From an uncultured Candidatus Saccharimonas sp. (GTDB lineage: Bacteria > Patescibacteriota > Saccharimonadia > Saccharimonadales > Saccharimonadaceae): a DNA stretch of 64,000 nucleotides. The notes below the pieces were generated by a model. That model did no database searches and was not told the origin of the DNA. It worked only from the letters and a program-made list of their open reading frames with translations. The position numbers were made by a program, and so were the translations under genes. The stretch covers positions 29,425 to 93,424 of the forward strand of contig CAYOUQ010000001.1 in NCBI GenBank assembly GCA_964407205.1, written 5' to 3'. This document shows positions 1-64,000 of this stretch, one piece after another; position 1 is the stretch's first letter, and the number at the start of each line of letters is the position of its first letter.

Positions 1-396
1 ATGCAACAACCTTGCTGCAAACCCCACTGGTAAGCAGACAAAACCGCCTTTTGTAAAAATTACATCAGGTCGCCACACTATCAACTTCCCTACGCTTTGG
101 AAAAACCCTATAAAAACCAGCAACCCGTCTCTAATGTTTGGCAACATAATTGCCGGCGAGATTAGATGTTGCAACATCGACATATGGTGATAACGTCGCA
201 ACTTACCGGCGAATATCGTACTAACCTTTATGGATTTGTCGAAATGACCAACAATCTCTTTCGCTTGGGTGGCAAACTTTTTATCACACCAAAAACGTAT
301 TTTCGCTTTTGGATGCAAACTTCTAATTTCGCGCAGAACCGCTACTACTGGTGTGACGTGACCGCCTGACCCACCGCCGACTGCCAATATTTTCAT
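1..396 (-). CDS. murG: MurG (undecaprenyl-PP-MurNAc-pentapeptide GlcNAc transferase), N-terminal part, runs off the window
   Basis: Reverse complement from ATG 396-394 reads MKILAVGGGSGGHVTPVVAVLREIRSLHPKAK..., the MurG N-terminal glycine loop. It follows ftsW in a dcw cluster. It is absent from the ORF track because there is no stop codon inside the window. Confidence 0.8.
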   Translation of the reverse strand, partial: MKILAVGGGSGGHVTPVVAVLREIRSLHPKAKIRFWCDKKFATQAKEIVGHFDKSIKVSTIFAGKLRRYHHMSMLQHLISPAIMLPNIRDGLLVFIGFFQSVGKLIVWRPDVIFTKGGFVCLPVGFAARLLH

Positions 397-1609
397 AGCT
401 TGCCTCCTTTAAGTTTGATGAATGGACCGTATAATGTGACAGTTGAAATACTAACCCCAGCGCTGCGGCGACAAAGAACATACTTGTGCCACCAAAGCTG
501 AGAAGTGGGAGCGTAATCCCTGTTAATGGGAATACTCCCAGCATTGACGCTATATTAAGAATAACATGAGCACCCAGCCATCCAAATACGCCCGCTACTA
601 CTAGTTTCAGGTTTGGATCAGGTAGATGATCCATAATCTGCAATAATCTAATCAATAAAGCCAAAAACAGTATCAGAATAGTCGTTGCTCCAATAAATCC
701 AAAAGTTTCTCCCATAATTGCGAAAACCGAGTCGTTAATAGCTTCGGGTAGATAACCTGTAGCTTGAACACTGTTCCCTATCCCAACACCCAAAAAGCCC
801 CCACTGCCGATTGCCAATTTTGCTTGGGTTATATGATAACTATTGTCATCAGTTGATAATGATACGCTGTCACCTTTTAGGTATGTTAGCACTCGTTCTA
901 TGCGGTGCGGTGCGCTTAGGATAAAAATTGATCCAATTAACAGTAGTGACGCCAGTGCAATACTAACATTTTTTAGGCTTAATCCGCTAACAAATAACAC
1001 AGCCATGATAATTCCAACCAACGATATACCCGTACCAAGGTCTTTTTGAATAACAACAATGAATAATAACGAAATAGCAGTAATAATCGCTATGGGTAAT
1101 ATTGTCTCCTTTAAATCATTAACTTTCTCTTGCTTGGCCCTACTACCCAGGAAACCGGCTGTAAAAACCAGGACAGCATATTTAAGCATTTCTGATGGCT
1201 GCAGGCTACCGAATATACCAAGATTGAACCAGCGCGTTGCCCCTAAGGTTTGTTGAGCGAAAGAAAGATGTGCCATACCAGAAATGGCTAAAACGACACA
1301 AGCCCCCAAGGCCACAATAACCATTGCTCGCGCGTGCTTGAGTAATTTTGAATATGGAAAATAAGCCGCCAATAAAAACGCAATTACAGATAGCGCCAGA
1401 CTAATCGCCTGTTTAATAAAAAAATACGAATCACTAAAGTTACTGCCATAGGCGTTATTCAACACATTCGCCCTTTGTGGGCCAATCGCGAATATCACGA
1501 CAAGACCAAGTAACATCAACAGGGCCATATACAGCACAATCAAATAATCTGGTCGATGACGACGATTTAAATCAAGGCCAACCGAAGCTGTTTGATTCAA
1601 AAATCTCAC
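323..1609 (-). CDS. ftsW: SEDS-family peptidoglycan glycosyltransferase FtsW
   Basis: 428-aa multi-TM ORF with the SEDS-like motifs GSGGFLGVGIGNS and LPLLSFGGTSMF. It sits between mraY and murG. Its 3' tail overlaps the murG start by about 74 nt. Confidence 0.85.
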   Translation of the reverse strand: MRFLNQTASVGLDLNRRHRPDYLIVLYMALLMLLGLVVIFAIGPQRANVLNNAYGSNFSDSYFFIKQAISLALSVIAFLLAAYFPYSKLLKHARAMVIVALGACVVLAISGMAHLSFAQQTLGATRWFNLGIFGSLQPSEMLKYAVLVFTAGFLGSRAKQEKVNDLKETILPIAIITAISLLFIVVIQKDLGTGISLVGIIMAVLFVSGLSLKNVSIALASLLLIGSIFILSAPHRIERVLTYLKGDSVSLSTDDNSYHITQAKLAIGSGGFLGVGIGNSVQATGYLPEAINDSVFAIMGETFGFIGATTILILFLALLIRLLQIMDHLPDPNLKLVVAGVFGWLGAHVILNIASMLGVFPLTGITLPLLSFGGTSMFFVAAALGLVFQLSHYTVHSSNLKEASYENIGSRRWVRRSRHTSSSGSARN

Positions 1610-1610
1610 T

Positions 1611-2633
1611 TTATATATTGCCTCCTGCGAGTGCCAAAATAATACCTATAAACGCTGCAACATCAGCAATTACCCAAAAACGCATTACAACTTTTGTCTC
1701 AGGCCAGCCTTTTGCCATTAGGTGTTGATGAAAAGGCGCCGAGATGAAAATCTTGCGATGAAACACTTTTTTACTAAAAATCTGAATCAAGCTTGATCCT
1801 GCTTCAGCCACAAATAGCACGCCAATAATAGGTATAAGGAATAAGGTGTTTGTTAACATCGCAACAACCCCCAAGGCAGTACCAATTGAAAAGCTGCCGA
1901 TATCGGTCATAAAAAACCTCGCTGGGAAAATATTAAACCATAGGTAGCTAAGTAAGGCACCGACTACAGTAAAACAGAAACCGGCCAACATATAATTACC
2001 TTGTAATATAGCGATGATCCCAAACGCGCCGAAGCTAATAGCCACTAGCCCACCTGCCAGGCCATCCAGACCATCACTAATATTTACAGCGTTACTGGTC
2101 GCGACGACTGCAAACGCAAAAACAGGAATTATCAACCAACCAAGATCAAAATTACCGATAAAAGGTATGTGTATAGACGAAAAGCCTAGTTTTGCGAAGA
2201 AAAACCAACCTAACGCTACACCTATTGCAACAATCATACTAAATTTCAAACTTGACCTAAGACCTGCAACACCACTGCCATCACCGCGTACATTTATTAT
2301 GTCATCAATTAATCCTACAATAGCTCCACCTATTAAAGCCGCGAGCGGTAGCCATGTTTGACCCCTGTCTAAGTTAAAAATGACCGTAACAGCAATTATC
2401 GAAATTACAAATATAATCCCCGCCCCGGCTGGGATATTTCTCTTAAACTTATCGGCATGAAGCTTATTAAACACCGTTAATTTCTCACCTGTGGTGCTGG
2501 TCGTTCTCTGCTTCTTCCAAAACTTATATTTATAAGCAAAGAATGTATAGACTGGCGTAATCATCATAGCCAGCACAAAAGCCCCAAAGCTTAGTAAAAA
2601 ATTTGATATTAGATTGCTTGTAATTCCGTCCAT
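1611..2633 (-). CDS. mraY: Phospho-N-acetylmuramoyl-pentapeptide transferase MraY
   Basis: 340-aa polytopic protein with the NAVNISDGLDGLAGG motif typical of MraY. dcw context. Confidence 0.92.
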   Translation of the reverse strand: MDGITSNLISNFLLSFGAFVLAMMITPVYTFFAYKYKFWKKQRTTSTTGEKLTVFNKLHADKFKRNIPAGAGIIFVISIIAVTVIFNLDRGQTWLPLAALIGGAIVGLIDDIINVRGDGSGVAGLRSSLKFSMIVAIGVALGWFFFAKLGFSSIHIPFIGNFDLGWLIIPVFAFAVVATSNAVNISDGLDGLAGGLVAISFGAFGIIAILQGNYMLAGFCFTVVGALLSYLWFNIFPARFFMTDIGSFSIGTALGVVAMLTNTLFLIPIIGVLFVAEAGSSLIQIFSKKVFHRKIFISAPFHQHLMAKGWPETKVVMRFWVIADVAAFIGIILALAGGNI

Positions 2634-2634
2634 A

Positions 2635-4371
2635 TTACCCCTTTGGTTGTATTTTTAAATAATCTAAAAGCCAGTTTGATATATCTGTAAAGATTGGGCC
2701 GGCATCTCGCGCACCATTAAGTGCTATACCATCGCCTGATATCCTTACCATTATGACATAACTCGATAGTTCTTCGCTACCGCCAAACCCTAAATATGTT
2801 GCGATCGTCTCGTCCTCGGAATATCCGCCATCTTTAAAAACCTGTGAAGTGCCTGTTTTGCCACCAATGTAGTAACCAGGCTTATCATATGGAGCAGCCG
2901 ACTTTCTGACCGCTTCGACCATTTGACGAATCTGGTTTGCCGTATTCTCAGAAACTGTCTGTGTTGGATCTGAGATTTTGTTCGATATGTAGTCACCATT
3001 TTTATCAACAACACCTGCCAAAACAGTTGGTTTATAATATTTTCCCCCGTTGACTAATGAACAGAATGCCGATGCAACCTGAACCATTGTGGCATCCATT
3101 CCCTGCCCAAAAGCCATGTTCGAATATCGCACAGCGTTGCCCTCAACCTCAGTAGGAGGAATAATCGTTCCGGGTACTTCACCAAAAATTTCGATACCGG
3201 TTATACTCCCCAGATGAAATTTATTATGAAAATAGTCAAACATAGTATCACGTGCGCCACGAGTAATATTTGAGCCATCACCTAGCCTTTGGGCCACGGT
3301 TACAAATCCGGTATTTAGAGACCAATTTAATGCATGTTGGAATGTTATTTCGCCTGTTTGGCCAGTCGAGGCATTAACGATAACCCTATCATCCACCTCT
3401 ATGTAATCGTAGTTATAGTATGTAGCTGTCGGGCTAACCACGCCTTTATCTATGCCCGTCGCCATTGTCAGTGTCTTTAAATCTGAACCTGGCTCATATG
3501 GCGAGGATACGATTGGATTATTAAATAATGCCACGTCAGTAACCTTGTTATATTCAGCTTGATTATAGGTTGGCAAGCTAGCCATTGCTATAACCTTCCC
3601 TGACTGCGGATCCATAACGATTGCGCTGGCATTATCGCCACCAGTCCTATCTAGACCGTCTGCTATCGCCTTTTCAACATAAGATTGGATATTTCTATCT
3701 ATCGACAAGACTATATTTTTTCCATCAACTGCTGGTTTATTTATGTTATTTTTTCCAATAGTCAACGGGACATCTCTTACGTCAGTAACCGATTGAAGTA
3801 AACCGTCCGTGCCCGTCAGCTCGTCGTCAAGATACCCTTCAACACCATAACGACCAACACCGTCAAAATCAACAAACCCAAGCGTCTGAGAGGCTAAGGC
3901 GCCTTCTGGGTATACTCTTTGAGTCCCCTCCTGAAAGCCGACGCCACTAAGTTTTTCTTTCTTAATCATTTCAGCTTGTGTTCGAGTAATTCGGGTTGCT
4001 AATATTTGATATCGGCTGTCTTTCTTGTCTAATAATATCTGAAAATCAGCTCTTGCATTACCCCCCGCTACTCTTTTAATTACTTCGATAATCTTCTTAT
4101 CATCTTTTGTAATCTGTGGGTCGGCAAAGACAGTGTATATTGTTTGATTTAATGCCAATGGAACTGGTGTCAAATTATCAAGCGCATAAATAACCCCGCG
4201 TTTTGCGGGAATAGTTAAACGCTTAATCTGTTCTTTGTTAGCTAGTTCGACATAAAAGTCGTGTTGGATAATTTGCAAATAAAATAGCCTTGCAATAAAA
4301 ACGGTCATAATTATAATGACCAGACACGATAATACTTTTGATCGGCTTCCTCTTTGTAGTTCTAGCTTCAT
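2635..4371 (-). CDS. ftsI: Class B penicillin-binding protein (FtsI/PBP2-type transpeptidase)
   Basis: N-terminal membrane anchor plus the transpeptidase motifs SxxK (SDLK), SxN (SLN) and KTG (GGKTGTS). dcw position. Confidence 0.88.
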   Translation of the reverse strand: MKLELQRGSRSKVLSCLVIIIMTVFIARLFYLQIIQHDFYVELANKEQIKRLTIPAKRGVIYALDNLTPVPLALNQTIYTVFADPQITKDDKKIIEVIKRVAGGNARADFQILLDKKDSRYQILATRITRTQAEMIKKEKLSGVGFQEGTQRVYPEGALASQTLGFVDFDGVGRYGVEGYLDDELTGTDGLLQSVTDVRDVPLTIGKNNINKPAVDGKNIVLSIDRNIQSYVEKAIADGLDRTGGDNASAIVMDPQSGKVIAMASLPTYNQAEYNKVTDVALFNNPIVSSPYEPGSDLKTLTMATGIDKGVVSPTATYYNYDYIEVDDRVIVNASTGQTGEITFQHALNWSLNTGFVTVAQRLGDGSNITRGARDTMFDYFHNKFHLGSITGIEIFGEVPGTIIPPTEVEGNAVRYSNMAFGQGMDATMVQVASAFCSLVNGGKYYKPTVLAGVVDKNGDYISNKISDPTQTVSENTANQIRQMVEAVRKSAAPYDKPGYYIGGKTGTSQVFKDGGYSEDETIATYLGFGGSEELSSYVIMVRISGDGIALNGARDAGPIFTDISNWLLDYLKIQPKG

Positions 4372-4372
4372 A

Positions 4373-4720
4373 TTATTGTGCGTATGACGTGTTTTCAGGT
4401 GTTGTCATGGTGGCAGCAACACTGCTACTTTTGACATTCTCAAGTGAGGTTAATCTGGCATTTTCAATCTCTAAATCGCTCTTTTGATTATTTAACTCAG
4501 AAATCTGACTATCAATCTTTTGGGTCGCATAGTCATAGCTAGTTGCCCTCGTCGCTTGCGTCAAGTATATTAAACCTAAAACTGTAACCATTAATGCGAC
4601 TAGCACCGTATGGGTTACTGGGCCTAATTTAACATTAGATACGTAGGCAACTGTATTTTGGTTTCTTGACCAGTTCTGTTGTCGGCTAGACCTGAAATTT
4701 TGGGTACGTTGATAAGACAT
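4373..4720 (-). CDS. ftsL: FtsL-like cell division protein (single TM plus coiled coil)
   Basis: 115 aa with one TM segment (VTHTVLVALMVTVLGLIYL) followed by a heptad-like region. It has the canonical position between rsmH and ftsI. Confidence 0.6.
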   Translation of the reverse strand: MSYQRTQNFRSSRQQNWSRNQNTVAYVSNVKLGPVTHTVLVALMVTVLGLIYLTQATRATSYDYATQKIDSQISELNNQKSDLEIENARLTSLENVKSSSVAATMTTPENTSYAQ

Positions 4721-4901
4721 AGTAAACTTTACTCTTTAAGATTTTTTATTTATATATTTTTTTGCTTACCCCCACCCCGCACATGGCGGAGTGAGGAGAA
4801 GCGTCTGTTACAGTACGTGGACTATCACTTTTTGAGCGACGTCCGTGCACTTTACTGGAATTTTTACAGGCATGGTGTTTTGCCCTTTCCTTTTGTTTGT
4901 T

Positions 4902-5795
4902 TTATTTTTTCACAGCGACCCTCAGTTTAGCACTGCGAGATCGCGGGTTGTAAACATCATAAATGCTACCTGCTATCGGTTTTTTAGTAATTGGCAGAAG
5001 TTCTGCCTCAAAGCCTGAGTTATACTGATCGGCAAGATACAGCTTCACTAAGCGGTCTTCGAGACTATGGAAACTGATGATTCCGACTCGTCCACCTGGC
5101 TTTAATAGTAGCGGTAGGCTTGGTAAGATTTGTTCAATCTGTTTCAGCTCATCATTGATAGCAATTCTTATAGCTTGAAATGTGCGCGTGGCTGGATGAA
5201 TTTTATTCCATTTACCACGATAGTTTTTGCTAATTAGGTCGGCAAGTTCTTTTGTATTAGATAGCGGTCTGTTCTGGATTATAGCCTCTGCAATAGATTT
5301 TGATCTATTGGTTGGCTCTTCGCCATATTGGTTGATTATGCGTACTAATTCGTCAGCAGTTGCAGTGTTGACAAGTATATCAGCACTCAGTTCCTGACGT
5401 CTATCCATCCGCATATCCAATGGACCATTATTTGTAAAAGAAAACCCTCGCTCGCCTAAGTCGAGTTGTGGTGACGACACCCCCAAATCAATCAGTACAA
5501 TATCAAATTTGCGCTTTTCTTTTATTAACTGCTGGCTAGCAGAAACAAAATCAGTGTGCATTAGCTGCACTCCCTTGTCAGACAGTGGCTTCAGATGCTT
5601 GATGGCATTGTCGTCACGATCGACCAAGACTGAGTCAGCATAATTCCCCGTGATATCAAAGATACGACCCGCATGACCTCCGTAGCCAGCAGTCAAATCA
5701 AGATAATTCTCGCCTGGCTGTGGCTTCAGTAGTTCAAGTGTCGCATCCAGTAACACTGGTATATGTAGAGTTTGTGGTGGATGTACTTTACTCAT
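4902..5795 (-). CDS. rsmH: 16S rRNA (cytosine1402-N4)-methyltransferase RsmH (MraW)
   Basis: HIPVLL, LDLTAGYGGHA and DLGVSSPQLD motifs. dcw context. Confidence 0.92.
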   Translation of the reverse strand: MSKVHPPQTLHIPVLLDATLELLKPQPGENYLDLTAGYGGHAGRIFDITGNYADSVLVDRDDNAIKHLKPLSDKGVQLMHTDFVSASQQLIKEKRKFDIVLIDLGVSSPQLDLGERGFSFTNNGPLDMRMDRRQELSADILVNTATADELVRIINQYGEEPTNRSKSIAEAIIQNRPLSNTKELADLISKNYRGKWNKIHPATRTFQAIRIAINDELKQIEQILPSLPLLLKPGGRVGIISFHSLEDRLVKLYLADQYNSGFEAELLPITKKPIAGSIYDVYNPRSRSAKLRVAVKK

Positions 5796-5825
5796 TTCGT
5801 CTCTTATAATAACATAATCGACGTT

Positions 5826-6068
5826 TCGAGATCACCCTACTGGTAGCTATGGCTGTTTGTTTTAAATTTTTTTGTTTTATATTTATAAGTTTTCCGAATA
5901 ACGCGGTGGTTGCCAAAGGCAAATCACAATCCGTTTAATGTTACTCGGTTGAGAGACTTATGTGTGAGGTGGAGTTTTTTTGGGAGGTGTTTTTTTATAA
6001 AGAAGGTACGCGATTTTTTTATTGTGGTATCGATTTCCACTGCCTAACTACCAGATGGTTGATCTCGA
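5826..6068. repeat. Long-range inverted repeat (21-nt arms, 18/21 complementary) enclosing 201 nt between rsmH and mraZ
   Basis: Arm 5826-5846 is TCGAGATCACCCTACTGGTAG. Arm 6048-6068 is CTACCAGATGGTTGATCTCGA. Confidence 0.7.
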
Positions 6069-6112
6069 GAGTTTCTTTTGTAATCAAAATTTTAAGGTGC
6101 TGTTATGGGGCT

Positions 6113-6484
6113 TTAAACGTCGGCCTTGGGAGATAAGATACGCCAATACGACCCTACCCTGACCGCAACCAGTTCGCGACTAATACCAGCATAATCAAGC
6201 AAATGTTGCTCAATTGTAACCCGACCTTGTTTTTGATCCAGGTCGGCTTCGGTCTTACCACGTCTGAACTTGACATTTAAATCAGCAATCTTTTCATCAA
6301 AGATACTGCTGACTAATGCAGGTTCAACTTCTCTGTCCCATACCTGTTTTGGATATAGGTGCAGATACTGGCCAAAGCCACGAGTGATTACAACCCCGCT
6401 GGCAAATTCATCTCGAAGTTCGGTTGGTATTGTCAACCGACGCTTATCGTCAAGCTTCCTTTCGAAATAATCTATGCCTGCCAT
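6113..6484 (-). CDS. mraZ: Transcriptional regulator MraZ
   Basis: 123 aa with two SpoVT/AbrB-like DxxxR repeats (DDKRRLTIP and DQKQGRVTIEQ). First gene of the dcw cluster. Confidence 0.85.
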   Translation of the reverse strand: MAGIDYFERKLDDKRRLTIPTELRDEFASGVVITRGFGQYLHLYPKQVWDREVEPALVSSIFDEKIADLNVKFRRGKTEADLDQKQGRVTIEQHLLDYAGISRELVAVRVGSYWRILSPKADV

Positions 6485-6550
6485 GGTTGTTCTCTTCTTC
6501 GGCTCCGCTTAAATTATTTTTTAATGTTAGTGGTGTTTGTTTTGGTGGTG

Positions 6551-6589
6551 CTACCCACTTTTTTCCACTAACCTAACTATACTACCCAC
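6551..6589 (-). promoter_or_regulatory. Candidate MraZ operator: repeated GTGGGTAG / GTGG boxes upstream of mraZ
   Basis: On the minus strand, GTGGGTAG occurs at 6589-6582 and 6558-6551, with GTGG at 6568-6565. The offsets are 21 and 31 nt, roughly helical phasing. The boxes lie 67-105 nt upstream of the mraZ ATG. Confidence 0.45.
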
Positions 6590-6640
6590 CATTTGTCACT
6601 ACAATACCCATTTTAATAATTTCTTTTACATTATAAAAAG

Positions 6641-6662
6641 TTATTCACAGTTTTGTGGATAA
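6641..6662. promoter_or_regulatory. 9-4-9 near-palindrome TTATTCACA-gttt-TGTGGATAA (DnaA-box-like) overlapping the -35 region of the putative dcw promoter
   Basis: TGTGGATAA is the exact reverse complement of the DnaA box consensus TTATCCACA, and the partner half has one mismatch. A TATAAT on the minus strand lies at 6635-6630. Confidence 0.4.
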
Positions 6663-6725
6663 CCATTAGCGTTAATAAACACTCCAGCTTGCCGCAGGGG
6701 TGTTTTCCTCTGATATTATTTACTG

Positions 6726-7796
6726 CTAGATTAGTCCTTCAAAAAGAAACCGTGCTGCGACAAATAGCTGAGCTAAGGCAGCTATTACAACAATTACAAC
6801 AACCGGCCAAGGAAATCGACGTTTAAGTCTTTTTCCGCCCAAAGCGACCACATTTGCTTGCCTATCACCTACCCTTTCATCCGCATAGTGTTCGGTTCTT
6901 ATGTCGGTCCTTGCGCCAACTGTCTCGATAATCTTAAATAGTTTTTCCATCTTTGCAGTATCAAAGTAGTTGAATGGCACTTCAGAGTATACAAATAATT
7001 TATCATCGATCAGCTCGGCGTCAAAGGATCCAGACTCGTCGATAAACGAAGCCATTAAATCTGGCGTAAAGATTTGTAATGCATCACGTTTATATTCTTT
7101 TGGAGCGAATAAGGTAAAGTGTTTGTTGAAATCACCTTCTAACTCTAATATCTGGTCCTTACTAAAGCTTACTGGTATGTTACAAAGTGATATTCCAAAC
7201 AATTTAGTATTATTCTGGTGTGAATCCAGAACAATCTGTGGTACATTTCTATCAAGTTGAATCATTATATAGCCACGATAATGCGTGTTTTTGTCATCAC
7301 CCGTACCTGTAACAAACCGGTAATTTGAGATTTCGAAGGGGCTTGCGTCGCCCGTCTTTGGTTTGATTAACTGATCAAACCCCATCCGACCGCTTCCAAT
7401 ATTAAAGATGATTCCCTGGTGTGTTAAATATAACGCCGTCTTGTGATATTCAAGTCCGTTAGCTTTCGCAAAATTAGTCAGACGAATTAGTTTTGTGTAA
7501 GTGTCTATTTGATACTTCCTTATTACTAATAACGCTACGACGATTATTGATGTATACAGAAACTTCAATGGATCAAGGTTTGACTTGGACGCCAAGACGA
7601 ATAATAAAGATGCTAGGTTAATCCCTATTGCGATTAGCGCCATTGCTAGAATAAGTTTTTTCGAGACTACCGAATGTTTCTTGCCGTCGGCATCAACAAA
7701 ATTCTTTATCACTGTATCATCAACTTTTTGTGTCAATGGAGAATAATCAATCTTCATTATTTGTCTAGTCATTAGTGTCCCTTTCGTATATATCAA
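6726..7796 (-). CDS. Membrane protein, possibly DUF3137-like; hypothetical
   Basis: 356-aa ORF with two N-terminal TM helices, a soluble middle region and a C-terminal TM helix. The DUF3137 resemblance is from memory only. The true start may be an internal Met (about 7772 or 7757), because the annotated start overlaps yvcK by 32 nt. Confidence 0.5.
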   Translation of the reverse strand: MIYTKGTLMTRQIMKIDYSPLTQKVDDTVIKNFVDADGKKHSVVSKKLILAMALIAIGINLASLLFVLASKSNLDPLKFLYTSIIVVALLVIRKYQIDTYTKLIRLTNFAKANGLEYHKTALYLTHQGIIFNIGSGRMGFDQLIKPKTGDASPFEISNYRFVTGTGDDKNTHYRGYIMIQLDRNVPQIVLDSHQNNTKLFGISLCNIPVSFSKDQILELEGDFNKHFTLFAPKEYKRDALQIFTPDLMASFIDESGSFDAELIDDKLFVYSEVPFNYFDTAKMEKLFKIIETVGARTDIRTEHYADERVGDRQANVVALGGKRLKRRFPWPVVVIVVIAALAQLFVAARFLFEGLI

Positions 7797-8787
7797 TTAT
7801 TGCAGCCGCAACCGCCTTGGTGTCATGTCTAATTAACGACCTAACTGCTGGTATCTTATCGGCTTTATGTTTTTTTATCTCTTCCCCCAAGAAGTTTCCT
7901 GCAATTGCTTGATATTTCGCCTTTTTTAACTCGGCAGTATCTACTTTCACAGAGAAAGCTCCCTCTTTTTTATACCTGCTTGCCATATCCTTACGTGGGT
8001 GTTGTTGGTTATACAACACGTAGTCAAGAAATGGTGCTCCAACAAACCGTTCGATTTCTTTAGCATGATCACTTACCGAAAAGCCAGTAGTTTGGCCTTT
8101 TTTTGTCACAAGGTTTGATACATAAACACAGATTGCTCTTGTATCGATTAGGGCCTGGGCTATGCCGTCAATTATCAATAACGGCCCCAGCGAAGTGTAT
8201 AGGTCACCTGGCGCCACTACTACCATATCGGCTTGCATTATTGCGGCGATAGCGGTCGGATTAGCTGTAGCGGCTGGGACAAGGGACAAAGTTGCCCTGC
8301 GTGGATCTTGTTTGAAATAGTGTGAGTCAATCACCCGTTCACCATGTAAAATTATGCTATCCTTTGGCCACTCCATCCTGAGACGCACATTATCAAGTGT
8401 CGCAGGTATGACGACTCCGTTTATTCGCAGTATCTCCGACGCTGTCTCAACAGCTTCGGAAAAACTACCACTAACCTTTTCAAGCGCGGTTAATAAAATA
8501 TTGCCAAATGGATGACCACCAAAAGTTCCCTCTTCAAATCGATAGTCAAACAAATCTCGTACTTTTGGAGAATCGCTTAACGCGACCAAGCACTGTCTAA
8601 TATCACCCGGGGGCAAAGCACCCAATTCATCACGCAAAACTCCTGTGCTGCCACCATCATCAACCATATTAACAATTGCCGCCAGCTGTTTTGTGTGCTT
8701 TTTTAGAGCCGACAAGATAGCAAAGCTACCAGTCCCGCCGCCAATTACTGTGATTTTAATATCATTTTTTACAAATGGATCATTCAT
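7765..8787 (-). CDS. yvcK: YvcK/CofD-like protein (UPF0052, gluconeogenesis factor family)
   Basis: VIGGGTGSF and VNMVDDGGSTGVLRDELGALPPGDIRQC motifs characteristic of the YvcK/CofD family. Confidence 0.85.
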   Translation of the reverse strand: MNDPFVKNDIKITVIGGGTGSFAILSALKKHTKQLAAIVNMVDDGGSTGVLRDELGALPPGDIRQCLVALSDSPKVRDLFDYRFEEGTFGGHPFGNILLTALEKVSGSFSEAVETASEILRINGVVIPATLDNVRLRMEWPKDSIILHGERVIDSHYFKQDPRRATLSLVPAATANPTAIAAIMQADMVVVAPGDLYTSLGPLLIIDGIAQALIDTRAICVYVSNLVTKKGQTTGFSVSDHAKEIERFVGAPFLDYVLYNQQHPRKDMASRYKKEGAFSVKVDTAELKKAKYQAIAGNFLGEEIKKHKADKIPAVRSLIRHDTKAVAAAIIDIYERDTND

Positions 8788-10301
8788 GACTGAACAATAT
8801 CCTCTCCGAAGTGTTTTTGCAAACGCGCGATTATTGAACCCTCGTGCCGGCCAAGCAGTTCACTTAATTCCTGAACAGACGCGCCATTTTCAAATCGCTC
8901 TTTTAGTATAACATCCTGTTCGGGTTGCCACGGCTTGAAAGCATTAGGGTGGACCTCGCGCATCTTGGCAATCTTTTCATTCCACCCAGTCTTTGCCTTC
9001 TTTTTTTGTTGGGGTAATTCAGACAATTTGGAGCAAGTCTTTAGATTTTTGAATCTAGTGATATCTTTGGCAGCTTTTTCTTTTAATGTAACATCAATTA
9101 TTTGCGCATCTTCGCTGACTTTTAGAGCCATTTGATTTATACCTAGCAAATACAGATTATTTAAATCTCTTACACGGCTTAACGCAACATAGCCCATACC
9201 TTCTACAAAAGCTTTCCTTAAATCAACCCTGGCGGCGTCCAGTGTCATACCTTGTGACTTGTGAACAGTAATAGCCCAAGCCAAACGTAATGGTATTTGT
9301 GTGATACTGGCGCGTTTTTTGTCGCCGTCACGCAGCTCCCAAGTATCAGGCACCATCGAGACAGTTTTGCCATTTTTAAATTCAACAACTGGGTAGTTCG
9401 TGATTGGCTCAAAGTCCGTAATTATTCCTAGGCTACCATTGACATACTTTTTGTCTGGGCTGTTTTTTACAGCCATAACTAAAGCGCCTTTTTTAAGCTT
9501 AAGCTCGGCTGGAGCCAGAACCGAGCGCTGTAAAGCTTCAACATAATTCTTACCACCGGTGGTCGCTTGAGTATACGACACCTCATCTTCATCAATCTCG
9601 CCTAATTTTTCATCATTTATTCTATCGACATCAACGTTAACGGTATGAAGTTCCGTAATCTTTTCGTCACCAACCGGCTCAACTCCAACTCGCGCCAATA
9701 AAGCATCAGCATGCGTCCGACGTAAATCACCTGCTCGCATTGCATTCAGTATATCTAGCAGTTCGCCAACTTCTTGTCGATGCTGCTCTTCTAAATAACA
9801 AATCACTGGGTCTAGTTCAGTCCAGACATTGCTGTTGACAACAAATCCCCCTGCTCGGCTGTCCCCTCGATTAATCGGCGGTAACTGGAAAAAATCACCA
9901 CTCATAATAATCTGGATGCCACCAAAAGGCTCGTCTTTCTTTCGGACAATACGACAAACTTGATCAACCATGTCCAGCCTGAAATCATGCAACATCGACA
10001 CTTCATCGATAATTAATATGTCAGTCTTTTCAATAATCTCACGCCTTGTTTTCGAGATATTATCAACAAACCCGGGCTCAATCTCGTCTGAGATACCAAT
10101 ACCACTCCATGAGTGAAGAGTCGTCCCGCCCAGATGAGTGGCAGCCAGACCGGTCGTTGCCGTAACCGATACATGCTTGCCGTCGGACCGTGACAATTTA
10201 ATAAACTGATTCAGGATATACGTCTTACCAGCGCCGGCAGGGCCGGTTAGCAGCACGCTCTCCCCCGAGAGCATAATCTCAAGCGCAAGTTCTTGCTTCA
10301 T
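8784..10301 (-). CDS. PIF1/RecD-like SF1 DNA helicase with C-terminal HTH-like tail
   Basis: Walker A (GPAGAGKTY), Walker B (IIDEVSM) and a C-terminal VHKSQG motif as in RecD/PIF1. 4-nt ATGA overlap with yvcK. Confidence 0.8.
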   Translation of the reverse strand: MKQELALEIMLSGESVLLTGPAGAGKTYILNQFIKLSRSDGKHVSVTATTGLAATHLGGTTLHSWSGIGISDEIEPGFVDNISKTRREIIEKTDILIIDEVSMLHDFRLDMVDQVCRIVRKKDEPFGGIQIIMSGDFFQLPPINRGDSRAGGFVVNSNVWTELDPVICYLEEQHRQEVGELLDILNAMRAGDLRRTHADALLARVGVEPVGDEKITELHTVNVDVDRINDEKLGEIDEDEVSYTQATTGGKNYVEALQRSVLAPAELKLKKGALVMAVKNSPDKKYVNGSLGIITDFEPITNYPVVEFKNGKTVSMVPDTWELRDGDKKRASITQIPLRLAWAITVHKSQGMTLDAARVDLRKAFVEGMGYVALSRVRDLNNLYLLGINQMALKVSEDAQIIDVTLKEKAAKDITRFKNLKTCSKLSELPQQKKKAKTGWNEKIAKMREVHPNAFKPWQPEQDVILKERFENGASVQELSELLGRHEGSIIARLQKHFGEDIVQS

Positions 10302-10357
10302 TACTATTCATTATAGCTTATATTTTTACCGGCCTATGTATTAATTTAGTGCATCAG

Positions 10358-10473
10358 CCCGTTGCTATTTATTTTTTATCAACAGACTGTGGCGGTAACC
10401 AGCCGAACGCCACGTGCTGGCGCTTGCGCCACACGTAGAGTGTGCTGTTGATAAAAATGTAAATAGTAGCGGG
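10358..10473. repeat. About 115-nt imperfect palindrome with two internal G+C-rich hairpins (three-way-junction-like)
   Basis: The outer arms are CTATTTATTTTTTATCAACAG and CTGTTGATAAAAATGTAAATAG. The inner hairpins are GTGGCG...CGCCAC (10390-10412) and TGGCG-cttg-CGCCA (10418-10431). Confidence 0.65.
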
Positions 10474-10487
10474 CCTGTACGGTCGAT

Positions 10488-11465
10488 CTAACCTCTCGGT
10501 GGCTCGCCCTCTGGATCCCCTAGTAGTTTTTTGTTTTTAACTTCGTATCGTCGACCCGTAATTTCACTTGTAATATAATCTTCATTAATTAAATTAACGA
10601 ATGTGTCCAGGTCGTTCCCGTCCATAATAATTATTGCGCCACTATCATCAGTCATTAATTCCAATTGCATATCATCACAATAGCTGATTACCTGCTCTTG
10701 GGTAATATCTCCAATCTCAACTTTTTGTAATTTGTTGACTGTTTTATTGCGGTCTTTAACCATTTTCTGTAGGTCCAACCCATCAGGAAAACTAAGCCGA
10801 AAACGCTTTTCAATCTCGGCCACTTTTTTGTCGGCCAATGCTTGTTTTTTATAATCATAATTAAATAAACGTTCAAATTTACTTTGGTTAAAAATAAATA
10901 TTTGATCATCAACTATTAACACTTGGTTATCTGCTGGTATTTTTACTCCGGCATCAGCTTGAAAAATTCCAAACTTACCATCCTTAAACTCCCAGGCTGT
11001 TGCGCCGTTCAATACATTACCCTGTGATATTAGTTTTATTGAATAAAACGGTTTGTCAGGTTTTGATTTATCGGTAAATCTGGCGACTATACCCTTCACT
11101 TTTTTAAACTCGTGGTCTTGGTCACTGAATTCAACAATATCGCCACGTTGATGCTCAATTAAGTGCAGCATCGTTTCGGCACGGCCAACGTTGCTTAGAT
11201 TAGTCCTTAGTAACACATTATCTTCGCCGTCTGATAATTCAAATTCCCGGATACCCAGTCCAGTGCCTGCCCCCAGATTAATAAAATTTATCAAATCAAA
11301 CAAAAATAACGGTTTGATTTGTTGGTCCAAATCAGCACTAAATTTCGTAAAAAACGGCGTGTAGTGTTTGTTGAATAAAAAGAATTCGACGTCAAGTTCT
11401 TTCTTTATTTCATCAATCCGGTTAGCCCACAAAAAGATGTCTGTTCCCTCGTTCGGTTTGTCCAT
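10488..11465 (-). CDS. Hypothetical protein, possibly DUF4868/KwaB-like
   Basis: 325-aa soluble ORF. The central IFIFNQSKFERLFNYDY segment and the C-terminal FVNLINEDYITSEITGRRYEVKNKKLL resemble my recollection of the DUF4868 domain. Not verifiable here. Confidence 0.35.
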   Translation of the reverse strand: MDKPNEGTDIFLWANRIDEIKKELDVEFFLFNKHYTPFFTKFSADLDQQIKPLFLFDLINFINLGAGTGLGIREFELSDGEDNVLLRTNLSNVGRAETMLHLIEHQRGDIVEFSDQDHEFKKVKGIVARFTDKSKPDKPFYSIKLISQGNVLNGATAWEFKDGKFGIFQADAGVKIPADNQVLIVDDQIFIFNQSKFERLFNYDYKKQALADKKVAEIEKRFRLSFPDGLDLQKMVKDRNKTVNKLQKVEIGDITQEQVISYCDDMQLELMTDDSGAIIIMDGNDLDTFVNLINEDYITSEITGRRYEVKNKKLLGDPEGEPPRG

Positions 11466-11495
11466 ACTATATTTTCCTGTTCGTAATACAACGAA

Positions 11496-11954
11496 TTATT
11501 TTTTATAATTTATATCTGATTCTGGCGACAAGTATTGCCCCGACAGTTTTTCTTCGCGAGCCCTATTTGCCCAATCGTCGGCAATTTCATTTGGTATTGT
11601 CCCGACATGACCACGCACCCATAATATCTCTGCCTTGGAATTGTGATATGCTTCGAAGATTTCTTTAACCTTCTCTAGGTTTTTTATATCACCATTCTTT
11701 TTTGTCCAGTTGTTTTTCTTCCAACCATGCCCCCATTTAGTTATGACATTCACCCAGAATTCACTGTCAGTATAGATACGACATTCTTGGCCGTCAGCAT
11801 TTTTTAATGAAGCCAAGATCGCCTCTCCTTCCATAATAATATTCGTTGACATATCAGAATGTCCAACAATTACCAATTCTTCGTTTTTTATAGCCGCAAA
11901 ACCACCCGGACCAGGATTCGGACTGCAACTTCCATCAGTATAGTAATTTATCAT
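11496..11954 (-). CDS. rnhA: Ribonuclease HI
   Basis: 152 aa with the DEDD(H) pattern: YTDGSC, EGEAI, YTDSE, RGHVG, NEIADDWA. Confidence 0.9.
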   Translation of the reverse strand: MINYYTDGSCSPNPGPGGFAAIKNEELVIVGHSDMSTNIIMEGEAILASLKNADGQECRIYTDSEFWVNVITKWGHGWKKNNWTKKNGDIKNLEKVKEIFEAYHNSKAEILWVRGHVGTIPNEIADDWANRAREEKLSGQYLSPESDINYKK

Positions 11955-12060
11955 TGTTATCTATAATAACATGGCAAATGCCGCAAAGTAAGACTTGAAA
12001 TTTTTTAGCACAAGCATAATAATAGAGGTACTTGGACGTGAGGTCCAGTGAAAGGATAAT

Positions 12061-12147
12061 ATGGGTAAAGAGAAAAGTACTGGCGGCGACAAAAAGGTTA
12101 AAAAACCTAAAGTCCCAAAGGATAAAAAGCCTAAAAAAACTTATTAA
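12061..12147 (+). CDS. Candidate 28-aa lysine-rich small protein (MGKEKSTGGDKKVKKPKVPKDKKPKKTY)
   Basis: ATG preceded by an AAAGGA SD-like motif. A possible TTGAAA/TAATAA promoter lies near 11994-12021. A perfect 24-nt palindromic terminator follows at 12174-12204. Too short for the ORF track. Confidence 0.3.
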   Translation: MGKEKSTGGDKKVKKPKVPKDKKPKKTY

Positions 12148-12173
12148 TTTTCGCCGTCACAAATAACAGTGAC

Positions 12174-12204
12174 AGACACGCTAGATCTAGCGTGTCTTTT
12201 TGTT
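12174..12204 (+). terminator. Perfect 24-nt palindrome plus T-run; terminator for the small lysine-rich ORF
   Basis: AGACACGCTAGA/TCTAGCGTGTCT followed by TTTTTGTT. The stop codon of the convergent 195-aa gene lies inside it. Confidence 0.65.
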
Positions 12205-12774
12205 ATCAAAAAACCTCTTGGTTATAATAATGCAACAAACAAATAGGTTGAATAAAACTAAATGTAATGGGTATACAAAACCTGTTATCGTCCAGCTGCC
12301 GACTGTCAATAAGATACATAGCGAACCCAAGAAAGTTACAAAATATGTTACAAACGTTTCTTCATTTGGTTTTTTCCATGCATGCATTAATGTTGGAACT
12401 CCACCAATTATTTCGGTAAGAACCAGAACCATAATGGCAACATCAGCTGAATCTAATAATTTCCATACGATTATTCCAACAATTGAACCAACAAAACACA
12501 CCGTATCAAGTCTACTAAACGATTTATCCCCTTTCTTCCATCCAATACCAACAATTAATGACATCAGTATTACGACTGTCGCCAGCAATAAAGCTGTTGG
12601 ATACTGGCTGCTATAAAATGCAGCCAATGATGCAATCCCATTTGTCATTATCCATATTACCCAAGTTACCAGTCTTGGTTTTGTTTTACCTTGTATTGTG
12701 TCAACTAAATAAGGGATAATAGCTAGAGAAGTAAGCCCTATGCCCAATACCGTTAGAACAACCACCCAGTCCAT
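12187..12774 (-). CDS. 7-TM membrane protein, PQ-loop/SWEET-like (hypothetical)
   Basis: 195 aa with about seven hydrophobic helices. The first helix ends IPYLVDTIQGKTKP, reminiscent of PQ-loop repeats. Confidence 0.45.
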   Translation of the reverse strand: MDWVVVLTVLGIGLTSLAIIPYLVDTIQGKTKPRLVTWVIWIMTNGIASLAAFYSSQYPTALLLATVVILMSLIVGIGWKKGDKSFSRLDTVCFVGSIVGIIVWKLLDSADVAIMVLVLTEIIGGVPTLMHAWKKPNEETFVTYFVTFLGSLCILLTVGSWTITGFVYPLHLVLFNLFVCCIIITKRFFDNKKTR

Positions 12775-12778
12775 CTAG

Positions 12779-14080
12779 CTATAAATCGCCGATTTTTACA
12801 CGCTTCTGCTCTGTCGTGTCGCGGTCGCGAATTGTCACTGTGTCGTTGTCCAAAGTATCAAAATCAATTACTACGCAATATGGCGTACCAATTTCGTCCT
12901 GGCGACGATAGCGTTTGCCAATATTGCCATTATCATCCCACATTACGGCACTGTATTTTTTCTTCAATAAACAAAACACTTCGCGAGCTTTATTTACTAA
13001 TTCTAGCTTATTTTTAAGCAATGGAGACACAGCATACCTAACAGGCGCTAGGTTTTCTGGTAATTTCAGGTATATCCTTTTTTCACCACCAACCTCATCT
13101 TCACTATATGCGCTCGATAATACTGACATCACAGCCCTGTCAACCCCAAACGACGGTTCGATTACATGCGGAATAAATTTTGTATTCGTTCCTTTTATTG
13201 TATATTCCATATTTTTACCAGTCGCTTTTTGGATATTCATCAAGTCATAATCTGTACGATATGCCAAACCCAGTAATTCTTTTCGACCAATTGGAAAGTC
13301 GAACTCGAAGTCGATTGTCCGTTTACTATAAAACGCTCTTTCAGAATCCGGCACTTCTAACTCGTGGACTGATTCTGTCGGCAACCCCAGCGCCTTGCAC
13401 CAATCCCATACTTGTTTTCTCCACATCTCAAATGATTCTTCCCACTTAGCTGGATCAACAAAATATTCAATCTCCATCTGTTCAAATTCTCGTGAACGAA
13501 ACACAAAATCGCGTGGGCTAATTTCATTACGAAAAGCCTTTCCCTGCTGCGCCAAGCCAAATGGCAAATCTGGGTAAAAACAATCAATTACGTTACGATA
13601 ATTTGTAAATATACCTTGGGCAGTTTCAGGGCGGAGGTAGCTTACACTTGAATCATCTTCAATCGGTCCAATGTGTGTCTTCAGCATCATATTAAACTGA
13701 CGAGCCTGACCAATCGTTCCTTCTTTACTGCAATTTGGGCATTTACTAACATCAATTTCGTCAGCACGAAAACGTGACTTACACTCGCTACATTCGACCA
13801 ATGGATCAGTGAATGTGTCAACATGGCCACTAGCCTGCCAGACTTTTTGGTTCATCAATATGGCCGCATCAACACCAAACATGTCATCTCGGGTTTCCAC
13901 AAACATATTCCACCAAAGTTGCATGATATTACGTTTTAACGCCACGCCAAGTGGACCGTAATCCCATGTGCCGCTTAAACCGCCATAAATATCACTTCCT
14001 TGATAAATAAAGCCCCGCCTCTTGCAAAGGCTTACAATTGCTTCCATTTTTTCGTTTTTATTATTATCACTCATAGTCAC
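12779..14080 (-). CDS. glyQS: Glycine--tRNA ligase (alpha2 type)
   Basis: 433 aa. N-terminus RGFIYQGSDIYGGLSGTWDYGPLG and class II motifs (FRNEISPR, GVDR) are typical of GlyQS. Confidence 0.92.
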   Translation of the reverse strand: MTMSDNNKNEKMEAIVSLCKRRGFIYQGSDIYGGLSGTWDYGPLGVALKRNIMQLWWNMFVETRDDMFGVDAAILMNQKVWQASGHVDTFTDPLVECSECKSRFRADEIDVSKCPNCSKEGTIGQARQFNMMLKTHIGPIEDDSSVSYLRPETAQGIFTNYRNVIDCFYPDLPFGLAQQGKAFRNEISPRDFVFRSREFEQMEIEYFVDPAKWEESFEMWRKQVWDWCKALGLPTESVHELEVPDSERAFYSKRTIDFEFDFPIGRKELLGLAYRTDYDLMNIQKATGKNMEYTIKGTNTKFIPHVIEPSFGVDRAVMSVLSSAYSEDEVGGEKRIYLKLPENLAPVRYAVSPLLKNKLELVNKAREVFCLLKKKYSAVMWDDNGNIGKRYRRQDEIGTPYCVVIDFDTLDNDTVTIRDRDTTEQKRVKIGDL

Positions 14081-14100
14081 AGATATTATAACAGTATTCT

Positions 14101-14778
14101 CTAATTTATTGCAGCGTGTTCCTGAGCCACCAATACGCAGTCAGGCAAAACATTATCAATACCACCAATTTGGGATAAGACTTTTAATGACTTCGAAGCG
14201 ATTAGCCTTAATAATTTTATGTGGTCCGAGTTTAAATTGCCATTGTCTGTCATAACAAAACCTTTTTCTTCGACATCATAACGATAGTTTGCTTCGGGCG
14301 ATAATTTTTGCCCATCTATGTCCAATTGCAAGCTTAACTCATATCCAATTAGCATGCAGTAGCGCAAAAAAAACCAGGTTTTTATTAGTTCAAGTGACAT
14401 TTTTGGTTGACCAAGGCCGTCCAATACGCTGCTTAACACATCATACCAGTCAGGAACATCCGTGGATTCGCTTGCGTTCGACACGACCTTTATTACGCGA
14501 TAAGCAAATTGTAGACGATCATAATCCTTAAGGATTTCTGAATAAAATTTTATCATTCTGGCCGATGTAAGTACCCCTAGCTCACCTTGCCCAACATTGA
14601 TAACCAAATCACAAATTGCAAATAACTCTATACCTCCAGCTAAGCGACTCTTTTCACGCCTGGCACCTTTCACCATCACGCTCATTTTGCCACTTGGCGA
14701 AAGTATTTGGATTATCCTATCCGCCTCGCCATAGTTTGTTCGCCTTAGTATTATTGCGTTAGTTCGAATCGTGCTCAT
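14101..14778 (-). CDS. recO: DNA repair protein RecO
   Basis: N-terminal OB-fold signature AIILRRTNYGEADRIIQILSPSGKMSVMVKGAR. 225 aa. Confidence 0.85.
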   Translation of the reverse strand: MSTIRTNAIILRRTNYGEADRIIQILSPSGKMSVMVKGARREKSRLAGGIELFAICDLVINVGQGELGVLTSARMIKFYSEILKDYDRLQFAYRVIKVVSNASESTDVPDWYDVLSSVLDGLGQPKMSLELIKTWFFLRYCMLIGYELSLQLDIDGQKLSPEANYRYDVEEKGFVMTDNGNLNSDHIKLLRLIASKSLKVLSQIGGIDNVLPDCVLVAQEHAAIN

Positions 14779-15146
14779 TCCAAGACGCCCTTGATGGCCG
14801 CAACCAGGTCGTCTGGCTGCATGGTTGATTTATCTAATATTTTTTTTACCCCGTATGGCCCTACTTCATCAATTGACAGGTCGGCTGCCAGATTTGAACA
14901 TACAATAATTGGAATATTTGCTGTATCATTATAGGTTTTTAGCTCATGTAATAATGCAAAGGCCGTGCTTCCAACCAATAATATATCCAGGATGATTGCA
15001 TCGGGTGGTTTTTTGTCAATAATTTGAATAGCTGAAAGTGCGTGGTGAGCCAACTCAACACGGTAGCCCGCCTTTATCAAAATGGCTGATTGCTGTTGCG
15101 AAAACCACTCGTCATCTTCAACAACTAGAACATATGGTTTTTTCAT
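14775..15146 (-). CDS. Stand-alone response regulator receiver domain
   Basis: 123 aa, VVEDDE...DAIILDILL...K pattern (CheY-like) and no output domain. 4-nt overlaps on both sides. Confidence 0.85.
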   Translation of the reverse strand: MKKPYVLVVEDDEWFSQQQSAILIKAGYRVELAHHALSAIQIIDKKPPDAIILDILLVGSTAFALLHELKTYNDTANIPIIVCSNLAADLSIDEVGPYGVKKILDKSTMQPDDLVAAIKGVLE

Positions 15147-15883
15147 AACAGGCTTAACTGATTACTAGCTTGCAGATCGATGTAAAAAGTCGCCCCATCA
15201 TTATGCCGAATGACACCAATCTTTCCGTTCATGGCGTCTGCGAATTGAGTTGCTATGTACAGACCCAACCCACTGCTTTGGGGCCTGGCATGAATTGGAC
15301 TATTTGCAGCTTTCAATTTGTTGCGAACCGCCCTTACGACATCTTTTGGCAAAGCTGGACCGTAGTCACGAACACTTAGGCGTACAATCTGACCAGACCT
15401 TAGTTCTCCAATTCTAATTTTCACTACTTCACCACCTTCGGTGTAATGCAAAGCATTGTCGCTAAAGTTAGTAATTATTCTTCGTAATAGGTCTCTGTTT
15501 GCCACAAGCAATAATGGGTGCTTCCTTGGCATTAATTGTACTTCACGATTATGAGCCTGAAATAGTGGTGTTAATTCGTGCACAATATCTTCACAAATTT
15601 GCTGGGGGTTAATCGGCTCCAACTTAAATAATGCATCATCCAATCTTGCTGCGCGGGTTAGGTCGCTTGTTAATCGAAGAGCCTGCTCACTTGTCAAGCG
15701 TATTTGATTCAGCAGCTTAGCCCTATCCTTTGCCGCAGCACTATCATTTTCAAGTAGTAACGACAGCTGGCGTATTAATGCCAACGGGGATTTTAGTTCA
15801 TGTGCAGCGGCCACTAACGAAGGCATACCATCAGTCAACGGTCCAAATAACAACTGGCTGTGCTTCCCTCGCTCTGCACTCAT
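15143..15883 (-). CDS. Minimal cytoplasmic sensor histidine kinase (HisKA + HATPase_c only)
   Basis: H-box (HELKSPLALI), N-box (NFSDNALHYT) and G-box (GLGLYIATQF). No TM segment or sensor domain. Confidence 0.85.
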   Translation of the reverse strand: MSAERGKHSQLLFGPLTDGMPSLVAAAHELKSPLALIRQLSLLLENDSAAAKDRAKLLNQIRLTSEQALRLTSDLTRAARLDDALFKLEPINPQQICEDIVHELTPLFQAHNREVQLMPRKHPLLLVANRDLLRRIITNFSDNALHYTEGGEVVKIRIGELRSGQIVRLSVRDYGPALPKDVVRAVRNKLKAANSPIHARPQSSGLGLYIATQFADAMNGKIGVIRHNDGATFYIDLQASNQLSLL

Positions 15884-15918
15884 ATATTACATATTGTAAC
15901 ACGATGAATAATAAATAT

Positions 15919-16575
15919 TTATTCGTTGAACTCAATCGAAGACACTATTGCATTAAAGTCTTCGGTAAATGTATTGGCGTCAGTTCGGATTGTTAATGTC
16001 TTGTCACGTATTTTGAAAATTACTAACGAGCCCCTTAAATTATCCGAGAAATTACCATCAAACCTGGTTCCGTTACTGCCATCTGCGCTGACAGCGCTTG
16101 ATTCTAATTTACCACTTTTTACTAGTGAGCTATATGATGTTAGTGCCTTATCATAATCTTCTGTCTTAATTACAACGCGTAGCGCGAATAGCTGCCCTGA
16201 TGTGATTGGTGGCACTGCCACTGGGTTAAGGTACGCCTCAAAGGAACCACCACTTGAGCCGTCTTTACTTACATACGTGCTCCATGTTTTTGGATAATTG
16301 AATGTAACCCTGCCATAATCAGATGGACCATAAAAAACCAGGTTAGGCACCTTAAGACTTTCTTGTCGTTTTATCTCGTCGGCATCAGCCTGTTCTTTCT
16401 TAGCAGCGTCAACCGCCTTACTAATTTTAATATCAACGTCTTGTTTTTGGTCCAGATAGTTTACGAATGACCATACTCCGAACGCTAACGATCCAACCAA
16501 TAAAAATACGCTAACACCAAATAAAACACCTAATTTTGATGAACCGTCCTGTAGTGAACAATATCTTTTTGTCAT
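15919..16575 (-). CDS. Membrane-anchored hypothetical protein
   Basis: 218-aa ORF with one N-terminal TM helix and a Ser/Thr-rich extracytoplasmic part. No recognisable motif. Confidence 0.5.
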   Translation of the reverse strand: MTKRYCSLQDGSSKLGVLFGVSVFLLVGSLAFGVWSFVNYLDQKQDVDIKISKAVDAAKKEQADADEIKRQESLKVPNLVFYGPSDYGRVTFNYPKTWSTYVSKDGSSGGSFEAYLNPVAVPPITSGQLFALRVVIKTEDYDKALTSYSSLVKSGKLESSAVSADGSNGTRFDGNFSDNLRGSLVIFKIRDKTLTIRTDANTFTEDFNAIVSSIEFNE

Positions 16576-16600
16576 ATTTTGATTATACTTGTGCTTTTAG

Positions 16601-17113
16601 TTACTGTAAAGGATGGAACTCATACAAATAATATGGACCATGTTTTTTAACTTCTTTTTTACCAAAAAACATATTTCCATAGCTTATAACACTTATTTTT
16701 CTATTTAATCTATCAGCCTCATTTTGAAACTTATTTATCATCTTATTTATATCTCTTGTGACAGCAAAAACATAAACAACTGTTGTATCGTCTGGAATAT
16801 TAACTAGCCAAAAATCAACTAGTTTTATAATAACTTTTTTATTATAGCGTGGTAAAAGAAGTTTGGAGATTACAAATAGTACAGGGTTTAATTCATATCC
16901 AATAACTTTATTACAATATTTTTCTGCAATTCGTAGAACTAGACCATCACCACTTCCGACATCTAAAAGCACATCACTAGACTTTAGTTGATATAATTCT
17001 GTAAATGCCTCTATCACATATTTTTTTTGACTCGGGACATATGGAGCCCCCCTAAAAACTACCAAACCAAAAAATATGACTAGTATGGCACAAAAAATAT
17101 ACAGTATTGTCAC
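16601..17113 (-). CDS. Membrane-anchored class I SAM-dependent methyltransferase
   Basis: N-terminal TM helix, then the LLDVGSGDGLVL SAM-binding motif I. Confidence 0.7.
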   Translation of the reverse strand: MTILYIFCAILVIFFGLVVFRGAPYVPSQKKYVIEAFTELYQLKSSDVLLDVGSGDGLVLRIAEKYCNKVIGYELNPVLFVISKLLLPRYNKKVIIKLVDFWLVNIPDDTTVVYVFAVTRDINKMINKFQNEADRLNRKISVISYGNMFFGKKEVKKHGPYYLYEFHPLQ

Positions 17114-17320
17114 CTATTCCTCACTATCGAACTTTTTCTTGACAACAGTAATCTCATTTTTTAATGACTTAAGTTCCTTTTCAATTTCAGTAGCTAATTT
17201 CTCGGCTTGTTTAAATTTAGTCAATGCCTCATCAATCGAAAATTCTTCACTTTCGAACCAAGCTACCAGACTTGCAAGTTCGTCGGTTTTTTCTGAAATT
17301 GTTTTATTTGCTTGTGACAT
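17114..17320 (-). CDS. xseB: Exodeoxyribonuclease VII small subunit
   Basis: 68-aa helical protein with an XseB-like centre (FSIDEALTKFKQAEKL). It overlaps xseA by 17 nt. Confidence 0.85.
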   Translation of the reverse strand: MSQANKTISEKTDELASLVAWFESEEFSIDEALTKFKQAEKLATEIEKELKSLKNEITVVKKKFDSEE

Positions 17321-18404
17321 TTTTTACCTCTGCTATTATTATATTCTTATTTGTTTCAACCTCAATATCCTTGCCAACTTGAAAAGACCCTCGAACGATA
17401 GCATATCCTTTGGCGAGAACATCTTTCGGATTTAGGTTGCTAATCATCTGACGAATTATGGCAACGTTTTTCAATCGTGTATCAATATAGCTGTTGGTTA
17501 AATTAAACGCGCTCATTAAATGATTATTAATCATGAAGGTATGTTGGTTTATTTGGTTTTCTATCATTGGTGCCGCCGACTTTATTTGGCTCCGGATCGA
17601 TTTAATAAATTCGATTTTACTAGGAACCAATATCTGTGCCGCGTTTGATGGAGTCGCAGCTCGAACGTCTGCCGCCAAATCAGCCAAACTTTCATCAATT
17701 TCGTGACCGACACCTAACAAAGTCGGTATCCTCGAAGCTGCAATGGCCCGGACCAGCTTCTCGTCGTTAAAAACAGCCAGGTCTTCAGCGCTACCACCCC
17801 CACGAATAATCACAATAACTTCTGGCAATATTTCCGCCTGGTTAAAATACTCGATTGCTTTAATTATTTGATCAGGCGCAGGATTGCCCTGGACTTGAAC
17901 ATTAGCAACATCGATATGAACACCGCCCCAGCGATCATTGATGATTTTTATAAAATCTGCATAACCAGCTGCTTGAATACTACTAATGACAGCAATATGT
18001 TTCGGGATTAACGGTAATGTGCGCTTTCGCTCTGGCAAAAACAGACCTTCTTTATCTAACTTTGCTTTTAATATATCAAAGCTTTTTTTGATCGAGCCCT
18101 CCCCACTTGGACGCAATGACTTAACGGTTAAACTAAACCCACCCCTGTTGGTCAGTTTTGGGACCGCCGAGACAATCACCCTCATTCCATCAACAATGGG
18201 CGTCCTTAGCTGCCAAATCGGAATAAAACAGCCGATGGTACCCTGTTCATCTTTAATATTAAAAAATACCCATTTATTTTGGCTGACTTTATATTCGGAC
18301 ACCTCCCCTTCGACAAAAACGTCAGAATATGCATATTCAAAGGTTTGATTAATAACAGCGATCAAGTCGCTTACACTAAACACCAGATTTTGGGATTTTT
18401 CCAT
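17304..18404 (-). CDS. xseA: Exodeoxyribonuclease VII large subunit
   Basis: N-terminal OB fold (VFVEGEVSEYK...WVFFNIKDEQG) and catalytic core (IIRGGGSAEDL). Confidence 0.9.
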   Translation of the reverse strand: MEKSQNLVFSVSDLIAVINQTFEYAYSDVFVEGEVSEYKVSQNKWVFFNIKDEQGTIGCFIPIWQLRTPIVDGMRVIVSAVPKLTNRGGFSLTVKSLRPSGEGSIKKSFDILKAKLDKEGLFLPERKRTLPLIPKHIAVISSIQAAGYADFIKIINDRWGGVHIDVANVQVQGNPAPDQIIKAIEYFNQAEILPEVIVIIRGGGSAEDLAVFNDEKLVRAIAASRIPTLLGVGHEIDESLADLAADVRAATPSNAAQILVPSKIEFIKSIRSQIKSAAPMIENQINQHTFMINNHLMSAFNLTNSYIDTRLKNVAIIRQMISNLNPKDVLAKGYAIVRGSFQVGKDIEVETNKNIIIAEVKNVTSK

Positions 18405-19425
18405 ATTTATGGATTGTTAGTTGATAAAAAATATAACCAAATATAATTGTACCGGAAAATAGTGTTACTCGGGCTAAAAGCGTGCCCGCGATAGCTGCAC
18501 TTGCTGGCATTCCAGTTGAGGCATAAAGAGCAATCATTGTAGCCTCTACCGCACCAACGCCGCCCGGAGTAGCAACTACTATACCGATCATCGAACATAC
18601 CCCATACACAATAAATAAAACCGCTGGATTAACAATTGTACCAAGTGACCAAAATGCAATAAATATTAGAAACACATCAAATATACAGTCAACCGCCGCC
18701 CACATAAATGGCTTTCTTAGTATTTTCCGATTTTTTTTAATTTCCTGAAAGTCATCATGTAATTTATGTAAAAAAACTTCAACCTTTTCGCTTGATATTG
18801 TTTTTTTCTTATGCCCAAATGTTAATTTTGAAACTATAGTGTTAATAACGTTTGTTAGGGCAACAGATAAACCAACAAGTTTTTTTGCGTTATTTGCAAC
18901 TAATACTACTACTATCATTAAGACAAATACGACCGAGACCATAAGTGCGCTCAGATATACCATTGTCCCATTTACTTTTTGGTCAAAAGAAAGTGCGATA
19001 ATTGATATTAATACGGCCAACGCGAAACAACAGAATGAACTTGCTACCCTAACAATATATGCCATCATCGAACAACTTGTCGGGACCATGTATTTTTGTT
19101 TCATAATCCAACTGAAGTATGTCATCCCAGCCAAGCTTGGGACAGGCACTATTTGATCGACAAAGTTTATTTCTAATGCGATTCGAACCCTTTGTAGCCA
19201 TGACATTTTTAAGGTTATATTTTTCTGTTTAATATATGAGAGCATTACCTGACCAATCGCGGCAAAACTAATAATTTGGGTAGGTATGATTAATAAAAAG
19301 ATCCACAAATTGATTGACCCGATTAGATTAATTGCCTCTAATATAGAATGTCTCATTAGATATACAGCAACAACTAATAACAATAGGGTTAAAATACTTG
19401 CAACTCTTTTTAATGACATAGACAT
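18376..19425 (-). CDS. UPF0104 / lysylphosphatidylglycerol-synthase-TM-region-like flippase-type membrane protein
   Basis: 349-aa polytopic protein with the C-terminal ATPGGVGAVEA motif typical of this family. Confidence 0.65.
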   Translation of the reverse strand: MSMSLKRVASILTLLLLVVAVYLMRHSILEAINLIGSINLWIFLLIIPTQIISFAAIGQVMLSYIKQKNITLKMSWLQRVRIALEINFVDQIVPVPSLAGMTYFSWIMKQKYMVPTSCSMMAYIVRVASSFCCFALAVLISIIALSFDQKVNGTMVYLSALMVSVVFVLMIVVVLVANNAKKLVGLSVALTNVINTIVSKLTFGHKKKTISSEKVEVFLHKLHDDFQEIKKNRKILRKPFMWAAVDCIFDVFLIFIAFWSLGTIVNPAVLFIVYGVCSMIGIVVATPGGVGAVEATMIALYASTGMPASAAIAGTLLARVTLFSGTIIFGYIFYQLTIHKYGKIPKSGV

Positions 19426-19467
19426 ATTATAGCATTATAAATCAACACGTTAGGTTATAATTGTTAT

Positions 19468-20691
19468 ATGAATCTTGTTATACTTGGTAGACAACCAGCT
19501 CTTGGATTGGCTGAACTTGAACGAGTTTATGGCAGTAAAAACGTTAACCCTATTAATAACACGTCAGCATTAATATGCCATGATTCTATTGATATACAAA
19601 AGCTTGGCGGTATTCTAAAATCTGGTCGTATCATTGAAAATATTTCTGGGAAAGACTGGCGCGAAGTTAGCGATAAGATTGTACGCTATTATACGAACCT
19701 TTGGAGTGCATATAAGGGCAAGATCACATTGGGTCTTAGCGTCTACAGCCTACCTGTCAGCACCCGCGATATTCAAAAAATTGGTATTATTATCAAACAG
19801 CGACTTAAAAACTCTGGCGCCAGCATACGTCTAATCCCTAACATTGACCCGGCTTTATCAACTGCCACCTCCCATCACAATAAGTTAGGCCTAAGTCCAA
19901 ATAAATTCGAATTAATTATTGTTAAAACTGATTCTGGCGACATTATTGTCGCCGAAAGCACTGGTTCACAAAATATTACAGCCTATGCCAACCGCGACCA
20001 AGCACGACCAAAACGCGACGCCTTTGTTGGCATGTTGCCTCCAAAACTCGCCCAAATTATGATAAATCTGGCCGTCGGAAACTCGCTAAGCACAAGAGCC
20101 GCTGACGTAATATCCAAAAGTGATCCAAAAGGTGAACTTGCCATCAAACCAGTCATTCTAGACCCTTTTTGTGGCACCGGCGTAATTTTACAAGAAGCGG
20201 CATTAATGGGCTATTCGGTTTATGGCACGGATTTATCAGAAAAGATGATTAGATACAGTCGCGACAATCTTAATTGGCTGGCAGATAGCCATAATATCCA
20301 ATTCGAATGGTACTTACACGAAGGCGACGCCATGACGACCAAATGGCGACAGCCTATTAACGCAGTCGTGTGCGAGTCATACTTGGGACAGCCATTTTCT
20401 GCCCCTCCATCACCTTCCAAGTTGAATGAGGTTGTCGAAAATTGTAATCACATTATCACTGAGTTTTTGCGTAACCTGCGCGACCAAATCGAACCCGGCA
20501 CACCTATCTGCATCGCCATTCCGGCTTGGCGCGACCGAACCGGCAAATTTACCCACCTGCCTATCGTCGGCAATGTTGCCAGATATGGCTATAGGCCACA
20601 TGAATTTATGACCGTCTCTCAAAACAGCCTTTTGTATTATCGATCTGACCAAGTTGTTGCCCGAGAGCTGCTAGTTTTAACAAAAGTATAA
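19468..20691 (+). CDS. Putative RNA (tRNA guanine-N2, Trm11/Trm14-like) methyltransferase
   Basis: C-terminal ILDPFCGTGVILQEAALMG (motif I) and a DPPY-like region. The N-terminal half may be THUMP-like. Confidence 0.65.
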   Translation: MNLVILGRQPALGLAELERVYGSKNVNPINNTSALICHDSIDIQKLGGILKSGRIIENISGKDWREVSDKIVRYYTNLWSAYKGKITLGLSVYSLPVSTRDIQKIGIIIKQRLKNSGASIRLIPNIDPALSTATSHHNKLGLSPNKFELIIVKTDSGDIIVAESTGSQNITAYANRDQARPKRDAFVGMLPPKLAQIMINLAVGNSLSTRAADVISKSDPKGELAIKPVILDPFCGTGVILQEAALMGYSVYGTDLSEKMIRYSRDNLNWLADSHNIQFEWYLHEGDAMTTKWRQPINAVVCESYLGQPFSAPPSPSKLNEVVENCNHIITEFLRNLRDQIEPGTPICIAIPAWRDRTGKFTHLPIVGNVARYGYRPHEFMTVSQNSLLYYRSDQVVARELLVLTKV

Positions 20692-20707
20692 GCATACTGG
20701 TTAACAC

Positions 20708-20736
20708 TTGACGCTTCCCCTTATTTTTGCTATAAT
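20708..20736 (+). promoter_or_regulatory. Sigma-70-type promoter of rpmA
   Basis: TTGACG (20708-20713), a 17-nt spacer, then TATAAT (20731-20736), about 40 nt upstream of the rpmA ATG. Confidence 0.7.
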
Positions 20737-20777
20737 TCACTAGATTCTTTTATTAATGTTAGGAGTAACTATCACCT

Positions 20778-21056
20778 ATGTCACACGTCAAAGCGGGCGG
20801 AACAGCCCACAATATACATAACAATGCCGGTCAAAGACTTGGTGTAAAACGATTTGGTGGTCAGGCTGTTAAAACTGGTGAGGTTTTAGTGCGCCAAACT
20901 GGATCAACCAAGATATCAGGCCCGGGCACCTTTATTAGTCGCGACTTCACTATACATGCTGCTATTGACGGAGTTGTTTCTTATGGTAAGGTCAAAAAAA
21001 GTCGATTTACTGGTAAAACTTCTCCCCGTACTCAAGTATCAGTAAAATCAATTTAA
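20778..21056 (+). CDS. rpmA: 50S ribosomal protein L27
   Basis: SHVKAGGTAHNIHNNAGQRLGVKRFGGQ N-terminus. AGGAG SD lies 11 nt upstream. Confidence 0.95.
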   Translation: MSHVKAGGTAHNIHNNAGQRLGVKRFGGQAVKTGEVLVRQTGSTKISGPGTFISRDFTIHAAIDGVVSYGKVKKSRFTGKTSPRTQVSVKSI

Positions 21057-21074
21057 TAAATATTTATGCAAATT

Positions 21075-21106
21075 AAATCAGCGCCGATTTTGGCGCTGAT
21101 TTTTAT
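21075..21106. terminator. Bidirectional rho-independent terminator between rpmA and the convergent response-regulator gene
   Basis: ATCAGCGCC-gatttt-GGCGCTGAT stem-loop flanked by an A-run and a T-run. Confidence 0.75.
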
Positions 21107-21116
21107 TAATCAAGTA

Positions 21117-21500
21117 CTATTTCACACCGAGCAGTCGTTTTACGCGTTCAACTACATCACCGATAACGACCTGGGACTTAACCAAATAATCACTAGCGCC
21201 CAATGACTCAGCTAATTCTTTATCTTTTGGCTGGCTTAAAGCTGTCAACATTATGACTTTTGTCTGAGAAACCGGCCCAGATGTGTGCCTTAGCGTGTCT
21301 AACACGTCAAAGCCGCTCATTTTTGGCATCATCGCATCCAACAGCATTAGGTCGGGCTTAAACTCGACAACAGCAGACAGGGCTTTTTCTCCGTTATTAA
21401 CTTCTAATACTTCAAAACCTTCCATCTCAAGCCGAGATTTATATACTCCCGACAAGGCGTCGTCATCTTCGACTAATAAAATTTTCTTTTTTCCATCCAT
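21117..21500 (-). CDS. Orphan single-domain response regulator (CheY-like)
   Basis: ILLVEDDD...DLMLLDAMMPKMSG...K pattern. 127 aa, no output domain. Confidence 0.85.
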   Translation of the reverse strand: MDGKKKILLVEDDDALSGVYKSRLEMEGFEVLEVNNGEKALSAVVEFKPDLMLLDAMMPKMSGFDVLDTLRHTSGPVSQTKVIMLTALSQPKDKELAESLGASDYLVKSQVVIGDVVERVKRLLGVK

Positions 21501-21537
21501 ATTTATATATTATACAACTCCTACCAAAAACACAAGC

Positions 21538-22773
21538 TTAATAGCCCAGCAACTTGACCGCGGCATCATATTGAGGGTCGATTCCAGCATCAACGTCTGC
21601 CTGTGTATATTCCGTCGTCACGTCGGGCTCGATACCTTGTTTATTAATATTACTGCCTTTTGGTGTATACCATTTTGCGACCGTAACTTTCAGAAGCCCA
21701 CCATCGCTCAAATCAAGCGGTAACTGGACACTGCCCTTACCAAACGTCTTTTCTCCAACCAGCTTCGCAAATCCATAATCTTTCAGCGCTCCGGCAACAA
21801 TTTCGCTTGCACTTGCCGAGCTGGAGTTGACCAGAACAACTGTTGGCACATCAGCGAGTATTGCCTCGCCGGCTGACGTCCGTACTGTTTCTTTCACTAC
21901 GCTGCCAACTTTTTCGACGACCACTACTTTGTCATCTAGCCATAGACTCGCAACATCCTTTGCCGCTGAAACATAACCGCCTCCATTGCCACGAAGGTCC
22001 ATAATGACTGCCTTGACCGATTGTTTTTTAAAGCCCTGAGCAGCAACTTTTGCCAAGTCACCAGTCTCATCATCGAACCGATAAATAGTCAGCACGCCAA
22101 TTCCTGCTCTGATTTCACTATCGACACTCGGGTTGTTAATTATGGCACGAGTTATTGTGTATTCTTTTATTTGATCGCCACGCTGAATACTTAATTTTAC
22201 TGTCGTACCAGCGTCGCCACGAATCAGGCTAACCGTTTTCTCTACCGTCCAACCATCAGTTGATTCATCGTTGACACTTAAAATTATGTCGTTTGCCATT
22301 AAACCCACACTTTCGGCAGGGTTGTCTTTTAACGCTCTGGCAATAAATATTTTGTCATTACGTATACCAATTTCAGCCCCAATACCACCACCTATATTCC
22401 CCGACAGGTCATTATTAAACTCTTCCGCCTCCTCTGGGCTCATGTACTGTGTGTAATCATCTCCTGCTGCATCAACTAACCCACGACTAGCGCCTTGGAT
22501 TAACTTTTGGGTGTCTAAATCACCATCAAAGTTGGATGCCAGTTTATTATACGTTTCTTGAACCGAGCTTAAATCGATACTGCCAACATTGTTTTTGTAT
22601 CCAAATATCGGTGAAAATATGCCAGATATTTGAAGATGATATGCTCCAACTAAATACCCGACCGCGGCTGACGCTGCGATAATAATAAATATAACTGATA
22701 GCGAAAAATGGTGCTTTTCGCACACGATATTTTCATCACTCTTCCCAGCATCAACCACTACCTGTTTAGACAT
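21538..22773 (-). CDS. ctpA: Carboxy-terminal processing protease (S41 family) with PDZ domain
   Basis: N-terminal anchor, PDZ-like region, DLRGNGGGYV and SASASEIVAGALKD motifs. Confidence 0.88.
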   Translation of the reverse strand: MSKQVVVDAGKSDENIVCEKHHFSLSVIFIIIAASAAVGYLVGAYHLQISGIFSPIFGYKNNVGSIDLSSVQETYNKLASNFDGDLDTQKLIQGASRGLVDAAGDDYTQYMSPEEAEEFNNDLSGNIGGGIGAEIGIRNDKIFIARALKDNPAESVGLMANDIILSVNDESTDGWTVEKTVSLIRGDAGTTVKLSIQRGDQIKEYTITRAIINNPSVDSEIRAGIGVLTIYRFDDETGDLAKVAAQGFKKQSVKAVIMDLRGNGGGYVSAAKDVASLWLDDKVVVVEKVGSVVKETVRTSAGEAILADVPTVVLVNSSSASASEIVAGALKDYGFAKLVGEKTFGKGSVQLPLDLSDGGLLKVTVAKWYTPKGSNINKQGIEPDVTTEYTQADVDAGIDPQYDAAVKLLGY

Positions 22774-22827
22774 TATCTCCCCTAATTTATGTTTATGTTT
22801 AATTATAACGCACTTGACGTATAAAAA

Positions 22828-23994
22828 CTAACGGTTCCATTCACCAAAATATATATAGTAATCAAAGAAGCCTGAGTTCACGTTATACCATTCGGCATAA
22901 TCGCCATTCCAGTTGATATTAAAGTGGCTAATATTTATCGTACCATTAGCGTTGACAGATTCTACCCAAGCAACGTGTCCATAATAACCGCTATCCATCA
23001 CTCCTACTGACCCCGGTTTTGGCGTCGTGCCAATTGGTATACCCCAGTTTCTAGCATTATCATCCCATTGATTGGCATTGCCAATTCCACCCCAATATGG
23101 CATGTTACCATAGGATTGGGCGACCTTAAAGGCCGCATAGCTAACACATTGACGCTGACACATCCCCCAGTCGTCACTCATGCAATAATACATTGCAGCG
23201 TCGCTCATCCAGTTAATCGGGTATCCGCCCCTTGTGCCATCACCTGGTAGACTTGTAAAGTCGCCGCCATAGTTATTCGCCCTAGCTAAGTTTGCAGCTA
23301 TTTGTTGTGACCGTAATGAAGCAATCTCGGCGTCTGAGGTTCTTACTAAATCTTGGAATGCTGCTTCTTGCCCCTTTGTGTCATCAAGAATCTTTTGCTG
23401 TTCGGCTTTTTTGGCATCTAATGCGGCACGCTGGTTCTTTTGATCAGTCAGCACGACCTCGGTTTCAGCCTTTTGCGTTTCAAGTTGTGCTTTTAGTTCT
23501 TTTATTCGAGTAATCGTTGCTGTAAGTTCATTCCTGATTGAGCTACGATACTCTTGCTTGTCCATGTATTCGCTAATATTTTTACTACTAAAAATAATCT
23601 CAACGGGCGTAACATTATCATCAACATACAGATCAGCAAGCGTTACCCCCAGGGCGTCCTTATTGTCAGCAATCTGTTTCTCTGTATCAGCTATTTGGGC
23701 AATTAGTTGATCATACTTTGCCTGGCTTATATCAATCTGAGCCTGGATTACCTTAGCTTGGTTAGCAAGATTGTCAACTGTTGACTGAAGTGTCCTGGCT
23801 TGATCAGCTAACACAGCCGATTGAGCATTATAACTGTCGATTTGTGCTTGCAAGGCTGCAATTTGGTCGTCGTATTCGTCAGCTGAAACCCTGCCGCCAA
23901 TTATTTGTATCGGAACCGACACAGCGATTATAAATATCGTGACGAGTAAAATCGTCTTTTTTACTTTTGCCGAGAAATGATGTCGTAAAATCAT
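22828..23994 (-). CDS. PcsB-like secreted coiled-coil + CHAP peptidoglycan hydrolase (probable FtsEX partner)
   Basis: The start is re-set to the Met at 23994, whose ATG overlaps the ftsX TGA (ATGA). It has a signal anchor, a long coiled coil rich in Q/A/L, and a C-terminal CHAP domain (QCVSYAAFK...GHVAWVESV). Confidence 0.8.
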   Translation of the reverse strand: MILRHHFSAKVKKTILLVTIFIIAVSVPIQIIGGRVSADEYDDQIAALQAQIDSYNAQSAVLADQARTLQSTVDNLANQAKVIQAQIDISQAKYDQLIAQIADTEKQIADNKDALGVTLADLYVDDNVTPVEIIFSSKNISEYMDKQEYRSSIRNELTATITRIKELKAQLETQKAETEVVLTDQKNQRAALDAKKAEQQKILDDTKGQEAAFQDLVRTSDAEIASLRSQQIAANLARANNYGGDFTSLPGDGTRGGYPINWMSDAAMYYCMSDDWGMCQRQCVSYAAFKVAQSYGNMPYWGGIGNANQWDDNARNWGIPIGTTPKPGSVGVMDSGYYGHVAWVESVNANGTINISHFNINWNGDYAEWYNVNSGFFDYYIYFGEWNR

Positions 23995-25007
23995 ATCTTT
24001 AAAAACCTGTGAGTAGCAAGCAGTGATGATGTTACACCAATAATCGAGCCGGCGACAATCATCCCTAAGACCATAGCCCATGAATATACCGTGACTAGAT
24101 TAATTGTTGGCTGGACAATTATTTGATAACTGGCCAATAATTTGGACGCGCTAAACAGACCCCAGTAACCCAGCCCTGAAGCAAAAAACGCCGCAATTAT
24201 CCCATAAATCGCCGACTCCACCAAAAACGGGCCACGGATGAACGATTTATCGGCACCTATTAACTTCATCATCTGAATTTCTTCTTTTCGATTGAATATG
24301 GCCATCCGGATCGTATTGAATATAATCAAAGAAGAGATAATCACAAATACTGCGCCCATTATTAATCCGGCACTTTGGACAAAACTTACTGCACGACCAA
24401 TCGATTTAATCGTGTTGCGTCTTTCTCCAGCAAATGAAGGCTTATAGGTAGTGCTTAGATACTGTTTAATGGTTTTGTTTTTTGCTACAAAACCTTCAAG
24501 CTCAGATGTGTCATTTATGTCCTTAACAACAACTCGAAGTGTCGCTGGATTTTTATTTGTCGCTTCGGTTATGGCATTAATAATGTCCGTTTCGCCGTTG
24601 CTATTCTCAATCATTTGCTCACGGGCTTTTTCGGCGCTAATAAATTTAACTGACTGGACTGACGATAATTTCATTAGTTCAGCAATCAGGTCTTTACCTG
24701 TTTGGTCGGTCGTATCCGTTTTTAAATAAATCGACATATCAACCTTTTTGCGCAAATCATTAACCGTATCGGTCATAATTGTATGTGACACAAAAGTGAC
24801 AAAGATTATCATCAGTGTCATAGTCATTACAATTGTTGCCGCAGCCGATAGCCAAGAATTTCGCAAGAAACTGCTAAAGCCATACTTGAACATTCGGCCA
24901 AAGGTTAACAATCGACGACGCTTGTATCTTTGTTTCGCTAATACGCTAGAGCTAACCTTTTTTTCGGGTTTTTTATCGGGCTTGCGTTTTTCCTCCACGG
25001 TCTTCAT
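23991..25007 (-). CDS. ftsX: Cell division ABC transporter permease FtsX
   Basis: 338 aa with 4 TM helices and a large first extracytoplasmic loop. 4-nt overlap with ftsE. Confidence 0.88.
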   Translation of the reverse strand: MKTVEEKRKPDKKPEKKVSSSVLAKQRYKRRRLLTFGRMFKYGFSSFLRNSWLSAAATIVMTMTLMIIFVTFVSHTIMTDTVNDLRKKVDMSIYLKTDTTDQTGKDLIAELMKLSSVQSVKFISAEKAREQMIENSNGETDIINAITEATNKNPATLRVVVKDINDTSELEGFVAKNKTIKQYLSTTYKPSFAGERRNTIKSIGRAVSFVQSAGLIMGAVFVIISSLIIFNTIRMAIFNRKEEIQMMKLIGADKSFIRGPFLVESAIYGIIAAFFASGLGYWGLFSASKLLASYQIIVQPTINLVTVYSWAMVLGMIVAGSIIGVTSSLLATHRFLKI

Positions 25008-25687
25008 TGTCTGTAACTCCCCTCGGCTTGATCACTGACTATTTTGCCTTCCTCGATTGTAATTACTCTTCGTTTTAGCTTGTTTACTATACCGGCATTA
25101 TGAGTTGTCAGCAACACGGTCGTGCCGTATTTATTAATTTTCTCCAGCAGCTTAATGATATCCCAACTATTTTTTGGGTCTAGATTGCCTGTTGGCTCAT
25201 CAGCTATCAATATTTTAGGTTGACGAACGACCGCCCTAGCAATTGCGACTCGTTGTCGTTCACCACCAGATAACTGGTTTGGGAATTGGTGCTCTTTTCC
25301 GGTCAGACCGACTAACTCTATCACTTTGGGCACTGTGTTTTTTATCTCATGTCTTGTAACACCAGCAATCTCCAGCGCAAAAGCTATATTTTCAAATACA
25401 TTTCTTTGTGGCAACAGCTTAAAGTCTTGAAAAACTACTCGAATTTTGCGACGCAGCATAGGTATCTGACTATCCTTTAGCGTATCATAGTCAATTCCAC
25501 CAACAACAATTTTTCCACTGGTGGGCTTTTCTTCACGAGTTAATAATTTTAATAATGTTGACTTTCCGGCACCACTAGTGCCAACAAGTATTACGAACTC
25601 GCGTGGCTCAATAAACAAACTGACGCGGTCCACCGCTGGATCAGCCCCTTTTGTATATATTTTTGATACTCTATCTAACAGAATCAT
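25004..25687 (-). CDS. ftsE: Cell division ABC transporter ATP-binding protein FtsE
   Basis: Walker A (GTSGAGKST), signature (LSGGERQR) and Walker B (ILIADEPT). Confidence 0.92.
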   Translation of the reverse strand: MILLDRVSKIYTKGADPAVDRVSLFIEPREFVILVGTSGAGKSTLLKLLTREEKPTSGKIVVGGIDYDTLKDSQIPMLRRKIRVVFQDFKLLPQRNVFENIAFALEIAGVTRHEIKNTVPKVIELVGLTGKEHQFPNQLSGGERQRVAIARAVVRQPKILIADEPTGNLDPKNSWDIIKLLEKINKYGTTVLLTTHNAGIVNKLKRRVITIEEGKIVSDQAEGSYRQ

Positions 25688-25737
25688 CAGTAATAATTAT
25701 AACATAAGGGAATTGCTTGTTGATAAGATTTTAACAG

Positions 25738-26820
25738 CTAATTATCGTTGCTGCGATCTAAATATGCATCAATAAATCCATCAATATAACCATCCAGCAC
25801 TTTTTGAGCATTTGTCTCTTCGTGTTTAGTGCGAGTATCTTTCACCATAGTGTATGGGTGTAAAACATAGTTGCGGATTTGTGAGCCCCAATTTGCCGAC
25901 TCACCTGCTCGCAATTCACTAATATTCGCCACGTGCTGCTCAATTTGCAACTGAGTCAGCTTTGACCTTAAGATTTTCATAGCCATTTCTTTGTTTTGCA
26001 ACTGGGACCTTTCGTTTTGAATTGCCACCACAATGCCCGTTGGGATATGAGTGATACGGACGGCACTGTCAGTTGTATTGACCGACTGGCCACCTTTACC
26101 GCCAGAATGATAGACATCAATTTTTAAATCTTTCTCATTAATCACCGCTTCCTCTGGCGCATCGATTTGGGGCAATACTTCAACTAGCGCAAAACTAGTT
26201 TGCCTAAGATTGTCACTGTTAAATGGGCTCAGACGAACCAGCCGATGCACGCCATTTTCGCTTTGTAATTTGCCATATGCATACGCGCCATTAACCTCGA
26301 TTACCACCGATTTAATACCTGCCTCTTCCCCACTTGAGCGCTCGATGACCGATGCCTGCATACCAGATTTTTCCGCCCATCTCAAATACATTCGCTCCAG
26401 CATTTCGGTCCAATCCATCGCATCGGTTCCACCTACTCCAGCACTTAATCGTAATATGGCATTATGGTCATCGTATTTGCCCTGAAACAATAATTCTTTT
26501 TTTAATTTTTGATACTCATTTTCAAGCGCAGTAATTTGCTGTTCAAATTCAGACTGCATGCCGCTATCACCTAGTGCCATTAGCTCACGAATATCAGCCG
26601 CTTGGACTTTCAAAGTAACCCATGGGTCAATCGCCGCTGATAAAGTGGCCAGCTGCTTGCTTTTTGATTGCGCAAATGTTGGGTTGTTCCATATATCGGA
26701 TTCTGCAAGGTCTTTAGTTAGTTCATCAGTTTGGATTTTTTTATTTTCTATCTTTAATCGTAAAAAAGCAGCATCGATGTGCAAAATCAAACTTTCAAGT
26801 CTTTTAATTAGTTGTTGCAT
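25738..26820 (-). CDS. prfB: Peptide chain release factor 2 (single uninterrupted ORF)
   Basis: SPF tripeptide (RLSPFNS) and GGQ motif (GGKGGQSVNTT). 360 aa with no internal TGA frameshift site. Confidence 0.92.
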   Translation of the reverse strand: MQQLIKRLESLILHIDAAFLRLKIENKKIQTDELTKDLAESDIWNNPTFAQSKSKQLATLSAAIDPWVTLKVQAADIRELMALGDSGMQSEFEQQITALENEYQKLKKELLFQGKYDDHNAILRLSAGVGGTDAMDWTEMLERMYLRWAEKSGMQASVIERSSGEEAGIKSVVIEVNGAYAYGKLQSENGVHRLVRLSPFNSDNLRQTSFALVEVLPQIDAPEEAVINEKDLKIDVYHSGGKGGQSVNTTDSAVRITHIPTGIVVAIQNERSQLQNKEMAMKILRSKLTQLQIEQHVANISELRAGESANWGSQIRNYVLHPYTMVKDTRTKHEETNAQKVLDGYIDGFIDAYLDRSNDN

Positions 26821-26829
26821 TTATAAGTA

Positions 26830-28098
26830 TTATTGTAACATTTTTTCAGCCCAATCTTGAGCTGGGTATGTTTTCGTATAGTCGAAATCCGAGCCTGGCA
26901 CCTCAAATAGCAGTTTGTCAAAGCCTTTTTTCACTGCTTGATGGTACGCCCATCGCAGCTCATCGACCTGCCCAACACACTCAAAAGGCTTTCTAACACC
27001 GTCAATGCCCAGCAAACCTTTGAATGTAAATTCTAAAGCCGGCTCTTGAAATAAGCTTTTTCCACCAAATATTTTACTTAACTTATCAACCGGCACAAAT
27101 GGCGCGAACAGCAAATACGAGTTTGCGCACTTCGGGCATTCGCTACACCACAACAGTTTGCGGTTATTCGCTCCTTGCAGATAATTACTGACGTTGCACG
27201 AGCTAAATTCGCTGCCAAATTTTTCCCAACAGTTTTTATAAAATAATTCCGCAACCCTTAACTCGCTTAGGCTTCTGATTATCGATCCAACTTGTATGCC
27301 TGGCGAGATGTATCTTTTTACATATTCCGAGAAGTCTTGTTCAGCTACCCACGTTTTTGACCATTGATGAGTTACTTTTAAATCTCCAATCTTTGTGTGA
27401 GGCTCCTCACCTTCGTGCGCGATTGAAGTGATAACTTGGGTTTTGCCAAGTAGTATTGCCTGCACAACCGCCAAACTTTGAAGGATATATGTAATCGGTA
27501 CATGACCATTTTTTGCACCTTCGCTTGCAGCCTTTTGTAAGTTTTCGATATCGATTTTTCGCACACAAATACGTGGCACGTTACCTAATTTATCTAATAA
27601 ATCAGGGTAGATTTCGCTACTTGATACATACCAAGGAATAAAATTAAATCCTTTTTTTGTCAGTAGTGTTGCGGTCAGCAGCGAATCCTTCCCCCCACTT
27701 TGCAAAACCAACATACCGTTCCCTTTATAATCAACTGCCTTCTCTGGGATAGGACTGGTCGCCTTAAAGTTGACTAAATCTTCTCGTTTTAATTCGTTTT
27801 CGAAAGCGAATTGACCCAGGCCCTCTTGATATACTCTGTTAAAAAACTTTGCTTGCCACCCATCGATTGGATATTCCATTTCAACATTAGTTGTCGGGAA
27901 AGCTTTATAATACGAGGTGCCTATCAAAATAAATGCCAAAAATAGTGCTCGCCTCATTAACTCAGTATCGCACTGGTTGCTATCATCGAAGAACTTCACC
28001 TGCTCGACAAATCGATAGCCATTATCAAATGCATAGTGAAACTTGGCGGTAGAATCCTTATAGTTAAATTCGTAATTCTTAAAAATAAACTTCGTCAT
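26830..28098 (-). CDS. PP-loop ATP-pyrophosphatase-like protein, candidate MurL (UDP-MurNAc-L-Ala-L-Glu epimerase)
   Basis: 422 aa with a PP-loop (LQSGGKDSLL) and a Cys cluster (WCSECPKCANSY). 4-nt overlap with murD. The MurL call rests on context plus the adenylating fold and is not verified. Confidence 0.45.
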   Translation of the reverse strand: MTKFIFKNYEFNYKDSTAKFHYAFDNGYRFVEQVKFFDDSNQCDTELMRRALFLAFILIGTSYYKAFPTTNVEMEYPIDGWQAKFFNRVYQEGLGQFAFENELKREDLVNFKATSPIPEKAVDYKGNGMLVLQSGGKDSLLTATLLTKKGFNFIPWYVSSSEIYPDLLDKLGNVPRICVRKIDIENLQKAASEGAKNGHVPITYILQSLAVVQAILLGKTQVITSIAHEGEEPHTKIGDLKVTHQWSKTWVAEQDFSEYVKRYISPGIQVGSIIRSLSELRVAELFYKNCWEKFGSEFSSCNVSNYLQGANNRKLLWCSECPKCANSYLLFAPFVPVDKLSKIFGGKSLFQEPALEFTFKGLLGIDGVRKPFECVGQVDELRWAYHQAVKKGFDKLLFEVPGSDFDYTKTYPAQDWAEKMLQ

Positions 28099-29393
28099 AA
28101 CTTATTTACCTCGGCTTTAAACTGGTCGCCACGATCATAAAAATCCTTGAACATGTCAAAACTGCCACAGCCAGGGCTTAATATGACCACATCACCCGGT
28201 TTCGCAAATGAGTTGGCCAAATAAAATATCTCTGACATCGTTTTCGCATCGGTCACCTGAATATCCGCTTTTGGGTTATATGAGCGTATTACATCGGCCA
28301 ATTTCGTTCTGATTTCACCAATAATTATTACTGCCTTTATGTTTACACTTGTGCTAATTAATTCTGCAATATGGCTGAAATCACCACCTCTGTCAACCCC
28401 ACCTAAAATAAGTATTTCTGGTGACGTAAAAGACTTAATAGCTGCAACAGCCGCCGGAGTAGAGCTGCTAAAGCTATCGTTATAATACTTAACGCCTTTA
28501 ACTTCTCGGACAAACTCTATCCTGTGTGGTAAACCTTTAAATTGCCGTAAGGCATTTTCTATTTGTTGATTATCAATATTATAATATTTTGCAACAGATA
28601 TGGCTGCGCAGGCATTATCGACATTATGAGGGCCTACTAGTTGTAGCGCTTGCACCGAACAAATATTTTGTTCGTTTATATAGAAATTGCCGTTTTTGAC
28701 ATAAACACCGCCGTCATCTTGTATACCAAATCGGACCTTTTTACCCTTGTTAGAAGCTTCTGCGACCTGTTTGGCATATTCATTATTTGGGTGAAAAAAG
28801 CATATATCTTCATCTGTTTGAAATTTACGTATATTTACTTTGGCCTGAATATAATCACCAAAGTCCGGATGCACATCTAAATGCTCGGGCTCGATTAGGT
28901 TTACAACTGCTACATGCGGTGACTTCTCAATATCCCATAATTGAAAACTCGCTAACTCGTACACAACAATATCTTCAGGTTTAACATCATGCAGTTGCTC
29001 CAATAACACCGATCCAATATTGCCAGTTAACCAGACTTTTTTACCAGCAGACTCAAGAATACAGGCAATCAAGCTTGCAATCGTCCCCTTACCTTTTGTA
29101 CCAGTAACGCCAATAATTGGCGCTGGGCACTTTAAAAAAACCTCATTTGCAGTTGTCCAAACCTTAGCTTTTGTTTTAAACAAATACTTATTTACTGCTG
29201 GCGTACGCAATATTAAGTCATATTCGTCTAAATTTGAAAGATAATCGTCTCCTATAATCAGTTTCACACCGTTCGGGACGGGCTTTTTGGGTTGTTTTTG
29301 GTCAGCAATTGTAATCTGATTATTTGGGTCTTTTGACCAATAACGATAACTCGCCTCACCCTCGATGCCATAACCTGCAATTAATATGTTCAT
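28095..29393 (-). CDS. murD: UDP-N-acetylmuramoyl-L-alanine--glutamate ligase (MurD or MurD2 type)
   Basis: Mur ligase P-loop (GVTGTKGKGT) and the C-terminal LSPGCGSFDMFKDFYDRG motif typical of MurD. Confidence 0.88.
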   Translation of the reverse strand: MNILIAGYGIEGEASYRYWSKDPNNQITIADQKQPKKPVPNGVKLIIGDDYLSNLDEYDLILRTPAVNKYLFKTKAKVWTTANEVFLKCPAPIIGVTGTKGKGTIASLIACILESAGKKVWLTGNIGSVLLEQLHDVKPEDIVVYELASFQLWDIEKSPHVAVVNLIEPEHLDVHPDFGDYIQAKVNIRKFQTDEDICFFHPNNEYAKQVAEASNKGKKVRFGIQDDGGVYVKNGNFYINEQNICSVQALQLVGPHNVDNACAAISVAKYYNIDNQQIENALRQFKGLPHRIEFVREVKGVKYYNDSFSSSTPAAVAAIKSFTSPEILILGGVDRGGDFSHIAELISTSVNIKAVIIIGEIRTKLADVIRSYNPKADIQVTDAKTMSEIFYLANSFAKPGDVVILSPGCGSFDMFKDFYDRGDQFKAEVNKL

Positions 29394-29403
29394 GCTTTAC
29401 ATT

Positions 29404-30693
29404 CTAGCGCTGTTCGAACAAAACTGCTACCTTATCGCTTAATTTCAATATTTCTTGTTTATCTCCACTGCTGACGGCAGATACTACCCAGAAGTCATTT
29501 TCAAAAAAGCTGCGAGCGGTGTCGATAATTCGTTCTACAGTTACGTTCTTTATCTCATCAGGCACTTTTTCATAGTTTTTTATGAACCCATCATAATAGT
29601 ACCTGGATGAATAAAACCCACTAATCTGTGATACTGTTTGTGCCCCCATTTGATGTCGCCCCAAGGCATATGACTTTGCAGCAGCTATCTCTTTTTGACT
29701 GATTTTTCCGGCCATAACTTTTTTAAGTTCTCCGACAATCAGGTTAAATAATTTTTCAGCATCTTCGTGATTAACATCACACGTAATGTCCCAGCTACTG
29801 TTATACATTCCGGCACCAGCATAAGAGTTAACACTATAAGCCAACCCTTTACTGCGGGCCTTGCCGAAGATTCTAGAATACATTGTACCGGTAAGGATGT
29901 GGTTCAAACAACTCATCGCATCTAATTCTTCGTCACTCAATGACCTTGGTTGCGCCACAAATATCCCAATTGCCAGGTTAGTTGCGTCTTTGCGCCTAAT
30001 CACAAAAGGAGCTGGTTTGACCAAATCGTCTTTTGGCAATTCAAACCTTTCACCTTTCGGCAGATCAAATGCCTCAATTTGCCTTTTAATCTCGGCTTTG
30101 CGCCCCTTAAGCTTTCCTGCAATCACGAACCGCATATTTCTAGTAGTATGTGTACGTCGATGGTGCTCTTTTATATCATCCAGCGTGATATTGGCTATCG
30201 TCCCCAGTGATTGACGATAAGTTAATGTATCTTCACCCATTGCCTGTTGAACCCTGGGATAAAGAATCCTTTGGTGGTCGTTTAGATAGTTCGTTAACTC
30301 ACTGCGGACATTACCTTTTTCGGCTGCTAATTCGCTTTCTTCAAGCCTTGGTTGGCAAATGGCCAATCTTTGTAACTCCAAAATCCGGCTCCATTCAAAA
30401 TCAGCACAGTATGCCTCATAAAACATCGATACGTCACTAGTATAGGCGTTACGATCTGCTCCATTTTTTGTAAACTCAAACTCAAACTGAGAAGCGGATT
30501 TGTAACGAGCATTTGCACCCGAAGCGACCATATGCTCCATGATATGCGCAACCTGTTCAATATCTTTTGACTTCGCATAACGATTACCGGCACGAAAGTG
30601 AAACTCCATGCTCATCGTGGTAGCTCCAGGCACATCAATTAATAGCCCACTTGCCCCATTTTTTAACCTTACCTCTTGGACAGTGTGCTTCAT
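29404..30693 (-). CDS. M16 (pitrilysin/insulinase) family zinc peptidase
   Basis: Inverted zinc motif HxxEH (HIMEH). 429 aa with a two-domain M16 layout. Confidence 0.8.
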   Translation of the reverse strand: MKHTVQEVRLKNGASGLLIDVPGATTMSMEFHFRAGNRYAKSKDIEQVAHIMEHMVASGANARYKSASQFEFEFTKNGADRNAYTSDVSMFYEAYCADFEWSRILELQRLAICQPRLEESELAAEKGNVRSELTNYLNDHQRILYPRVQQAMGEDTLTYRQSLGTIANITLDDIKEHHRRTHTTRNMRFVIAGKLKGRKAEIKRQIEAFDLPKGERFELPKDDLVKPAPFVIRRKDATNLAIGIFVAQPRSLSDEELDAMSCLNHILTGTMYSRIFGKARSKGLAYSVNSYAGAGMYNSSWDITCDVNHEDAEKLFNLIVGELKKVMAGKISQKEIAAAKSYALGRHQMGAQTVSQISGFYSSRYYYDGFIKNYEKVPDEIKNVTVERIIDTARSFFENDFWVVSAVSSGDKQEILKLSDKVAVLFEQR

Positions 30694-33323
30694 TATCGTC
30701 GATTCTTCTTGCGATTTTGTCGCTGTGCTTTCTTTTTCTTGCGAGCCACGTTTTTTCTATGGTTCGAGCTCTCAATTGGGTTCTGCTTTTTTGTTGAAAA
30801 ATCTGCGTCACGATTCTTCTCTCCACCAGTAACCTCGTTGACGCCTTTCTCAACCGCGTTTTCAGCTAATCTCGTTAGTTCCGTGTCATGTTCCTCTTCT
30901 TCCCTTGTAATAATATCCGATTTGTGAACATGCATTATCGCTCGAGTAACTTCTTCGCGTAATGTTGCCTGTAGGCTATCAAATAGTTTTTGAGATTCGC
31001 TGCGGTATTCAACTAGCGGATCGCGTTGTCCAATACTTCGCCAATGAATACCCTCACGCAAGTGCTGCATATTCTCGAGGTGCTGCATCCATAGTGTGTC
31101 TAAAACCTGTAAATAGACCTCGCGTTCAATTTTGCGGGTTATATCTGTCGTCAGCTCTTTTTCTTTAGATTCATACAGTCTGGCCACTTCCTTTTTTGCC
31201 AACTCCAAACGTTTTTTGTCATTTTTTTCTGCACCAATCTTGTCAATTAGATTACTGGCTAATGGAAATACGACGCCAAATTCATCTAAAAATTTAGGGT
31301 TATTCTTGGCCGGCAAAACAGTCAGGTCTTGGACCATTAGATTCATTAGACGTTCAATCTCTGGTTTAATATCCAAGCCTTCTAATATTTTGCGGCGCAT
31401 AGTATAAACTACTCGTCGATGTCGATTAATCACGTTGTCATATTGGACTACATTTTTGCGAGTATCAAAGTTAAATCCCTCCACTCGCTTTTGGGCTGAT
31501 TCAAGAGTTTTTGATACAGCGCGGTTTTGAATCGGTGTATCCTCATCTATCCCCAGTCGGCTCATCAAACTGGCTATTCTATCACCCTGGAAAATACGCA
31601 TCAGGTCATCCTCGGTCGATACATAAAATTGCGTTTCGCCTGGGTCGCCTTGACGGCCACAACGACCACGCAACTGATTGTCGATTCGGCGTGATTCATG
31701 ACGTTCGGACCCGATTACAACTAATCCGCCCAATTCAACTACACCTTTTGCCAGCTTGATATCCGTGCCTCGACCAGCCATGTTTGTAGCTAAAGTCACC
31801 GCACCTTTTTCACCAGCCTTTTCGATAATCGCCGCCTCTCGTTCGTTGTTCTTGGCGTTCAGTAGTTCGTATGGCACACCAGCTTTATCCAGCCAACTTG
31901 CGATTAACTCGTTTTTGGTAATTGAGGCCGATCCAATTAATACTGGGCGGCCTTTTTTGTGGTATTCGGCTACTTTTTTTGTCAAAGCCTTCAGTTTGCC
32001 TTTTTCAGTCTTGAAAATCAAGTCGTCTTTGTCATCTCGTATTAATGGTTTATTTGACGGCACCTGGATAACGTCTAGACTATAAATTTGCTGGAACTCC
32101 TCGGCCTCAGTAAATGCCGTGCCTGTCATACCTGAAAGTTTTTTATACAGCCTAAAATAGTTCTGGAATGAAATTGTTGCCAACGTCATACTTTCTTGCA
32201 AGACTGGAACGCCTTCTTTGGCTTCAATCGCCTGATGCAGACCTTCGTTATAACGACGGCCTTGCATCAATCGTCCCGTAAATTCATCGACAATAATTAC
32301 TTCGCCCTCGTTAGTCACAACGTAATCTTTATCACGCTTGAATAATGTCTGGGCACGCAAAGCTTGGTCCATGTGATAAACCGAACGAATATAATCTGGG
32401 CTATACAGATTCTTAATGCCCAACATTTTTTGAACTTTTTCGGTACCAACATCGGTCAATGCTACTGTACGATGCTTCTCGTCCATATCGTAATCTCCGG
32501 GCTCTAATTTTGCGGCAATTTTTGCAAATTGATAATAACTGTCTGGATTTTCCGCAGCAGGTGCACTGATAATTAGTGGCGTCCTGGCTTCATCAATCAA
32601 GATACTGTCAACCTCATCAACGATCGCAAAATTCAAATCACGTTGACGTAACATATCAACCTCATTCACCATATTGTCACGTAAGTAATCGAAGCCAAAC
32701 TCGTTGTTTGTACCATATGTCACGTCGGCTGCATAAGCTTCCTTGCGTGTGCATGGCCGCAGATGCATCAGACGCTCGTCATCATGTCGGCTTTCATTTG
32801 TAAAGGATGGATCGTATAGGAATGATGCCTCATTAATAATTACACCGACCGAAAGACCCAAAAAATTGTAAACTTCACCCATCCAGCCAGCATCACGTTG
32901 AGCTAGATAATCGTTTACCGTTACGACATGGACACCCTTGCCCTCTAGAGCATTTAAATATACAGGCAGCGTTGCAACTAATGTTTTTCCCTCACCTGTT
33001 TTCATCTCAGCAACATTGCCTTCATGTAGAGCCATACCACCAATCAGCTGTACATCAAAGTGACGCATACCTAATACTCTGTCGCTTGCTTCGCGTACTA
33101 ATGCAAATGCGTCTGGTAGAATACTATCAAGCGTTGAACCTTTTTTCGCTAGTTTTTTCTTAAATATTTCTGTTTGTTTTTTTAATTCAGTTTTTGACAT
33201 TGCCTTGTACTTATCAGTCAAAGCATTTATCGACGCAACCTTCTTTTGCAGCCCCTTCAATAAACGAACCTGTGGGTCACCAAATATCTTGGTCAGAACA
33301 TTATTCTTACTCACCATAATCAA
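30693..33323 (-). CDS. secA: Preprotein translocase ATPase SecA
   Basis: 876 aa with MKTGEGKT (Walker A), DEVDSILIDEARTPLIIS and TNMAGRGTDI motifs. The lysine/arginine-rich C-tail has no zinc finger. Confidence 0.95.
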   Translation of the reverse strand: MIMVSKNNVLTKIFGDPQVRLLKGLQKKVASINALTDKYKAMSKTELKKQTEIFKKKLAKKGSTLDSILPDAFALVREASDRVLGMRHFDVQLIGGMALHEGNVAEMKTGEGKTLVATLPVYLNALEGKGVHVVTVNDYLAQRDAGWMGEVYNFLGLSVGVIINEASFLYDPSFTNESRHDDERLMHLRPCTRKEAYAADVTYGTNNEFGFDYLRDNMVNEVDMLRQRDLNFAIVDEVDSILIDEARTPLIISAPAAENPDSYYQFAKIAAKLEPGDYDMDEKHRTVALTDVGTEKVQKMLGIKNLYSPDYIRSVYHMDQALRAQTLFKRDKDYVVTNEGEVIIVDEFTGRLMQGRRYNEGLHQAIEAKEGVPVLQESMTLATISFQNYFRLYKKLSGMTGTAFTEAEEFQQIYSLDVIQVPSNKPLIRDDKDDLIFKTEKGKLKALTKKVAEYHKKGRPVLIGSASITKNELIASWLDKAGVPYELLNAKNNEREAAIIEKAGEKGAVTLATNMAGRGTDIKLAKGVVELGGLVVIGSERHESRRIDNQLRGRCGRQGDPGETQFYVSTEDDLMRIFQGDRIASLMSRLGIDEDTPIQNRAVSKTLESAQKRVEGFNFDTRKNVVQYDNVINRHRRVVYTMRRKILEGLDIKPEIERLMNLMVQDLTVLPAKNNPKFLDEFGVVFPLASNLIDKIGAEKNDKKRLELAKKEVARLYESKEKELTTDITRKIEREVYLQVLDTLWMQHLENMQHLREGIHWRSIGQRDPLVEYRSESQKLFDSLQATLREEVTRAIMHVHKSDIITREEEEHDTELTRLAENAVEKGVNEVTGGEKNRDADFSTKKQNPIESSNHRKNVARKKKKAQRQNRKKNRR

Positions 33324-33418
33324 CCCTCGCTACTCCTATCAAATCACTAGAAAATACTGTGACCTATTATAATAGCAAAGAGGTAAATGAACAAGGGGTG
33401 AAATTTGGCGTGGGACCG

Positions 33419-33787
33419 CTATTTACGCCTTAATCCGCGTTTAATCCTATTTAATATGCGTCGACTGCCAATATGTGGAACGACCGATTGTTTATACTCG
33501 CGAAGCTGGGCCATAATTTTACGTTCAATAATATCAATCGCAGCAAACATATTACCAGTCGTATCTTTGGCGGTAATAGCCTTGTTTGGGACGTTTAGTT
33601 TTATTTCGGCCTGATATTTGTTCCCATGAGCATGATTAACCTGTTCAAGTATGACTTCTGCTGATACGGTTTTTCTGGCATGTTTAGGTAAATACCTATC
33701 CAGCCTACCGACCTTTCTGGTCACATATTTATGAGTGTTTTCGTCGATTTCGTAGGCGATTCCAGTAACCTGAATCTGTGTTATCAT
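33419..33787 (-). CDS. hpf: Ribosome hibernation promoting factor / RaiA family (short form)
   Basis: 122-aa beta-alpha-beta-beta-beta-alpha-type sequence (ITQIQVTGIAYEIDENTHKYVTRKVGRLDRYL...MFAAIDIIERK). Conserved position upstream of secA. Confidence 0.8.
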   Translation of the reverse strand: MITQIQVTGIAYEIDENTHKYVTRKVGRLDRYLPKHARKTVSAEVILEQVNHAHGNKYQAEIKLNVPNKAITAKDTTGNMFAAIDIIERKIMAQLREYKQSVVPHIGSRRILNRIKRGLRRK

Positions 33788-33849
33788 TTGTCCTCCTGGT
33801 TAGTTGGTACATCTTAATTATAGCAAATTCTAGTTTGTCCAAGAATAAA

Positions 33850-33881
33850 AAACATTAATAAAGGGCAGCAAGTGCTGCCCC
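33850..33881 (-). terminator. Terminator after the 207-aa orphan gene
   Basis: On the minus strand: GGGCAGC-acuu-GCUGCCC followed by UUUAUUAAUGUUUUUU. Confidence 0.65.
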
Positions 33882-33894
33882 ATGTTGGTATATG

Positions 33895-34518
33895 CTAGTC
33901 TATGCCGTGGCCGGATCTACCGAGAAGATAGTTCGCAATAATAATCGAGTTATACATGGACATCTGCGGTACTTTCAGTTGAAAAAACATATCCTTATTA
34001 ATCATTTGAGATATTGCGTTTTTAACGACACAAACGTCTTTACACATGAGTGCCCTTCCAATTGCACTTTCGCGCCTGACAATAGGCGCTGTTTTCAAAG
34101 CAAGTATAATCTCCATGGCCCGTTTTTCGATAGGAATTTGGCTAAAAACTGCATAAACGAAATATTTTGGTGTTCCAGTCAGTTTGGTAATACGATTCCA
34201 GGATTCGTTAAAATGGTTTTTCGAAAGAACAATTTCTTTCAGTGGTATGATATGCATTTCAACAGAGCTGGTCGCCTGATTAAAACAAATTTTTGCAGCG
34301 AATTGGTTAATAATACGATATTCAACCGTAACATCTGGTTTAGAGAATTGAAATGGAAAAGCCTTCCTTATGTATTCGGAGTCAACATTGTTTAATTTGA
34401 AATCTCCAAATTTTTTTCGAAGCGCTTGCGTGACCTTTTCATTGATTACCAAATGTTCTTTTACCCACTTTTCATCACACTCAGGCTGGACAGATACTAT
34501 ATTGCTCATATTTTTCAC
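33895..34518 (-). CDS. Orphan hypothetical protein (207 aa)
   Basis: Minus-strand ORF with SD GGGGGTG 7 nt upstream of the ATG and a hairpin terminator downstream. The competing plus-strand 167-aa ORF is Cys/Phe/Asn-rich, like antisense noise. No family recognised. Confidence 0.6.
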   Translation of the reverse strand: MKNMSNIVSVQPECDEKWVKEHLVINEKVTQALRKKFGDFKLNNVDSEYIRKAFPFQFSKPDVTVEYRIINQFAAKICFNQATSSVEMHIIPLKEIVLSKNHFNESWNRITKLTGTPKYFVYAVFSQIPIEKRAMEIILALKTAPIVRRESAIGRALMCKDVCVVKNAISQMINKDMFFQLKVPQMSMYNSIIIANYLLGRSGHGID

Positions 34519-34575
34519 CCCCTACACTTTACGTTCCTCCGCCCTATGAGCCAAGCGGCATAAAGTTAATATTGG

Positions 34576-34625
34576 TATTACTACCAGCTCTACCGATATA
34601 TCTATCGACAGAACTGGTAGTAATA
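34576..34625. repeat. Strong hairpin (12-bp outer stem plus 5-bp inner stem) in the leader of the 207-aa gene
   Basis: TATTACTACCAG (34576-34587) pairs with CTGGTAGTAATA (34614-34625). The inner stem is CGATA/TATCG. Confidence 0.7.
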
Positions 34626-34723
34626 TTTTTAACACGGCCAAATTGTTAATGTACGACATTGCACATCAATAGCCCCACCTGCTAATAGAGTAATATTATC
34701 ACCTTCTTTAAAAAAATCAATCA

Positions 34724-34750
34724 AATAAAAAAGCCCGTTTCGTGGGCTAG
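34724..34750 (-). terminator. Probable terminator after the DUF1874 gene
   Basis: On the minus strand: AGCCC-acgaaac-GGGCU followed by UUUUUUAUUU. Confidence 0.5.
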
Positions 34751-34849
34751 ACGGTTTTTATATCGCAAAAACTGCGGCTCAATTCTATCTGTAGAGCGAC
34801 AGGTTCGGTACTAAATTTTTTTCCTAGGTCGATAGCTAGACCACCGAGT

Positions 34850-35193
34850 CTACGCAGACAAATCGTCAATATTGACGATTCGAACGCGCCAGAACTCGAT
34901 CTTTGCCCCCTCGGGCAGTTCGGTTGCGCCTTCAGGCAGACGCGGCCCCGAATATTGGGCTACGTACAACTCGTCACCTTCGTCTAAAACGAGCGTCTGC
35001 CTGTTGATTGCGACTTCTCTGCCAAGGACGCGGGACACGACACGCGCCGTGTCGCTGTGACCGATAATGCTGATGCAGTCTTCGGGCACTGATTCGGGGA
35101 TTATCCGACGCATAGTGATACGTCTGTCAGGCGAAGGTCCATACCCTCCTCCAGCATGTTGATCGAAAACGCGTTTCCCAGATACTTTGACAT
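34850..35193 (-). pseudogene. DUF1874 (AcrIII-1/Crn2, STIV B116/YddF-like) cyclic tetra-adenylate ring nuclease gene, split by a frameshift near 35104-35115
   Basis: The ATG at 35193 (SD GGAGGTG) gives MSKYLGNAFSINMLEEGMDLRLTDVSLCVG, ending at the TAA at 35103-35101. A second frame from 35113 gives RRIIPESVPEDCISIIGHSDTARVVSRVLG...GPRLPEGATELPEGAKIEFWRV. Together these carry the DUF1874 hallmarks NAFSxNML, GHxxTA and RxxEG. Confidence 0.75.
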
Positions 35194-35347
35194 ATTATTC
35201 ACCTCCTATGGGCAATCGCCATATGTCACAGCGGTATCGGCTGAGGTTTTACCTCTTTTGGCCAACCAATTTATTTTGGTTTCGGTTTTATCCGAAGATA
35301 CTAGATTTTTTCGGTGTCTTACCACTCAAACTGATAATTTCTCATTA

Positions 35348-35534
35348 AAATGGTTCGCTTGACGCACGAACCTTGAGAGTGGTTAAACTCAGCGGCCCTA
35401 CTCTTACGGACTTAGGGGCTTTTCCGGCGGCCGGTGGGTGTTTAGAGTGGAGTCGGTTTTCCTATCTCGGTTTTACGGTGAACAAAATCACTCAACGCTA
35501 ACTCCGGTTTATATGATCGCCCGTGCAGCCAGCA
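35348..35534 (-). ncRNA. Candidate structured sRNA or 5' leader domain (family unknown)
   Basis: It starts about 7 nt after the 35541-35569 promoter and is G+C-rich, with stops in all frames. It ends in the hairpin GGUUCG-ugcgucaag-CGAACC (35372-35352) followed by AUUUUAAU. Confidence 0.3.
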
Positions 35535-35540
35535 CTGATA

Positions 35541-35569
35541 ATTATCACATCTAGTTCTGAATACGTCAA
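35541..35569 (-). promoter_or_regulatory. Sigma-70-type promoter driving the long leader or sRNA upstream of the DUF1874 gene
   Basis: On the minus strand: TTGACG (35569-35564), a 17-nt spacer, then GATAAT (35546-35541). Confidence 0.55.
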
Positions 35570-35631
35570 TTTTGTGCTTACACAATTGTATTTTACAGGG
35601 GTGGAAAAAGTAAAGTTTTGTCAATTCGGTT

Positions 35632-35660
35632 TTGACATTGTTTAATATCTGTGCTATACT
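35632..35660 (+). promoter_or_regulatory. Sigma-70-type promoter of the TrmB-like gene (predicts a leaderless mRNA)
   Basis: TTGACA (35632-35637), a 17-nt spacer, then TATACT (35655-35660). The ATG at 35668 is 7 nt after the -10 box and has no SD. Confidence 0.55.
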
Positions 35661-35667
35661 GCCAAGC

Positions 35668-36402
35668 ATGAACATCGATATATTGCTAAAAATAGGCCTT
35701 ACCGAAAGCCAAGCAAAAGGCTATTTGGCGTTAGTTGAATTTGGCCCACTAACTCCATCCGATATTGCCGACAAAACTGGCGAAGCCAGAACTAATGGAT
35801 ACGCCATATCAGATAAATTAGTCGAGTTGGGGCTAGCTCGAAGGACCAACAGTATAAAGTTAAAGATTGAGGCTGAAAATCCTACAAAAATTCGTTCATT
35901 AATATCATCTCGTCAGCAACAATTAAAAACTGTAAGTGACGAGTTTTCAGCGATTTTGCCTAGCTTTTTATCAAAATTCAGGCTTACCAGCGACCAACCG
36001 GGCGTCATAAATGCCGAAGGCGTCGAAGCGCTAAAGTTAGTCTACGACGAGATTATCGCTACAAAAAAGGACGTCTTGATATTCCCTAGCAACCATGACC
36101 GCGACGATCCAAGAATTTCTGCATTAATCGACCAACAGATTGCGAGGCAGCGCGATGCGGGAATTAAATCATTAGCGCTCATACCGGCCGATCAGTATGA
36201 CTTGGTCAAAGACCAACAAGACGGCCTATTATCTATGCGAAAACTTCCCGATGGCGTGTTCTTTGATGCTCAAATTATGGTATTTGGCAATAATATCGTG
36301 TCGACTGTATTTAGGCACGGAATTGTTAGTACTATCATCTCTAGCCCCGATACCGCTGCCACTATGCGTAATATTTTCTTTGCTATTTGGGATAGACGTT
36401 AG
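35668..36402 (+). CDS. TrmB-family winged-helix transcriptional regulator
   Basis: MNIDILLKIGLTESQAKGYLALVEFGPLTPSDIADKTGEARTNGYAISDKLVELGLA is a TrmB-type wHTH. The start is set at ATG 35668, because the ORF-track start at 35632 lies inside the predicted promoter. Confidence 0.75.
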   Translation: MNIDILLKIGLTESQAKGYLALVEFGPLTPSDIADKTGEARTNGYAISDKLVELGLARRTNSIKLKIEAENPTKIRSLISSRQQQLKTVSDEFSAILPSFLSKFRLTSDQPGVINAEGVEALKLVYDEIIATKKDVLIFPSNHDRDDPRISALIDQQIARQRDAGIKSLALIPADQYDLVKDQQDGLLSMRKLPDGVFFDAQIMVFGNNIVSTVFRHGIVSTIISSPDTAATMRNIFFAIWDRR

Positions 36403-38140
36403 TATCCAGGCCTAACCTTTCTCCAAACTTCTTGATAATTTTATTCATAAAATCTTCTGTATTAATTATGGTAGCACCATTTTGGTCCTTAAATATATCA
36501 AAAGCTTCTGCGCTATGATGGCCCAAAACAGCCTTACCGTTAATAATCTGTTCTCCCTTTTCCAACATATCACATACAAAAAAGCCTACTTTTGAAGCAT
36601 TTACATAGCCTTCTTTTGTTTCACCCTTTTGTTTTTCAACCTTTTTACTCCCAATATCCAGTGATAAGCCGTAGGTTATATCATAGTCTAATCTAATATT
36701 TAAAATATTTTCTCTATTTTCTTCTGATTGACCTTGTGGAATCATCCCCGCTGGAATTGGAATGTTAAATGCAATTCGTTGATTGGACCCAAACAACGAG
36801 TCGGCAGTCCTTAGGCCCATCCATAAACCTTCTGACTTGTCGTCAGTAGATTTGAATGATTGGCTAACAACCTGGCCATACAGCCCGTATTCTTCGTTAT
36901 TCAATGGCTGAAACTGACCAGAAACTAATGACTTAGCAACTTTTTCGCTCGCAAATCGTAAAATGTTGATTACCGAAATAGCACTCTCTATCTCTTCGCT
37001 TGACGACTCGTCACTTGAAATAACCGCCAAAAGCTCGGTCGTTCTTTTTAGCCATGCGGTATACACTGCAGTATCAAAATGGTCGACAGTGTCCTTAAAG
37101 TACTTTGAAATGTCGACGGCTGACTGACGAATACTATTGATGCTTTTAAATATCTCGAGCGCCCTTGGTTTTTCTAATTTTTCAGCGATATGTAACAGTT
37201 TATCGCCAAAATGGTCACCAAACTCAAGCGAAAGAAAAGAATTGATCAACTCGACCTTTTCACTGTCATCACCATATTCTAGAAGATGCTTTTTTAATTT
37301 GCCATACCTTGAATCATCTGCTTCAATTGCAAAATTCAAAAAACGTAACTGGCTATTTAGTGGGATTTTACTGATATCAACACCAAGTTCTGATATAAAT
37401 ATATTCTTTGTCCTCGTATTGTGAACTATTCTCAATAATCTTGAATCCTGTAGCGAAAGTCCAAAACTGTTTTCGGGTTGCCATTCTGCAACTGATGCCT
37501 CACGCCCGTTCCTGTCAAAAATTTTATTTGGGCAGCGATCGACAATATTTATCTCAGCACAAACACCTGGTGCAATTTCTGAATAGCGTGCCGTCATATA
37601 GGGAGGCGCGTTCAATATTTTATACTTTTTCATAGCCCTCTCACTTTCGTCCAACTCACTCTTAAGGTAAGATAAATAGCCATCCGCCCCATCGTTATTC
37701 AACTTTTTATAACCCTCAGACTGATCGCCAATGTTATCGCCAAAGCTTGTTCTGTTTTGAGGCTTTAATGAGTAATTTAACGCAACATTTCGCTTATGAA
37801 GTTCGTTTCTATCTCGTAAGTTCTGTACCCTACTCTTGAATATAGCCCTGAATAAAACCGGAATATCTTGTGCGTTTGAGGCGTATTCAAGTTTGTCAAC
37901 ATAATTATTAAAGCCTTCATCATCACCAGTTGTAATAAAAAAATACCCATCTCTCTCGGCAGCCATTGCTTGGTTTAATACATATACGGCTGAATCATCA
38001 TCACTATCACCATTAAAAGACTTATAATAATTCGATGCCAGTTCAGAGTCGCGCCCTATCTTCTCTTTTGCTTGTTTCTGCAGTGTATATGGCACATTCT
38101 GTCCATTATCCCCGGTTGTTTCTATTATTCTGCTCTTCAT
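36383..38140 (-). CDS. Orphan hypothetical protein (585 aa)
   Basis: Long uninterrupted ORF starting 9 nt after the serS stop. No TM segment, P-loop or other motif recognised. Its 3' end overlaps the convergent TrmB-like gene by 20 nt. Confidence 0.6.
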   Translation of the reverse strand: MKSRIIETTGDNGQNVPYTLQKQAKEKIGRDSELASNYYKSFNGDSDDDSAVYVLNQAMAAERDGYFFITTGDDEGFNNYVDKLEYASNAQDIPVLFRAIFKSRVQNLRDRNELHKRNVALNYSLKPQNRTSFGDNIGDQSEGYKKLNNDGADGYLSYLKSELDESERAMKKYKILNAPPYMTARYSEIAPGVCAEINIVDRCPNKIFDRNGREASVAEWQPENSFGLSLQDSRLLRIVHNTRTKNIFISELGVDISKIPLNSQLRFLNFAIEADDSRYGKLKKHLLEYGDDSEKVELINSFLSLEFGDHFGDKLLHIAEKLEKPRALEIFKSINSIRQSAVDISKYFKDTVDHFDTAVYTAWLKRTTELLAVISSDESSSEEIESAISVINILRFASEKVAKSLVSGQFQPLNNEEYGLYGQVVSQSFKSTDDKSEGLWMGLRTADSLFGSNQRIAFNIPIPAGMIPQGQSEENRENILNIRLDYDITYGLSLDIGSKKVEKQKGETKEGYVNASKVGFFVCDMLEKGEQIINGKAVLGHHSAEAFDIFKDQNGATIINTEDFMNKIIKKFGERLGLDTNVYPK

Positions 38141-38149
38141 TTTTCTTTT

Positions 38150-39448
38150 TTATATAATTTCTCTGTCACTTAAATATGGGCGTAATACTTCAGGTATTTT
38201 GACATGTCCATCGGCTGTTTGGTAATTCTCAATAATTGCAATCATAATTCGTCCCAGTGCAAACGCTGTGGCATCGTTAATATGGACCAGCTCAATCTTG
38301 CCCTCCTTGCGTCGAACACGAGTATTTAATCGCCTTGCCTGATAATCAGTCATATAATCAGCCGTGTGGGTTTCACAATAGTTCCTTCGCCCAGGCATCC
38401 AGGTATTCATATCCATACCGCAAGCATTGGGTTTTCCAATATCAAATGTGTTCTTTTTAATGACCTGGTATGGCAATCCAAGTTGACTTAGCATATATTC
38501 TTGAATCGCAACAAATAACTTATGCTCATTTAGCCCCTGCTCGGCAGTTGCGAAACTTTCCAGTTCCAATTTATCGAATTGATGCATCCTAAACAGCCCT
38601 TCCATATCTTTGCCATAAGTTCCAGCTTCGCGTCGGAAACTAGATGCATATCCCAAATATCGAATTGGCAGTTTTTCTTCATCAAAAATCTCTCCTGAAT
38701 GCATACTACCCAAAACATGTTCGGCACTTCCCTGTAGCCACAAATCATCGCCTTCTAATTTATAACGCTCGTCGCGCGGCTCTAATCTGTCCATCGCATC
38801 GTACATGTCGGTTCGTATCATTAATGGTGGTAAAACTGGTATAAATGGTTTTGTCGGTATGTCCAGTCCGGCTCCTTTGGCAATTTCAGCAATTTTTGAT
38901 TCGTCGCTTAGTAAATTAATCACAAACTGCACAATCGCCATCTGTAATTTCACCATATCGCCCATCACATAGGCAAATCGGCTACCAGTTACTTTTGCAG
39001 CGCGTTCCTTGTCTAGCCACCCATTAGCATTAGCAATCTCGGCATGATTTTTTGGTTCAAAGTCAAATTTTGGCAACTGTCCGACCGTTTTGATAACAAC
39101 ATTGTCTTCTTCTTTAGACCCAACCGGGACATCGTCTAGCGCCATGTTAGGAACTTTTTTCAGCAGTTTCAGATATTCATCGTCAATCTCTTTCAATTTT
39201 GGCTCATCAACGACCAATTCTTCACGAATTGCCTTGCCCTCAGCAATAACTTCGTCTGACGGCTTGCCACCTTTAGTCTTTGCAACAATTGCGTTGCGTT
39301 TTTCGCGCAGTTCATCAACTCGTGCTTGTAATTTTTTCCGCTCACTGTCTAATTTTAGTAGTGCCGCAATATCAACTTCATATCCCTTATTTTTGGCATT
39401 TTGCTGAACTTTTTCAGCATTTTCTCGAATAAATTTTATATCTAACAT
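38150..39448 (-). CDS. serS: Serine--tRNA ligase
   Basis: N-terminal coiled-coil arm (MLDIKFIRENAEKV...) and class II core (FRREAGTYGKDMEGLFRMHQFDK). Confidence 0.95.
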   Translation of the reverse strand: MLDIKFIRENAEKVQQNAKNKGYEVDIAALLKLDSERKKLQARVDELREKRNAIVAKTKGGKPSDEVIAEGKAIREELVVDEPKLKEIDDEYLKLLKKVPNMALDDVPVGSKEEDNVVIKTVGQLPKFDFEPKNHAEIANANGWLDKERAAKVTGSRFAYVMGDMVKLQMAIVQFVINLLSDESKIAEIAKGAGLDIPTKPFIPVLPPLMIRTDMYDAMDRLEPRDERYKLEGDDLWLQGSAEHVLGSMHSGEIFDEEKLPIRYLGYASSFRREAGTYGKDMEGLFRMHQFDKLELESFATAEQGLNEHKLFVAIQEYMLSQLGLPYQVIKKNTFDIGKPNACGMDMNTWMPGRRNYCETHTADYMTDYQARRLNTRVRRKEGKIELVHINDATAFALGRIMIAIIENYQTADGHVKIPEVLRPYLSDREII

Positions 39449-39471
39449 ATTATTATTCTACCATTCTTATA

Positions 39472-40746
39472 TTATTCTGTCCTCAATGCTTCAATTGGGT
39501 TTAATTTGGCGGCTTTTCTGGCCGGCAAGATGCCCGACACTACTGATACAACGACCAAGCCAAAAATTACAATTGCGACACTTATTGGATCAAACTCTAT
39601 TAATTTAATTTCGCCTAAGTCTAGCGCTTTACTAATAAAAGGGTTAGCGATGATGCCAGAAATGATAGCTAGGCCACTGCCAATAGCCCCACCCAAAAAG
39701 CCTATCCAAGCCGCTTCCAGTTTAAATAATCTACCAACATCACGACGCCGCATACCTAACGCCTTCATTAAACCAATTTGCTGAGTCCTTTCCAGTACAC
39801 TAATGTACTGGGTGTTAATTATCCCAAATATTGAAGTTATCACCGCCAGCGTACCAAATCCGATTAATATACCCTGCAAAACATTAATAAACTGAAAAAT
39901 AAATCCCATTAAATCTTCTGGGGTTTGAGCTTTATAACCCGCAGTGTCAATATTATTTTTTACAGTGTCAACATCATAATCGTCACCCACAGTGACGACT
40001 GCCCCTAGGTATTTGTTGTATAACGCTGTGCCGCTTTGACTGTATTCATAAATCTCTCTTAGGTTTGTTTCTGAAATCTGCATACCACTGTTCGGACTTG
40101 CTGCGAACACTGAGCTTTTCACAACACCGGTTATAGTAAAATCAAAAAGTTTTGATTCAGGGTTTGCTATGGCCGACTGTTTATCGACGGCTAGTTGAAT
40201 TTGTTGTCCAATCGAATCAGCCGCACTTTTAAATCCAAGCGTATCAACATAATCATTTGGAATAATAATCCCATTATTATCTATGCCGCTTGAATCGCCT
40301 GCAACGTACTCCAGCCGAATACCATCGTTAAATTTCTGTATTGTTGTCTGATATTTGCCACCGGCAGTATTAGTAATGTACTTGATGTTAATCGAGTATG
40401 CCGGCGAAACCTTCGCAACGCCTTCAACCTTGGCAATTTTATCAACGTCTTCTTGCGACAACAGCTTTGCCGTGTATGTGCCATATTTTATTGATGGGCC
40501 TTCAAAATATTTTTGCGGTTTTGACGGGTCATTGTTCTCATCAGGCTTTGGCTGAACAAATATACCTTTTGGGTTAGTGTTGCTTGTTATTACACTGTCT
40601 GCATAATTCCTACCACCAGCACCAACTGCCAAACTTAAGACGATAGTAAATGCACCCACACCAATTGCTAAACTAGTTAATAACGTTCTGGCCTTGGCCT
40701 GTTTTAAGCTGCGCGCCGCTCGAATAGAGATATCAACAATTTTCAT
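39472..40746 (-). CDS. MacB/FtsX-type ABC transporter permease
   Basis: 424 aa: one N-terminal TM helix, a large periplasmic-type domain, then a C-terminal FtsX-like 3-TM bundle. Confidence 0.8.
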   Translation of the reverse strand: MKIVDISIRAARSLKQAKARTLLTSLAIGVGAFTIVLSLAVGAGGRNYADSVITSNTNPKGIFVQPKPDENNDPSKPQKYFEGPSIKYGTYTAKLLSQEDVDKIAKVEGVAKVSPAYSINIKYITNTAGGKYQTTIQKFNDGIRLEYVAGDSSGIDNNGIIIPNDYVDTLGFKSAADSIGQQIQLAVDKQSAIANPESKLFDFTITGVVKSSVFAASPNSGMQISETNLREIYEYSQSGTALYNKYLGAVVTVGDDYDVDTVKNNIDTAGYKAQTPEDLMGFIFQFINVLQGILIGFGTLAVITSIFGIINTQYISVLERTQQIGLMKALGMRRRDVGRLFKLEAAWIGFLGGAIGSGLAIISGIIANPFISKALDLGEIKLIEFDPISVAIVIFGLVVVSVVSGILPARKAAKLNPIEALRTE

Positions 40747-41426
40747 TTCTTGCCTCCACTAACAGAATCAATTACTCCGTCTTTGATGTGAATCTGCATA
40801 TCACACCTGTTCGCCAGATCAGAATCATGCGTTACAATTATTAACGTTACTTTGAATTTTTTATTGTATCTAAATAATAAGTCCTCGACTATCTTCCCGG
40901 TCACACTGTCAAGATTGCCTGTTGGTTCATCGGCAAATAATATTTTTGGCCCATTTACAATTGCTCGAGCCACTGCCAGTCTTTGTTTTTGACCACCGGA
41001 CAGTTCACTAGCCTTCGACTTCTTCTTGTCTATCAAATCAACAGCCTTCAATGCTGCTTCAACACGTATCTTTCGCTTTGATAACGGCACATCAGCAATT
41101 TCAAGAGGCAGGCTGACATTATCGTAACAACTTTCTCGCGCCTGAACAAAAAAACTTTGGAATATAAAACTCATTGTTCGTGAGCGAAATTTATCAATTT
41201 CTTTTTGACTCATTGCCAGGATATCTTTACCATCAATGATTATCTGGCCCTTTTCTGGCCTATCCAAACCACTCATAGCATGCATTAGGGTTGATTTGCC
41301 ACTGCCTGATTTCCCCAAAATCGCAACAGATGCTCCGTCTGGAATTTGAAAGCTAGCATTTTTTACAGCACAAAATACATTGGCTTTCTTACCATATGTC
41401 TTGGTAACATTTCTTACTTCAATCAT
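40743..41426 (-). CDS. ABC transporter ATP-binding protein (MacB/LolD-like)
   Basis: GKSGSGKST, LSGGQKQR and LFADEPTGNLD motifs. 4-nt overlap with the permease gene. Confidence 0.9.
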   Translation of the reverse strand: MIEVRNVTKTYGKKANVFCAVKNASFQIPDGASVAILGKSGSGKSTLMHAMSGLDRPEKGQIIIDGKDILAMSQKEIDKFRSRTMSFIFQSFFVQARESCYDNVSLPLEIADVPLSKRKIRVEAALKAVDLIDKKKSKASELSGGQKQRLAVARAIVNGPKILFADEPTGNLDSVTGKIVEDLLFRYNKKFKVTLIIVTHDSDLANRCDMQIHIKDGVIDSVSGGKK

Positions 41427-41442
41427 CAGACTATGATACTAC

Positions 41443-43221
41443 TTAATCGTCGCCACCGCCACCATCGCCACCGCCACCATCCGAGCTACCACCTCCATCC
41501 GAACCACCAAAATCCGAGCTGCCACTATCGAACCCTGAACCCGATGAACCTACATCTGACGAGAAGTCCGAGAATGAGGAACTAAACGATCCAAAATCAA
41601 ATGTTGAACCACTAACACCGACATACCACTCGGGCGCAATGTTTGTTTCCTCGTAGTATCTTCCTAATACGCCCACCCACTCTTTCTCCTGACCAAATAA
41701 TATAGCGTATGGCAATACTCTTTCGTACAAGTGGACTAACATCGATTTATCGTTAATATCAACCGGTGTTTTTTCTGCACCCTGTGGGCTCTGTAATATT
41801 TTAATACGTTCTTCCTCGGCAACAGAAATATACAGTTTAAGTCCTAGTAAATAGTCTAGAAGTTCACGCCCTTTTGGCGACAAGAACTTCGCTTTGAATA
41901 AATTTATTAACATCATAACCGCCAAGACCAAAAACAGCTGTGGTAAACCCGGTAACACGCTGAATTCCACAGATGTCAGCCTAACACTAATCAATGCCTG
42001 GATAAACATTAGGACGCTTAATACCAACAATACGGCCCTATGGCCGGCTGGCTTTTCATAATAGCCCGCCTGCAACATCGAAAGCCCAAGATTTTTATAA
42101 ATATCTCGCAGCAATGGCATAATAGCCAAATCGGGCGCATCGGGGTCAATAATATATCTTGCACCAGCTTGTGGGCTGTTACCAAAAAGCGTAAAAACTA
42201 CAGCTTTCTCATTTTCTGATAAAGCATTTAGTGAAACGAATTCCAGACTGTATTTTCCTTTTACTGTTCCATCCTCAATTATCTTTATATTATGGCGGAC
42301 GGCTAAATCAACATACATTGCCGCCGTCCATGGTGATGGCTTGCCATAGACTTTCGATGATATTGCAATATCTGAATCTTTTGGCGGTAAATATTGGGCA
42401 ATAATTGCTTTTTTTGCTCGACCACCCTTTGATTTATTAGACAGATATACAACATATAATACAAATATTGTTATACCTGCGATAAGTGAAATAACCGAGA
42501 TATATTTTTGTATAAAATCAGCTGTGGTAACCTTATAAGGCGTAAAATAATTTGGCACGAAACCGATCACCATCGACATACTGTCACCTGGGGCTAAATC
42601 ATAAACCGTTGATGTGTATTCATTACCATTAGCTCCAATATCACAACTGGCATGTGAGCCGCTTGGACCGTAGTAACATGCAGTTTTGCCATTCAAGCCT
42701 TCGCTAATACTCGGATCAATATGAACGGTAGCCGATAGCCGATCAATTCTTCGCTCCCAGTTTGAGCCGTTAATATTCCAATAAAACTCGTCATCGTTTG
42801 TATTGCTAAAATATTTTGTAATATCTTTTTGTTGATACGTGATTACATAATGTTTAATGCCGTTCACATATACATTTAGGTCGCCAATCTTGACTGCAAG
42901 ATACCCGTTGTCTGTAACTTCTTCATATTTTAAGTCCAAGCCATCTTCGTCGGTTACCGATATTATCTGAAGATCAGTCAGGTGATGATTGTAGTAAAGC
43001 GGCAGTTTCCTTATTAATCGATGTGATTGATCCTGCGCAAATTCGGCTGTAATATTTTCTATTACTTTCATCGTCGAGCGGCCGTCGGCATCCTTCGAGA
43101 TATAATATTCAGACCGAAAATCTCGAACGACCATCTCGCTGACAGTTGCCCATGCTAAGTTAGTAAAAAACGCGCTACATGCAATTGATGCAGCTATAAC
43201 CCCAAATATAAACTTCTTCAT
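41443..43221 (-). CDS. DUF2207-like membrane protein with Gly/Ser/Asp-rich C-terminal tail
   Basis: Signal peptide, an extracytoplasmic N-domain, central TM helices, and a tail ending GSSDGGGGDGGGGDD. The DUF2207 layout is recalled from the family description. Confidence 0.55.
   Translation of the reverse strand: MKKFIFGVIAASIACSAFFTNLAWATVSEMVVRDFRSEYYISKDADGRSTMKVIENITAEFAQDQSHRLIRKLPLYYNHHLTDLQIISVTDEDGLDLKYEEVTDNGYLAVKIGDLNVYVNGIKHYVITYQQKDITKYFSNTNDDEFYWNINGSNWERRIDRLSATVHIDPSISEGLNGKTACYYGPSGSHASCDIGANGNEYTSTVYDLAPGDSMSMVIGFVPNYFTPYKVTTADFIQKYISVISLIAGITIFVLYVVYLSNKSKGGRAKKAIIAQYLPPKDSDIAISSKVYGKPSPWTAAMYVDLAVRHNIKIIEDGTVKGKYSLEFVSLNALSENEKAVVFTLFGNSPQAGARYIIDPDAPDLAIMPLLRDIYKNLGLSMLQAGYYEKPAGHRAVLLVLSVLMFIQALISVRLTSVEFSVLPGLPQLFLVLAVMMLINLFKAKFLSPKGRELLDYLLGLKLYISVAEEERIKILQSPQGAEKTPVDINDKSMLVHLYERVLPYAILFGQEKEWVGVLGRYYEETNIAPEWYVGVSGSTFDFGSFSSSFSDFSSDVGSSGSGFDSGSSDFGGSDGGGSSDGGGGDGGGGDD
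41452..41560 (-). repeat. Low-complexity coding repeat (GGx/GAT/AGC codons) encoding the Gly/Ser/Asp tail of the DUF2207-like protein
   Basis: Tandem gccaccgccacc-type units on the plus strand. They translate to SGSGFDSGSSDFGGSDGGGSSDGGGGDGGGGDD. Confidence 0.8.
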
Positions 43222-43247
43222 ATATTATCAGTATATCAAACTAATGG

Positions 43248-44756
43248 TTATTCAAGTTTGATATCAGAATAAATTTCTTTGGTTGTGTTATCGATCTCGT
43301 GACGGAGTTGAGGGAAAGGGACGCCTTCGCGTGCCGAAACGCCCTCAAACACCCAAAAGACTCTTTCACTAGACCCCCAGCCACAAGCTGGTGGCATGCC
43401 ATATTCCAACATCTCGACATAGTCAATATCAAGCATCATTGCCTCATTATCGCCGCTATCGCGCATGTCCTGTTGTTCTTTAAATCGATTCAGTTGGTCA
43501 ATTGGGTCATTTAGTTCTGAAAATCCATTACCAAGTTCGCTCCCTGCGATAATTGGCTGGAATCTTTGGACACTTCGTCCATCAGGATTACTTTTTGACA
43601 GTGGACTAATAAACTTTGGCGTGTTAATCAGCCAGACGGGCCCAACTACATCTTTTCGAATATTTTTCCATAACTTATCAATACCTCTGGCACGATTTTC
43701 AGTTTTCTCAACCTCCAATTTATTTTCAGCCAATGCACGTTTGACATCATCCAGCGAGCTTTCGTAGACATCAATCCCATATCTGTCTTGGATTACCGTA
43801 GCATAGTCCCACACTTCCCATTCTTTGCCCATATCTATGTCCATGTCGTTTATATGGAAGCGTAAAGTACCAAATGTTTTTTCAAGCACTGTTTTATACA
43901 TTTTTTCCATAAATTTCATACCGTCGTGCCAATTGGCGTAAGCCCAATACCATTCCATAGCAATGTGCTCTGGTAAATGCTCATCAGTATATCCTTCGTT
44001 TCTAAATCTAGGCCCTAAATCATAAACCTTTTCAAATCCAGCCCCGATTAGCCGCTTTAATGGCAATTCTTGGCTAATTCGTAAATAAAAATCCTGATCC
44101 AAAGCGTCCATATGTGTAACGAATGGGTTAGCATCTGCCCCACCAGTTGTGTGCTCTAATACAGGCGTGTTTATTTCGATAAATCCCGCCTCATTTAAAA
44201 AGTCACGTGTTGCTTGCCAAAACTTGCTGCGCCTAACAAATCGATCGCGAACATCGATATTCACGTTCATGTCAACATAACGGCGCCTCAGGCGCTCTTC
44301 CTTATTTGTAAACCCTTCGACAGCAGTTGGGAGTGGGCGCAAAGCCTTTGCCAGTAGTCTTAGTTTAGACGTTTCGACTGAAATTTCACCTGTTTTACTT
44401 TTTATTACCTTACCGGTTGCTTCGATGAAATCGCCAGAATCAAGTAATGGCAGGTCACTAATGCCCAAAATATTTTTAGATGGGTCGGATTCGCAAATAA
44501 TATCAGATTTAATAAATAACTGAATCTGTCCGCTAAAATCTCTCAATACTATAAATGCCAGCTTGCCAAATTTACGCAGACCCATAATTCGACCGGCCAC
44601 CGTTACGTCTTGACCCTCAAACTTATCAAATTGGTTAACAATTGCAGCCGTATTATCAGATCGATGTGCATCAGCTGGATATGGGTCCATCCCCATACTT
44701 TGAATAATCTTTAGTTTGCGCAATCTTTCATCACGAAAATCTTTTAGTGTCGCCAT
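43248..44756 (-). CDS. lysS: Lysine--tRNA ligase (class II)
   Basis: OB anticodon-binding domain (VTVAGRIMGLRKFGKLAFIVLRD) and class II motifs (FRNEG, GGLGIDR-like GWGSSERV). Confidence 0.92.
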   Translation of the reverse strand: MATLKDFRDERLRKLKIIQSMGMDPYPADAHRSDNTAAIVNQFDKFEGQDVTVAGRIMGLRKFGKLAFIVLRDFSGQIQLFIKSDIICESDPSKNILGISDLPLLDSGDFIEATGKVIKSKTGEISVETSKLRLLAKALRPLPTAVEGFTNKEERLRRRYVDMNVNIDVRDRFVRRSKFWQATRDFLNEAGFIEINTPVLEHTTGGADANPFVTHMDALDQDFYLRISQELPLKRLIGAGFEKVYDLGPRFRNEGYTDEHLPEHIAMEWYWAYANWHDGMKFMEKMYKTVLEKTFGTLRFHINDMDIDMGKEWEVWDYATVIQDRYGIDVYESSLDDVKRALAENKLEVEKTENRARGIDKLWKNIRKDVVGPVWLINTPKFISPLSKSNPDGRSVQRFQPIIAGSELGNGFSELNDPIDQLNRFKEQQDMRDSGDNEAMMLDIDYVEMLEYGMPPACGWGSSERVFWVFEGVSAREGVPFPQLRHEIDNTTKEIYSDIKLE

Positions 44757-44819
44757 ATGAAGTAATTATATCAGAGTGACAAGTTATTTTATAAATATCA
44801 AAAATTAATTAGCTTTTGC

Positions 44820-45281
44820 CTAGCAGATACTAGCAATTTCGTAGGTCACTTTGCCCTTCGGAGTTGAGATGGCAACGCTTTCGCCAACTAATTTACCCAA
44901 CAAGGCAACCCCAATTGGCGATTCGTCACTAATACGCCCCTCAATCGGATTTGCCTCAACTGGTCCAACCAGTGTGTATACAACCGTTTTTTTACCTTGT
45001 TTTAATTCGACTTTACTACCCAAGACAACTTTTGACTTTGCACTTGCCTTAATAATTTCGGCATTATGTAGTATGTCCTCAATTTCGGCAATTCGAGTCT
45101 CAACCAAGCCCTGTTCTTCACGGGCGGCATCATATTCGGCATTTTCACTTAAATCACCAAAATCACGTGCATCAGCGATTTTCTCTGCAACCTCACCACG
45201 TCGAGCTTTTAATTCTTTTAATTCTTTTTCAAGCTCTCGCCTACCTTCGGCTGTAATCTTGTATCCTTTTTTCATAATCAT
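44820..45281 (-). CDS. greA: Transcription elongation factor GreA
   Basis: ARDFGDLSENAEYDAAREEQ coiled-coil tip motif. About 150 aa. Confidence 0.92.
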   Translation of the reverse strand: MIMKKGYKITAEGRRELEKELKELKARRGEVAEKIADARDFGDLSENAEYDAAREEQGLVETRIAEIEDILHNAEIIKASAKSKVVLGSKVELKQGKKTVVYTLVGPVEANPIEGRISDESPIGVALLGKLVGESVAISTPKGKVTYEIASIC

Positions 45282-45372
45282 CTTCTCCTATCTTATCATC
45301 TGTTATAAAAAAGTGCCTTACAGCACCAAATTCAACATATTGTAGAATATTTGTTAATAAAATATCTACGGT

Positions 45373-46629
45373 TCAACCTAGTTTATCAACCAGTTGGTCA
45401 TGTGTCAATATCAATTTTTCGCCAGTTTTTCTGACGACAATTTCAAACGTATCATCAGCTAATAATCTGTCACTTACGGTAACACGATATGGTATACCCA
45501 TTAGCTCACTATCGGCAAACTTCTCACCCGGCCTTGCATCGCGATCATCTAATAATACCTGTATGTCCATGCCAGTTAGCTCATCATATAATTTCTGAGG
45601 TGTTTGAATAGCCTCTTCGCTGCCAATACCCACCAAGAATACTTTTGCTGGCGCAATTGATTCTGGCCAAACTATTCCCTTTTCGTCAGCAAATTTTTCG
45701 ACTAGCACACCCATGACCCTGGATATTCCTATCCCATATGATCCTAAATAAACAAATTGTTTATTATCCTGGCTATCAACAAAAGAAAAATTCATCTTTT
45801 CACTTTTATCGACTCCAAAACAGAAAATATTTCCAACTTCAGCACTTTTTACCTTCTCAAGCTCCTGTCGTGAAATACCCAGATTTTTCAAATTATCGTC
45901 GGTCATGACCTCTTCATTAATGGCGATACCTTTTTCGCGATTTATGTATATCGTATCTTCACCAGCATCACAAATTGTCTGAAATTCATGACTAAATTTA
46001 GTGAATGACCCACCAGGAGCAAAAGTTACAAACGTATCATCACCAATACCCAAACGATTAAATACACGGTTGTAGGCCTGTATAGCTTGGTCGTAAAATT
46101 CATCATGGCGTTCTTTATCAACACAACATGAATACATATCTTTCATCAAAAATTCACGACCACGGATTATCCCGCTTTTTGAACGTAGCTCATTCCGAAA
46201 TTTTGTCTGGAATTGATACACGTAAATTGGTAAATCTTTATAGCTGTTAACGTATTGCTTTAGCATGTCGATAATCGCTTCTTCGTGTGACCAGGCCAGA
46301 CCAATTTCAGTTTCATCTTTCAGTTTCGTTTTGAACCAAATATCAACCGCTTCGTCATCCCAACGGCCCGTGCTATCCCAAACATCTTTTTTTTGAAGCG
46401 CTGTCATAATTAGCTCTTGACCACCAATGGAATTCATTTCTTCTCGAACAATTTGTTTAATATTATCAATAACCCTTAACCCAAGAGGCGTATATGCATA
46501 TACGCCTGCCATGACCTTATAAACAAAACCTGCCCTAATTAACAATTGAGCATTTTTTGCAACCTCATCAGCTGGGGCGGTTTTACTTGTTTTCGTAAAC
46601 AATTGTGATAATCTCATATTACTTAACAA
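45373..46629 (-). CDS. proS: Proline--tRNA ligase, short form lacking the INS editing domain
   Basis: MRLSQLF...AGVYAYTPLGLRV N-terminus and class II motifs (FRNELRSKSGIIRGREFLMKD). Only about 414 aa. The likely start is the Met at about 46617. Confidence 0.88.
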   Translation of the reverse strand: MLSNMRLSQLFTKTSKTAPADEVAKNAQLLIRAGFVYKVMAGVYAYTPLGLRVIDNIKQIVREEMNSIGGQELIMTALQKKDVWDSTGRWDDEAVDIWFKTKLKDETEIGLAWSHEEAIIDMLKQYVNSYKDLPIYVYQFQTKFRNELRSKSGIIRGREFLMKDMYSCCVDKERHDEFYDQAIQAYNRVFNRLGIGDDTFVTFAPGGSFTKFSHEFQTICDAGEDTIYINREKGIAINEEVMTDDNLKNLGISRQELEKVKSAEVGNIFCFGVDKSEKMNFSFVDSQDNKQFVYLGSYGIGISRVMGVLVEKFADEKGIVWPESIAPAKVFLVGIGSEEAIQTPQKLYDELTGMDIQVLLDDRDARPGEKFADSELMGIPYRVTVSDRLLADDTFEIVVRKTGEKLILTHDQLVDKLG

Positions 46630-47359
46630 GTGTATCGAAAATTGATGGATTAATAAAGAGTATGTAAAATGCCAAGCTGTTTTTTAGCATATGAAGTAAT
46701 ATCGACGGCCAGATACTACCAGTCGTTATCCTTAATAGGCATAAGATAACTCCCAATGCAAAAGTATCAATTGCGATATTCCAAGCCCCATGTAACGCCC
46801 CAAATACGGCACTCGAAATTAATATTGCGACCCAAACCGGGATATGCTTTTTTAATTTTCCAAACATAAATCCACGAAATAGAATCTCTTCGGCAAAAGG
46901 AGCAACCACTACTAGCGTTGCAAATGCCAACAGGTATTCATAACGGTGGTTTAACTGCCTAAACCCAACATCTTGCGCCTCGGAAATATTAAAGCCAGGT
47001 ATTAATTTGGCGGCGACCAACATTAATATTGCAGACAATATAAAATATACAATAAACCCTGCAGGCGTAATTAGTATTTCGGTCCAGGTCGGCAATCTGT
47101 TCAACCCAATCTCTTGCAATGAAGTACGTCGACGTCGAATCAGCCATGGAAGCCCAATAACGATAGCCAATGCACCAACGTATATTATTGCTGCCAAAGA
47201 TGACTCCAAGACTGCTGAATTAATTGATAATATCTCTATTGAAAGCTTATCCATTATCCACAGAATACCCTTAACGATAGCTAGTGATATAAAAAACCCT
47301 GCCACAACCCATGCCGGCAATATTAACGAATATATTAATTTAGAATATTTTCTTAACAT
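46619..47359 (-). CDS. CPBP (CAAX-like) intramembrane glutamic protease family protein
   Basis: Polytopic protein with the EEILFRG and FGALH motifs. Confidence 0.8.
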   Translation of the reverse strand: MLRKYSKLIYSLILPAWVVAGFFISLAIVKGILWIMDKLSIEILSINSAVLESSLAAIIYVGALAIVIGLPWLIRRRRTSLQEIGLNRLPTWTEILITPAGFIVYFILSAILMLVAAKLIPGFNISEAQDVGFRQLNHRYEYLLAFATLVVVAPFAEEILFRGFMFGKLKKHIPVWVAILISSAVFGALHGAWNIAIDTFALGVILCLLRITTGSIWPSILLHMLKNSLAFYILFINPSIFDTLVK

Positions 47360-48491
47360 CTAGTACTGTCACCAATATTGCTAATGTTATCATAATCATA
47401 AAACCGACTGTTTGAATTTTTTCTTCGCGTCTGATAGTTAATTTTTTTCTGAATAATTTAAATATCGCCATGGTTGACCATCTGCCACCATCTAATGTAG
47501 GTATTGGTAATAGGTTCATAACTGCCAGTGATATCGAAATTATTGCTGTCAGTAGCGCGATTTGGGTAAATCCAGCCTGTTCGGCTGCTGGGAAAATTGT
47601 CCCGACTATACCAACTGGGCCAGCTACACTATCACCAACTGACTTTAACTTTTGTGATGCAGAGTCCCGGACGGCAATATTTGGGCTAAATTTTTGCGCC
47701 ACACCACCTACCAAATCGCCAATTAATTGAAATACGCCTTTTGCAGTTTCCCATGTAAACTGTGCCGTAGTCACAACACCAACCACAGGAGCTGACCAGG
47801 TTGATCGAATATATTCTCGCTGTTGCATGCCAATCCCCAAATATCCTTTTTCGATGTCAGACCCCAGGGTTACCTTTGATTCCTTATCTACGCCGCCCCT
47901 GGTATAGCCAATAACTACAGTCTGGCTTTTTTTACTATCAATTAACTTATCTAATTGCTCATCAGTTTTGATTTTTATTGCAGCAAAACTAGTGACATGA
48001 TCGCCTGGTTTCAAGCCAGCCTTCTGCGCAGCCGATTCTTTAACAACCGATACTACCTGTACGGGCTTACGAACGACAGTTGAATCACTAGCAACATTAA
48101 ATTGGTTATCTACGACCTTTGGTAAGCCAAATAATGATATTGCTGTAATCACAACAACAGCGAATAATGTATTGGCAATTACACCAGCAAATAATATTCT
48201 TGTTTTTGACCAAAAACTGGCAGCTCCATAATCACCTTTTTTATCAGCTTCATCATATTCACCCTGTAGTTTAACAAAACCGCCAAACAGCAGCCAGTTA
48301 AATGACAAGATAATGCCACTTTTTAGTTTTTTCTTCCATATTGCTGGTGGCATGCCAATCCCAAACTCTTCAACCACGACTCCACAACGACGCGCTTGCC
48401 ATGCGTGACCTAATTCGTGCAGCACCACTAATAAAGCCAAAGCTATTAACCCAGCTATAACCCCCCAAACTGCTGCCATTCTATCCCCCAA
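47340..48491 (-). CDS. rseP: RIP site-2 metalloprotease RseP (M50) with PDZ domain
   Basis: HELGH zinc motif in TM1, a PDZ region, and a C-terminal NLLPIPTLDGG motif. Confidence 0.9.
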   Translation of the reverse strand: MGDRMAAVWGVIAGLIALALLVVLHELGHAWQARRCGVVVEEFGIGMPPAIWKKKLKSGIILSFNWLLFGGFVKLQGEYDEADKKGDYGAASFWSKTRILFAGVIANTLFAVVVITAISLFGLPKVVDNQFNVASDSTVVRKPVQVVSVVKESAAQKAGLKPGDHVTSFAAIKIKTDEQLDKLIDSKKSQTVVIGYTRGGVDKESKVTLGSDIEKGYLGIGMQQREYIRSTWSAPVVGVVTTAQFTWETAKGVFQLIGDLVGGVAQKFSPNIAVRDSASQKLKSVGDSVAGPVGIVGTIFPAAEQAGFTQIALLTAIISISLAVMNLLPIPTLDGGRWSTMAIFKLFRKKLTIRREEKIQTVGFMIMITLAILVTVLDVKKIF

Positions 48492-49173
48492 ACCTTCTAG
48501 TTCGTTTGCTGAATTCTGTAAAAATCGCGTCTAAGTCTTTTTTCTTCATGTCTGGCCAATATTTTTTAACAAATATTATTTCACTATAAGCCGATCTCCA
48601 TAGCATGAAATTAGACAGGCGCTGTTCACCGCTTGTTCTGACAATCAAATCAAGCGGCGGGATTTCTGGACAGTATAAATGATTACTAATGGTTTCAATA
48701 TTCACGTTTTCGGCTTTAATGCCGGCATTAATTATTTTTTTAACAGCATCAACAACCTCCAGCTGACCCCCGTAATTCCAACAGATAGCCAATGTCCCAC
48801 CAGTGTTATGAGCAGTCTTTGTTTCGGCGTCATCAATCGCTTTAATAATTTTTTCGTCGATATTTTCACGCGACCCTAAGACCTTCAGACGGACATTTTT
48901 CTTTTGCAAGACCGGCAAGTCGGTCGTCAAGACCTTTAGCATCATTGCCATTAATTTACTAACCTCGTCGTCATCACGTTTCCAATTCTCGGTACTAAAT
49001 GCATAAACCGATGCATATTCTACGCCCGCTTCCAGTGCCGCGGTTAATATATCCATGACGGCGTTATAGCCCGCTAAGTGGCCTTCATATGCAGGTAGGC
49101 TGTGCTCTTTCGCCCAGCGACGGTTACCATCAATAATAAATCCTATATGATTAGGTAAAGTTTTTTTAGTCAT
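48481..49173 (-). CDS. uppS: Undecaprenyl diphosphate synthase
   Basis: IIDGNRRWA and FSTENWKR motifs. Confidence 0.92.
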   Translation of the reverse strand: MTKKTLPNHIGFIIDGNRRWAKEHSLPAYEGHLAGYNAVMDILTAALEAGVEYASVYAFSTENWKRDDDEVSKLMAMMLKVLTTDLPVLQKKNVRLKVLGSRENIDEKIIKAIDDAETKTAHNTGGTLAICWNYGGQLEVVDAVKKIINAGIKAENVNIETISNHLYCPEIPPLDLIVRTSGEQRLSNFMLWRSAYSEIIFVKKYWPDMKKKDLDAIFTEFSKRTRRFGG

Positions 49174-49727
49174 TATATTGTTAATATTTCCTTTTCTTTG
49201 GCTCGAAACAATTCATCAACTTTTTGATTGGCCACAGTTACAGAGTCGTCAATTGCTTTTTCGATACGGATTTCGTCATCGGCCGACAATTCCTTGGCTT
49301 CCTTTTTTCGCTTGGCTTCTTTCATGGCTTCCTGACGAATATTTCGGATTGCAATTTTTGCCTCTTCAACTTTTTCGCCAGTCTGCTTGACCAACAATTT
49401 ACGTCGTTCCTCAGTCAATGGGGGGACGGGTATCCTAATAGTTCGACCATCATCACTTGGGTTAAAGTCTGAATTTGGATGGTTACGAATAGCAGTAATA
49501 ATAGCGTTTAGATTATTCGGGTCAAATGGCGTAATTTGTAGCAGCTGTGCTTCAGGTGCAGTAATATTTGAGACCTGATTAAGTGGCATCATCGTGCCAT
49601 AGACTTCAACCTTTACGCCCTCTAATTGGCCAGGATGAGCACGCCCAGTTCGGACTTTTTTTAAATCCTCTTCGTAATGGATTATTGCTAAATTAATCTT
49701 GTCTTCGTATGGTTTTGTATCAAACAT
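49173..49727 (-). CDS. frr: Ribosome recycling factor
   Basis: 184 aa with LKKVRTGRAHPGQLEGVKVEVYG and LTEERRKLLVKQ motifs. Confidence 0.93.
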   Translation of the reverse strand: MFDTKPYEDKINLAIIHYEEDLKKVRTGRAHPGQLEGVKVEVYGTMMPLNQVSNITAPEAQLLQITPFDPNNLNAIITAIRNHPNSDFNPSDDGRTIRIPVPPLTEERRKLLVKQTGEKVEEAKIAIRNIRQEAMKEAKRKKEAKELSADDEIRIEKAIDDSVTVANQKVDELFRAKEKEILTI

Positions 49728-49763
49728 AGTGAGTATATTATACCCTATATGTGATTAATTTCA

Positions 49764-51044
49764 CTACCTGGCGGCTCGAAAACCGACCTGAGACCCAGTT
49801 ATGCCATCATTTGGTCCACTGACTGGGACGATATTTGGTGCATTATATATATTTACTTCCAGCAGCCCCCTACCTGCCAATAAACGGACTGAGTGGCCCC
49901 TAATGACTGCCCTGACTGCATTATCTGTATTGTCGCTCCATAGTTGGCCTAAGCCCAAGGATGTTGCATTATCATTTGTAATATTACTAATCCCCATTGA
50001 ACCTGGGAAGATGCTCGGTGACATTGTTCCCGAAAAAGTTACCATATCCCAATCGCAGACTGAGCCAGGACAGCCAGGTTTACCACTTCCAACTTGAGCA
50101 TTTGTATATTCTGAGTAATTGCCCGATAAGTCCCAAATTATTTCTCCATTTTTCAGTTTATAGGTTCGTTTTTCGATATCATCATGACCCGCAGGCAAGC
50201 CATAATAATAATCTTCATCATTATTGCTTGCTGCGCCATCTCCATCAACAGCAAACAAACCATACCATCCTCTGTCAAGGCCATTATATAATTTTCCAGT
50301 ACCAACAGATTGGCCTGTCCAGTTGCTGCCTACAGAAGCTATATTTGCAGCCAATGTCATCCATTCCGCCTCTGTTATTAAATGACAGCCCGAGCAAGCA
50401 GCTGTCGAATAAGATATGGCCTGATTTTGGGTGATATTACCCCATGGGGATTGGCTTGCTTGGCTTACTGCTTTGCCACCGACATTTTTTGCCTCATACT
50501 TCATGACACAGAAACCCTTTTGACCATATTTTGCGCTTCCTGGCACTTTTATAAAACCACTCGGACAGGACTCTGGTTGTGAGATATCAATAACACCACC
50601 GCCGCCGACATCAATACCTGCGCAATAATCATAATCAATCTCTCCGCCATCATACCTGCATATCTCTACATTTGGTGTGCATGGGTTATCCCAATCGCCG
50701 CAAATTTCCTGATATTCATAATCAACCCAGAGGTAATCACCGTCTTCGTCTTCAGGTGGATCAAAACAAAAACCAGACGAATAGTCTCCGAACGAACAGT
50801 CCGTGTTATCAAAAAAATCTTCTTCACTTGGATATACACCATACTCTGCTTCATATGCACCAAGTTGGGTTGCCAACTGAGTCGCCTTAGACTCAACCGC
50901 AGCATGTGCTGCCCTTTGCCGAATTCCCGAATATACGATCACACTAATAGCAGCGAGTATGCCAATAATCACAATCACGACCAACAGCTCAACTATCGTA
51001 AAACCGCGTCTATTGTTTTTTTTATTTTTTGGCACAAATAACAT
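49764..51044 (-). CDS. Type IV pilin-like protein (prepilin N-terminal methylation motif) with a large Cys-rich C-terminal domain
   Basis: Class III signal RRGFTIVELLVVIVIIGILAAI, then about 390 aa rich in G/D/Y/C. The KGFCVMKYEAK...ITEAEWMTLA segment resembles lectin/FGE-like folds (by eye). Confidence 0.7.
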   Translation of the reverse strand: MLFVPKNKKNNRRGFTIVELLVVIVIIGILAAISVIVYSGIRQRAAHAAVESKATQLATQLGAYEAEYGVYPSEEDFFDNTDCSFGDYSSGFCFDPPEDEDGDYLWVDYEYQEICGDWDNPCTPNVEICRYDGGEIDYDYCAGIDVGGGGVIDISQPESCPSGFIKVPGSAKYGQKGFCVMKYEAKNVGGKAVSQASQSPWGNITQNQAISYSTAACSGCHLITEAEWMTLAANIASVGSNWTGQSVGTGKLYNGLDRGWYGLFAVDGDGAASNNDEDYYYGLPAGHDDIEKRTYKLKNGEIIWDLSGNYSEYTNAQVGSGKPGCPGSVCDWDMVTFSGTMSPSIFPGSMGISNITNDNATSLGLGQLWSDNTDNAVRAVIRGHSVRLLAGRGLLEVNIYNAPNIVPVSGPNDGITGSQVGFRAAR

Positions 51045-51088
51045 AACTATATTATAAGTCCGTATATGGTAATAATCAAATTACAAAA

Positions 51089-51685
51089 CTATTCGCTAAC
51101 GCCCAGTTCAATGCGCTTGAATTGTCGGACAATCAAATTCTCGCCAGTTTTGGCAATATTCTCTTTAACAAAATCAGATACGGTCTGCTTGTCATTCATG
51201 ATATATTGCTGATTTAACAAAACATTTTCAGTAAAGTATTTTTTTAATTGGCCTTCTGCAATTTTATCCAACATAGCAGCCGGCTTGCCCTCAGATTTAG
51301 CACGTTCTTTGGCCTCTTTGCGCAGCCTATCCAATTCATCAGCCGGTACATCAGACTCGCTGACATAGCGCGGAGCCATTGAGGCAATTTGTAATGCAAT
51401 TTCGTGAACAAATTTTTTGAAATTATCAGTTCTAGCCACAAAGTCAGTTTCACAGTTGACTTCAACAATAACACCGATTCGATTACCATGAACATAACTG
51501 TCAATAATACCCTGCCTAGCTTCGCGATCACCTTTTTTTTCGGCCTTTGTAATGCCTTTTTTTCGAAGCACTTCCAAAGCTTTGTCAAAATCACCATTAG
51601 CCTCGACTAATGCAGCTTTGGCATCGGTCAGACCAATACCAGATAATTCCTTCAATTTTCTAATATCTTCGATTGAGACGCCCAT
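51089..51685 (-). CDS. tsf: Translation elongation factor Ts (short form)
   Basis: N-terminal UBA-like IRKLKELSGIGLTDAKAALVEANGD and the core ETDFVARTD. Confidence 0.92.
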   Translation of the reverse strand: MGVSIEDIRKLKELSGIGLTDAKAALVEANGDFDKALEVLRKKGITKAEKKGDREARQGIIDSYVHGNRIGVIVEVNCETDFVARTDNFKKFVHEIALQIASMAPRYVSESDVPADELDRLRKEAKERAKSEGKPAAMLDKIAEGQLKKYFTENVLLNQQYIMNDKQTVSDFVKENIAKTGENLIVRQFKRIELGVSE

Positions 51686-51688
51686 TTT

Positions 51689-52537
51689 TTACTCCTCTTC
51701 CTCTGCTTTTTCAGCTTTGGCCTTTTTAACTACTTTTGCTTTTTCTTCCTTTTCAACGATTGCTTCCTCGATAGTTTCGGCATCGACTGCTTTTGGTGTT
51801 TTGGCCGTCTCGACTACTTCAGTTTTTACCTCTGGGTTTATTGGCTTGGCTGTTCCGCTACCTTCTTTGATAGCCGAGGTAACATAACCGATAATAAGTT
51901 GAATGCCTTTAATTGCATCATCGTTGCCAGGGATCACGTAGTCAATTAAACTTGGATCTGCGTTTGTATCAACCACGGCCACAACTGGGATATCAAGCGC
52001 TTTGGCTTCCTTAATTGCGTTCAAATCACCGACCGCGTCGATAACAAAGACCGCGCCCGGTTTGCCATTCATATCTTTAATACCAGCATATTTAAAGTTA
52101 AGATCATCAATCTCCTCTTGGAATCTTTGAACTTCTAATTTTGTAAAGCGCTTCTCTAAATCGCCTGACTCCATTCGTTTTTCCAGGTCTTTTAGTTTTT
52201 TAATTTGTTGTCCAATCGTGGCTACATTCGTCAAAATACCACCTATCCAACGTTCAGTGACGTATGGCTGATTGATTGCGATAGCGGCCTCTTTAACAAT
52301 TTCTTTTGTGTGCTTTTTGGTACCAACAAACAAAATTTGCTTGCCACTGGCAGCGACTCGCGTCAAAAACGGCAAAGCCTGTTCCAGACCTTCCACTGTT
52401 TTTTCCAGGTTAATAATATGGCTATCCAGACGTTTGCTATGAATATATGGCGCCATTTTTGGGTGCCACCTACTAGTTTTGTGGCCAAAATGAACACCCG
52501 CCTCAAATAAATCTTTGATATCGACATTTGCTGTCAT
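51689..52537 (-). CDS. rpsB: 30S ribosomal protein S2 with acidic/lysine-rich C-terminal extension
   Basis: LFEAGVHFGHKTSRWHPKM N-terminus. rpsB-tsf linkage. Confidence 0.95.
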   Translation of the reverse strand: MTANVDIKDLFEAGVHFGHKTSRWHPKMAPYIHSKRLDSHIINLEKTVEGLEQALPFLTRVAASGKQILFVGTKKHTKEIVKEAAIAINQPYVTERWIGGILTNVATIGQQIKKLKDLEKRMESGDLEKRFTKLEVQRFQEEIDDLNFKYAGIKDMNGKPGAVFVIDAVGDLNAIKEAKALDIPVVAVVDTNADPSLIDYVIPGNDDAIKGIQLIIGYVTSAIKEGSGTAKPINPEVKTEVVETAKTPKAVDAETIEEAIVEKEEKAKVVKKAKAEKAEEEE

Positions 52538-52545
52538 ATTGATTG

Positions 52546-52598
52546 AACTCCTTTTCCTTCATTTGCATACCCGAAAATTCAGGAGTTTTTATGCAAAT
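52546..52598 (-). promoter_or_regulatory. rpsB 5' leader hairpin whose loop is complementary to the SD (candidate S2 autoregulatory element)
   Basis: 8-bp stem (52561-52568 with 52591-52598). The loop carries AACUCCU on the mRNA strand, complementary to AGGAGUU at the SD (52545-52551). Confidence 0.45.
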
Positions 52599-52658
52599 TG
52601 CTTTAATAAATTATTTTACTTTTATATTATAACCCTACTGGCGCATTTATGCAAGGTG

Positions 52659-53399
52659 TTAATCCTCGATAATATAGTTAATTATATAGCTCTTTGGGTC
52701 AATATTCTTTGATGCTATCCAGTTAATAATCTCGTCTTTGTATTTTGAAATAGAAGCCCCTCTGTTACCGCCCATCGTATCGGAATTGAATAGGTATATC
52801 TTGGCGTTCAGCATACCCTTTCCACTTGCCGTGCTAGTATACGTAACAATATAGTGGTCTGTTGAATAAGGCAAAAAGCCAATTATTGGGTCAATATTCT
52901 TCTCCGCAACCAGGAACGGATCCGTGCAAACAAAGTCTTTATATACCTTCTTGCTCTCATCTTCTATGCACCTTGTCAAAGCAGTATAACCAGAAAGATA
53001 CGGATTATTTTTTTGACCAGACCACTTGTATGACATCTCATATGACTGTTTCAGGCTAGCAATGTCGACAATAAAGGATCCTGAGTGTAGATTTTTGGAG
53101 GTATCAAAATTTGCGATACTAGAATTCTCCCTAATATTCGCATCGTTCACTTTAATTTTTGATCCTTCTGGCAGATTCATTTCTACAACAAAATACAAAC
53201 TACTATTCAATGCCCTCTGCCTGTCTTTGGGTAAGTCTGTTATATTTTTTTCATAGCCATTAATGCTGATCGAGTCACCGTATGGATTACTTTTAATACT
53301 AGTGTATGCAACTATCCCAACAACCAAAATTATTAATATACAAAGCCCGATGGCAATTTGCTTCTTTTTTTGACTTATTAATGTTTCGTCCGACATCAT
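52659..53399 (-). CDS. Membrane-anchored hypothetical protein
   Basis: 246 aa with one N-terminal TM helix. It lies 3 nt downstream of the large hydrolase gene. Confidence 0.5.
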   Translation of the reverse strand: MMSDETLISQKKKQIAIGLCILIILVVGIVAYTSIKSNPYGDSISINGYEKNITDLPKDRQRALNSSLYFVVEMNLPEGSKIKVNDANIRENSSIANFDTSKNLHSGSFIVDIASLKQSYEMSYKWSGQKNNPYLSGYTALTRCIEDESKKVYKDFVCTDPFLVAEKNIDPIIGFLPYSTDHYIVTYTSTASGKGMLNAKIYLFNSDTMGGNRGASISKYKDEIINWIASKNIDPKSYIINYIIED

Positions 53400-53402
53400 A
53401 TC

Positions 53403-55112
53403 TTATAGGCCTCCACTTTTTAATAGCCCGTCCGTATAAGCATATGAGCGTGAACCGTCGGTATAGCCTGATAGTGGATACTGATGAGCGCTTGTCCAAT
53501 TTGGGTCATCTGTATAACAACCAGATTCCCCGATAATAATTGTCTGATTGACCTCATCAATACCCAGCACAATACCCGTATGTCCTTCCGCCACATTACT
53601 TCCACTGCTAAATATTGCATATGGCCTTGGCTGACTACCAAAAGTAAATTGTCGCCCCTCTGGGTCACTCAACCCCCTAAGACTGTCAACCACTTCTTTC
53701 CCATTTACTGGATGGTCATAGCGAATAGTTGTATACCGATTAATAAAATACTGCGAAACAGCGACACAATTGTAAAGTGTGCCGTTTTTGCATATCGAGC
53801 CGATAGTGATATATTGACTTATCTCGTCTTCTGTCAAGTTCCGATATGCCATCATAAATTCTTTTCCCTGTTCTAATGTCATCCCTCCTGAGACTAAACC
53901 AACCTCTCTACAATTATCTACCATATTCCCCGCCATACCACCGTAAGTGTTATATAGCTCTAAAGCCGAGTCGCGCCTACCCGACCAGTTCTGTAAATAA
54001 TACTCAGCATCTGCATCGTTAGACCAGTATATCGAGCCTCCTCCATTCGAAATCCCAACTTCATAATTTCTAGCTATCGTAAATGTGGCTTTCTTTATTG
54101 CCTCATCAGTACCCGATGTAGCTGTTGACGCATCCCAAAAACCTGTCTTTTCTAACACTGCCTTATAGGAACCGTCCAACTCAGTCTTTAAATAATTCAA
54201 TTGGGTAGTTAAGTCAACTTGAGGCTCCGGTATATTATTCCATCGCCCTGGGTCCTGCCATTGGGCAATACCCCGAAAATAACTGCCCGAATGGCCGACA
54301 GCAGCCGGGTTAAAACCTGATTCTTTATATAAGTTGCCCATTATCGCCGCCATCTGGACGGCATTCATCGGTTGGTCGTTATTACCCGAAAAATTTGTAG
54401 TCGTCAAGAATTTTGCAATAGCCCTGGCATTGTCAGAATCTGGCACTTCCTTGGATGTCGAGCTAGATGGCTGTGCACTCGCGGCGCATTTTTCCTTCAT
54501 GTCTTTTGCCCACCCCGCATCACCCGTCTCGATGCCAAACCTTTCGCCGTTTGATTCGTAAGTTTGCTCACCCACGCCAACATTTCCCGAGGCATTACCA
54601 GTCCCAAATTTAATCAAGTTACTGCCAGCGACAACTTTCTCCAAAATAGTTGCGTATTTAGTAGCCGTCGCATCATCAACACTACCCGAACTTGAATCTA
54701 ATTTATATGGATAATAGCCATCATGACCATCAACCGTCTCATATATTGAATAACTTCTAGAGGCTGCTCGATTAAATATCGACTCCATAAAAGCTTGGAT
54801 TGCCAATTCTCCCTGCCCACCAACTTCTTTATATGTACGATAGAAAAACACCTGCTTGGCTGCGTTTGCCGTGTCTGCATTCATTTGGTCACTTAGGGCC
54901 TTTCGAATCGTTGCCAACTGTGGGCAGCCACCACCCGCTGTCCCGACTGGTTCGGCACAATCGTCGTTGCCATCATAGAACACAATATCATTCGTCGCAT
55001 AAAAACTATTTATCGCAAAAATGTTGCGCGCAAATATACAGTTAAAAATTATAACTCCAGCAAAAAATGCTGACAATATTCTTGTTATACCAACCCCCTT
55101 GCGATGTTTCAT
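53403..55112 (-). CDS. Secreted multi-domain peptidoglycan hydrolase (phage-tail-lysozyme-like middle domain, CHAP/NlpC-like C-terminus)
   Basis: Signal anchor. AAIMGNLYKESGFNPAAVG...GIAQWQ resembles the phage tail lysozyme domain. The C-terminal GHTGIVLGIDEVNQTIIIGESGC resembles CHAP-type His/Cys regions. Confidence 0.6.
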   Translation of the reverse strand: MKHRKGVGITRILSAFFAGVIIFNCIFARNIFAINSFYATNDIVFYDGNDDCAEPVGTAGGGCPQLATIRKALSDQMNADTANAAKQVFFYRTYKEVGGQGELAIQAFMESIFNRAASRSYSIYETVDGHDGYYPYKLDSSSGSVDDATATKYATILEKVVAGSNLIKFGTGNASGNVGVGEQTYESNGERFGIETGDAGWAKDMKEKCAASAQPSSSTSKEVPDSDNARAIAKFLTTTNFSGNNDQPMNAVQMAAIMGNLYKESGFNPAAVGHSGSYFRGIAQWQDPGRWNNIPEPQVDLTTQLNYLKTELDGSYKAVLEKTGFWDASTATSGTDEAIKKATFTIARNYEVGISNGGGSIYWSNDADAEYYLQNWSGRRDSALELYNTYGGMAGNMVDNCREVGLVSGGMTLEQGKEFMMAYRNLTEDEISQYITIGSICKNGTLYNCVAVSQYFINRYTTIRYDHPVNGKEVVDSLRGLSDPEGRQFTFGSQPRPYAIFSSGSNVAEGHTGIVLGIDEVNQTIIIGESGCYTDDPNWTSAHQYPLSGYTDGSRSYAYTDGLLKSGGL

Positions 55113-55235
55113 GATTCAAGTATAAATCAAAATCCGCCAAAAAGGTAGTAACCACAAGCCGAATATTTAGCTGTATAATTCAGTATTCAGCGATTCTATT
55201 GTGCAACAATATTATCTGCAAAAATCTAATTTCTT

Positions 55236-55244
55236 TGCTATAAT
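55236..55244 (+). promoter_or_regulatory. Extended -10 element (TGCTATAAT) upstream of ppdK
   Basis: TGnTATAAT match about 33 nt upstream of the ppdK ATG. GGAGGA SD at 55265-55270. Confidence 0.5.
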
Positions 55245-55276
55245 AGTCACTACGTTTATTAAATGGAGGAGAACTA

Positions 55277-57943
55277 ATGACCAAAACAAAACACACATGG
55301 CTATTCCGCGAAGGTAACGCTAGCATGAAAGACGAATTAGGCGGCAAAGGCGCTAACCTTGCCGAGATGACCAACATCGGCCTACCTGTCCCAGCCGGCT
55401 TTACTATCACCACAATGACCTGTAACGAATATACCGATTTGGGCGAAAAACTACCCGAAGGATTAATGGATGAAGTCAAAGTTGCCCTGGCCGACGTCGA
55501 GAAACAAATGGGTAAAAAACTTGGCGATACTACCAACCCACTTCTAGTTTCTGTCCGATCAGGCGCAAAATTCTCGATGCCAGGCATGATGGATACCGTT
55601 TTAAACCTTGGGCTTAACGACGAAACCGTCGAATCATTAGCTAAAAAGACTAACAACCCACGCATGGCCTATGATTCATACCGTCGCTTCCTGATGATGC
55701 TTTGTGATGTTGCCTATGCCGATGGCAAAAATAAACTTGCCAAACACGATTTTGAACACATTTTTTACGAATTAAAAGAAAAGCTTGGCGCTAAAAGCGA
55801 TGTTGACGTCAATGTTGATGGCCTAAAAGAATTAGTTAAACTGTACAAAGACCATATCAAAAAGCAACTTGGCCGCGAATTCCCCCAAGACGTCTTTGTT
55901 CAACTTCAGGACGCCATCGAAGCCGTCTTTAAATCATGGAATAACGATCGCGCAAAAGTTTATCGCAAAAAAGAACATATCAGCGACACCCTAGGAACCG
56001 CTGTTTCAGTCCAAGCCATGGTATTTGGAAATACTGGCGATACATCGGGCACAGGTGTTGCCTTTTCTCGCGACCCTGCAACCGGAACTAATAATATCTT
56101 TGGTGAATACCTAATGAATGCCCAGGGCGAAGACGTTGTTGCTGGCGTTCGAACGCCTATGCCAATTGCTGATTTGGCTACTCAAAATCCAAAGATTTAC
56201 AAACAATTCAAAGAAATTTGTGAAAAACTGGAAAACCACTATCATGACATGCAAGACGTCGAATTTACTATCGAAAATGACATTTTGTACATATTGCAGT
56301 GTAGAATCGGTAAACGATCAGGCCAAGCTGCCGTCAAGGTTGCGGTTGACATGGTACATGAAGGCCTAATCACTAAAGAAGAAGCAATAAGTCGTGTCAC
56401 CAGCGAACAGCTTGATCAATGCCTACACCCTGTTATTAAACCTGGCACCAAATATGAGGTCTTGGCCAAGGGACTACCAGCCGGCCCAGGCGCCGCAGCC
56501 GGTATTGTCGTATTTAGTGCAAAAGTTGCTGCCGAACTTGGCAAGGGCGGCAAAGGACAGAAAGTTATTTTGGTCCGTGCCGATACCAGCCCAGACGACT
56601 TAAAAGGCATGCTTGCTGCCGAAGGTGTTTTAACCGAACGTGGGGGTATGACCTCTCACGCTGCCCTAGTCGCCCGCGGTTTCGGTATCCCAACTGTAGC
56701 TGGTTGTTCTGCAATCAAAGTTGATGAAAAGAACCACCAATTCAAAGTTGGCGACAAAATCATCAAAGAAGGCGATCCGATTTCCCTTAATGGTGGAATT
56801 GGCGAAGTTATTAATGGCAATGTCGAAGTTGTTGCCCCAGAGTTGGCTGGCGAGTTCGGCGAATTGCTTACCTGGGCAGATGAAATCCGCAAACTAAATA
56901 TTCGTACCAATGCCGACACTCCTGACGACGTAGCATTAGCAGTTAAGTTTGGCGCTGAAGGCGTTGGCTTGTGCCGCACCGAGCATATGTTCTTTGCAGC
57001 TGACCGCCGCCCAATCGTTCAGGCTATGATTATGGCAAAGACCGACGATGAACGCCAAGTAGAATTAAATAAGTTGCTTGTTTTCCAACGAAATGACTTT
57101 ATCGAAATGTTTAAAGCCCTTGATGGCCGACCAGCAACCATTCGTTTGATCGACCCACCACTTCACGAATTCTTACCAAACCTAGAAGAGTTAATCGAAA
57201 AAGTCGCTATCCAAAAAGCCAACGGTAAAGTTAATTCAGATGACGAAGTCATGCTTGAAACTGTTAGGTCTATGCACGAAATCAACCCAATGATGGGTCT
57301 GCGTGGCTGTCGACTTTCAATTGTTTTCCCGCAAATCGTTGAAATGCAAACTCGTGCCATTATCGAAGGCGCTATCGAGGCTCAAAAGTCAGGTGTTCAG
57401 GCTCATCCAGAAATAATGATTCCACTCGTTGGGCACATTAACGAGCTGAGATGGGTTCGCAAAAAACTTGATGCTTGTGCCAAAAAGGTTATCAGCGAAG
57501 CCAAGGCTAAACTGGATTACAAATTCGGCACCATGATCGAAATACCACGCGCTGCCCTGACCGCTGATCAAATTGCTACCGAAGCCGAATTCTTTAGCTT
57601 TGGTACCAACGATTTGACCCAAATGACATTTGGGTTCAGCCGCGACGATAGCGACAGGTTCTTAAAACCATACGTCGAAGATAAGATTTTGCCAGGCGAT
57701 CCATTTGAATCAATCGACACCGAAGGCGTCGGTCAATTAATGGAAACCGCTGTTAAAAAAGGCCGATCGGTTAAAAAGGACCTTAAAATGGGAATTTGTG
57801 GCGAACATGGTGGTGAAGTTGCATCTATTAACTTCTGCCACCAAATCGGCCTTAACTACGTCAGTTGTAGCCCATTCCGCGTCCCAATTGCTCGCCTAGC
57901 TGCTGCTCAAGCAGTTTTGGCTGGCAAAGAACGCGACAAATAA
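55277..57943 (+). CDS. ppdK: Pyruvate, phosphate dikinase
   Basis: 888 aa with an ATP-grasp N-domain, the phospho-His motif GGMTSHAALVARG and a C-terminal PEP-utilising TIM barrel (GICGEHGG). Confidence 0.95.
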   Translation: MTKTKHTWLFREGNASMKDELGGKGANLAEMTNIGLPVPAGFTITTMTCNEYTDLGEKLPEGLMDEVKVALADVEKQMGKKLGDTTNPLLVSVRSGAKFSMPGMMDTVLNLGLNDETVESLAKKTNNPRMAYDSYRRFLMMLCDVAYADGKNKLAKHDFEHIFYELKEKLGAKSDVDVNVDGLKELVKLYKDHIKKQLGREFPQDVFVQLQDAIEAVFKSWNNDRAKVYRKKEHISDTLGTAVSVQAMVFGNTGDTSGTGVAFSRDPATGTNNIFGEYLMNAQGEDVVAGVRTPMPIADLATQNPKIYKQFKEICEKLENHYHDMQDVEFTIENDILYILQCRIGKRSGQAAVKVAVDMVHEGLITKEEAISRVTSEQLDQCLHPVIKPGTKYEVLAKGLPAGPGAAAGIVVFSAKVAAELGKGGKGQKVILVRADTSPDDLKGMLAAEGVLTERGGMTSHAALVARGFGIPTVAGCSAIKVDEKNHQFKVGDKIIKEGDPISLNGGIGEVINGNVEVVAPELAGEFGELLTWADEIRKLNIRTNADTPDDVALAVKFGAEGVGLCRTEHMFFAADRRPIVQAMIMAKTDDERQVELNKLLVFQRNDFIEMFKALDGRPATIRLIDPPLHEFLPNLEELIEKVAIQKANGKVNSDDEVMLETVRSMHEINPMMGLRGCRLSIVFPQIVEMQTRAIIEGAIEAQKSGVQAHPEIMIPLVGHINELRWVRKKLDACAKKVISEAKAKLDYKFGTMIEIPRAALTADQIATEAEFFSFGTNDLTQMTFGFSRDDSDRFLKPYVEDKILPGDPFESIDTEGVGQLMETAVKKGRSVKKDLKMGICGEHGGEVASINFCHQIGLNYVSCSPFRVPIARLAAAQAVLAGKERDK

Positions 57944-57966
57944 TTTGCTTTAACCAGCAAGTACTA

Positions 57967-57999
57967 AAATAGCCCGCATTTTACTGCGGGCTATTTTTT
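57967..57999 (+). terminator. Rho-independent terminator of ppdK
   Basis: AAAATAGCCCGCA-ttttac-TGCGGGCTATTTTTT. Confidence 0.8.
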
Positions 58000-58007
58000 G
58001 ATAAAGA

Positions 58008-58049
58008 AAAAAAGGCCTTTGGGTACGAATACCACAAAGACCTTTTACC
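58008..58049 (-). terminator. Probable terminator of the 81-aa orphan gene
   Basis: On the minus strand: AAGGUCUUUGUGG-uauucgua-CCCAAAGGCCUU followed by UUUUUUU. The stem is imperfect. Confidence 0.5.
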
Positions 58050-58053
58050 CATA

Positions 58054-58299
58054 TCAGTATGGGTGACGGCCGACACGGATGCCGGCCCGCTGCAGAACAA
58101 TTCTCGTTTTTACATCGGCATCATCCTCACTGAGGACTTTGCCTTTCGTTTGTTCAACGAAAAATGATCTTAACGCAGCGATAAGGGCGCGATGCCCTTT
58201 GCGAAAACCGCGGATTTTGAGATAGGTGTTTTGTATTTCACCCACCTGCTTCGAAAATTCGAATCCTTCGGTTTTCATGAGTTTTGACATGGAGTCCAT
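58054..58299 (-). CDS. Orphan 81-aa hypothetical protein on a G+C-richer patch
   Basis: SD AAGGGGG lies 8 nt before the ATG. A consensus promoter lies about 150 nt upstream and a hairpin terminator downstream. No family recognised. Confidence 0.5.
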   Translation of the reverse strand: MDSMSKLMKTEGFEFSKQVGEIQNTYLKIRGFRKGHRALIAALRSFFVEQTKGKVLSEDDADVKTRIVLQRAGIRVGRHPY

Positions 58300-58338
58300 T
58301 TACGGACCCCCTTTCATTTTTTTTACCGCTTTCGCGAA

Positions 58339-58392
58339 ACAAGGCGGCATATTTGCCAGTTTCTACCTTAACTAGAAAACAAGCCGCCTTGT
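58339..58392. repeat. Nested hairpin in the leader of the 81-aa orphan gene
   Basis: The 10-bp outer stem is ACAAGGCGGC (58339-58348) with GCCGCCTTGT (58383-58392). The 7-bp inner stem is GTTTCTA (58359-58365) with TAGAAAC (58373-58379). Confidence 0.7.
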
Positions 58393-58458
58393 AACTATTA
58401 AAATGAATATTTGCGCTGTCACTTGGTGTATTTCTACTACTAATGCGACAGTATTTGT

Positions 58459-58487
58459 ATTATAGCACAACCAGTATTAATTGTCAA
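58459..58487 (-). promoter_or_regulatory. Perfect consensus sigma-70 promoter upstream of the 81-aa orphan
   Basis: On the minus strand: TTGACA (58487-58482), a 17-nt spacer, then TATAAT (58464-58459). Confidence 0.65.
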
Positions 58488-58490
58488 TGC

Positions 58491-58814
58491 CTACCATTTC
58501 AGCCAAAGAAAAATATCTTTATCGAAGATTGAAAATTCGAAAAAGTGACCATATATCAGCGCAATTGCTACGGTCAGGAAAATCGCAAAAATATACGCTT
58601 TCGAGCTATCGTTAGAGCCTGCTTGTGTTTTTTCACCAGACATCCCCTGCCTAGTCGCTGCAGCACAGCCAATTATCATAAATATAAAACCTACCGCCGC
58701 TGAAAAAATATGAACAATATTTGTTGGTGGTAAAAACGCAGATATTAATATACATAAAAATGCGATAATAAATATCTTATGCCAATTCATCAATTTTATT
58801 GATTTTTTGCTCAT
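58491..58814 (-). CDS. Small membrane protein (3 TM helices), hypothetical
   Basis: 107 aa and hydrophobic. 4-nt ATGA overlap with the P-type ATPase stop. Confidence 0.55.
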   Translation of the reverse strand: MSKKSIKLMNWHKIFIIAFLCILISAFLPPTNIVHIFSAAVGFIFMIIGCAAATRQGMSGEKTQAGSNDSSKAYIFAIFLTVAIALIYGHFFEFSIFDKDIFLWLKW

Positions 58815-61348
58815 TTTCGTTTGACCTCTCTTCCTTTGTTAAAAAACTTACGACCAATCCATTTATGTATTTCAATTACAACAATTGGTATAACGAATGC
58901 TAACAATGTTGACATAACTAAATCATTCATATTTGGGGTCACCTTAATGTGTAACGCATTATGCAAAAACCCAGTTATTGCGAAAACCTGACTAACCACA
59001 GCAATGGCTAGACCGATAATAAACGGCCAACTTATTTTTAATATTCGCTTGTACAACGGCTCATAATCACTTCGGCTATTAATTGCACTTGCCCATTGCA
59101 TAACAACCAATGCATTAAAAGTAATCGTTCTGGCATAGTCAACTCCATCTGTCGCAATAAATCGTAAATATAGCCAGAGCGAAATTGCAGCCATAGTAAT
59201 TGTTGTTAACATTATTCTTGAAATCATAAATTTACTAAACAACGACGCGTTTGGTTTGATTGGAGGTCGCAACATATTCCGTTTTTCACCTGGTTCAAGC
59301 CCTAGTGGAATTACCATGCAAGTATCTGTCACAAGATTAACCCACAATATTTGCACCGCCATTAGTGGTATTGGTGCTCCAATTATCAAGGCCCCCAAGG
59401 CCAATAATACCTCGCCAGCGTTTGTCGATAGTAAGTATGCTACCATACGTTTGATATTGGCATATACTGTTCGCCCTTCGTGGACTGCATCCACAATCGA
59501 ACGAAAATTATCGTCTAATAAAATAATGTCACCAGCGTCTTTAGCTATACTTGTGCCACTCCCCATCGCAACACCGACATGGGCGTTTGTTAGTGCAGGC
59601 ACATCGTTCACTCCGTCACCTGTCATTGCTGTTATTTCTGTCTGTTTTAATATACTTAACAATCTGTGTTTGTTTTCTGGAGTTACGCGAGCATAAACTC
59701 TAATCTTGTCTACACTATCCAATAATTCCTTATCTGTCATATCTCGCATCAAACTACTATCAAGAACCTCACTCCTGTCGTCAACAATCCCCAACTGCTT
59801 GCCAATATTGTAAGCTGTCTCAAAATGGTCTCCAGTAACCATACACACTTTAATACCAGCACTATGCGCTCGTTTTATCGCGGCGTTTGCTTCATTGCGC
59901 AAAACGTCAGCTACTCCAATCAACCCGTCAAACTCAAATACTTCTTTTTTGTCAATTTCTTCAAACGAATTTAGCACATTATTCATTCTTATATGGGCCA
60001 GTGCCAATACTCGCAGCCCGCTGGCAGCCATACTTAAAACCTGATTACGAATTTCATTGCTCTGTGTTTTTTCAAAATGACAAAGTTCAATAACTTTTTC
60101 TGGCGCTCCTTTTATAAATAATTCGTACGAGCCATTGGTATGAATAAGGTTACCGCTCATCGCATATTGTTGTGAGAATGGCAACGTCATCGATATTTTT
60201 TCTCTGTTGATAATTTCTGATTTAGCTAAATAATTTTCCATTGCTAAATCAAGTGGATCACGCGATTTCGATATTGCTGGCAATAAACTATGTGATATTG
60301 CTTTCTTAATATCAATCAGTGTGTCGTCCATCTGCCAGGTTTTTTGAACCGTTAACATATTCTTTGTTAATGTACCAGTTTTATCAGTCGCAATAGTTGT
60401 TACTATTCCGACAGTCTCGATTGCCGGCTGGTTTTTGACTAACGCTTTCTTTTTTGCCATTCGTCGCATGCCTAAAACTAAGATAACCGTAATAGCAACT
60501 GGTAACCCCTCAGGCACAGCACTAACTGACAGAGCCAACACATATCTTATTGCATCAGATATACTCATACCTCTATAAAGTGACAACGCAAAAGCAATTG
60601 CCGCGACAACAGCAATAACTTTAACGATAATAGATATCAACTTGTTTATTCGTTTTTGGACTGGGCTTTCATTGTTACTTGATACTGACAATTTTGCTAA
60701 TTTTCCATACTCCGTATTATTACCAGTATTTATAACCATTGCCTTCGCTTGACCACCCACTACAAACGAGCCATTAAATACCATATTTGATTGATCATAA
60801 ACATCTTTGTCGTCTGTAATATTTCCAGTATCTTTTTCAACCGGTAATGATTCTCCTGTCATCTGTGACTCGTCAACTCGTAATGAATCTACGCTGATTA
60901 GCCGACAGTCAGCAGGTATTTTATCGCCTTCTTCAATGACAATAATGTCTCCGGGCACTAAATTGATTGAATCAACCTTTACCATCTGATTATCACGAAT
61001 AGCATCAACCATTAAACTATTCTTTTTTTGAAGTGATTTAAGCACACGGTCTGTTGAAAATTGTTGAATATAATAAATACCTGCGTCTACGAAAACAATT
61101 ACACCGATAATAACAGCATCGATATTTTCTTTTTTTACCAAACTAATAACAACCGCGAATAGCAAAACCGCCATAAATATATCTTTAAATGGTTCAGATA
61201 ATTTTTTCCAAAACGATTTCCCTTTAATGATAATCTCGTTTTTACCATATTCAGCCAAACGCTCATCTACTTCGCTTCTTGAAAGGCCTTCCAGCCTTGA
61301 TTGTAGACTCTCGAAACATTCCTCAACCGACAATTTATAGTATTTCAT
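58811..61348 (-). CDS. P-type cation-transporting ATPase (type IIA, Ca2+-ATPase-like)
   Basis: DKTGTLT phosphorylation site, TGES, PEGLP (ion-site helix M4) and TGDGVNDVPAL motifs. Confidence 0.9.
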   Translation of the reverse strand: MKYYKLSVEECFESLQSRLEGLSRSEVDERLAEYGKNEIIIKGKSFWKKLSEPFKDIFMAVLLFAVVISLVKKENIDAVIIGVIVFVDAGIYYIQQFSTDRVLKSLQKKNSLMVDAIRDNQMVKVDSINLVPGDIIVIEEGDKIPADCRLISVDSLRVDESQMTGESLPVEKDTGNITDDKDVYDQSNMVFNGSFVVGGQAKAMVINTGNNTEYGKLAKLSVSSNNESPVQKRINKLISIIVKVIAVVAAIAFALSLYRGMSISDAIRYVLALSVSAVPEGLPVAITVILVLGMRRMAKKKALVKNQPAIETVGIVTTIATDKTGTLTKNMLTVQKTWQMDDTLIDIKKAISHSLLPAISKSRDPLDLAMENYLAKSEIINREKISMTLPFSQQYAMSGNLIHTNGSYELFIKGAPEKVIELCHFEKTQSNEIRNQVLSMAASGLRVLALAHIRMNNVLNSFEEIDKKEVFEFDGLIGVADVLRNEANAAIKRAHSAGIKVCMVTGDHFETAYNIGKQLGIVDDRSEVLDSSLMRDMTDKELLDSVDKIRVYARVTPENKHRLLSILKQTEITAMTGDGVNDVPALTNAHVGVAMGSGTSIAKDAGDIILLDDNFRSIVDAVHEGRTVYANIKRMVAYLLSTNAGEVLLALGALIIGAPIPLMAVQILWVNLVTDTCMVIPLGLEPGEKRNMLRPPIKPNASLFSKFMISRIMLTTITMAAISLWLYLRFIATDGVDYARTITFNALVVMQWASAINSRSDYEPLYKRILKISWPFIIGLAIAVVSQVFAITGFLHNALHIKVTPNMNDLVMSTLLAFVIPIVVIEIHKWIGRKFFNKGREVKRK

Positions 61349-61439
61349 TAATGATAATTATATCTTAAAAAGCTTTTGCTTCAAAATCAAAAAACATACA
61401 TACCTATGTATTTATTCGATTAACTAATATAATACATCT

Positions 61440-62606
61440 ATGAAACGGCGTGCTATTTTTATCTGTCCGTTAATAATTGCTTTAGTAGGTCTTGGCATCT
61501 ACGCGATTCTGTCAAAGCTACCAAATCCCACCAAGTCAGCCGATACATCTGTTACAGAACCAGTTCCGCTGGATGCCGATACGGTCTTTGTAAATCAACA
61601 GCTGGACAAAATGACTTTGCGCCAAAAAGTGTCCAGTTTATTCATTCTGCACACACAGGGATACGACGCTTCGGCTTTGAGCACATATTTGCAAACCTAC
61701 CAACCCAGCGGGCTGATATTCATGTCCGACAATATTCCACCAAGTCTTGAAGAGATGACGGCGTTGACCACCCAGTTGCAGACAAATGCTGGCCTGCCTT
61801 ATTTGTTCGCCATTGACGGCGAAGGTGGCGTCGTTAATCGATTGCGCAGTGACGACACGTTTTTATCGGCGGCTGAATTAAAGTCTTTGCCGCCAACCGA
61901 AACCGAAACCGCGTTTCGCCAACGCTCACAGTTGCTAAAAACGGCTGGTATTAACCTGAACTTTGGCATCGTGGCTGACGTTAACGGCAACCCGGATTCG
62001 TTTATTTATGATCGGACATTCGGTGGCGACGCTGCGCAAGTCAGTGACCATGTCGCCGCTGCAGTGCGCGGAGCAGACGGTCTGACACTTTCAACCCTAA
62101 AGCACTTCCCTGGACATGGCGAGACTTCTGATGACTCCCATTTTTTGACCCCAACAACCGATACGTCAATTAATAATTGGCGAACAAACGATAATCCGCC
62201 ATTTGCCAGCGGCATTGATGCTGGCGCTGAATTTGTCATGTTTGGGCATTTAATTTACAGCTCTGTTGACCCATTACCGGCCAGTCTATCTGCAAAATGG
62301 CATCGGATTTTGACCGGTACTAACAAGTTTTATGGCATTTCTATTACCGACGATATGATAATGTTGCAACAAACTGGCGATCCAGCTTACGCCGACCCAG
62401 TCGCTAACGCTGTCAGCGCCATTAATGCCGGCAACACCATGTTGTTATATGTTATTGACCCGAATAGTGATGTTGGCAATATCGATCCAAACACTTTAAT
62501 TGATGGAATCGAAACAGCGGTAAATGATGGCACGATTCCAATTGAAATAATAACTAATAACTGTCGCAAAATCTTGTTGTTGCGACGACAGCTAGTTAAA
62601 GATTAA
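61440..62606 (+). CDS. Glycoside hydrolase family 3 (NagZ-like beta-N-acetylhexosaminidase), membrane anchored or secreted
   Basis: N-terminal TM/signal segment and the KHFPGHGETSDDSH catalytic region typical of GH3 NagZ-type enzymes. Confidence 0.8.
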   Translation: MKRRAIFICPLIIALVGLGIYAILSKLPNPTKSADTSVTEPVPLDADTVFVNQQLDKMTLRQKVSSLFILHTQGYDASALSTYLQTYQPSGLIFMSDNIPPSLEEMTALTTQLQTNAGLPYLFAIDGEGGVVNRLRSDDTFLSAAELKSLPPTETETAFRQRSQLLKTAGINLNFGIVADVNGNPDSFIYDRTFGGDAAQVSDHVAAAVRGADGLTLSTLKHFPGHGETSDDSHFLTPTTDTSINNWRTNDNPPFASGIDAGAEFVMFGHLIYSSVDPLPASLSAKWHRILTGTNKFYGISITDDMIMLQQTGDPAYADPVANAVSAINAGNTMLLYVIDPNSDVGNIDPNTLIDGIETAVNDGTIPIEIITNNCRKILLLRRQLVKD

Positions 62607-62609
62607 AAT

Positions 62610-63089
62610 CTATTTCTTTTTACTGCGCAAAATGTATGAGGCGGCCAAAGCACCTGGAACCACTGCGATTAAACTGACCAAGCTAAGGGCATTGCCCATA
62701 GCATATATTACAGATATTTGTGTTTCTGAAACCGTACCAGCGGTATCTTGTCCCAGGAATGATAGTATCCCATCGATTACTGGATAATAAGCCAGCGCCA
62801 TCGTAAATAGCACAGCAGGAATATGCACCAAATCGTGTGCCAGTTGCTGCTTTTGTGTTTGCTTTGCCTGTATAAGTTTGTTACCAAACTTGTACTTGCC
62901 AATCAAATACACCGGGACGGCGCTCAGTAGGCCCATCCACATTATCATCTGTACGATGCTGTAGGCCACGCCCGTGATGGCACTAATTGAGTTAAGTGCT
63001 AGTGCCGAAACAATAAATACGGCAATTGGACTATGCATTAATATTATTGCGAACTTCTTGTTTTTTGGCGAGATTGATTTTTTCTTCAT
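62610..63089 (-). CDS. Hypothetical 4-TM membrane protein
   Basis: 159-aa hydrophobic ORF with no motif recognised. Confidence 0.5.
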   Translation of the reverse strand: MKKKSISPKNKKFAIILMHSPIAVFIVSALALNSISAITGVAYSIVQMIMWMGLLSAVPVYLIGKYKFGNKLIQAKQTQKQQLAHDLVHIPAVLFTMALAYYPVIDGILSFLGQDTAGTVSETQISVIYAMGNALSLVSLIAVVPGALAASYILRSKKK

Positions 63090-63141
63090 AACAAAATATT
63101 AGCACAAGCGGATTAATTTATCAAAAAATACAACAAATGTA

Positions 63142-63516
63142 TTATTCAACTACAGCAAGACCAAGCACAATATAGTTCTTAGATTTGTTATATGAAATCG
63201 TGAGACTGTCTTGCAAGTCAGATTCGTTGTTCTTTGGTTTTAGCCATGTCAGTTTTTTGAGGGAAAATATTTTAATTGCCTCTGTTGTATCATAATTTTT
63301 TTCGAAATAATCAGTTGCATCTAAAACATACTTATTATTATCAATTCCCAATAATGTTAGGTGCTTATCTGGTGAATGTTTGATTGATTTAATTATCTCG
63401 ATTTGTTTAAAATCAATAAAACACCCGACAACTTCTTTGATATCGGGCACAGACAGGCTGTATTCGTCTGTCTGGTTTGTTTGCGTAGTTTGACTTTTGC
63501 CGTCATCATCCTGCAT
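63142..63516 (-). CDS. Hypothetical 124-aa protein (possible immunity-type partner of the upstream gene)
   Basis: AT-rich soluble ORF immediately downstream of the partial repeat-motif gene. The function is purely contextual speculation. Confidence 0.4.
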   Translation of the reverse strand: MQDDDGKSQTTQTNQTDEYSLSVPDIKEVVGCFIDFKQIEIIKSIKHSPDKHLTLLGIDNNKYVLDATDYFEKNYDTTEAIKIFSLKKLTWLKPKNNESDLQDSLTISYNKSKNYIVLGLAVVE

Positions 63517-63542
63517 CTTGATTAAATTATATCATTACAATT

Positions 63543-63575
63543 AAAAAGAGTCAGCCGCCAGGCTGACCCTTTTTG
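63543..63575. terminator. Bidirectional-looking hairpin terminator between the partial repeat-motif gene and the 124-aa gene
   Basis: AAAAAGA-GTCAGCC-gcca-GGCTGAC-CCTTTTTG. Confidence 0.6.
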
Positions 63576-63580
63576 TTCTA

Positions 63581-64000
63581 TTATTGGTATTGCACACCCT
63601 GGAGATCATTGATGATAATCTGCCCGTTTTCACGCCAGTAGCGAATATTTTGTTTTATCACTACAACATGATTGTGGCCCGGACCGTCTGGCTCACCAGA
63701 CCCGCCGAAATAGATATCGATTCGGTCAGAGTTACCCTGGTCGCTCATAATGATTTTCGCTGGTTGTCCATTATACTTTCCGTTGGCACCAGTGAAATTT
63801 TTTGAACCGTGGTCCTCCATTGGCATACGCCTGTACGTTACCTTGCCAGACCGATCCATCGAAATGTGGCCGTGCCATAACCCGTCATCGCCTATGCCAC
63901 CGAAATAAAAGTTGACCGTTCCGGTGATATCCTGTTTGACTTTTACATCATCCAGATATTGATACGGGACACCGGCCTGTTCAGCCAGTTTTCTGTCACT
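63581..64000 (-). CDS. C-terminal part of a larger protein (open to the window edge) with a duplicated YFGGxGxxDGxxHxH motif
   Basis: The frame of the 92-aa ORF stays open upstream to position 64000 (SDRKLAEQAGVPYQYLDDVKVKQDITGTVNFYFGGIGDDGLWHGHIS-MDRSGK...). G+C is visibly higher than in the neighbours. Confidence 0.6.
   Translation of the reverse strand, partial: SDRKLAEQAGVPYQYLDDVKVKQDITGTVNFYFGGIGDDGLWHGHISMDRSGKVTYRRMPMEDHGSKNFTGANGKYNGQPAKIIMSDQGNSDRIDIYFGGSGEPDGPGHNHVVVIKQNIRYWRENGQIIINDLQGVQYQ

Follow-up and report, generated by a model that had tools for sequence, protein, structure and literature searches.

The window analysed here is a 64-kb stretch of DNA from an uncultured Candidatus Saccharimonas sp., in which about 4.3 kb of sequence separates the conserved genes serS and hpf. 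A first-pass annotation had described five elements between these genes: a 207-aa orphan, a split DUF1874 gene, non-coding DNA with promoters, a TrmB-type winged helix-turn-helix (wHTH) gene and a 585-aa protein. All five are present, with several details corrected. The features of this islet and of its hpf-side border are as follows.

33817-33825, minus strand: extended -10 of the hpf promoter, TGCTATAAT, aligned with the serS-hpf intergenic sequence of the closest relative (L001) and other relatives
33862-33881, minus strand: terminator-like hairpin 3' of orf207 (pattern scan)
33895-34518, minus strand: orf207, an open reading frame of 207 aa from a GTG start, with the best codon score in this frame
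34576-34625, unstranded: long imperfect hairpin in the putative orf207 5' leader (inverted repeat I1, 23-nt arms, 87% complementary)
34732-34754, unstranded: two-way terminator-like hairpin between DUF1874 and orf207 (pattern scan; conserved in sister contig L106)
34850-35113, minus strand: C-terminal piece of DUF1874, 87 aa (PF08960, E = 3.8e-8)
35101-35193, minus strand: N-terminal piece of DUF1874, 30 aa, in another frame (end-to-end alignment of the rejoined protein to SIRV1 gp29 and homologs)
35345-35535, minus strand: conserved non-coding element of ~190 nt (conservation, compensatory pairs, fold z-score)
35541-35569, minus strand: outward (cargo) promoter, TTGACG-17-GATAAT (pattern scan and conservation)
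35619-35637, unstranded: palindrome TGTCAA-N7-TTGACA, a putative TrmB operator (position conserved in the loci examined)
35632-35660, plus strand: TrmB promoter, TTGACA-17-TGcTATACT (pattern scan; conserved in related loci)
35668-36402, plus strand: TrmB-like wHTH regulator, 244 aa (PF01978, 37.4 bits against a cut-off of 25.6)
36383-38140, minus strand: X, an open reading frame of 585 aa with 497 relatives, starting 9 nt past the serS stop codon

The 4.3 kb separating serS from hpf represents a genuine insertion. The gap between the two genes is no longer than 150 nt in 51 of 76 related Saccharibacteria loci, including the closest relative (SerS 88% identical), in which the intergenic region measures 83 nt and carries no islet; thus, the sequence from about 33,850 to 38,149 was inserted. 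This agrees with the accessory islet proposed earlier, and the indel sought at 33.9-36.4 kb was seen with this larger extent. The insertion point has the stop codon of serS on one side and hpf's own promoter on the other, given that the extended -10 of that promoter is kept at the hpf-side border of the islet and is found directly 3' of serS in L001 and other relatives. The proposed search for flanking direct repeats around the islet found none, and no integrase, phage or conjugation genes were found within it. In other Saccharibacteria the serS-hpf gap holds ordinary genes too, pyrD being one example. The same gene set at this locus in distant relatives, with native composition, had been named as grounds against the first-pass interpretation, and half of this was observed: X and TrmB, native in composition, also occupy this site beside serS in two more distant relatives (L012 and L081), but are missing from most relatives, L001 included.

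Composition differs between the genes of the islet. The G+C-rich part, first described as 34.85-35.55 kb, comprises 34,850-35,160 and 35,360-35,480 rather than the whole range, and its 300-nt peak of 0.547 is the maximum of the window (mean 0.408, sd 0.041). DUF1874 is foreign in composition (GC3 0.65 versus 0.374 ± 0.035 for the genome), while X, TrmB and orf207 (GC3 0.37) are native.

The 585-aa protein X had been taken for an orphan that converges on the wHTH gene with a 20-nt overlap. The overlap stands (36383-36402), but X is not an orphan, a profile search having found 497 relatives at E <= 1e-3. Among 55 members of the family none has a Pfam or NCBIfam domain, and the family is also absent from IMG/VR. 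A structural comparison with CARF, SAVED, HEPN and nuclease folds had been proposed; the AlphaFold2 model of X is confident (pLDDT 81, pTM 0.80), and Foldseek returned no fold match for it in the PDB or BFVD. The N-terminal region is hypervariable and the C-terminal ~350 aa are conserved. X is a soluble protein with a fast-changing N-terminus and a C-terminal domain that looks enzyme-like but matches no known fold. Codon-position identity to the sister genome (.90/.94/.60) indicates purifying selection. X here has probably lost the promoter found at its other loci, and its transcription probably reads through from serS.

A TrmB-like gene runs convergently to X, with an overlap at the 3' end of X, in 12 of 12 informative loci. 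Most X-bearing contigs are without assigned taxonomy. The pair sits 3' of serS, argS, ileS (with a 283-aa ORF between), map, mscL, polA or an alkylation-repair gene, and the gene that precedes a given subtype differs between genomes. The subtypes of X and TrmB vary together: L081 and L012 have SerS proteins that are 95.5% identical, whereas the TrmB and X proteins at this same site are 34% and 27% identical, respectively. X and its TrmB-type repressor gene form a conserved platform that is previously undescribed.

The assignment of the regulator as a TrmB-type wHTH protein was upheld (PF01978, E = 2e-9), with the start moved from TTG 35632 to ATG 35668 in agreement with homolog N-termini. Its codon-position identity to the sister genome (.93/.95/.60) points to purifying selection. 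Like archaeal TrmB and TrmBL2 (PF01978; PDB 5BQT, 5BOX), it has an N-terminal winged helix scoring above the Pfam cut-off, a similar length and a palindromic candidate operator, and residues 14-173 align weakly with TrmBL2 (5BQT), giving a TrmBL2-like architecture. Unlike these proteins it is bacterial (Saccharibacteria), and it scores far below the cut-offs of the NCBIfam TrmB and TrmBL1 equivalogs; no sugar-binding domain was detected in it. To our knowledge, members of the TrmB family have not been described as pairing with X in this strictly convergent, overlapping manner.

Upstream of the regulator lies a non-coding stretch of 474 nt (35194-35667), in which the back-to-back consensus promoters noted earlier (in about 470 nt) are both real matches and conserved in related loci. 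The regulator adjoins these promoters, one of which reads outward toward DUF1874; both hexamers of this outward promoter are kept in the window, L081, L012, L083, L096 and L098. The TrmB ATG lies only 7 nt past its own promoter, and its mRNA is therefore probably leaderless. The two promoters belong to a conserved regulatory block of ~135 bp whose distance to the TrmB ATG is constant across loci. The right half of the palindrome is the -35 of the TrmB promoter, and the palindrome lies at -48/-49 from the TrmB ATG in all five loci examined. TGTCAA-N7-TTGACA has a single match in the window, but at least one match occurs in 15 of 100 shuffles, and the palindrome alone is weak evidence for an operator.

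Behind the outward promoter is DUF1874, correctly described at first pass as a split gene. Once rejoined, the 114-aa protein reaches 37.2 bits against PF08960 (cut-off 26), and homologs of 50-60% identity cover both pieces. Judged against the intact 114-aa copy in sister contig L106 (P0272), the frame is broken by a 1-nt deletion near 35,113-35,124, though an assembly error is also possible. The start is at 35193 rather than about 35200, preceded by a Shine-Dalgarno sequence, GGAGGTG, at 35200-35206. Codon-position identity to the sister genome (.89/.98/.70) suggests that purifying selection acted on the gene until this deletion, a recent one. The catalytic His is kept within an IIGHSDT motif; in AcrIII-1 this residue is absolutely conserved (His-47 of gp29; bioRxiv 10.1101/778746). 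The protein is 38.7% identical to the DUF1874 homolog of phage THSA-485A, which has been shown to block cA4 signalling (bioRxiv 10.1101/778746). Thus, it resembles the AcrIII-1/Crn2 ring nucleases (DUF1874, PF08960; SIRV1 gp29, PDB 2X4I/6SCF) in its end-to-end alignment, catalytic residue and score above the Pfam cut-off. It differs from them in its broken frame, in the absence of a visible type III CRISPR locus or virus context in the 64-kb window, and in its place as cargo of a Saccharibacterium, next to an X-TrmB platform to which it is unrelated and with its own conserved ~190-nt element upstream.

This element begins just past the outward -10 and ends in a terminator hairpin at 35352-35372. 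In a comparison of two sequences, one with a run of N, it is 92% identical to L106, versus 60-70% for third codon positions and 73-78% for other non-coding DNA, both taken as neutral. It also has two compensatory pairs and a fold z-score of -2.3, and is a candidate for a small RNA or structured leader belonging to the DUF1874 cassette. A conserved multistem non-coding element, the DUF1874 RNA motif, has been described upstream of genes including DUF1874; it recurs in consecutive intergenic regions and was considered possibly attC-like by its authors (Weinberg et al., 2017; PMC5737381). The element here is likewise conserved, non-coding and upstream of DUF1874. However, cmscan across 35,194-35,600 found no Rfam 15 family even at E <= 10, so that the element is not a detectable member of that motif, which Rfam 15 may not include.

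The remaining cargo gene, orf207, was confirmed as an orphan with its own ribosome-binding site and terminator. It is a true orphan, since among 5.8e9 proteins it matches only itself; it had no match in Pfam, PADLOC, PHROGs, NCBIfam or PDB sequences and resembled none of the cargo at other loci. The NCBI start (ATG 34509) gives 204 aa, with GGGGGTG 6 nt upstream, and the hairpin at 33862-33881 follows the gene. It is regarded as an independent orphan cargo gene with its own transcription unit. For the hairpin at 34576-34625 in its putative leader, Rfam gave chance miRNA-like matches only.

Cargo is swapped beside a nearly constant platform. L106 and L107 have platforms that are 96.5% identical and unrelated cargo: where L106 has DUF1874, L107 has an unrelated 279-aa gene and lacks both DUF1874 and the ~190-nt element. 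Homology between the two breaks at the outward promoter, and cargo genes compared across loci showed no mutual similarity.

The islet is probably, though by no means certainly, built of two layers: an X-TrmB platform with an outward promoter, and a swappable cargo slot, filled here by the frameshifted DUF1874 cassette and orf207. The platform layer (35,541-38,140) comprises X, the convergent TrmBL2-like repressor gene and the two-way promoter block. The repressor probably binds TGTCAA-N7-TTGACA over its own -35, which would shut off its own leaderless mRNA, and it may also gate the outward promoter ~50 bp away; such gating of an anti-defence gene fits the layout only. Content of the slot behind the outward promoter turns over quickly, the present cassette having come from a G+C-richer donor as a ~190-nt structured leader with terminator followed by a gene of the cA4 ring-nuclease family. 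A role in conflict with phages or hosts is only suggested by this turnover and the variable N-terminus of X, because X, TrmB, orf207 and the other cargo genes matched no known defence or anti-defence family, DUF1874 being the sole exception. A platform that stays conserved, with its promoter directed into exchangeable cassettes, is known from integrons and from replacement-type flexible genomic islands. The islet shares with these a platform and promoter leading into unrelated, rapidly exchanged genes, the homology break at the promoter and recurrent hairpins in some leaders. Unlike these, it has no tyrosine recombinase, X has no recognisable recombinase fold, and no repeated attC-like site is demonstrated between cassettes. 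Cargo exchange could equally proceed by plain homologous recombination between the conserved flanks (platform and hpf).

Ordinary lineage-specific genes at a common synteny break, with TrmB a simple transcriptional regulator of X, itself a cellular enzyme, and neither the pair nor its poorly conserved neighbours having any role in mobility or conflict, are an unlikely but not negligible alternative. The native composition and purifying selection of X and TrmB agree with it, as do the constant housekeeping surroundings of the pair, the ordinary genes (e.g., pyrD) in this gap elsewhere and the lack of matches to known defence families. It accounts poorly for the presence or absence of the pair among close relatives, the two very different subtypes at one site beside near-identical SerS, the occurrence of one subtype behind different genes, the replacement of cargo beside the L106/L107 platform and the hypervariable N-terminus of X.

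Somewhat less likely again is the earlier proposal that the islet is phage or ICE cargo in decay, with an Aca-like HTH regulator in control of an anti-defence gene (DUF1874/AcrIII-1). DUF1874 does belong to the family of the cA4-blocking phage protein, has a foreign composition and follows a promoter adjoining the regulator's palindrome. In acr-aca operons, an HTH protein binds inverted repeats in the acr promoter and represses anti-CRISPR genes. The islet resembles these in its small HTH repressor, promoter-region palindrome and anti-defence-family gene downstream of the promoter. However, the regulator here, of TrmB type and 244 aa long, has a large C-terminal domain and is encoded divergently from DUF1874 instead of following it in one operon. 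Across loci it keeps to X and not to the anti-defence gene, which the 279-aa gene replaces on a near-identical platform. Decayed phage or ICE origin is further opposed by the absence of phage, integrase and conjugation genes and flanking repeats, of any phage or plasmid context, and of the X family from IMG/VR, and by the native composition of X, TrmB and orf207.

The other earlier proposal, a CRISPR-free cyclic-oligoadenylate module with orf207 as CARF-like sensor, X as effector and DUF1874 as off-switch, is very improbable: its only support is the DUF1874 family assignment and a by-eye likeness of an orf207 loop to CARF, whereas orf207 and X match no CARF, SAVED, HEPN or other profile in PADLOC, Pfam or NCBIfam, X has no structural match, DUF1874 is frameshifted here and, like orf207, missing from other X-TrmB loci (the intact DUF1874 of L106 aside), DUF1874 is no conserved component, and neither a cyclase nor a cas gene nor a CRISPR array was found in the window. 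A single match in the window bears the CARF name, and it falls on the FtsX/LolE membrane domain of the protein encoded at 39472-40746.

The observation of an islet between hpf and serS is confirmed and its earlier interpretation is partly supported; the evidence supports a two-layer structure for it. The first layer is a conserved platform, consisting of a 585-aa protein (X), its convergent winged-helix regulator gene (TrmB) and a two-way promoter block; the second is a slot of fast-turnover cargo behind the outward promoter. Nearly all genes of the window are on the minus strand, and the elements between hpf and serS are those listed in the first-pass annotation, small coordinate changes aside:

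33419-33787, hpf, islet border
33862-33881, terminator-like hairpin
33895-34518, orf207, from a GTG start; 204 aa from ATG 34509 behind GGGGGTG
34576-34625, long hairpin
34732-34754, two-way terminator
34850-35113, DUF1874 C-terminal piece, 87 aa
35101-35193, DUF1874 N-terminal piece, 30 aa, with a Shine-Dalgarno (SD) sequence GGAGGTG at 35200-35206
35194-35667, stretch of 474 nt without a credible ORF
35,345-35,535, 190-nt element, from the outward -10 to a terminator hairpin at 35352-35372
35668, plus strand, ATG start of the TrmB-type gene
36383-38140, X gene, 585 aa, overlapping the TrmB stop by 20 nt and starting 9 nt past the serS stop
38150-39448, serS, islet border

Synteny was examined by fetching 80 Saccharibacteria loci around SerS and mapping the neighbouring genes, with the serS-hpf gap scored in 76. 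The gap is 150 nt or less in 51/76 loci and measures 83 nt in the closest relative, whose SerS is 88% identical. This identifies the islet as an insertion, and this part of the earlier interpretation stood. The border of the islet keeps the extended -10 and leader of hpf, which confines the insertion to the interval from the serS stop codon to the hpf promoter. Other material occupies the gap in 23 further genomes, including pyrD (five genomes), an IS of the rve type (L005), a gene resembling a kinase or zeta toxin, a laccase-domain gene beside a pilin-like gene, and several ORFans. The serS-hpf junction is a general, recurrent gene-order break point across Saccharibacteria. Occupied gaps were noted at the related loci L004, L005, L008, L018-L025, L033, L040, L042, L048, L052 and L055. 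A search for the suggested flanking direct repeats or att sites returned only short chance-level pairs, a tRNA/tmRNA scan found none, and Rfam returned nothing on the islet, the whole window (no family at gathering score) or three related loci.

Protein X had been described as an orphan, a description refuted by profile searching. A word-indexed search returned only three relatives, and a profile built from four sequences and run against 1.84e9 representatives detected 497 proteins at E <= 1e-3 (188 at E <= 1e-10). These relatives have the C-terminal ~300 residues in common and variable N-termini, and a membrane-like segment was found in 2 of 150. Pfam and NCBIfam domains are absent from X and 55 relatives. 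The (near-)invariant residues include E306, R338, R366, E369, R444, R455, R483, D485, D495, H542, R544 and E545, a pattern that suggests an enzyme. A first model of X, based on four aligned sequences, was of low quality (pLDDT 57.6, empty fold search) and was superseded by an AlphaFold2 model from a 55-sequence alignment (pLDDT 81, pTM 0.80). The structural comparison proposed for the supposed orphan, carried out on this model with Foldseek, gave no fold match in the PDB (best E = 0.19, TM < 0.2) or in BFVD (best E = 0.013, TM ~0.1), and the X profile was also empty against PDB sequences. At other loci, the promoter of X reads TTGAC-N17-TGnTAnAAT and is followed by an A-rich leader without an SD (L081 835-941, L012 11299-11404, L094 5899-6001, L096 682-776; also L082 and L098), and in the window only the A-rich leader is left (38141-38149), directly behind the serS stop.

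The pairing of X with TrmB was assessed in every reachable locus with DNA past the 3' end of X (n = 12: the window, L012, L081, L082, L083, L094, L095, L096, L098, L099, L103 and L105). A TrmB-like gene converges on X in 12/12 loci, with overlaps of 4 to ~90 nt. There is always a same-strand housekeeping gene upstream of X, namely serS (three loci), argS, map, mscL, polA, a DNA-alkylation repair gene, or ileS followed by a 283-aa ORF. Within the libraries and literature searched the X-TrmB platform is undescribed, and a literature search on TrmB and Saccharibacteria together found no published work.

The N-termini of homologs put the start of TrmB at ATG 35668 and not at TTG 35632. Residues 19-81, counted in the TTG-start ORF, match the PF01978 winged helix of TrmB family regulators (37.4 bits, cut-off 25.6). 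The C-terminal sugar-binding domain of TrmB proper was not found via NCBIfam, where the TrmB equivalogs scored 21.8 and 12 bits (cut-offs 500 and 650) over the N-terminal region only. Five loci have the palindrome TGTCAA-N7-TTGACA at -48/-49 from the TrmB ATG (TTTACA in one locus), with its right half serving as the -35 of the TrmB promoter. These five loci also have an extended -10 and an ACAGrGGTG box upstream of TrmB, and another TGTCAA(T) half-site as the -35 of the outward promoter. The ATG lies 7-8 nt past the -10 in all five, which implies a leaderless TrmB mRNA. The palindrome occurs once only in the window; its uniqueness alone is weak evidence, and the real argument for a putative operator is conservation at a fixed position across loci.

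L081 and L012 share 95.5% identity in SerS and 76% in the non-coding leaders (~500 nt), whereas at the same site TrmB is 34% identical and X 27% over a 142-aa stretch. The L012 pair resembles that of L096, located behind argS (TrmB 60%, X 48%), and the window pair is similar to the pairs of L081 and of L098, where it lies behind polA (TrmB 67-72%, X 34-40%). Thus, X and TrmB move and diverge together, and sister genomes hold different subtypes at one site. The outward promoter is followed in every locus by a non-coding stretch of 350-850 nt and by two to five cargo genes, beyond which housekeeping genes return. The cargo genes have no Pfam match and no mutual similarity, and PADLOC on the cargo of other loci returned one marginal match (E = 5e-4) and nothing meaningful. 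The sister assembly GCA_964498955.1 (L106) has X, TrmB, the same leader as the window and an intact 114-aa DUF1874 gene (P0272). The sharpest case is the comparison of L106 with another related locus, L107. The two share 96.5% identity over a stretch that begins 137 nt before the TrmB ATG, spans TrmB and reaches into X. This homology ends at the outward promoter and the far sides are unrelated: the cargo of L106 is the leader and DUF1874 gene of the window, and that of L107 is a different leader and a 279-aa ORFan, with the hpf promoter next in line.

In the other X-TrmB loci, the outward transcripts open just past the -10 with a hairpin that has UGAGAGG in or near its loop (L081 3777-4350, L012 13954-14640, L096 3816-4240, L083 5606-6110, L099 3690-4540). 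In most of these leaders a second copy follows at some distance, and a long hairpin is also present in L081, L012 and L096. Between loci, the sequence of the outer stems varies with pairing kept, and the motif is absent from the leader of the window. For six promoter-proximal leaders aligned with MAFFT, RNAalifold yielded no consensus; single folds show the hairpins.

In the window, the cargo comprises the split DUF1874 gene, the 190-nt element and orf207. The rejoined DUF1874 sequence scores 37.2 bits and the C-terminal piece 33.8 bits against PF08960 (cut-off 26), with a further match to phrog_5063 at 1e-15. AcrIII-1 was defined by a protein of phage THSA-485A and by SIRV1 gp29, in which His-47 is absolutely conserved across the family and has a described catalytic role (10.1101/778746). 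The window protein is 38.7% identical to the THSA-485A protein, and its rejoined residues 3-91 align with gp29 (2X4I, 6SCF; E = 1e-8). The His of its IIGHSDT motif aligns with that of SIGHDST in 2X4I, the position that is Ala in 6SCF, the gp29 H47A mutant bound to cA4. Among 676 homologs, the best are 50-60% identical and span both pieces. The intact frame of ~100-140 aa expected of AcrIII-1/Crn2 is absent, and comparison with the intact sister copy places an apparent 1-nt deletion near 35,113-35,124 that splits the gene into the 30-aa and 87-aa ORFs. Going by these alignments, it is a new, broken member of the known AcrIII-1/Crn2 family. Identities by codon position between the window and L106 (.89/.98/.70) indicate that it was under purifying selection until recently.

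The closest DUF1874 homologs (P0007, P0009, P0010, P0013, P0024) are solitary and lie beside housekeeping genes such as thrS. Homolog loci (L088 6001-6438, L092 6001-6420) have upstream regions of 240-280 nt with their own strong promoters. Many close homologs carry a Cys-rich C-terminal extension that is absent from the window copy.

The 190-nt element is 92% identical between the window and L106, compared with 60-70% for third codon positions and 73-78% for other non-coding DNA. Two of its 15 differences are compensatory within predicted stems, and its fold z-score is -2.3. A "DUF1874 motif", recurrent in consecutive intergenic regions, was reported by Weinberg et al., who considered it possibly attC-like (PMC5737381). 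The region 35,194-35,600 had no match at E <= 10 to any family of Rfam 15, whose models may include that motif, and an exact 22-mer of the element had no match in viral contigs. Both the element and DUF1874 occur in the window and L106, are missing from L107 and have raised G+C, and they are therefore treated as one cassette. The highest 300-nt G+C peak of the window is at 34,801, and at fine scale the G+C-rich parts are 34,850-35,160 and 35,360-35,480. The DUF1874 coding region has a GC3 of 0.65, compared with 0.374 +/- 0.035 for 30 window genes, and its codon-usage score is outside the native range; X, TrmB and orf207 are native in composition. Further G+C-rich patches at 56401-56700 and 61651-62250 (0.50-0.54 in 300-nt windows) are comparable to the DUF1874 peak.

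The other cargo gene, orf207, is 204 aa from ATG 34509 in its public-data version. No match was found in the protein collection, Pfam, PADLOC, PHROGs, NCBIfam or the cargo of other loci, and PDB sequences gave none at E <= 10. That orf207 is a genuine gene is probable from its native composition and from its reading frame, which has the highest score of the six. A 23-nt segment within it (34374-34396) matches the right half of the TrmB operator/promoter at 35624-35646 with 83% identity (ATTCGGnnTnnACATTGTTTAAT), which may be chance.

Several readings of the islet can be weighed against these observations. It can be offered only as a long shot that, in Saccharibacteria and related bacteria with small genomes, X-TrmB and the promoter block form a gene-capture platform not recognised before, or else a new conflict system. 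In that case X would act as the enzyme for inserting the platform behind housekeeping genes or for exchanging cargo at the outward promoter, and the structured elements at the head of the cargo (the 190-nt element here, the UGAGAGG hairpins elsewhere) would be recombination or control sites. In a narrower variant, the 190-nt element would be a leader that senses a ligand and thereby turns on the ring nuclease. An integron has the IntI tyrosine recombinase beside its cassette array; no recombinase domain was found in X, TrmB or 55 X relatives. Integron cassettes are bounded by attC-type hairpin sites; here hairpins lie between the genes (34576-34625 and 34732-54), UGAGAGG hairpins occur at other loci, and no repeated site common to cassettes emerged.

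The first-pass annotation had read the islet as decayed phage or ICE cargo with an anti-defence gene under an Aca-like regulator. In acr-aca operons the regulator binds inverted repeats in the promoter; here the palindrome conserved at -48/-49 in five loci is a candidate binding site. A helix-turn-helix repressor gating an anti-defence gene agrees with the geometry alone. The regulator of an acr-aca operon is encoded together with the anti-defence gene and is recurrently linked to such genes in mobile elements, whereas TrmB is on the opposite strand and divergent from DUF1874, its partner in 12/12 loci is X, for which no relatives were found in IMG/VR, and the cargo consists of unrelated ORFans. 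The G+C-rich segment had no blastn match in phage genomes, and the phage/ICE reading is not supported. The other earlier proposal, a cyclic-oligoadenylate-linked module working without CRISPR, is not supported either. It drew on the ring-nuclease-family gene and on a CARF-like loop in orf207, and the latter found no support from CARF/SAVED profiles in Pfam, PADLOC and NCBIfam (none at E <= 0.1). The context expected of such genes is a virus or prophage (Acr) or a type III CRISPR locus (Crn2); within the 64 kb of the genome covered by the window there are no CRISPR-like repeats, and 51 ORFs gave no cas or CARF matches. A cA4 ring-nuclease-family gene that appears to have been functional until recently is present in a lineage with no type III CRISPR system in view near it. 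A reading as ordinary lineage-specific genes keeps some probability, although the allelic replacement and the cargo swap sit badly with it.

Gene gain and loss is poorly understood in Saccharibacteria and their relatives, whose tiny genomes contain few mobile elements or defence systems that can be recognised. The islet provides a concrete, repeatable case in which a conserved gene pair marks sites of unrelated-gene exchange between very close relatives. With 497 relatives, a confident model, no fold match, a strictly linked repressor and a predicted operator, the X family is a well-defined target that lends itself to structural and genetic studies in Saccharibacteria that can be cultivated.

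Elsewhere in the window, PADLOC on 51 other ORFs matched mad2 at 19468-20691 (plus strand, E = 1e-13) and, in ORFs within 1-30 kb, mad3 (4e-31), mad8, KwaB (9e-14), PDC-S68 and RecD-like models; most of these could be generic ATPase/helicase domains of housekeeping genes. Beside serS, an FtsX/LolE-type permease (39472-40746) matched 'CARF_m8--CARF_LolE_TM' solely via its membrane domain (positions 445-550 of the 810 in the profile), and automated defence annotation could mislabel it as CARF. Short tandem CCA/CCG-rich repeats with periods of 15, 18 and 33 nt (41450-41525) occupy the 3' end of a gene (41443-43221), where they probably code for a tail rich in Gly.

Follow-up and report, generated by a model that had tools for sequence, protein, structure and literature searches.

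A frameshift-split DUF1874 (AcrIII-1/Crn2-type) gene in a cassette-like slot of a Saccharimonas-like chromosome

Two overlapping ORFs on the minus strand of a 64-kb stretch of Candidatus Saccharimonas DNA (the window, by which we mean the whole stretch that was analysed) are the halves of one gene of the DUF1874/AcrIII-1/Crn2 family. The explanation that best accounts for the data, and in which we place high confidence, is that the locus is a single-gene cassette for a 114-aa ring nuclease in a Saccharimonas-like chromosome, with its own Shine-Dalgarno (SD) sequence, terminator and conserved leader, and that the gene is broken in this assembly. The locus as written should be inactive. Sequence profiles, an intact syntenic orthologue and the structural model of that orthologue carry this reading, while the cause of the break and the role that the enzyme would have in this lineage each required alternatives to be weighed.

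The first ORF has 30 codons (35193-35101, with the ATG at 35193-35191 and the stop at 35103-35101) and translates as MSKYLGNAFSINMLEEGMDLRLTDVSLCVG. The second begins at ATG 35113 and comprises 87 codons (35113-34850) in the -1 frame relative to the first, and its product is identical to an 87-aa protein (P0001) in an NCBI-derived protein collection. This layout, together with the GGAGGTG SD in front of ATG 35193, had been described in the initial annotation and is confirmed directly in the sequence. The proposal that both ORFs contribute to one protein also stands, with the length revised from about 113 aa to 114 aa. The repaired protein reads ...DLRLTVRITMRRIIPES... and, in a tblastn search against the window, aligned over residues 1-23 in frame -2 (35193-35125) and over residues 25-114 in frame -1 (35122-34853); the same search detected no second copy of the gene in the 64-kb window. 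Coordinates of the features are collected in Table 1.

Table 1. Features of the DUF1874 locus and its surroundings, in positions of the window
Feature	Positions	Strand	Basis or remark
Intrinsic-terminator-like hairpin AGCCCACGAAACGGGCT and T-run	34722..34748	-	about 100 nt past the stop codon; kept in L001
Conserved non-coding element, stop codon to terminator	34760..34840		L145/L146: blastn 85% over 46 nt
Codons 25-114 and stop; G45-H46, T49, R65, Q80, R85, E88	34850..35122	-	profile, alignments, tblastn
Out-of-frame tail of first ORF, ..DVSLCVG, stop 35103-35101	35101..35122	-	overlaps true frame, codons 25-31
Frameshift site, codon 24 minus one base	35123..35124	-	DNA alignment with L001
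Codons 1-23, NAFSINM motif (N7, S10, N12)	35125..35193	-	tblastn frame -2; alignments
Shine-Dalgarno GGAGGTG	35200..35206	-	6 nt 5' of ATG 35193; kept in L001
Conserved non-coding leader or candidate sRNA	35321..35569	-	88-93% identical to L001
TrmB-family (TrmBL2-like) regulator, divergent	35632..36402	+	Pfam TrmB; PDB 5box; Foldseek TrmBL2/TrmB

Membership of the repaired protein in DUF1874 is solid, as judged from profile matches and a predicted structure. The protein scores 37.2 bits against Pfam PF08960 (STIV_B116-like, DUF1874; cut-off 26, E 3.3e-9), and since the match extends over residues 4-90, across the break, both ORFs are covered by it. The 87-aa piece by itself reaches 33.8 bits, which is still above the cut-off. 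The best sequence match in the PDB was 2x4i (SIRV1 ORF114/gp29; E 1.1e-8), with further matches to 6scf (the AcrIII-1:cA4 complex; 5.6e-7), 2j85 (STIV B116; 1.5e-5) and 2j6b (AFV3-109), and the protein also matched PHROG 5063 (E 1.9e-15). A homologue from phage THSA-485A (E 2e-15) shows 39% identity across 90% of the length and is one of two family members that have been experimentally shown to neutralise cA4-based immunity (10.1101/778746). P0121, the intact orthologue, is 89% identical to the repaired protein; its AF2 model had a pLDDT of 90.5, and all 16 Foldseek matches of this model in the PDB at E <= 0.01 were to AcrIII-1, B116, AFV3-109 or Csx1-Crn2, with TM values of 0.65-0.72. The fold of 2x4i, 2j85 and 6scf is therefore predicted for this protein by way of the P0121 model, and the assignment to DUF1874/AcrIII-1/Crn2 made in the initial annotation is upheld. 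A weak PADLOC profile match to Csx16, a type III-associated cA4 ring nuclease, was also obtained (E 9e-7, residues 39-91), and Csx16 is reported to resemble a viral Crn2 homologue in structure (PMC12409355). An identity as Csx16 was not adopted because the protein matches that profile only in part and belongs primarily to PF08960.

The residues expected of such an enzyme are largely in place. In gp29 the residues that contact cA4 or are catalytic are N8, S11, N13, H47, S49, T50, R66, Q81 and R85 (10.1101/778746), for which alignment gives N7, S10, N12, H46, D48, T49, R65, Q80 and R85 as the equivalents. Eight of these nine side chains are kept and vary little or not at all among 58 relatives; the exception is S49, which is replaced by Asp (D48). 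The catalytic His (H46, within a GHSDT motif) aligns with gp29 H47 and is nearly invariant in the same set. The three motifs that had been picked out by eye, NAFSxNML, a GHxxTA loop and RxxE(G), are likewise real and nearly invariant in relatives. For AcrIII-1 it has been described that the dimer closes over cA4 and cleaves it twice with the conserved His as general acid (10.1101/778746). Enzymatic activity, dimerisation and biological role of the repaired protein are predicted from the family: the intact protein would enclose cA4 at the interface of a homodimer and cut it on both sides to A2>P, with His46 acting as the general acid. Destruction of cA4 would remove the second messenger that drives cA4-dependent effectors such as CARF-domain nucleases.

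The nature of the break was defined by comparison with the orthologue, which lies on a 2.4-kb contig (L001) of an uncultured Ca. Saccharimonas MAG that was found in a scan of one genome per species. Gene order on this contig matches the window (C-terminus of a 585-aa protein, TrmB-like regulator, intergenic region, DUF1874), and its DUF1874 gene is an intact, syntenic, single uninterrupted ORF of 114 aa, so that the domain, which lacks an uninterrupted frame in this assembly, is whole in the orthologue. When the two DNA sequences are aligned, the sole gap in the coding sequence is 1 nt in codon 24 of the window, between G35124 and A35123, where L001 has GTA (Val) and the window G-A. The local minus-strand sequences are CTGACAG|ACGTATC in the window and CTGACAG-T-AAGG in L001, and the codons beside the gap are still codon-consistent (CGT and AGG, both Arg). 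There is no homopolymer at the site. The one-base shift without a homopolymer that the initial annotation reported is thus borne out, whereas its position had been misplaced at the overlap of the first stop with the second ATG. With the break in codon 24, the last seven residues of the first ORF, DVSLCVG, are out of frame. According to the P0121 model the break interrupts predicted strand beta2 (residues 22-31), and the split would put the N-terminal 23 residues, with three of the cA4 contacts, out of frame with the other 90, which hold the catalytic His. The expectation that the locus as written cannot make the enzyme follows from its 87-aa product, which is without beta1, these three contacts and an SD.

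We considered whether the gene might function in its split state, either through reinitiation at ATG 35113, 12 nt upstream of the TAA at 35101, with assembly of the two pieces, or through the 87-aa piece alone. The 13-nt overlap of the first stop with the second ATG is a geometry compatible with coupling, and the 87-aa piece is recognised by Pfam in its own right. We nevertheless regard this as very unlikely, given that no SD precedes ATG 35113, that the break lies inside a predicted strand, that the piece is without N7, S10 and N12, which are invariant or nearly so in relatives, and that the orthologue is one uninterrupted ORF. A programmed -1 ribosomal frameshift that sets enzyme dosage would agree with the -1 relation of the downstream to the upstream frame. 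This reading is exceedingly improbable and is ruled out in practice by the missing homopolymer, by the absence of any X XXY YYZ slippery heptamer from the 69-nt overlap of the open frames and by the in-frame state of the only close orthologue; moreover, none of 57 relatives aligned with the repaired protein is split.

Selection on the gene bears on the age of the break. Between the window and L001 its dN/dS is 0.10 (dN 0.067, dS 0.66), being 0.13 upstream and 0.09 downstream of the break, and for the TrmB-like and 585-aa genes next to it the ratio is 0.05-0.06. Purifying selection acted on the gene through essentially all of the divergence between the two, and comparison with L001 revealed no second lesion in it. 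A ratio of about 0.10 on both sides indicates that the break arose very recently, unless it is an assembly error. A real mutation, in the form of a new pseudogene or of a strain-level variant in the sampled population, is in our judgement somewhat probable. An assembly or sequencing indel, which would leave the organism with an intact 114-aa gene that works like its orthologue, is a serious possibility, if one that we stop short of favouring. Such an artefact would fit the low dN/dS on either side, the lack of further lesions, the retention of all conserved residues, the intact SD, terminator and leader, the intact orthologue and what appears to be a metagenome-type source contig of 97,658 nt, in which a mixed-strain consensus can carry indels. 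Against it stand the site itself, which is free of homopolymers, and the cleanness of the remaining window, which is densely coding (63 ORFs of 80 aa or longer add up to about 59.5 kb of the 64 kb) and in which no other split gene was seen, making a generally indel-prone assembly unlikely. An independent assembly of the site was also not found: no independent copy of it was recovered by exact or degenerate DNA patterns in JGI metagenomes or by a protein-guided metagenome scan, and exact-protein look-ups led to a 1.6-kb Logan contig that ends about 900 nt before it would reach the stop codon of the gene. The HPF gene, about 1 kb from the site, does have an identical counterpart in SRR29243443.

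The window is a stretch of ordinary chromosome, encoding FtsW, MraW, Mur ligases, SecA, HPF, several aminoacyl-tRNA synthetases, S2, RRF and ABC transporters, and the flanks of the DUF1874 gene include SecA, HPF, SerRS, an ABC transporter and the TrmB-like regulator. Within this setting the gene forms its own unit, with SD, terminator hairpin (the hairpin itself at 34748-34732) and a 440-nt upstream region. The loci with the closest TrmB-like relatives (L145-L150; 72-78% identical) keep the TrmB promoter region, and a homologue of the 585-aa partner is kept in L145/146 and L149/150. All three sets carry unrelated genes of unknown function in the place of DUF1874. Because the flanks are conserved and the genes between them differ, the DUF1874 gene sits in a variable slot. 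The right boundary of this slot is formed by the TrmB-like gene, and we read the element at 34760-34840 as its left boundary, as the sequence comparison suggests; among L145-L150 the equivalent element of about 75 nt is kept in L145/146 alone, where the slot is occupied by an unrelated gene of 340 aa. The true start of the TrmB-like gene is probably ATG 35668 (P0125, 244 aa), with its promoter at 35632-35660. This neighbour was also considered as a Csa3-like cA4 sensor and rejected, as it is full-length of the TrmBL2/TrmB type with a PLD-like C-terminal domain, not CARF/SAVED.

The leader upstream of the gene is a further observation at this locus: it is conserved and apparently structured, and is a candidate cis-regulatory RNA. 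In the two sequences on which its conservation rests, the window and L001, it is far more alike than nearby synonymous sites, which are only 42-56% identical. It includes a promoter-like TTGACG-17-GATAAT at 35569-35541 and a terminator-like hairpin at 35372-35352. There was no Rfam match around the gene, leader included, at E <= 1, and across the 64-kb window there were no Rfam families at gathering score and no tRNA or tmRNA. A covariance model run on 71 sources (0.94 Mb, the window and 70 loci) found no further copies of the leader.

The base composition of the gene sets it apart from its surroundings. The G+C-rich patch noticed in the initial annotation is real: G+C over 34850-35193 is 0.547 against 0.409 for the whole window, placing it among the highest 0.13% of 344-nt windows, with the maximum of the 64 kb lying here. 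GC3 of the gene is 0.643, compared with a mean of 0.370 (sd 0.044, maximum 0.463) in 49 other window genes. The L001 gene shares this excess (0.59), and in the nearest cellular homologues it is extreme (L002, 0.53 vs 0.15; L007, 0.78 vs 0.17; L015, 0.77 vs 0.44; L018, 0.81 vs 0.41). Homologues on viral contigs mostly match their own genomes in GC3, with a mean difference of 0.06. Richness in G+C as an intrinsic property of DUF1874 was rejected, many of these viral homologues matching A+T-rich genomes (e.g. 0.16 vs 0.17).

Synonymous divergence of the gene is similarly decoupled from that of its flanks. For the window and L001, dS of the gene is lower than that of the flanks (1.1-1.35); in syntenic Clostridia genomes the relation is reversed, with 0.77-1.9 for the gene and 0.17-0.25 for the immediately adjacent flanking genes. 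A neighbour-joining tree, taken only as a hint, groups the window gene with genes of gut Clostridia and not with other Saccharibacteria genes, which fall into several clades; bootstrap support is weak (42/100 vs 20/100). Relatives on viral contigs are abundant, with 234 confirmed in IMG/VR. The GC3 excess, the decoupled dS, the presence of other genes in the slot, the tree and the viral relatives support the view that this lineage acquired the gene horizontally, with cassette exchange. The gene would have arrived in the slot between the conserved 3' non-coding element and the TrmB-like promoter. Integrase, phage and conjugation genes are absent from its flanks, its immediate neighbours match no PHROG (phage) or PADLOC (defence) families, and the window as a whole contains no phage or ICE genes. 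With these housekeeping flanks the gene is not on a recognisable virus, plasmid, ICE or prophage, as would be expected for an AcrIII-1 role; a horizontal origin is all that the cassette-like slot and the GC3 anomaly indicate.

Occurrence of the gene in this group of bacteria, which the initial annotation had thought unexpected, is recurrent. Among 64 confirmed genome loci that carry relatives, 15 belong to CPR, one of them the syntenic orthologue, and these come from Saccharimonas, other Saccharibacteria, Nanosyncoccus, Uhrbacteria, Nomurabacteria, Gracilibacteria and the 'Patescibacteria group'. A TrmB-like gene lies no more than 6 kb away in 11 clustered loci. Nine of these are among the 15 CPR loci, one is that of the window, and the last is L054, a short contig that carries the label Oscillospiraceae. 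Saccharibacteria and other CPR are epibionts and mostly CRISPR-poor. We found no literature that links ring nucleases or anti-CRISPRs with CPR in full-text searching that combined both sets of names. In a recent survey of complete genomes, only 7 type III loci had Crn2, and AcrIII-1 was recorded in 36 phage genomes (PMC12409355).

A source of cA4 was sought in the vicinity, as the initial annotation had suggested for type III CRISPR, CARF and SAVED genes, and none was found. The 64-kb window holds no CRISPR array and no cas10, csm, cmr, CARF or SAVED genes, so that within it the gene neither lies in nor adjoins a type III CRISPR-Cas locus as would be expected of Crn2. A PADLOC match to 'CARF_LolE_TM' was discarded, as it covers only the permease (transmembrane) part of the model and falls on an FtsX protein. 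No CRISPR, cas, CARF or SAVED genes were detected within 8 kb of 14 CPR homologues, and none of the 136 neighbours of these homologues is a Cas10, Csm or Cmr protein. An AAA-Csx3 fusion adjoins the DUF1874 gene in a Patescibacteria locus (L028) and in a Clostridia locus (L004). Csx3/Crn3 is itself a cA4 ring nuclease, and this adjacency is thus an independent hint of cA4 biology. For the organism of the window, the cA4 may come from a cA4 system, of type III or otherwise, that lies outside the window, which would imply a Crn2-like role; the gene may instead be a remnant anti-defence gene from a mobile element; or something specific to the epibiotic lifestyle may be involved.

It follows that a selected role in Saccharibacteria other than the degradation of cA4 from type III CRISPR has to be weighed, in which the DUF1874 fold may bind another nucleotide or a protein partner. 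This would agree with the absence of CRISPR, cas, CARF and SAVED genes just described and with the rarity of Crn2 in surveyed type III loci. It would also find a precedent in the SIRV2 DUF1874 protein gp37, which is reported to have no anti-CRISPR action in native infection and to have a second, protein-binding role (10.1101/2023.01.10.523387). The catalytic His and eight of the nine cA4-contact side chains are, however, kept under purifying selection, and the AAA-Csx3 fusions beside the homologues in L028 and L004 bring in a domain that binds cA4. We therefore consider a role of this kind unlikely, and the reading of the gene as a cassette for a cA4 ring nuclease is preferred.

Among the closest known systems is AcrIII-1, as represented by SIRV1 gp29 (2x4i/6scf) and the THSA-485A protein, with which the repaired protein shares the Pfam family, the predicted fold, a similar length, the NAFSxNM, GH and RLxEG motifs, the catalytic His and the cA4 contacts. 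It differs in being a chromosomal single-gene cassette among CPR housekeeping genes rather than part of a recognisable virus or mobile element, in an identity of only 33-39%, in the Asp in place of gp29 S49 and in the 1-nt deletion of this assembly. Like Crn2 of type III loci, for which Marinitoga Csx1-Crn2 (8y7f/8y7g) provides structures, it is cell-encoded and of the same predicted fold (Foldseek TM about 0.7), but it has no type III genes or arrays within 64 kb, is not fused to an effector and is only 10-14% identical to the Crn2 domain. The founding DUF1874 structures, STIV B116 and AFV3-109, share family and fold and are proteins of crenarchaeal viruses, whereas the gene described here is bacterial and chromosomal.

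The advance made by this locus is a modest one, as the family is already known and recurrent in such bacteria, to which one more, broken, member is added. By-products of interest are the conserved leader, the cassette-like nature of the slot, the GC3 anomaly across the clade and, in relatives, the AAA-Csx3 neighbours. A more far-reaching reading, to which we give little credence, is that CPR keep chromosomal AcrIII-1-type ring nucleases under selection as a CRISPR-independent, leader-controlled module for cA4 signalling or counter-signalling. If this were true, the gene would be governed by a structured RNA leader (about 220 nt) that brings its own promoter and an attenuator-like hairpin, the G+C-rich codon usage would reflect maintenance within the cassette rather than recent transfer alone, and the enzyme might quench cA4 from the epibiont's own sensors or from the host bacterium. 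Irrespective of that reading, genes for AcrIII-1/Crn2-type ring nucleases are found repeatedly in CPR chromosomes, where selection maintains them away from visible type III CRISPR, which raises the question of what produces cA4 in or around these epibionts.

The space occupied by the frameshifted ring-nuclease gene, a member of the DUF1874 family, is bounded by a conserved non-coding element on its 3' side and by the promoter of the neighbouring gene for a divergent TrmB-family regulator (Table). In L145 and L146, two of the loci with the closest TrmB-like relatives, this element sits 3' of an unrelated 340-aa gene. As judged from these sequence comparisons, the slot is thus one whose cargo varies between related genomes. 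The TrmB-like promoter matches at 11 of 12 positions and is overlapped on the plus strand by a palindrome, TGTCAA-N7-TTGACA. Five related loci preserve this palindrome, which probably serves as the operator for autoregulation of the TrmB-like gene. The mechanical ORF start of this gene, TTG 35632, is the -35 box of the promoter, and the true start is probably ATG 35668.

Features of the window and of related loci (L-numbers)
Feature	Position	Strand	Remark
RecD-like SF1 helicase	8784-10301	minus	adjoins KwaB-like gene
KwaB-like protein (DUF4868)	10488-11465	minus	PADLOC E 9e-14, match full-length
Conserved non-coding element, ~75 nt	34760-34840 (L145: 80-124)		between ring-nuclease stop codon and terminator
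Non-coding leader	35321-35569	minus	upstream of ring-nuclease gene; promoter-like site and hairpin
Terminator-like hairpin of leader	35372-35352	minus	
Promoter-like site of leader	35569-35541	minus	
TrmB-like promoter, TTGACA-17-TATACT	region 35619-35660	plus	
585-aa protein gene	36383-38140	minus	convergent with TrmB-like gene, small overlap
AAA-Csx3 fusion	L004 6922-8376		adjoins DUF1874 homologue
AAA-Csx3 fusion	L028 10641-12359		adjoins DUF1874 homologue

The leader is 88-93% identical to its counterpart in L001, a Saccharimonas MAG carrying the syntenic intact orthologue, whereas synonymous sites of the flanking genes reach only 42-56%. A consensus fold of the two sequences contains 49 pairs, with 2 compensatory and 1 one-sided changes and none broken. 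Rfam gave no match to the leader, and no further copies were found in the window and the 70 loci searched. We regard it as a candidate sRNA or attenuator-type leader.

The 585-aa protein had no match in Pfam, PADLOC or PHROG; its homologues, 30-39% identical, occur together with the TrmB-like gene in two loci, L145 and L149, and near DUF1874 in two others, L009 and L018. Assignment of the AAA-Csx3 fusions, which include a ring-nuclease domain that binds cA4, is based on PADLOC C3a67 (E 3.6e-40), the PDB Csx3 structure AF_1864 (E 2e-4) and Pfam Cas_csx3 (22.8 bits). In L015, L027 and L048, separate proteins encoded adjacent or close to the TrmB-like gene have as their N-terminal domain a counterpart of the last 170 aa (C-terminal) of the L028 fusion. 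Saccharibacteria MAG L048 also holds two tandem DUF1874 paralogues (9992-10306 and 10639-10959). Within the window, the KwaB-like gene may be a Kiwa-like defence gene; the KwaB-like/RecD-like pair (8784-11465) is ~23 kb away from the ring-nuclease gene.

Base composition was compared across genome loci (L002-L020 and others) and viral loci (L065-L120). DUF1874 genes of the window gene's clade, in A+T-rich Clostridia and Saccharibacteria genomes, have GC3 far above that of their neighbours, by up to 0.6, and the homologues on viral contigs mostly resemble their own genomes. At one conserved locus in four syntenic Clostridia (L006, L008, L011 and L013), DUF1874 alleles differ with a dS of 0.77-1.9 and a dN of 0.09-0.24. 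Since this dS is far above that of the adjoining genes (0.17-0.25), the divergence suggests that recombination replaced DUF1874 alleles in these genomes. The GC3 excess of the cellular DUF1874 genes of this clade may stem from transfer on repeated occasions, from biased gene conversion or from selection.

Follow-up and report, generated by a model that had tools for sequence, protein, structure and literature searches.

An uncatalogued non-coding RNA leader ahead of a DUF1874 gene in an uncultured Candidatus Saccharimonas: conservation, predicted fold and a possible role in gating read-through

Genes are closely packed in the window, by which is meant the whole stretch of DNA analysed here (64 kb from an uncultured Candidatus Saccharimonas sp.): when ORFs of at least 80 aa are taken as genes, the median gap between them is 24 nt. 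One gap, however, measures 518 nt and is the longest in the window. It contains a stretch on the minus strand, positions 35194-35540, which precedes a gene of the DUF1874 family, and the question that this locus raises is what such a long stretch without an obvious gene does there. The initial annotation had remarked on the unusual length, which the gap comparison bears out, and had proposed a structured small RNA (sRNA) or a riboregulatory leader behind a consensus promoter. What stands of this proposal is that the stretch is non-coding, is conserved at the nucleotide level and has a good promoter, whereas covariation, for which two sequences were available, is not significant.

Several details of the first description were recovered. 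All six frames are stop-rich, with 3-15 stops per frame, and both sequence reading and a promoter scan find the minus-strand TTGACG-17-GATAAT promoter at 35569-35541, which agrees with the consensus at 10 of 12 positions and carries an extended TG immediately before the -10 element. A core rich in G+C is there as described, and so is the CCACUCU box, which occurs twice (35450-35444 and about 35382-35376). The stretch consists of two parts, a 198-nt 5' domain and a 3' linker of about 150 nt (Table 1), and the G+C content of the leader and the DUF1874 gene is 50-55% against 41% for the genome. The linker carries two hairpins, UUCGG-AUAAAA-CCGAA (35296-35281) and GAGGU-AAA-ACCUC (35255-35243), a Shine-Dalgarno (SD) sequence, GGAGGUG (35206-35200), and an upstream ORF (uORF) encoding MAIAHRR. 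This seven-codon uORF does exist, but it lies at 35222-35199, about 9 nt away from the position first assigned to it (35231-35208). The inverted repeat between the divergent promoters is presumably the operator of the TrmB-like regulator encoded on the opposite strand.

Rfam 15 gave no match at the gathering threshold over the whole window, and with E values up to 10 the interval 34600-35800 gave one chance match, which lies outside the flagged region; moreover, ARAGORN found no tRNA or tmRNA. These blank scans agree with the earlier failure to recognize a tmRNA, RNase P, SRP, 6S or riboswitch sequence. No catalogued RNA family was thus matched. The stretch itself is genuine and non-coding, and we read it as a putative RNA leader, the transcription of which is predicted from the sequence.

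Table 1. Features of the leader locus (window positions; nt, numbering along the predicted RNA) and nucleotide identity between the window and G031, the relative used for comparison
Feature	Positions	Strand	Basis or remark	Identity to G031
Divergent TrmB-like wHTH regulator gene	35668..36402	+	PF01978, E 2.3e-9	91%
Inverted repeat TGTCAA-N7-TTGACA, between divergent promoters	35619..35637	.	Read from sequence	
Region upstream of -35 box				70.5%
Sigma-70-type promoter TTGACG-17-(TG)TGATAAT	35541..35569	-	Promoter scan; kept in G031; proposed driver of leader	86%
Conserved 5' RNA domain, 198 nt, 50.5% G+C	35343..35540	-	Transcription start to hairpin tail; identity to G031	92.5% (14 substitutions and 1 indel in 198 nt)
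P1, long 5' hairpin, nt 3-49	35492..35538	-	MFE and folds of growing 5' prefixes	
P2, hairpin GUGA-UUUUGU-UCAC, nt 50-63	35478..35491	-	Compensatory A-U to G-C in G031	
Putative antiterminator arm CCGUAAAACC, nt 63-72	35469..35478	-	Fold of 182-nt prefix; fold with P7 3' arm blocked	
A/C-rich, mostly unpaired stretch with CCGAGAUAGGAAAACCGAC and first CCACUCU box	35435..35477	-	Predicted largely single-stranded	2 substitutions in 43 nt
G+C-rich core, three hairpins P4-P6, nt 107-164	35377..35434	-	MFE	
P7, terminator-like hairpin, 7 bp, nt 169-189, with tail AUUUUAAU	35344..35372	-	Terminator scan; conservation boundary	
Less conserved 3' linker, 39.6% G+C	35194..35342	-		76.9% (8 gap columns; 34 withheld N in G031)
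DUF1874 / STIV_B116-like (AcrIII-1/Crn2 family) gene	34850..35193	-	PF08960	84.6% (CDS)
3' cassette tag, GGUCUAGCUAUCGAC (34842-34828) and GCUCUACAGAUAGAAUUGAGC (34797-34777)	34777..34842	-	Common to G031, L030, L035, L046	
Intrinsic terminator, end of DUF1874 transcript	34732..34748	-	Terminator scan; conserved in G031	

Conservation and coding potential of the stretch

The sole relative in the comparisons is G031, an uncultured Ca. Saccharimonas MAG (contig CAZCIE010000082.1), and the initial annotation's expectation that relatives should keep the element holds for the 5' domain in this one genome. Between the two genomes, synonymous changes in the neighbouring genes approach saturation, with dS values of 1.11 for the TrmB-like gene (dN/dS 0.05), 1.13 for a gene of 585 aa (dN/dS 0.05) and 0.66 for the C-terminal piece of DUF1874 (dN/dS 0.08). 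Because the 5' domain is 92.5% identical while dS in the flanks is 0.66-1.13, synonymous sites change about 9-15 times as fast as it does, and the surrounding proteins also change faster. Judged from this alignment, the sequence of the 5' domain is evidently under strong selection.

A protein might be the object of this selection. A six-frame Pfam search of the flagged stretch gave no match, so that a protein remnant, which the initial annotation had kept in view as a competing reading, is rejected. The frame of a 42-aa antisense ORF differs in G031 owing to an indel. Two sense ORFs are open in both genomes, one of 17 codons at 35495-35442, which has a UUG start and GGAG 6 nt upstream, and one of 39 codons in the linker (35325-35206). 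In the former three of the four changed codons are non-synonymous and the central 33 nt are invariant, third positions included; in the latter none of the four clean changes is synonymous, and the frame is shifted locally by two indels, of +2 and +1. Seven of the eight changed codons in the two ORFs, as read from the alignments, are accordingly non-synonymous, and the small ORFs were rejected as the reason for conservation on this substitution pattern. The pattern indicates that the constraint on the 5' domain is at the level of nucleotides and not of a protein.

These observations also bear on the view that no functional RNA is made and that the locus is conserved as DNA, for example as a protein platform or a recombination site, or is a decayed gene or the carrier of a small peptide. 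Such an origin seems unlikely: 198 nt far exceed the length of an operator, though the domain does adjoin an operator and a regulator gene; the codon changes in the small ORFs are almost all non-synonymous, and the 33 nt are invariant at third positions too, though both ORFs have stayed open; the six-frame Pfam search found nothing; and a decaying remnant would not outdo the conservation of a gene with a dN/dS of 0.08. Changes in the hairpin P1 that preserve wobble pairs are, moreover, specific to one strand, as described below. In favour of such an origin, the G+C-rich patch suggests imported DNA.

Predicted fold, the terminator-like hairpin and possible read-through

A multi-hairpin structure of the 5' domain is plausible on fold predictions. 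In P1, three Cs that face G are replaced by U in G031, so that pairing is retained only on the transcribed strand. In the core, P4 is CCGG-CCG-CCGG, P5 is formed by AGCCCCUA and UAGGGCCGCU and keeps a GNRA-type loop (GUAA/GCAA), and P6 is GAGU-UUAACC-ACUC, a U-A pair of which has become C-G in G031 by compensatory change. None of the pairs of a 46-pair fold, curated post hoc, is broken by the 15 differences from G031, the others of which fall in loops; in the unedited MFE fold of the window sequence (54 pairs) two pairs are broken, a result which random substitutions equal in 10% of trials. The covariation analysis that had been suggested at the outset yields two compensatory pairs (P2 and P6) from two sequences, with P about 0.1, which is not significant. 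Folding energy gives a z score of -2.45 when all 347 nt are taken, but the 5' domain is ordinary in this respect, the first 201 nt scoring -0.13. A pairing of nt 56-64 with the SD, seen in the full-length MFE, was rejected, as its partners are not conserved in G031.

The domain ends in the hairpin P7. The terminator scan found the hairpin GGUUCGU-loop-GCGAACC at 35372-35352 with a U-containing tail (AUUUUAAU, 35351-35344), as first described, and its nomination as a candidate 3' end is strengthened by a sharp conservation boundary, identity being 92.5% upstream and 77% downstream. P7 has a predicted dG of -8.6 kcal/mol and a pairing probability above 0.95, and G031 does not differ in the 39 nt around it. 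With 7 bp, four G-C pairs and the tail ATTTTAATGA, it counts as an intrinsic terminator under the rule of the scan (5 T in 8). It is weaker, however, than the DUF1874 gene's own terminator (GGGCTTTTTTATTT), and its U tract is short. The promoter scan found no promoter-like site between P7 and the DUF1874 ATG, and therefore DUF1874 would be expressed only by read-through.

Folding of RNA prefixes gives an alternative to P7. Before the 3' arm of P7 is transcribed, the predicted partner of its 5' arm, GGUUCGUGCG (35372-35363), is CCGUAAAACC, and this helix closes a domain of nt 73-168. Both arms of the helix, a putative antiterminator, are invariant in G031. On these models, alternative helices arranged in this way would be typical of transcriptional riboswitches of the ON type or of antiterminators that depend on a protein. 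Further downstream, the ACCUC of the linker hairpin at 35255-35243 has two potential partners, the GAGGU within that hairpin and the one in the SD, both of which are conserved in G031.

The reading that we prefer, with a probability of roughly 0.4, is that the stretch is a cis-acting leader which, through a conditional terminator, controls whether transcription continues into the ring-nuclease gene, DUF1874 (AcrIII-1/Crn2). Transcription would start at the promoter at 35569-35541, under a palindromic operator shared with the divergent TrmB-like gene, and the first 190 nt or so would fold into P1, P2, the A/C-rich single strand and P4-P6, followed by the terminator-like hairpin at 35372-35344. 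By default P7 would stop or pause most transcripts and give an RNA of about 190 nt. A small ligand or a protein may stabilize the CCGUAAAACC/GGUUCGUGCG helix and thereby sequester the 5' arm of the terminator, in which case the polymerase would read through the linker of about 150 nt into the DUF1874 gene; the choice of the linker ACCUC between the decoy GAGGU and the SD could add translational control. What we infer here is that transcription takes place and terminates at P7, that the antiterminator forms, that a ligand may be involved and which way regulation goes. The promoter and P7, both found by scans, the slow change of the non-coding 5' domain, the fit of its substitutions to the curated fold and the predicted alternative helix speak for this model, and the ordinary folding energy of the 5' domain, the two pairs broken in the unedited fold, the short U tract, the invariance of the antiterminator arms, the frameshift of the gene in its own genome and the number of sequences, namely two, speak against it.

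In its layout, which is a promoter, a multi-hairpin domain of about 170 nt, a terminator-like hairpin and a gene, the leader resembles transcription-attenuating riboswitches and protein-dependent leaders, for example the cyclic-dinucleotide riboswitches whose expression platform is a terminator, and it likewise has a predicted closing helix that competes with the 5' arm of the terminator. It differs from them in that there is no Rfam match up to an E value of 10, in that two sequences represent it and in that a linker of about 150 nt precedes the start codon.

The same hairpin may, however, be the end of a stand-alone, trans-acting sRNA of about 185-195 nt, which would begin at the transcription start, end with the hairpin (35352-35344) and bind a target RNA or protein through its A/C-rich single strand, read-through into DUF1874 being incidental. 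This is the main rival, though less likely than the leader, and the two functions may coexist in one RNA. It would explain why conservation drops to 76.9% past P7 and why the 5' domain is better conserved than the downstream CDS and remains intact though DUF1874 is frameshifted in its own genome, and the 43-nt stretch, nearly invariant and mostly unpaired, would suit target binding as the terminator-like score of P7 and its U-containing tail would suit a 3' end. Against this, DUF1874 has no second promoter, the U tract is weak, no target can be proposed and the RNA occurs only where DUF1874 occurs.

Distribution of the RNA and a slot under putative TrmB control

The leader is single-copy in its own genome (639 kb, 82.7% complete; BLAST with a 387-nt query, and CM) and was found in two of the 62 genus genomes, its own and G031, being absent from the other 60. 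PF08960, the Pfam family of the DUF1874 gene, occurs in exactly the same two genomes, a linkage that favours the leader model. In wider searches, a 20-mer from the most conserved stretch, searched in one genome per species across 185,579 species, hit only G031; a 19-mer gave five chance matches in the JGI metagenomes, none extending past the 19-mer; and nothing was found with two core patterns in IMG/VR or by blastn against phage and plasmid records. The upstream regions of DUF1874 homologues (L004-L012 and L041-L044) are unrelated, those of the closest homologues (49-55% identical) included, which counts against the leader model.

A structured non-coding element in the 5' UTRs of genes that include DUF1874 has been described, the DUF1874 RNA motif (Weinberg et al. 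2017, PMC5737381), which recurs in consecutive intergenic regions like attC sites. The element in the window does not recur in this manner: it is single-copy, and the next gap (34519-34849) has no similar element.

Two side observations concern other DUF1874 genes. On a phage-like contig with an SSB gene and many small genes (L042), a 570-nt hairpin-rich non-coding stretch of moderate G+C content precedes another DUF1874 gene (1931-2501, plus strand); it does not resemble the window RNA, and no Rfam family matches it significantly. Furthermore, two DUF1874 genes in unrelated contexts (L004 and L011, both at 2915-3000, plus strand) have a common promoter and leader, consisting of TATGTAAA-TATAATATA-TTGTTCGAAA, then UGUAAGNCCA, a hairpin, and UGGCA before the SD, and the heptamer UAAGUCC of this leader is also found in the P5 loop of the window RNA.

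Relatives of the TrmB-like regulator place the leader in a wider setting. Homologues with 60-78% identity were examined on seven groups of metagenomic contigs, and in six of them the gene faces 360-990 nt of divergent non-coding DNA (in L045 about 160 nt of upstream sequence are on the contig). The window and these loci have in common a leaderless TrmB promoter, a CCCCTGTTAAA box and a promoter TATTGACA-17-GATAAT, and the palindrome TTGTCAAA-N7-TTTTGACA, likewise in common with the window, is kept in L030, L032, L034, L035, L046 and L047. Homology to the window ends at the -10 box. Behind the divergent promoter, a different structured RNA, called R2 here, is found in L030, L032, L035, L046 and L047 and in one genus genome, G030, at L030:1318-1496(-), L032:2508-2683(-), L035:2483-2656(-), L046:462-634(-), L047:97-270(-) and L016:2599-2712(+). 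R2 is about 400 nt long in all, and its 3' domain has two hairpins with an invariant YUGACC loop. Compensatory changes are seen in 18 of 34 pairs, and R2 has no match in Rfam. L034 has neither R2 nor the leader RNA of the window (R1).

R2 and R1 share position, orientation, promoter and operator, a variable cargo downstream and the 3' tag, but homology between them is not detectable and was rejected. A covariance model made from five R2 sequences (hairpin A plus hairpin B, the latter with the YUGACC loop) scored at best 2.0 bits (E 2.2) on 34700-35700 with filters off, whereas true members score 75-113 bits, and an R1 model found no match on the R2 loci. That related TrmB loci, too, put a long structured RNA behind an equivalent promoter is a further point for the leader model.

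The cargo genes of these loci are mutually unrelated and encode DUF1874 and proteins of 340, 203, 105, 184 and 279+ aa. A short tag nevertheless follows them. It starts 8 nt past the DUF1874 stop in the window and lies elsewhere shortly past the stops of non-homologous cargo genes (L002 2268-2324; L030 about 115-160; L035 about 1470; L046 about 220), and its consensus in the window, G031, L030, L035 and L046 is GGUCUAGCU(A/C)U(C/U)GAC followed by AAUUGAGC. Judged by the comparison of loci, the promoter and the 3' tag frame a swappable cassette, and the leader sits in a conserved expression slot.

It could be asked whether the leader acts together with the tag at 34842-34777, by end-to-end pairing or in the processing or recombination of swappable cassettes, a role which R2-type RNA may play in the related loci. 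The conservation of promoter and operator on one side and of the tag GGUCUAGCUNUCGAC...AAUUGAGC on the other, around non-homologous cargo, suggests the idea, and R2 has loops with UUGAGAG or UCGAGAG, which are complementary to CUCUCGA of the tag, just as the window RNA has GAUAG where the tag has CUAUC. We consider it improbable. Leader-to-tag pairing in the window was rejected, as the best duplex was equalled or beaten by 220 of 300 shuffled tags; a 5-nt match arises by chance in about one-fifth of 200-nt RNAs; no integrase or recombinase was seen nearby; and the tag is single-copy in the genome.

In most of these loci a large orphan protein of 585-733 aa is encoded convergently to the TrmB gene. 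In the window it has 585 aa (36383-38140, minus strand), and homologues are placed likewise in L016, L030, L034 and L035. The family comprises 460 representative homologues. The window protein matched nothing in Pfam, PADLOC or PHROGs, its AF2 model is poor (pLDDT 58.7) and gave no PDB fold match, and ten long homologues have no informative Pfam domain. PADLOC and PHROGs also gave nothing for ten neighbouring or cargo proteins.

The recurrent arrangement consists of a TrmB-type regulator, a conserved promoter, an interchangeable structured RNA, an interchangeable cargo and a conserved 3' tag, and it looks like a dedicated slot for the expression or exchange of accessory genes. Neither of the RNAs in this slot, R1 or R2, is catalogued.

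The DUF1874 gene and its CRISPR context

The gene behind the leader matches PF08960 with E 3.8e-8 and 33.8 bits, the curated cut-off being 26, and its PDB matches are 2x4i, 6scf and 2j85 (E 7e-9 to 4e-7). Its nearest solved relatives are SIRV1 ORF114/gp29 (2x4i, 6scf) and STIV B116. AcrIII-1/Crn2 is described as a family of cA4 ring nucleases (10.1101/778746). By these matches the gene is a member of the AcrIII-1/Crn2 family, and ring-nuclease activity is predicted for its product. In the window a deletion of 1 nt (35101-35113, minus strand) interrupts its frame, whereas the copy in G031 is intact with 117 aa; with a dN/dS of 0.08 between the copies, either the assembly is in error or the gene has become a pseudogene very recently. 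The second long gap, between the DUF1874 terminator and a 207-aa orphan gene (34519-34849, minus strand, 331 nt), contains a hairpin with 23-nt arms at 34576-34625 and has no similarity to R1, R2 or the tag.

In acr-aca operons, an anti-CRISPR gene has a strong promoter repressed by an adjacent HTH protein. The window likewise has an HTH regulator and a palindromic operator adjoining an AcrIII-1-family gene. It differs in that the regulator is a divergent wHTH protein of the TrmB family and not a downstream Aca, in that a long conserved leader lies between, and in that repression is putative.

Searches for a CRISPR system found no Csm1-type Cas10 in the 62 genus genomes and, in the 82.7%-complete own genome, no Cmr2, no Cas1 and, by a k-mer scan, no CRISPR array. 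An RNA anti-CRISPR, that is, a solitary repeat mimic, finds no support in this genome: neither a CRISPR array nor Cas1 or Cas10 was found in its 82.7%-complete sequence, which leaves no repeat to mimic there. A cA4 ring-nuclease gene in a tiny-genome lineage of Saccharibacteria in which no type III CRISPR was detected is odd in itself.

The 5' domain might even be a riboswitch for cyclic oligoadenylate or a related defence signal, which would turn on the ring nuclease only in the presence of the signal. This is a very long shot, the sole argument for it being the identity of the gene behind the leader. If true, it would be the first RNA sensor of a type III CRISPR second messenger, and in an epibiont without a type III system of its own. 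To return to the proposed leader, a dedicated and strongly conserved RNA ahead of a ring-nuclease gene suggests tightly gated expression, and if this leader senses a signal, it would give a handle on when the epibiont deploys an anti-signalling enzyme.
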